Assembly: GCF_024223415.1 (NCBI RefSeq) | Contig: NZ_CP100500.1 | From: Escherichia coli | Lineage (GTDB): Bacteria > Pseudomonadota > Gammaproteobacteria > Enterobacterales > Enterobacteriaceae | Length of the DNA: 64,000 nt | Direction: 5' to 3' (one strand) | Part shown: one piece after another, positions 1 to 64,000 of the stretch | Layout: each line of letters begins with the position of its first letter | Position numbering within the stretch: position 1 is the stretch's first letter | The notes under the pieces: model-generated | The model's database searches: none | The model's input: only the letters and a program-made list of their open reading frames with translations | Told to the model about the DNA's origin: nothing | Translations under genes and position numbers: made by a program

Positions 1-15300: not shown

Positions 15301-15645
15301 TTAGATACTAAAGGAAGAACCGCAACCGCAGGTGCTTTTCGCGTTCGGGTTGGTCACGATGAAACGAGAACCTTCCAGTCCTTCGGTATAGTCAACGGAA
15401 CCGCCGACCAGATATTGCAGGCTCATCGGATCAACCACCAAGCCAACGCCCTGTTTTTCGATGGTCATATCGCCTTCGTTCACCTGATCATCAAAGGTGA
15501 AACCATACTGGAAGCCGCTGCAACCGCCACCGGTGATATACACGCGTAATTTCAGATTCGGGTTATCTTCGTCAGCGATCAGGCTTTTAACTTTGTTGGC
15601 TGCTGCGTCGGTAAACTCCAGCGGCAGTGCTACGTCATCACTCAT
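15301..15645 (-). CDS. erpA: iron-sulfur cluster insertion protein (A-type carrier)
   Basis: Track ORF 15301..15678; start placed at [22 protein letters not shown]... (114 aa); C-terminal CGCGSSF cluster ligands. Confidence 0.95.
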
Positions 15646-15726
15646 ATTTTGCTCCAAACGACATCGGCAATTGGGCAAATTCTAACCCAATAATAATCGC
15701 CATTATCTAATACCCTGGTATTTCGT

Positions 15727-17166
<1,440 letters not shown>

Positions 17167-17372
17167 TCATACAAATAAGATGACGGCATTTTACTCGCAC
17201 GTTCCATGAAAATCCTTTGCAAAGCGTAATGTTTCAAATGCACAAAACTTTTATACTCTAAGAAATCAGGATTGCACCAGTACAAGCAGCCTGATGTTTG
17301 ACGAGTATTTAACTTGTTATGAATAACATAGAATAGCAGCCATTCACTTTTTCTACGAATCAGGAACCCTCC

Positions 17373-18653
17373 ATGAGTAAGTCTGAAAATCTTTACAGCG
17401 CAGCGCGCGAGCTGATCCCTGGCGGTGTGAACTCCCCTGTTCGCGCCTTTACTGGCGTGGGCGGCACTCCACTGTTTATCGAAAAAGCAGACGGCGCTTA
17501 TCTGTACGATGTTGATGGCAAAGCCTATATCGATTATGTCGGTTCCTGGGGGCCGATGGTGCTGGGCCATAACCATCCGGCGATCCGCAATGCCGTGATT
17601 GAAGCCGCCGAGCGTGGTTTAAGCTTTGGTGCACCAACCGAAATGGAAGTGAAAATGGCGCAACTGGTGACCGAACTGGTCCCGACCATGGATATGGTGC
17701 GCATGGTGAACTCCGGCACTGAAGCGACAATGAGCGCCATCCGCCTGGCCCGTGGTTTTACCGGTCGCGACAAAATTATTAAATTTGAAGGTTGTTACCA
17801 CGGTCACGCTGACTGCCTGCTGGTGAAAGCCGGTTCTGGCGCACTCACGTTAGGCCAGCCAAACTCGCCGGGCGTTCCGGCAGATTTCGCCAAACATACC
17901 TTAACCTGTACTTATAACGATCTGGCTTCTGTACGCGCCGCGTTTGAGCAATACCCGCAAGAGATTGCCTGTATTATCGTCGAGCCGGTGGCAGGCAATA
18001 TGAACTGTGTTCCACCGCTGCCAGACTTCCTGCCAGGTCTGCGCGCGCTGTGCGACGAATTTGGCGCGTTGCTGATCATCGATGAAGTGATGACCGGTTT
18101 CCGCGTAGCGCTAGCTGGCGCACAGGATTATTACGGCGTAGTGCCAGATTTAACCTGCCTCGGCAAAATCATCGGCGGTGGAATGCCGGTAGGCGCATTC
18201 GGTGGTCGTCGTGATGTAATGGATGCGCTGGCTCCGACTGGCCCGGTCTATCAGGCGGGTACGCTTTCCGGTAACCCGATTGCGATGGCAGCCGGTTTCG
18301 CCTGTCTGAATGAAGTCGCGCAGCCGGGCGTTCACGAAACGCTGGATGAGCTGACAACACGTCTGGCAGAAGGTCTGCTGGAAGCGGCAGAAGAAGCCGG
18401 AATTCCGCTGGTGGTAAACCACGTTGGCGGCATGTTCGGTATTTTCTTTACCGACGCCGAGTCCGTGACGTGCTATCAGGATGTGATGGCCTGTGACGTC
18501 GAGCGCTTTAAGCGTTTCTTCCATATGATGCTGGATGAAGGTGTTTACCTGGCACCGTCAGCGTTTGAAGCGGGCTTTATGTCTGTGGCGCACAGCATGG
18601 AAGATATCAATAACACCATCGATGCTGCACGTCGGGTATTTGCGAAGTTGTGA
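17373..18653 (+). CDS. hemL: glutamate-1-semialdehyde 2,1-aminomutase
   Basis: 426-aa [29 protein letters not shown]...; class III aminotransferase. Confidence 0.97.
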
Positions 18654-18660
18654 TAATTTT

Positions 18661-18681
18661 GCCTCGCCCACCGGGCGAGGC
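18661..18681. terminator. bidirectional hairpin between convergent hemL and fhuB
   Basis: gcctcgccc-acc-gggcgaggc inverted repeat. Confidence 0.6.
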
Positions 18682-18687
18682 ATTCTA

Positions 18688-20670
18688 TTAACGGCTCTGC
18701 TTTCTCAGCAAATAGATAAAATATGGCGCGCCGATAAAGGTCGACAGCAGCCCCGCCGGGATCTGGAATGGAAACAGCACCATCCGCCCACACCAATCAG
18801 CGAATACCAGCAGTAAACCACCCACCAGCGCCGAAATTACGATGTGTGGCATCGTCCGTCGAAAGCCCATCATCCGCGCAATATGCGGTGCCATTAAACC
18901 AACAAAACTCAACGGTCCAATAGTCATCGTCGCGGTCGCCGTCAGCGAAGCCGCTAACAGCAGCAGCGCAATTCGCGTCGGCGTCAGCGCCATTCCTACG
19001 GCCCGCGCGGTATCACCACCCAGCGGTAAAATGGTCAGCCAGCGGCGGCACAGCGGGGTAATCGCCAGCAAAATCACCATCACAATTCCGGTGCGCCAGA
19101 CCTGCGCATCGGTGGCGTTGTAGGTCGAACCAGAGATCCAGGTCAGCACTTGCGCCATTCGCGGGTCACCACTCGCCTGCAACATCATTAAAAGCATGGT
19201 GAATGCGGTACTTAACGCCATCCCCGCCAGTAACATGCGGTGTGGGGAAAATCCACCGCGCCCGGCGGCGATCATAATAATCAACAGCGTCACCGCCGCA
19301 CCGATACTTCCCGCGGGTAACAGCCAGCCAAAAGCATTACCCGGTACCAGAAACAGCATCAGTACCACGCCAAACGCTGCGCCGGAGCTAATCCCCAGCA
19401 CTTCCGGGCTTGCCATCGGGTTGCCGGTCAGTCGCTGAATAATACAGCCCGCCACCGCCAGCATGACGCCCGCAAACAGCGCCGCCATAATTCGCGGCCA
19501 GCGCCAGGGCATTAAATCATCGAGCAACGCCCCGCTCGCCCACGTCCAGCCGTGCGCATCACGACCAAACGACAGCGCCACCACCACAGCCATCAACAGC
19601 AGCACGCCGCCCGCGAGGGCAAACGCCAGCACATGTTGGCGTTCAGCCGCGACACGATCGTTGACCTTCATATCCGGCGCGCTAATGCTGCGTAAACGCG
19701 GCAGCAACCACAGTAGCAGCGGCGCACCGATCAACGCAGTGACCGAACCGGTGGACACTTCCATCCACACGCGAGTCAGCCAGAGGATGATTTGATCGGA
19801 AAGCCAGAGGATCAGCGCACCAATCAGCGACGCCAGCATCAACCGTGGCAGCAGACGCCGCGCCCCCAGCATTTTTGCCAGCAGCGGCGCGAACAACCCG
19901 ATAAAGCCGATAATCCCTACCGCATTCACCAGCAGCGCACTGATGACAATCGCCAGCGACAGCGCCGCCAGACGCGCGAGCGACAAGGCCAGCCCGAGAT
20001 TGCGCGCCACGCCATCATCAAGCCCCATCAGGGTTAACGGACGAAGTAGCAGCAACGTCAGCATCACACCGCCCAGCAACTGCGGCCATAAACGCTCAAC
20101 ACCGCCCCAGTCGGTTTGCGTCAGCGTTCCGGTGCTCCACAGGAACATGCTTTGCAGTTGGTCATGGTGGAAGATAACCAGTAACTGATTGATTGCCCCA
20201 CAATAAAGGCTCACTACCAGCCCCGCGAGAATCAGCGTTACCGGCGACAGCCGTTTCCCCCACGCGACGCCAAAGACAATTAAGCCAACAACACAAGCCC
20301 CTGCCAGCGCAGCAAACTGGCTCGCCATCGCACCAGGGATCGCCCAAAGCGTCGTGACGGTAATCCCCAGTTGCGCTCCTGTAGCAACGCCCAACGTCGT
20401 CGGTTCCGCCAGCGGGTTACGCAGCACTTGCTGAAACAGCACGCCCACCAGCCCCAGGCCCGCGCCCACCAGTAGAGAAATCGCCAGACGCGGTAACAAG
20501 CTGTAGTGAAAAATCATCTGCTCGATGACGTTAATATCCGGCGACCAGGCGGCCTGCGCCCACTGGCTACGCGGCAGCGCCTGCGAAAAGTTCATCCAGG
20601 TCAGCGCCGTAGCGACAATCACCAGCAGCGCCAGCAATAACGCCGGGAAAAGCGCAATTCGTTTACTCAC
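18688..20670 (-). CDS. fhuB: ferric hydroxamate ABC transporter permease (double-length fused permease)
   Basis: 660-aa ORF MSKRIALFPALLLALLVIVATALTWMNF...; GTG start; overlaps fhuD stop (GTGA). Confidence 0.96.
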   Translation of the reverse strand: MSKRIALFPALLLALLVIVATALTWMNFSQALPRSQWAQAAWSPDINVIEQMIFHYSLLPRLAISLLVGAGLGLVGVLFQQVLRNPLAEPTTLGVATGAQLGITVTTLWAIPGAMASQFAALAGACVVGLIVFGVAWGKRLSPVTLILAGLVVSLYCGAINQLLVIFHHDQLQSMFLWSTGTLTQTDWGGVERLWPQLLGGVMLTLLLLRPLTLMGLDDGVARNLGLALSLARLAALSLAIVISALLVNAVGIIGFIGLFAPLLAKMLGARRLLPRLMLASLIGALILWLSDQIILWLTRVWMEVSTGSVTALIGAPLLLWLLPRLRSISAPDMKVNDRVAAERQHVLAFALAGGVLLLMAVVVALSFGRDAHGWTWASGALLDDLMPWRWPRIMAALFAGVMLAVAGCIIQRLTGNPMASPEVLGISSGAAFGVVLMLFLVPGNAFGWLLPAGSIGAAVTLLIIMIAAGRGGFSPHRMLLAGMALSTAFTMLLMMLQASGDPRMAQVLTWISGSTYNATDAQVWRTGIVMVILLAITPLCRRWLTILPLGGDTARAVGMALTPTRIALLLLAASLTATATMTIGPLSFVGLMAPHIARMMGFRRTMPHIVISALVGGLLLVFADWCGRMVLFPFQIPAGLLSTFIGAPYFIYLLRKQSR

Positions 20671-21557
20671 GCTTTACCTCCGATGGCGTTATCCAGAATA
20701 CGCACAAAGTGCATTGCCGAGAGCGTCGCACCATAAAACCAGACTGCGGGTACGCGCTGAAAGCGCCCTGTACGGACAAACGGCATGGCCTGCCACAGCG
20801 GGGTTGCCATTAGCGCATCCATGTCTTTGCTGTTGTCGTGATCAAAACAGAGCACATCAACATCTTTATACGCCGCCAGACGATCGATACTGACGGCGGT
20901 GCTGCCCCAGAAGTTGGTTTCCCCTTGCCAGGCATTTAGGATGCCGTACTCATCGAGAATTTCCTGGAACAAGCTGTTTGGCCCGAAGACCAGCATATGG
21001 CGCGGATCGATAAGCGTCGTCAGCAATAACGGACGCGCACCACGCTTCACAAAGCGGGGTTTCATGCTGCGGATAAAGTCTTCATATTGCGCTAAATGCG
21101 TTTCTGCTGCGCTTTGCAGGTTAAGTAAATCCGCCATTTCCGTCAGCGATTTACGCGCCATCGCCAGCGGCTGTTTGCCGTCGCTGAAGTTAAATCCACG
21201 CCCCGGCGCAATACGAGCCAGCATTTCTGGTGAAGGGCCATATCCTGCCGACCAGACCATAAACGACGGTTTCATTTCGGTCAGCAGTTCGAGGTTAGGT
21301 TCTGTACGCAAACCAACGTCAATCACTGAGTCCGGCAATGGTGGTTCGCTGACCCACAGGCGATAGTTGATGGTATCCGCCACGCCGTAAGGCACGATGC
21401 CGAGCGCCAGCAGTAATTCCACCGGCAACCACTCCAGCGCCACAATACGATTGGGATCAATAGCCGCCGCGTGGGCGGTATTCATCTGCCATAACAACGG
21501 AGAAAGCGCCATCGCCGTTAACAGTCGACGGCGCGAAATAAGAGGTAAGCCGCTCAT
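20667..21557 (-). CDS. fhuD: ferric hydroxamate periplasmic binding protein
   Basis: Start placed at the second codon of the track ORF, MSGLPLISRRRLLTAMALSPLLWQMNTAHA (Tat-like signal), 296 aa. Confidence 0.95.
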   Translation of the reverse strand: MSGLPLISRRRLLTAMALSPLLWQMNTAHAAAIDPNRIVALEWLPVELLLALGIVPYGVADTINYRLWVSEPPLPDSVIDVGLRTEPNLELLTEMKPSFMVWSAGYGPSPEMLARIAPGRGFNFSDGKQPLAMARKSLTEMADLLNLQSAAETHLAQYEDFIRSMKPRFVKRGARPLLLTTLIDPRHMLVFGPNSLFQEILDEYGILNAWQGETNFWGSTAVSIDRLAAYKDVDVLCFDHDNSKDMDALMATPLWQAMPFVRTGRFQRVPAVWFYGATLSAMHFVRILDNAIGGKA

Positions 21558-22354
21558 CAATAAACAAAACTCACAGGTGCAGCACCCGCCGGATGCGGCA
21601 AAATACCCATCGGGATGCCATAAATCATTTCGAGGGTTTCGCCGCGCATAATTTCCGCAGGCGTTCCCTGAGCAATCATTTCACCGCCGCGCAGGGCGAC
21701 CAGATAATCACAGTAGCGTGCCGCCATATTGATATCGTGCAGCACGGCAATGACCGTCAGACCACGTTCCTGACTTAAACGATGCACCAGCGCCAGCACA
21801 TCAACCTGGTGGGCGATATCCAGCGCCGAGGTTGGCTCGTCGAGCAACAGACAACGGCTATCCTGCGCCACCAGCATGGCGATCCACGCCCGCTGACGTT
21901 CGCCGCCAGAGAGGCTATCGACCAGCCGATGCGCCAGCGGTTTTAAGCCAACCAGCGAGATAGCTTCCTCAACTTTTTCGCGATCTGCCGCACCAAAGCG
22001 CCCTAGTGCGCCATGCCACGGGTAACGACCAATCGCCACCAGTTCACGCACGGTCATCCCTTCTGCCGGAGGAAGCTGCTGCGGTAAATAAGCCACTTTG
22101 CGGGCAAACGCTTTGCTGCTCCAGCTTTCCAGCGGCTGGGCATCAAGAAGAATCTCCCCTTCCGACGGCGGCTGATGACGGCCAAGCATTTTGAGCAGAG
22201 TGGATTTACCAGAACCGTTGTGACCAATCAGACCGGTCACTTTCCCGGCAGGAAAGGTTAACGACAGCGGATGCAAAAGCGTGCGCCCGGGCACACGAAA
22301 GGAGATATTACGCAGTGCAAAAGTGGTATCGGAATGATTCGTGTATTCCTGCAT
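21557..22354 (-). CDS. fhuC: ferric hydroxamate ABC transporter ATP-binding protein
   Basis: Track ORF 21557..22459; start placed at MQEYTNHSDTTFALRNISFRVPGRTLLHPLSLTFPAGKVTGLIGHNGSGKSTLL (265 aa); Walker A and LSGGERQR signature; stop overlaps the fhuD ATG. Confidence 0.95.
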   Translation of the reverse strand: MQEYTNHSDTTFALRNISFRVPGRTLLHPLSLTFPAGKVTGLIGHNGSGKSTLLKMLGRHQPPSEGEILLDAQPLESWSSKAFARKVAYLPQQLPPAEGMTVRELVAIGRYPWHGALGRFGAADREKVEEAISLVGLKPLAHRLVDSLSGGERQRAWIAMLVAQDSRCLLLDEPTSALDIAHQVDVLALVHRLSQERGLTVIAVLHDINMAARYCDYLVALRGGEMIAQGTPAEIMRGETLEMIYGIPMGILPHPAGAAPVSFVY

Positions 22355-22404
22355 AACAGCCAACTTGTGAAACGGGCACGGAAATCCGTGCCCCAAAAGA
22401 GAAA

Positions 22405-24600
22405 TTAGAAACGGAAGGTTGCGGTTGCAACGACCTGACGTTCTGCGCCCCAGTAACATGCATAATCACGATAGCAACTGGAGACATATTCGCGGTCGAA
22501 CAGGTTATTTACGTTAACACCAACAGAAGAACCAGGCATACCGAAACGAGCTAGATCATATTTTATCATTGCATCAACCAGGGTATACCCCCCAACATTG
22601 AATGTCTGATTGGCCTTTTCACCCGTTGTGTAGAAACTTGAAGTGTCGCCAAAATAACGTGCCCCTGCACCAAAACTCAGACCACTAAGAGCTGTTTCGC
22701 GGAAAGTGTAATCTGCCCACAGCGACGCCATATTTCGAGGGACCTCTGCCGGGCGTTTACCTTTATACAGTGTGTCTTTGGTGTATTCAGCATCGGTGTA
22801 GCTATATGCCGCAGTCACATTGATATTAGCGTTGAGAGCTGCTTTCGCCTCAATTGCAAAGCCACGAGAACGAATCTCTCCCCCCTGTACGCTAAACAAA
22901 ATATTACTTGGGTCTGCAGTCAGATTTTTGTCTTTCGTCAACTGGAATACCGAGGCAGTGACAGTGACAGGCGTATCTTTCGGTACGTATTTGACACCTG
23001 CTTCGTACTGCTTACCGCGAGAAGGATCAAATGGTTTTCCTTCTTTAGTCGCTCCAGATACTGGCTCGAAGGATTCGCTATAACTGAAATAAGGTGAAAT
23101 ACCGTTATCGAACAGATAATTAATGCCACCTCTCCAGGTGAACTGCTGATCGTTAATTTCATCCAAAGAACTCGTCGAACGAGTATAGGTAGAAGTTTTC
23201 GCAAAATCGTAACGACCACCCAGCGTCAATACCCACTTATTCCACTCAGACTGATCCTGAATATAAAGCCCTGTCTGTTCCTGACGGTTAATTACAGCAT
23301 ATGGGAAATTGATATTGATATTGGCGTTACCGTACTGTGGATCCTGCATGCTAATTGGATCTGCAGTACCATAGTTCGCATCAATATCGTTACGCATGCG
23401 CAGGTAATCCACGCCAGTAAGCAAGGTATGTGCTACAGCACCGGTAGCAAAGTTAGACTGTAGTTGCGTATCAACAGTGAATGAATTTAAATCTTCATCT
23501 GAACGTACATAAGCACGGCTAATTTGCGCTGGCGCGATGTAACTATTGCCATATACTGCATCGTAGAGTGTATGAATGCGGGTATAGCGCAGATTCTGAC
23601 GTACAGTAAAAGTATCATTAAATTCATGAGCAAAGCTGTAGCCAATTAATTGTTGACGACGAGACATCTTATTGTCTTTCTCGCCTTCATTAAAATCTGT
23701 TGGCAATTTGTGCCAGCTACCATTTGCATCCTGATAGGGAACAACTGTTCCCTGGCGCGGTAACCAACCATAATAGCCTGCATCGGGATCACTCTGGAAA
23801 TTACTCAGGAAAGTCAAATCCGTTTTATCATCAGGACGCCAGCTGAATGAGGGAGCTACTGCATACCGTGTAGTTTTTGCATACTTTTGTTGCGCATCCT
23901 GACTACGTCCTAATCCAGTCAAGCGATATGACCAAACGCCATCATCATCTATTGCATCACTAAAATCGAATCCGGTCTGCCAAAGATTATCCGTTCCCAT
24001 TTTGAACTGGATCTCTTTAATCGGATCCGTTGAAGGACGTTTGCTGACCATGCTTACTACTCCGCCCGGATGACTTTTACCGTACAGTACGGATACTGGG
24101 CCACGGAGTAATTCCACACGTTCAAGGAAATAAGGATCAATAGAGGCTTCAGAGTAGTTATCCCCCTGAAGTTTTAAGCCATCCAGATATTGGTTGGTAT
24201 TTACTGTACTGGGTGTAGTAAATCCACGAATAGAAACAACATCATACGTCGTTGAACTACCACGCGTTGAAAAGACACTTGGCGTATAATCCAGAGCTTC
24301 TTTTACCGTTGCGGGTTGTTTGATATCCATCTCTTCTCGGGTCACAACCGAAATAGACTGCGGCGTTTTTTCAATTGGTGTATCCGTTTTAGTCGCAGTA
24401 GCAGAGTGCTTCGCCGCAATAGTTGCAGCAGGCCCCCATGCGCTTTCTTGCGGCGCAGGTGCAGCAGTAACGGTGATAGTGTCTTCTTTCGGTTCAACCG
24501 CTGCCTGTGCATAAACAGACATGCCGCTAACCGCTGTGGCTACTACAACTGCGATTTTACGCAGTGAGTGTTTTGGCTGAGCAGTTTTGGAACGCGCCAT
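22405..24600 (-). CDS. fhuA: TonB-dependent ferrichrome outer membrane receptor, divergent mosaic allele
   Basis: 731-aa ORF; signal peptide, TonB box (DTITVTA) and C-terminal ...GAERQVVATATFRF are K-12-like, but the plug and barrel core differ extensively from K-12 FhuA as I recall it and the DNA is AT-richer than flanking genes. Confidence 0.9.
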   Translation of the reverse strand: MARSKTAQPKHSLRKIAVVVATAVSGMSVYAQAAVEPKEDTITVTAAPAPQESAWGPAATIAAKHSATATKTDTPIEKTPQSISVVTREEMDIKQPATVKEALDYTPSVFSTRGSSTTYDVVSIRGFTTPSTVNTNQYLDGLKLQGDNYSEASIDPYFLERVELLRGPVSVLYGKSHPGGVVSMVSKRPSTDPIKEIQFKMGTDNLWQTGFDFSDAIDDDGVWSYRLTGLGRSQDAQQKYAKTTRYAVAPSFSWRPDDKTDLTFLSNFQSDPDAGYYGWLPRQGTVVPYQDANGSWHKLPTDFNEGEKDNKMSRRQQLIGYSFAHEFNDTFTVRQNLRYTRIHTLYDAVYGNSYIAPAQISRAYVRSDEDLNSFTVDTQLQSNFATGAVAHTLLTGVDYLRMRNDIDANYGTADPISMQDPQYGNANININFPYAVINRQEQTGLYIQDQSEWNKWVLTLGGRYDFAKTSTYTRSTSSLDEINDQQFTWRGGINYLFDNGISPYFSYSESFEPVSGATKEGKPFDPSRGKQYEAGVKYVPKDTPVTVTASVFQLTKDKNLTADPSNILFSVQGGEIRSRGFAIEAKAALNANINVTAAYSYTDAEYTKDTLYKGKRPAEVPRNMASLWADYTFRETALSGLSFGAGARYFGDTSSFYTTGEKANQTFNVGGYTLVDAMIKYDLARFGMPGSSVGVNVNNLFDREYVSSCYRDYACYWGAERQVVATATFRF

Positions 24601-24637
24601 TGGTATATCTCTGATGTAAAGTGAATGATAACGTAAA

Positions 24638-24672
24638 CGAGAATGATTATTATAAAGATAAGATAATATTCG
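24638..24672 (-). promoter_or_regulatory. fhuA promoter with Fur-box-like operator
   Basis: On the fhuA strand: ...tttataataatcattctcgtttacgttatcattcac... about 30-60 nt upstream of the ATG; AT-rich hexamer repeats resembling the Fur box consensus. Confidence 0.5.
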
Positions 24673-24779
24673 AAACGCTGGCGGGTTCGCAAGCGGTACG
24701 CAATCTGAGCGTTCCTGAAGGGTTAATAAACAACCAGATGAAAAGAAAGGGTTAATACTTTGGGTGGGATGTTATTTTA

Positions 24780-24802
24780 CCGGATGGCAACTCGCCATCC
24801 GG
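24780..24802 (-). terminator. hairpin downstream of mrcB
   Basis: ccggatggc-aactc-gccatccgg inverted repeat after the mrcB stop, followed on the mrcB strand by an A/T-rich tract. Confidence 0.55.
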
Positions 24803-24819
24803 TATTTCACGCTTAGATG

Positions 24820-27354
24820 TTAATTACTACCAAACATATCCTTAATCCAACCGGCTACACCGTCGCTGTCTTTCTGCTCTTGCTGAGCAGGTTGCTGTTG
24901 CGGCTGTTGCTGCGGCTGAGAAGACTGATCAAACGGATTGCCTGACGGCTGCTGCTGCATCTCACTCTGCTGGCACAGCGATTGCGGATCGCTGGTCCAG
25001 ACCGGCAAGACACGCATGCCACCGCTGCAAACAAAGTTGCCGTCGTAGTCCACGCCCATATCTGCAATATCTTCTGGCGGAACAAGATTCAGCGGCGTTG
25101 GCGTCTGGTTAGCCAGATAACGCTGATAAATCGACATTGCCCCGCTGGCTCCATACAGTTTGGTCGGCTGGTTGTTATCACGGCCGACCCAGGTGATGGT
25201 CACCGTGCTGCCGTCAATGCCCGCAAACCAGGTATCTACGTTATTGTTGGTAGTCCCTGTTTTCCCTGCCAGATGCAGGTTCGGGTATTTCGCCCCAAGC
25301 TGACGACCCGTACCACGTTGTACCACCTGCTGCATGGTCCATAGTGTCAGATACGCCGCCTGCGCCGGAACAGCGCGTTCCGCCTGCGGGAAGCTCTGAT
25401 ACAGCACTTTGCCATCTTCCGCGATTACCGAACGCAGCGCAGAAAGCGGTGCACGGTTACCACCGCTGGCGATGGTCTGGAATGCCTGCGCCACTTCGAT
25501 TGGCGTTAAGTTCAACGCCCCCAGCAGCATTGCCGGAACCGGATGCAACTGATCTTTCGGTACGCCCAGTTTAATCCAGGTATCCGTAACCGCAGGCAGC
25601 CCCAGCGCCATCCCCAGATTTACCGTCGGCACGTTCATCGAACGGGTCAACGCATCCACCAGCATCACTCTGCCGCTTTCGCTATAACGACGGTCATCGT
25701 TCTGCGGTGACCAGACCTGGCCATTCGGCTGACGTAGCGCGATTGGCGCATCCGCAATCCACGTATTCAGACGATAGATTTTCGGCTGGCTTAAAGCCGT
25801 CAGATAAGTCGCTGGTTTTGCAAGGGAACCAATCGAACGCCGCGCCTGCATCGCACGGTTGTAGCCCGCAAACTGCGGCTCAGAACCTCCGACCATCGCA
25901 CGAACTTCACCACTAAAGCGGTCGACGACCACAATCGCGGTTTCCAGATCGCTCAGCTTACGCTGTTTCTTAAGTGCCGGAATGCCTTCCACGGCGGCTT
26001 TTTCTGCCGCGTCCTGGGCCACCGAGTCAAAGGTAGTGAAGATCTTCACGCCGGAGAGATCTTTTACCTTATCGCCTAATTTAGCCTGAAGCTCCTGACG
26101 CACCAGTTGCATAAAGGCTGGCTGAGGAGAGATCACCCCACCGCGCGGCTGAACACCCAGCGGACGCGCACTCAACATGTCATAGAGTTCTTGATCAATA
26201 ATCTGTTGCTGTTGCAGCAGACGCAGTACCAGATTACGTCGCTCCAGCGCCAGTTTCGGGTTACGCCACGGGTTGTAGATGGACGCTCCTTTCACCATAC
26301 CGACTAACAGCGCCTGCTGATCGAGGCTCAATTCTTCTACCGGGCGACCAAAGTAATACAAGCTCGCCAGCGGGAAGCCGCGGATTTCGTTGTCGCCACT
26401 CTGACCGAGATACACCTCGTTCATATACAGCTCAAGAATACGGTCTTTGCTGTAACGCGCGTCCATGATCAGCGCCATGTAAGCTTCGTTCGCTTTACGC
26501 CAGTAAGAGCGCTCGCTGGAGAGGAACAGGTTTTTCACCAGCTGTTGCGTCAGCGTACTCGCCCCCTGCACCGTGCGTCCGGCTGTCAGGTTTGCCAGCA
26601 CCGCACGTCCGATGGAGTAGAGACTGATTCCATCATGCTCGTAGAAATGGCGGTCTTCTGTCGCCAGCAAAGTATCCACCAGCAAATCCGGGAAACCACT
26701 GCGCGGCACAAACAAACGCTGCTCACCGTTTGGTGAGGAGATCATGGTGATCAGACGCGGATCAAGACGGAAGAAACCGAACTGACGGTTGTTCTCCATA
26801 TTGACGATGGTCGCCAGATGATCGCCATCAAAGGTCAGACGCGCACGCACCTGCCCTTCTTTGCTGTCCGGGAAATCAAACGGACGGCGGATCATCTCAA
26901 TGCTGTTAGCCTGCACAGTAAATTCGCCAGGACGGGTCATTTTCGACACCTGACGATACTGTGTTGCCTCCAGCAGCTTCACCATTTCGTTCTTGCTGAT
27001 GGTCATGTCTGGCTCAAGGTTGACCATTCGGCCATAAACTGCCGCAGGCAGTTGCCAGACCTTGCCATCAATACGGCTGCGAATTTTTTGATCGAGATAA
27101 ACGCCGTAAATGGCGATCAGCACGGCAAAAACGATAGCCAGTTTTAACAGCAGCCATAGCCAGCCGCGTTTGCCACGAGCCTTACGCCCTTTGCCTTTGC
27201 CCTTACCTTTGCGCGGCATCGGTTCTTCATCCTCATAGTCATCATAATCGTCGTAATCATCGTCATCTTCGTAACGACGACGGCTTACCTTTTGTTTGAC
27301 CGGACGCGTCGGTTTCCCTTTGCGTCCAATTGGCTCGCGGTCATTCCCGGCCAT
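24820..27354 (-). CDS. mrcB: penicillin-binding protein 1B (bifunctional glycosyltransferase / transpeptidase)
   Basis: Track ORF 24820..27369; start placed at [21 protein letters not shown]... (844 aa); acidic [15 protein letters not shown] and basic [10 protein letters not shown] tracts, TM helix, GT51 and transpeptidase domains, Q-rich C-terminus. Confidence 0.96.
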
Positions 27355-27451
27355 GCTTTTTCTCCGCAATATTCAGGCGCAAAAGCCCGATTTTCTGTTC
27401 TTCTGTTGCAAGACAGAAGAAGATATCTCTCAAAATTTGAGCTCGATCGGT

Positions 27452-27540
27452 CCTCTCTCCCTTAAGGGAGAGGGTTAGGGTGAGGGTGAACGTGCGCGCT
27501 GATGCCCTCACCCCGGCCCTCTCCCACAGGGAGAGGGAGA
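27452..27540. repeat. compound palindromic intergenic repeat between mrcB and hrpB
   Basis: Two palindromes, cctctccc-ttaa-gggagagg and ccctctccc-aca-gggagaggg, flank an inverted pair gggtgagggtgaa / gccctcacccc. Confidence 0.6.
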
Positions 27541-27549
27541 AAACCAACC

Positions 27550-64000: not shown

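Follow-up and report, generated by a model that had tools for sequence, protein, structure and literature searches.

The divergent fhuA gene of an Escherichia coli contig is very probably an old, low-frequency E4 cassette encoding a working FhuA with a remodelled surface

The fhuA gene of Escherichia coli contig NZ_CP100500.1, analysed here within a stretch of 64,000 nucleotides (the window), differs so strongly from its K-12 counterpart that both its origin and its behaviour as a receptor come into question. K-12 FhuA is the receptor for phages T1, T5 and phi80, colicin M, microcin J25 and albomycin. The window gene (22405..24600, minus strand) is an intact coding sequence for a ferrichrome outer-membrane transporter of 731 amino acids. 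We consider it very probable that it belongs to E4, one of four deep fhuA classes in E. coli, and that it is an old cassette held at low frequency and encoding a working FhuA with a remodelled surface.

The surroundings of the gene are unexceptional. It lies in the normal hrpB-mrcB-fhuACDB-hemL arrangement, where it follows mrcB and opens the fhuACDB operon, and the same order is found in the other carriers of the allele and in other genera. A preliminary description of the window had called the flanks K-12-like; they are ordinary for E. coli but not specifically those of K-12. The ABC importer genes of the operon, fhuC, fhuD and fhuB (18688..22354, minus strand, with the true start of fhuC at 22354 inferred from the K-12 annotation), follow the K-12 gene order as ordinary E. 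coli alleles with 97-98% nucleotide identity to K-12 and a dS of 0.07-0.12. The upstream flank, mrcB (PBP1b; 24820..27354, minus strand), is likewise an ordinary E. coli allele; over its final 1 kb, counted together with the intergenic region, 990 of 1000 positions match K-12. Flanks essentially identical to those of the window occur in strains AR_0085 and NCTC9112, and the fhuA of AR_0085 (WP_000124391.1) is a single nucleotide apart from the window gene. The resemblance to K-12 that had been noted for the promoter and Fur-box region is borne out, as 215 of 219 bases match in the mrcB-fhuA intergenic region (24601..24819, minus strand), with differences at 24758, 24759, 24762 and 24764 and full identity over the 157 nt adjoining the fhuA start codon. 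This identical part includes the Fur-box-like site at 24639-24657, a candidate site that is the best match to the Fur consensus, with 5 mismatches in 19 positions.

Within the gene, breakpoint mapping against K-12 fhuA gave sharp junctions and the structure of a recombinant mosaic, as expected from the preliminary description. The conserved 5' arm (24431..24600, minus strand), which covers the signal peptide, the TonB box and the start of the mature N-terminus and could act as the upstream recombination anchor, is identical at 169 of 170 positions to K-12 and also at 169 of 170 to the C5-type allele. The first 63 residues, signal peptide and TonB box included, are those of K-12 FhuA, close to the 60 or so first estimated. 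Next to this arm is a 90-nt junction segment (24341..24430, minus strand) common only to the E3 (C5-type) allele of E. coli: all 90 positions match C5-type, 75 of 90 match K-12, and every other genus compared matches at 73-83%. This implies that the E3 and E4 alleles share a history of nested recombination. The divergent, AT-rich core (22455..24340, minus strand) then spans the greater part of the plug and virtually all of the barrel. Its identity to K-12 is 59% (gaps counted) to 62% at the nucleotide level and 60% at the protein level, with saturated synonymous sites (pS 0.79) and a dN of 0.31. Over its full length the protein is 63% identical to the 747 residues of K-12 FhuA with 40 gap positions, in keeping with the heavy substitution and indels originally reported. 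The 3' arm (22405..22454, minus strand), comprising the last beta-strand and the stop codon and a possible downstream recombination anchor, has one mismatch to K-12 in 50 positions, at 22454, and 22405-22445 is identical at 41 of 41. About 40 C-terminal residues had been thought to match K-12; the last 15 are identical, but a count by eye on the protein alignment gave only about 30 of 39 and DNA identity resumes at 22454, so that the wider match reflects general conservation and not a junction. The first 170 nt are E. coli-specific and the same across all classes, and the present gene is therefore a recombinant in any case. An assembly chimera can be dismissed, as 90 complete genomes have this allele with identical junctions.

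The base composition sets the gene apart from its neighbours. Its GC content is 45.4% and its GC3 0.383, as against 51.2% and 0.535 for K-12 fhuA, and the K-12 flanking genes mrcB and fhuC have GC contents of 55% and 57%. GC3 in the window is 0.608 for mrcB and 0.565 for fhuC, and adjacent E. coli genes range over 0.57-0.69. The earlier observation that the core is AT-richer than fhuC and mrcB can be sharpened: the GC3 of fhuA (0.38) is the lowest of the 34 open reading frames of at least 250 amino acids in the window (z = -4.0). The GC3 values of all its sampled relatives, 0.60-0.76, are far higher.

By its indels and loops, compared with the published description, the allele would fall into cluster E4, a class already described in 2018 as having L3 and L10 extended by insertions, L4 cut back by a deletion, and L5 changed (Wang et al., 2018; bioRxiv 10.1101/320069; Infect Immun 86:e00573-18). 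Alone among the E. coli clusters, E4 falls with other genera of the enterobacteria and not with the Salmonella clusters (bioRxiv 10.1101/320069). The window allele shares with E4 the insertions peculiar to it, at Indel 1 in L3 and Indel 2 in L10, and the conserved operon context. Like E4, it is without the insertions that E1, S1 and E2 carry in L4 (Indel 3) and L5 (Indel 4), and it clusters with the Group II genera apart from E1-E3 and S1-S2. It does not differ in kind from the E4 of Wang et al., the window copy having one private substitution, E582A. Beyond that study, the present analysis provides the exact junctions, the 90-nt segment identical to E3, the GC3 signature and a frequency of 1.7%, as well as two sub-variants in which core dS equals flank dS and a divergence of about 30% in the plug and strands, which had been described as highly conserved (bioRxiv 10.1101/320069). 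The timing and the continuation of fhuA exchange were explicitly left open in the same work (bioRxiv 10.1101/320069).

Two other E. coli alleles put E4 in context. K-12 FhuA (cluster E1; PDB 1BY3, 1BY5, 2FCP and 8A8C) shares with it the locus, operon, promoter, signal peptide, TonB box and the fold of a plug in a 22-strand barrel, and differs in the core (60% amino acid identity), in loops L3, L4, L5, L8 and L10, and in GC3 (0.54 against 0.38). The C5-type allele WP_000124383.1 (E3/S2 of Wang et al.; the non-clone allele of ST410, PMC6715731) is, like E4, an AT-rich replacement allele (GC3 0.40) of rare to moderate occurrence, with the same 3' junction in addition to the identical 5' segment; its core is only 62% identical to that of the window in amino acids and it has insertions in L6 and L7 in place of L3 and L10. 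The representative of its 90% cluster is a Salmonella enterica FhuA, 95% identical to it, and it is related to the FhuA types of K. aerogenes, Cronobacter and Kosakonia. Replacement of a fhuA allele through recombination has been reported in ST410 (Feng et al. 2019, PMC6715731), and for ompC, ompF, ompA, lamB and fhuA of E. coli a 'mosaic evolution' has been described in which a conserved framework carries exchangeable surface-exposed regions and a limited number of types is spread across lineages (AEM 2022; PMC12175518). The exchanged unit here, in contrast, is practically the whole 1.9-kb core and not short loop-sized patches.

The protein retains the general features of a TonB-dependent receptor. 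Pfam Plug and TonB_dep_Rec_b-barrel domains are both present, and the EDTITV sequence of the TonB-box region is identical to K-12. An AF2 model built on 130 diverse sequences had a pLDDT of 92.2 and 22 barrel strands (a run on a 20-sequence alignment was discarded at a pLDDT of 38.6), and its best fold match in the PDB was FhuA itself (1by5; TM 0.90/0.94, rmsd 1.6 A). For the ferrichrome pocket we used the residues that we take to be R81, G99, Q100, Y116, Y244, W246, Y313, Y315, F391 and F693 (K-12 mature numbering), a list that reportedly goes back to Ferguson and Locher in 1998. Five of these ten positions are identical to K-12 (R81, Y116, Y244, W246 and Y313), two are conservatively substituted (F391Y and F693Y) and three are changed (G99T, Q100V and Y315N). 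Trabulsiella and E. kobei FhuA also have G99T and Q100V, that of P. vulneris retains G99 and has Q100A, and Y315N, F391Y and F693Y are common to all three of the Group II relatives checked. Y244 and W246 have been identified as ferrichrome-binding sites (PMC10373560) and Y116 has been named as a plug residue (PMC9586334). The overall pattern would be compatible with hydroxamate transport; as three pocket residues differ from K-12, substrate preference may differ. The private change E582A (GAA to GCA at 22856..22856, minus strand) distinguishes the window copy from other carriers: AR_0085, NCTC9112 and E2348/69 all have glutamate at this nearly invariant barrel position, where conservation reached at least 90% in the alignment of 20 sequences and again in that of 130. 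The exact window protein was on only 7 contigs and the common variant on at least 1000. Loss of such a near-invariant glutamate could impair function.

The greatest change is to the cell exterior. With loops delimited by the AF2 strand boundaries, and about 10 residues per strand assumed to span the membrane, identity to K-12 was 51% on the extracellular face against 71% elsewhere (p = 1.9e-7), and 38 of the 40 gap columns lay on that face; the structural model thus upholds a concentration of substitutions and of nearly all indels there. Divergence is not confined to the loops, as the plug (69% identical to K-12) and membrane strands (73%) have been replaced too. L3 has a 4-residue insertion (YQDANGSWHKL against LPN----GKRL in K-12; Indel 1, about residues 297-300) and L10 has 6 extra residues (GDTSSFYTTGEKANQTF against GS-----SYGDPAN-SF; Indel 2, about residues 699-703). 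L4 is 24 residues shorter than in K-12 and has lost the Cys318-Cys329 disulfide and Tyr325, L5 is replaced and 9 residues shorter, L8 has the changes F557L and E554S, and EL7 has D509E; the C692-C698 pair is conserved with K-12. The K-12 binding surface of loops L4, L5, L7 and L8 is therefore not preserved. Most hydrogen bonds of the T5 protein pb5 are made with EL4, EL5 and EL8 (PMC9586334), and a far smaller divergence is known to block infection, since neither T1 nor T5 uses the FhuA of strain Nissle, which departs from K-12-type FhuA at only 82 of 753 residues (PMC13226779). Given the remodelling of L3, L4, L5, L8 and L10, we infer that ligands fitted to K-12 would bind E4 FhuA poorly, namely T5 pb5, T1, phi80 and probably colicin M. 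The E4 allele thus probably alters phage and colicin sensitivity.

Outside E. coli, the core is nearest to FhuA proteins of Trabulsiella, Enterobacter, Pseudescherichia and Kluyvera (amino acid identity 0.78-0.85, with Trabulsiella at 0.85, E. kobei at 0.84 and P. vulneris at 0.82), against 0.59-0.62 to the other E. coli classes (K-12 0.60, C5-type 0.62). Synteny at the fhu locus is conserved in Trabulsiella, Enterobacter and Pseudescherichia. The closest sampled relatives, FhuA of Trabulsiella odontotermitis, Enterobacter kobei and Pseudescherichia vulneris (82-86% amino acid identity), have no indels relative to the window, broadly the same pocket residue states and the same position beside fhuCDB, but their GC3 is 0.64-0.76 against 0.38, synonymous sites are saturated and their signal peptides are genus-specific. 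They are relatives of the E4 core and not its donors. A search with the core for a donor lineage, which had been suggested at the outset, gave none: the best match outside E. coli/Shigella was 86%, with nothing above this among 5.8 billion clustered proteins, and exact-peptide seeds, which should have matched any relative above 95%, found no donor among 100,044 species-representative genomes. All named members read of the E4 90% cluster were E. coli or Shigella. As no donor was found, the case for import has to be made from composition and phylogeny. We note that E4 FhuA is at 0.82-0.86 to Trabulsiella, P. vulneris and E. kobei and K-12-type FhuA at only 0.63-0.66, where the flanking orthologs are at 0.89 (mrcB), 0.89-0.92 (fhuC) and 0.74-0.77 (fhuD). 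At the protein level the outlier is K-12 FhuA, and 'divergent' is a K-12-centred label.

Of 5,426 complete E. coli genomes, 90 (1.7%) carry the E4 allele, EPEC E2348/69 among them. It forms a discrete class: the 90 genomes carry it at 95% identity or more, the other 5,336 or so are at 60-80%, and no intermediates between E4 and other classes were found among the 5,426. There are two E4 sub-variants with identical junctions, and between the window and E2348/69 the core dS is 0.149 and the flank dS 0.125-0.169. This equality suggests that E4 has occupied the locus for roughly the time since the lineages split, and the class looks old in E. coli, seemingly as old as the deepest sampled splits. 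MSI001, ETEC1730 and EH08-18-36 have cores at a dS of 0-0.007 within flanks at 0.075-0.172, and the E4 core thus appears also to have moved between E. coli lineages; near-identical cores in flanks at a dS of 0.08-0.17 make this exchange recent. The import of a foreign core by recombination, as first proposed, is consequently supported by the sharp junctions and foreign composition, but the event was neither private to this strain nor recent, with 90 of 5,426 genomes carrying the allele and core dS equal to that of the flanks. E2348/69 has an AT-rich fimbrial operon upstream of fhuA that occurs in 575 genomes, mostly at 93% identity and including ST131-type strains. Its co-import with the E4 core was rejected given the 575 genomes as against 90, and the window and most E4 carriers are without the operon.

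Several other explanations have to be set against this reading. A recent and direct acquisition of the core from another species by this lineage would account for the foreign composition, the sharp junctions and a protein phylogeny that places the core with other genera; we regard it as highly improbable, as the nearest non-Escherichia protein is at 86% with synonymous sites saturated (pS 0.79), the cluster members read are confined to E. coli and Shigella, the allele is absent from the species-representative genomes, and the two sub-variants among the 90 complete genomes have diverged as much as their flanks. Rapid divergence in situ from a K-12-like ancestor, by strong positive selection and without recombination, is refuted and has practically no chance of being correct. 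Differences are enriched in the loops, and earlier studies reported positive selection on fhuA (Chen 2006 and Petersen 2007, both cited within bioRxiv 10.1101/320069), but against it stand saturated synonymous sites and a 15-point GC3 shift beside ends and neighbours that are 99-100% identical. Moreover, about 30% of the plug and of the membrane strands differs as well, the core is nearer to sequences of other genera than to any of the remaining E. coli classes, and intermediates are lacking in the 5,426 genomes.

It is unlikely, though less so than either of these, that E4 is the vertically inherited ancestral ortholog of Escherichia and that the K-12-type (E1/E2) and E3 alleles are the later arrivals. 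Identity to other genera at the level of the flanking orthologs, when K-12-type FhuA is so much lower, speaks for this explanation; the core also co-diverges with the flanks between A/B1-like and E2348/69 backgrounds, and in K. aerogenes it is the E3-like allele that is AT-rich, the E4-like one having native composition (GC3 0.70). A GC3 of 0.38 next to genes at 0.57-0.69 is nevertheless hard to square with vertical descent, the E. coli-specific first 170 nt, the same across classes, mark the present gene as a recombinant, and Salmonella has E1-like and E3-like clusters but not E4 (including in Wang et al., bioRxiv 10.1101/320069), so that the ancestor of Escherichia and Salmonella more likely had Group I alleles. 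The three changed pocket residues and E582A at a conserved glutamate could be taken as signs of a paralogous TonB-dependent receptor (FoxA- or FhuE-like) or of a decaying pseudogene. This too is very improbable, marginally more so than a fresh import: the protein scored 1320 bits against the cut-off of 803 of the FhuA equivalog model NF007465 and was below the cut-offs of the sister models for FoxA (593 against 1300) and FhuE (91 against 666), in Trabulsiella, Pseudescherichia and K. aerogenes the mrcB-fhuCDB locus holds a gene of the same type, and the open reading frame is intact with a dN/dS of 0.065, indicative of purifying selection on E4 fhuA.

We propose that fhuA behaves like a replaceable cassette. 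The conserved 5' end with the signal peptide and TonB box, the conserved 3' end with the last beta-strand, and mrcB and fhuC would provide homology for RecA-type recombination, and the core of about 1.9 kb between the conserved arms would be exchanged as a block. The E4 core belongs to the FhuA lineage of Trabulsiella, Enterobacter, Pseudescherichia and Kluyvera. It very probably came into Escherichia at an early date from an AT-richer source outside the genomes sampled, to persist at low frequency (about 1.7%) while still being passed between E. coli lineages. That GC3 stands at 0.38 without amelioration, although residence seems to have been long, sits uneasily with a simple model of old import. 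The E4 protein would most likely be a working TonB-dependent ferric-hydroxamate transporter, since the TonB box, the fold and most of the pocket are kept, fhuACDB is intact and the gene is under purifying selection. Phages and bacteriocins, as enemies, may maintain the polymorphism.

As in E. coli, the fhuA locus of Klebsiella aerogenes is occupied now by an E4-like and now by an E3-like type, and the junctions fall at the same gene positions in both species. Perhaps, and we offer this tentatively as somewhat less probable than its converse, the FhuA types form a balanced polymorphism that extends across genera, from E. coli to K. aerogenes. If so, there would be either an unsampled AT-rich enterobacterial reservoir that feeds several genera or a sustained force that keeps the cassettes AT-rich. 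E4 fhuA is no new kind of element and follows the documented pattern of receptor genes as exchangeable cassettes between conserved arms; the junctions, the frequency, the contrast of age with recent spread, and the parallel in K. aerogenes are modest refinements of the published account. The FhuA type decides which phages, colicins, microcins and sideromycin antibiotics enter a strain, and E4 status is for this reason useful in the prediction of phage host range, in the design of phage cocktails and for albomycin-like drugs.

The fhuA gene of the window (22405..24600, minus strand) is an intact ORF of 731 amino acids, as the preliminary description had it, and the gene order hrpB-mrcB-fhuA-fhuC-fhuD-fhuB-hemL is that of K-12. 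GC content falls from 0.55–0.60 in the flanks to 0.41–0.47 within fhuA. With a GC of 45.4% and a GC3 of 0.383 (K-12 fhuA, 51.2% and 0.535), the gene has the lowest GC3 of the 34 non-overlapping window ORFs of at least 250 amino acids (z = -4.0; remaining mean 0.572, sd 0.047), which bears out the AT-richness claimed for its core. The longest-ORF call for fhuC (21557-22459, minus strand, 300 amino acids) runs 55 nt into the fhuA 3′ end; alignment with the K-12 annotation places the fhuC start at the ATG at 22354 (265 amino acids), making the overlap an ORF-calling artefact.

By BLASTP the protein is 63% identical to K-12 FhuA with 40 gap positions, and residues 1–63 show no difference. Alignment of the window, K-12, strain C5 and AR_0085 from mrcB to fhuC yielded a four-part structure, all on the minus strand. 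From the 3′ end of mrcB through the intergenic region into fhuA, whose first 170 nt are 24431-24600, the window is 99–100% identical to K-12. This stretch is followed by a 90-nt segment (24341-24430) that matches K-12 at 75/90 positions (83%), every other genus tested at 73–83% and the C5-type allele at 90/90. The core (22455-24340) is 59% identical to K-12 with gaps counted and 62% ungapped, about equal to its identity to the C5-type, and near-complete identity is restored from 22454 to the stop codon. Breakpoint mapping against K-12 thus showed a mosaic with sharp identity changes at 24430/24340 and 22454. The K-12-like N-terminus reported earlier was confirmed; at the C-terminus a conserved arm does exist, but it covers just ~16 codons, and the rest of the ~40 residues first credited to it reflects ordinary conservation.

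Four FhuA clusters have been defined in E. coli (E1–E4) and two in Salmonella (Wang et al., 2018; bioRxiv 10.1101/320069, later Infect Immun), with a fhuA tree incongruent with fhuCDB, indels at loop apexes and a proposal of fhuA exchange between enterobacteria. Of the E. coli clusters, E4 alone falls into 'Group II'; inserted residues in L3 and L10 together with an L4 deletion are unique to it, and L2 and L5–L7 are altered too (bioRxiv 10.1101/320069). The indel pattern of the window allele matches this published description of E4, on which the assignment is based; K-12 is E1 and the C5-type E3/S2. The E3 and E4 alleles are otherwise unrelated, and their complete identity at 24341-24430 points to recombination between them inside E. 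coli. Replacement of the fhuA allele through recombination has also been described in ST410 (Feng et al., 2019; PMC6715731). Later papers generalized such findings as 'mosaic evolution' of outer-membrane proteins (AEM 2022; PMC12175518).

Among 5,426 complete E. coli genomes surveyed by megablast (whole gene) and blastn (core alone), 90 (1.7%) carried the core at ≥95% identity; the other ~5,336 matching genomes lay at 60–80%, with no intermediate cores, and the allele class is thus discrete. One sub-variant (76 genomes, ≥99.7%) came from pigs, poultry, people, water and soil (e.g. AR_0085, NCTC9112, ETEC1730), and the other (14 genomes, 96.3%) includes the EPEC reference strain E2348/69; the junctions were common to every E4 carrier examined. 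Between the window and E2348/69, core dS was 0.149 (dN/dS 0.065) and flank dS 0.125 (fhuC), 0.158 (fhuD) and 0.169 (fhuB), so core and flanks have diverged to the same extent, which is what residence of the E4 class at the locus for about as long as these lineages have been separate would produce. In MSI001, ETEC1730 and EH08-18-36, however, a core at dS 0–0.007 from the window sits in flanks at dS 0.075–0.172, which shows recent cassette transfer between E. coli backgrounds as well. In fhuB (18688-20670), GC3 reaches its maximum for the window (0.694) and E. coli strains differ at synonymous sites to an unusual degree (dS up to 0.17); the pattern differs by carrier (compared loci L023–L028), so recombination in the region extends beyond fhuA.

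The allele is not a foreign import private to this strain: the class is known and long established in E. coli. Searches for a donor lineage were unsuccessful. Among 5.8 billion clustered proteins nothing beyond the E. coli cluster exceeded 86% (Trabulsiella odontotermitis 86%, Enterobacter kobei 84%, Scandinavium and Pseudescherichia 83%); the named members listed for the 90% cluster were all E. coli, plus one entry labelled Shigella flexneri by UniRef. A scan of 100,044 species, each represented by a single genome, found no close copy (top matches Siccibacter 81% and Kluyvera 78–80%). Core identity was 0.85 to Trabulsiella, 0.84 to E. kobei, 0.82 to P. vulneris and 0.64 to Erwinia, the last slightly above the K-12-type (0.60), C5-type (0.62) and Nissle-type (0.60). 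Synonymous sites were saturated in all these comparisons (pS about 0.79), and core dN was 0.098 to Trabulsiella and 0.31 to K-12. E. coli flanking proteins compared with the same genera gave 0.89 (mrcB), 0.89–0.92 (fhuC) and 0.74–0.77 (fhuD), against 0.82–0.86 for window-type FhuA and 0.63–0.66 for K-12 FhuA; by this control the window-type divergence is at the ordinary inter-genus level and K-12 FhuA is the outlier. Core GC3 (0.38) is far below the 0.60–0.76 of the relatives. None of those sampled is the donor, and composition is the strongest argument that the core came from a foreign, AT-richer source.

The C5-type protein (WP_000124383.1) shares a 90% cluster with Salmonella enterica FhuA (95% identity) and has further relatives in K. 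aerogenes, Kluyvera, Cronobacter and Kosakonia. Genomes labelled K. aerogenes carry either a window-like, E4-like allele (P0044) or a C5-like, E3-like one (P0138) between hrpB-mrcB and fhuCDB (fhuA at 3501-5711 and 3501-5726 of loci L030 and L032). The flanks of the two agree at about 97%; the alleles diverge from about 245–260 nt into the gene to about 40 nt before the stop codon, as in E. coli. The dimorphism and junction positions are those of E. coli, but the compositional polarity is opposite: in K. aerogenes the E4-like allele looks native (GC3 0.70) and the E3-like allele is AT-rich (0.46).

The window protein passed the FhuA equivalog model by a wide margin and failed those of FoxA and FhuE. 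Its structure, predicted from 130 diverse aligned homologues (pLDDT 92.2, pTM 0.90), has a plug and 22 barrel strands and best matches ferrichrome-bound E. coli FhuA (1by5; TM 0.90/0.94, rmsd 1.6 Å). Partitioned by model strand boundaries, with ~10 residues per strand beside the periplasmic turns taken as membrane-spanning, the protein had a K-12 identity of 0.69 in the plug, 0.73 in membrane/periplasmic and 0.51 in extracellular parts (Fisher p = 1.9e-7), with 38/40 gap columns extracellular (L3, L4, L5, L10). The surface is thus preferentially remodelled, yet plug and strands were replaced too. Compared with K-12, L4 is 24 residues shorter, with the C318–C329 disulfide and Y325 gone, L5 is shorter by 9 residues with an unrelated sequence, and L8 carries E554S and F557L. 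The TonB box is identical. Pocket residues R81, Y116, Y244, W246 and Y313 are kept and F391Y and F693Y are conservative, whereas G99T, Q100V and Y315N are unlike K-12. Trabulsiella and E. kobei FhuA share G99T and Q100V (P. vulneris has retained G99, with Q100A next to it), and Y315N, F391Y and F693Y occur in 3/3 Group II relatives checked.

The sole difference from the common E4 variant (AR_0085, NCTC9112) is a nonsynonymous E582A at 22856; E2348/69 likewise has Glu. The position is ≥90% conserved in 20- and 130-sequence TonB-dependent-transporter alignments and aligns with K-12 mature E571, which we take to be one of the conserved plug–barrel 'lock region' residues. The exact window protein was found in 7 contigs only, the common form in at least 1000. 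The change could be neutral, or selected and altering transport or toxin sensitivity.

The promoter was K-12-like as described: the nearest 157 nt are identical, including the best Fur-box-like site (24639-24657), and intergenic mismatches are limited to 24758-24764. The window lacks a four-gene chaperone-usher fimbrial operon (GC 40.7%) that lies between mrcB and fhuA in E2348/69 (9314-14195 of locus L029) and DCE7, where window homology restarts at 24757, adjoining these mismatches. It occurs in 575/5,426 E. coli genomes, ST131-type strains among them, with an identity of 93% in most, and E. kobei has a homologous usher upstream of fhuA (locus L014, 1-2800; 66% nucleotide identity). The mrcB–fhuA junction is thus a second variable site, distinct from the fhuA core. 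Elsewhere in the window, a fimbrial-protein-like ORF (41037-42149, plus strand; weak StkG match, 61 bits, cut-off 329) has the second-lowest GC3 (0.429). Its position, downstream of an outer-membrane usher gene (36623-39223, plus strand; equivalog NF007337, 1561 bits), makes it probably the yad fimbrial adhesin gene yadC; yadC and fhuA are both listed as clone-specific replaced alleles in ST410 (Feng et al., 2019; PMC6715731).

The divergence of this fhuA is real and far beyond chance, and the proposal of recombinational core replacement with an altered receptor surface was essentially right, given the mosaic junctions and extracellular remodelling. Phage T5 pb5 touches all FhuA loops but EL1–3, with hydrogen bonds mostly to EL4, EL5 and EL8 (PMC9586334); L8, notably F557, is critical for several FhuA-dependent phages; and Nissle FhuA, differing at 82/753 residues from the K-12-type, is not used by T1 and T5 (PMC13226779). 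We infer that E4 FhuA would have altered phage and bacteriocin phenotypes. The allele is already known; a modest residual interest lies in its AT-rich composition and in its behaviour as a trans-genus cassette.

Follow-up and report, generated by a model that had tools for sequence, protein, structure and literature searches.

An inverted pair of BoxC repeat units downstream of hrpB in Escherichia coli

The window described here is a stretch of 64,000 nt from Escherichia coli (contig NZ_CP100500.1, assembly GCF_024223415.1), numbered from its first nucleotide. The block of interest, a segment of dense dyad symmetry at 27452–27540, is located in the intergenic region between the stop codon of hrpB (27550) and the ATG of mrcB (27354), the gene for PBP1b. 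An earlier sequence-only reading had placed this block between divergent starts of the two genes. The ORF list and the K-12 annotation show otherwise: both genes are on the minus strand, and in K-12 they follow each other in one direction (hrpB at 162105–164534, then mrcB at 164730–167264). This tandem arrangement puts the element 3' of the hrpB stop, not between two promoters. The element starts 5 nt beyond the hrpB stop codon and is ~2.5 kb from the hrpB promoter. The annotation should thus read as a BoxC/TMECO pair 3' of hrpB, rather than as an operator between divergent promoters. Two small ORFs that run across the element (68 and 69 aa) were set aside, the element being missing in many strains; such ORFs arise because the G/C-rich repeat sequence is free of stop codons. 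The features of the region are collected in Table 1.

Table 1. Positions of features in the hrpB–mrcB region of the window, with the basis for each assignment.
Feature	Position	Strand	Basis
hrpB CDS, stop codon TAA at 27552–27550	27550–30024	−	ORF list, K-12 annotation, C-terminus translation
mrcB (PBP1b) CDS, ATG at 27354	24820–27354	−	ORF list, K-12 annotation
Conserved mrcB upstream block, outside the repeat	27355–27436	−	Present in strains and genera without the element
Whole composite: inverted BoxC/TMECO pair plus conserved end flanks	27438–27548		phnD–phnE copy, size difference to the empty allele, shared B-end flank
A-end flank of the repeat unit, GCTCGATCGGTC	27441–27452	+	Also in the phnD–phnE copy
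Type A unit (TTA loop), CTCTCTCCC-TTAA-GGGAGAGGG-TTA-GGGTGAGGG; TMECO 2	27453–27486	+	Regular expression against the published consensus, 1 mismatch
Spacer between units, 18 nt, TGAACGTGCGCGCTGATG	27487–27504		Kept in phnD–phnE, E69 and Lelliottia copies
Type B unit (CCG loop), CCCTCTCCC-TGT-GGGAGAGGG-CCG-GGGTGAGGG; TMECO 1, HPGQ 5	27505–27537	−	Exact regular-expression match
B-end flank of the repeat unit, AGAAAAC	27538–27544	+	Also in phnD–phnE, alx–sstT, E69 and Enterobacter copies

The dyad symmetry of the block was confirmed, and all three symmetry elements described previously were found, allowing for small transcription slips (the segment quoted as cctctccc is CCTCTCTCCC). The block contains a perfect 9+9 palindrome, CTCTCCCTT/AAGGGAGAG, at 27455–27472; two 21-nt arms that are 86% complementary (GGGAGAGGGTTAGGGTGAGGG, 27466–27486, with CCCTCACCCCGGCCCTCTCCC, 27505–27525); and the hairpin CCCTCTCCC-ACA-GGGAGAGGG at 27517–27537. 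These symmetries belong to one type A and one type B repeat unit, which are arranged convergently (type A on the plus strand, type B on the minus strand), an arrangement shared by four of the five pairs in K-12. Each unit has four G3 runs joined by 3-nt loops, along with a C block complementary to them.

The repeat extends beyond these two units. In strain 5283, the entire composite recurs between phnD and phnE; this copy is 92.6% identical to positions 27438–27544 of the window and includes both end flanks, (T)GTGCTCGATCGGTC and AGAAAAC, as well as the spacer. Since flanks and spacer recur in this copy, the element is ~105–110 bp in length and comprises more than two 34-nt motifs. The B-end flank, in the form AGAAAACMAA, is also found in copies from other genera. 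The A-end flanks of other K-12 pairs are similar to GCTCGATCGGTC (e.g. gctcagacagtc and actcggtcagtc), and their B-end flanks are likewise degenerate versions of the one seen here.

The 195-nt hrpB–mrcB spacer of the window is 100% identical to that of strain AR_0085 and 97.9% identical to that of K-12, and only 9 of 5,435 records share at least 99% identity with it. Four positions set it apart from the common E. coli allele (27408, 27440, 27454 and 27464). The T at 27454 is the sole consensus mismatch of the type A unit, where K-12 has a C and matches exactly; it creates a G-T mismatch that weakens the C block of this unit. The type A loop is TTAA in the window and TTGA in K-12.

The block consists of two BoxC units in inverted orientation, one of type A and one of type B, at a locus that has already been catalogued. 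BoxC repeats are dispersed through the chromosomes of Enterobacteriaceae, in intergenic positions. The consensus of the family, formerly called BoxC and later PIT, is CCCTCNCCC-N3-6-GGGNGAGGG-N3-GGGNGAGGG (Holder 2015, PMC4666352). In the same work, 23 TMECO units were catalogued in K-12, with type A facing type B in all five pairs (Holder 2015, PMC4666352). The pair between hrpB and mrcB appears there as TMECO 1 (type B, MG1655 164547–164580, plus strand) and TMECO 2 (type A, 164631–164597, minus strand; Holder 2015 Table 1, PMC4666352), with hrpB (b0148) and mrcB (b0149) as the flanking genes (Holder 2015 supplement, PMC4666352). The same units are HPGQ 5 and 6 of a second catalogue, in which the groups HPG1 and HPG2 were named (Kaplan 2016, PMC5100583). 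An older survey gave BoxC as a 56-bp repeat with 32 copies. Four names have been given to the family since the 1990s, and two published catalogues include this very locus. The sequence-only reading had recognized a small dispersed repeat family, as opposed to a locus-specific operator, and left its name open; the repeat nature stands, and the name is BoxC (PIT, TMECO, HPGQ).

The genomic searches agree with this identification. Over the whole window, a regular expression for the consensus picks out two units and no more, type B exactly and type A with 1 mismatch, and on the K-12 loci that were fetched it finds 15 units in eight loci, recovering all five published pairs. The search for further genomic copies that had been suggested was also productive: among E. 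coli genomes, 10,637 places in 5,425 genomes match the 195-nt spacer query, and BoxC copies are also found in Enterobacter, Leclercia, Lelliottia and Phytobacter. In its consensus, intergenic site, copy number, inverted pairing of A with B and residual-hairpin deletion, the block is like the catalogued BoxC members. It differs from them only at the strain level (the T at 27454 and the TTAA loop). The spacer within this pair is 18 nt, compared to 28–29 nt in three other K-12 BoxC pairs.

The block is able to form a long stem-loop or cruciform, as had been proposed, and it folds far below shuffled sequences as either RNA or DNA. A 110-nt stretch folded as RNA gives −68.4 kcal/mol on the minus strand (z = −6.8) and −63.7 kcal/mol on the plus strand (z = −5.9), and in neither case was any of 200 shuffles as stable; the 107-nt unit folded as DNA gives −30 kcal/mol (z = −4.4). 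The pattern GGGNGAGGGNNNGGGNGAGGG has two exact matches in the 64 kb, both in the block. The notion that the symmetry is an accident of a G+C-rich spacer is refuted by these results: no shuffle folds equally well, pattern matches expected by chance amount to 0.00–0.01 (0.01 for GGGNGAGGGNNNGGGNGAGGG over the 64 kb), and homologous copies number thousands. An Rfam scan of 27000–28000 (E ≤ 1) assigned no family and returned sub-threshold generic hairpins, with scores of 15–27 bits against gathering scores of 37–105.

Among known repeats, REP/BIME elements are similar to BoxC in many respects. Both are short, GC-rich, imperfectly palindromic and intergenic, often form inverted pairs 3' of genes, are polymorphic between strains, and use the same slots (hrpB–mrcB in Salmonella and Citrobacter, phnD–phnE in K-12). 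The REP consensus, GCCGGATG...CTTATCCGGCCTAC, has a GTAG end. The element, however, has neither this consensus nor a GTAG end, and a search with CTTATCCGGCCTAC allowing up to 3 mismatches gave no match in 27355–27549 but did match elsewhere in the window, for example at 53380–53442. The asymmetry between a purine and a pyrimidine strand is specific to BoxC and is not a trait of REPs; this asymmetry confers the potential for triplex and G-quadruplex formation. We know of no RAYT-type transposase for BoxC.

The composite also resembles MITEs such as ERIC/IRU, Correia/NEMIS and RUP in its length of ~105 bp, inverted ends, presence or absence by strain, RNA fold, and a second locus with a copy at 92.6% identity. 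It shares inverted ends with MITEs but not a target-site duplication, and to our knowledge there is no cognate IS for BoxC. Searches for a transposase, a target-site duplication or any other transposition signature of the element found none. A link to mobile DNA was rejected, as the element is rare on plasmids (matches in 89 of 72,556 records, in genera including Klebsiella and Citrobacter) and has only two, weak phage matches. Several of the best-matching plasmid records, 0.4–4.9 Mb in size, were taken to be mislabelled pieces of chromosome. Finally, a GC-rich stem-loop right after a stop codon is reminiscent of a Rho-independent terminator; in contrast to such terminators, the stem of the element is not followed by a U tract, and a scan of 27250–27700 for promoter and terminator consensus sequences found neither.

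On the other side of the element, ~82 nt upstream of mrcB are conserved across all genera, whether a repeat is present or not. RpoD holoenzyme binds in vitro within the hrpB–mrcB spacer (Shimada 2014, PMC3946193), and a mrcB promoter, TTGAGA-17-TGTAAC, has been predicted computationally (Shimada 2014, PMC3946193). The literature searched offered only this predicted promoter, and neither a mapped start of mrcB transcription nor an account of a structure in its leader. In the window, the predicted −35 is at 27433–27428 and the predicted −10 at 27410–27405. The end of the element (27438) is 4 nt upstream of the predicted −35 TTGAGA, and the element abuts the predicted core promoter region of mrcB without overlapping it. 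The claim that the block overlaps the promoter regions of both genes thus fails at both ends: the conserved block upstream of mrcB is not overlapped, and the hrpB promoter is far removed.

A separate structural feature was observed inside this conserved upstream block. A 9-bp hairpin at 27421–27398 on the minus strand (sense strand CUUCUUCUGUC...ACAGAAGAA) has four inner pairs that covary across 75 enterobacterial sequences (69 distinct). In the alignment, 96.8% of cells are paired, and changes on both sides of the stem occur in 73 cells, compared to 16.8 ± 6.7 in shuffled and 2–41 in slid controls. The many U-G pairs on the mrcB sense strand point to an RNA structure on that strand. The hairpin conflicts with the predicted promoter, since the spacer and −10 of that promoter would fall inside it; the predicted −10 hexamer is not conserved outside Escherichia. 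No Rfam family matches the hairpin, and the literature searched does not describe it.

To define the alleles of the locus, spacer queries were compared to 5,426 complete E. coli genomes, requiring at least 80% query coverage. The 195-nt spacer of the full allele is found in 3,265 of these genomes, while the 131-nt spacer of O111:H8, which captures both the full and the hairpin-only alleles, is found in 3,506. From these two counts, ~240 genomes are hairpin-only and ~1,900 are empty. The strain comparison that had been suggested thus finds the site filled in some genomes and empty in others. The empty allele, carried by ST131 and ST95 among others, has a 93-nt spacer without the element, a size difference of 102 bp from the filled allele. 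The pair is therefore dispensable in nature.

The hairpin-only allele, seen in O111:H8 and in Escherichia sp. E1V33, has lost exactly 64 bp between direct repeats and has kept CCCTCTCCC-ACA-GGGAGAGGG. An identical 64-bp deletion is found at phnD–phnE in SCU-313, and a mirror-image deletion is found in an oppositely oriented copy (SCPM-O-B-8794 compared to E69). The internal direct repeats GGGAGAGGG and CCCTCTCCC are 64 bp apart and flank a palindrome, a configuration that would make the element prone to deletion by replication slippage. Such a deletion product of direct repeats around a palindrome was described previously as the 'palindrome effect' (Holder 2015, PMC4666352). Slippage would be expected to collapse the pair into a single 9-bp hairpin and might eventually remove the element.

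The junctions between filled and empty alleles are not those of a clean insertion. Where the empty allele has the 11 nt AGACCAAAGCA, the filled allele has GGTTG and the unit, and its hrpB stop codon is TAA instead of TGA. Neither a target-site duplication nor a clean insertion junction was found at the filled-versus-empty junctions. The 11 nt of the empty allele, located between the hrpB stop and the mrcB core, resemble the B-end flank and its junction, AGAAAAC(C/A)AA. Judging from this resemblance, what now looks empty may be what is left of an older copy that had the E69 orientation, rather than a site never occupied.

The same slot was compared between species with a scan for the HrpB C-terminus, which returned 80 loci and allowed the slot to be classed in 74 species. 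A full BoxC unit occupies it in 19 species, the BoxC hairpin only in 5, a REP-like element in 14, other sequence in 24, and ≤25 nt in 11; one further locus is without the core motif. REP elements fill the slot in Salmonella and in many Citrobacter. The empty 93-nt spacer is found in E. albertii, E. whittamii and Escherichia sp. MOD1-EC7003. 'E. coli' E69 and Lelliottia sp. V86_10 have a full A+B pair that is reversed relative to hrpB and mrcB, and about 20 species of Enterobacter, Leclercia, Lelliottia and Phytobacter have a lone type B unit oriented as in E69. Recombination between the arms was rejected as the origin of the E69 and Lelliottia orientation because the end flanks are also flipped, which indicates either an inversion of the whole element or an independent insertion at the same slot of ~10 bp. 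Thus, the slot has been occupied repeatedly and in both orientations, and one specific type of deletion recurs.

Some further arrangements were noted in the Enterobacter/Phytobacter group. The type B unit is often followed by a terminator-like hairpin and a T run (e.g. AAAGACTTTCCTGTCAGGAAAGTCTTGCTGTTTATTTT). In Phytobacter diazotrophicus, a module of ~95 bp consisting of the type B unit and this hairpin is repeated three times in tandem.

A similar exchange of occupants is seen between phnD and phnE, where the slot holds a BoxC A+B pair, its 64-bp-deleted hairpin-only form or a BIME, depending on the strain. K-12 has a BIME of two inverted REPs where other strains have the BoxC pair. A query with the phnD–phnE BoxC pair is covered to at least 80% in ~1,338 genomes, a count that includes the hairpin-only derivative (90% coverage). 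REP/BIMEs and BoxC composites take each other's place in slots close to stop codons, at hrpB–mrcB across genera and at phnD–phnE across E. coli strains. A reading that we regard as rather unlikely ascribes this exchange to a shared insertion route or to selection for keeping some stable 3' hairpin in such slots. A shared route might involve a HUH/RAYT-like enzyme that recognises hairpins, or else template switching at stalled forks. On either account, the A+B composite of ~105 bp would be a discrete unit, mobile or under selection, rather than debris.

Taken together, we consider it probable, at roughly 70%, that the pair is a dispensable, structure-forming dispersed BoxC repeat that decays by replication slippage. 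It is likely to have no locus-specific regulatory job and may persist as a selfish or neutral repeat. Its position directly after the hrpB stop means that it would be copied into any hrpB transcripts that extend past the stop, and such transcripts could fold it into a hairpin of ~100 nt. Published tests of PIT elements are consistent with an inert repeat: the elements acted neither as promoters nor as terminators and left RNA polymerase unaffected. Some observations do not fit neutrality easily. A hairpin-forming repeat of some kind is present in the slot of most surveyed species, and the deletion derivatives always keep a perfect hairpin. Both slot filling and hairpin retention could result from selection for a 3' hairpin. 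In addition, the units are nearly identical across genera while their flanks have diverged, which is not what neutral drift at a single site would produce and requires recent spread, concerted evolution or selection.

These observations lead to the main rival, which we consider unlikely: the pair might function as an RNA hairpin in the manner of REP/BIMEs. Transcribed at the hrpB 3' end, or between hrpB and mrcB if the two are co-transcribed, a stem-loop of ~100 nt would either block 3'–5' exonucleases or act on read-through into the structured leader of mrcB, by insulation or attenuation. The extreme stability of the fold on the transcribed (minus) strand and the start of the element just past the stop codon are as this model predicts. 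So is the use of the slot by REPs in Salmonella and Citrobacter and by BoxC in Enterobacter, Leclercia, Lelliottia and Phytobacter, where a terminator-like hairpin often follows, and so is the swap of REP and BoxC at phnD–phnE. The orientation flip between lineages fits a function that is independent of orientation, and the near identity of units across genera and the perfect GC-rich hairpin left in deletion alleles are also in its favor. However, the slot is empty in ~35% of E. coli genomes, in E. albertii and in E. whittamii; 11 of the 74 species have nothing in it (≤25 nt); and the published tests of PIT elements argue against terminator activity or an effect on RNA polymerase. As for hairpin retention, it is the expected product of direct-repeat slippage, so that selection is not needed to account for it.

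Two other functions would act through DNA instead. In one, which we regard as quite improbable, a triplex, G-quadruplex or cruciform would stall polymerases or shift supercoiling beside the mrcB promoter, resulting in regulation or programmed local hypermutability. The G3 runs and C block of each unit are suited to such structures, and only 4 nt separate the end of the element from the predicted mrcB −35. In vitro, oligonucleotides of types A and B form a stable intrastrand triplex by CD and NMR and stop polymerase in primer extension, and a G-quadruplex-to-hairpin transition was observed by CD (Kaplan 2016, PMC5100583). The flanks of TMECO loci are also more variable than control loci among 56 strains, according to published data; gain and loss of the repeat would explain this local variability equally well. 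On the other hand, double-stranded TMECO gave duplex signals only, DMS protection was not seen in vivo, stable triplexes or G-quadruplexes have not been detected there, and earlier functional tests saw no in vivo effects. PBP1b is a major peptidoglycan synthase, and despite its importance a third of the strains do without the element. A palindromic operator for a regulator of mrcB and/or hrpB, raised and then set aside by the sequence-only reading, is very unlikely. Dyad symmetry close to the mrcB upstream region and the binding of RpoD holoenzyme somewhere in the spacer in vitro would suit it. Yet the same sequence lies beside unrelated genes (phnD–phnE, fepB–entC, alx–sstT, ilvC–ppiC and xynR–argF), is missing from ~35% of strains, has the reverse orientation in other lineages, and is at the opposite end of hrpB from its promoter. 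A published scan also matched no known transcription-factor motif (Kaplan 2016, PMC5100583).

Next to the PBP1b gene, the locus occurs naturally in three allelic forms (full, hairpin-only and empty), and so offers a convenient natural experiment on whether such repeats influence the expression of neighboring genes or local deletion rates.

No further BoxC copies were found within the 64-kb window, the only related sequence being a degenerate hairpin at ~8574–8601. This lone GC-rich, BoxC-like hairpin (CCCCTCTCCCCTTCGGGCTGAGGGG) lies between two convergent ORFs (8160–8546 on the plus strand and 8635–9810 on the minus strand) and may be either a decayed BoxC remnant or a terminator stem. At 53380–53442, inverted REP-like ends are present, CTTATCCAGCCTAC on the plus strand and CTTATCAGGCCTAC on the minus strand, and this segment is probably a BIME.
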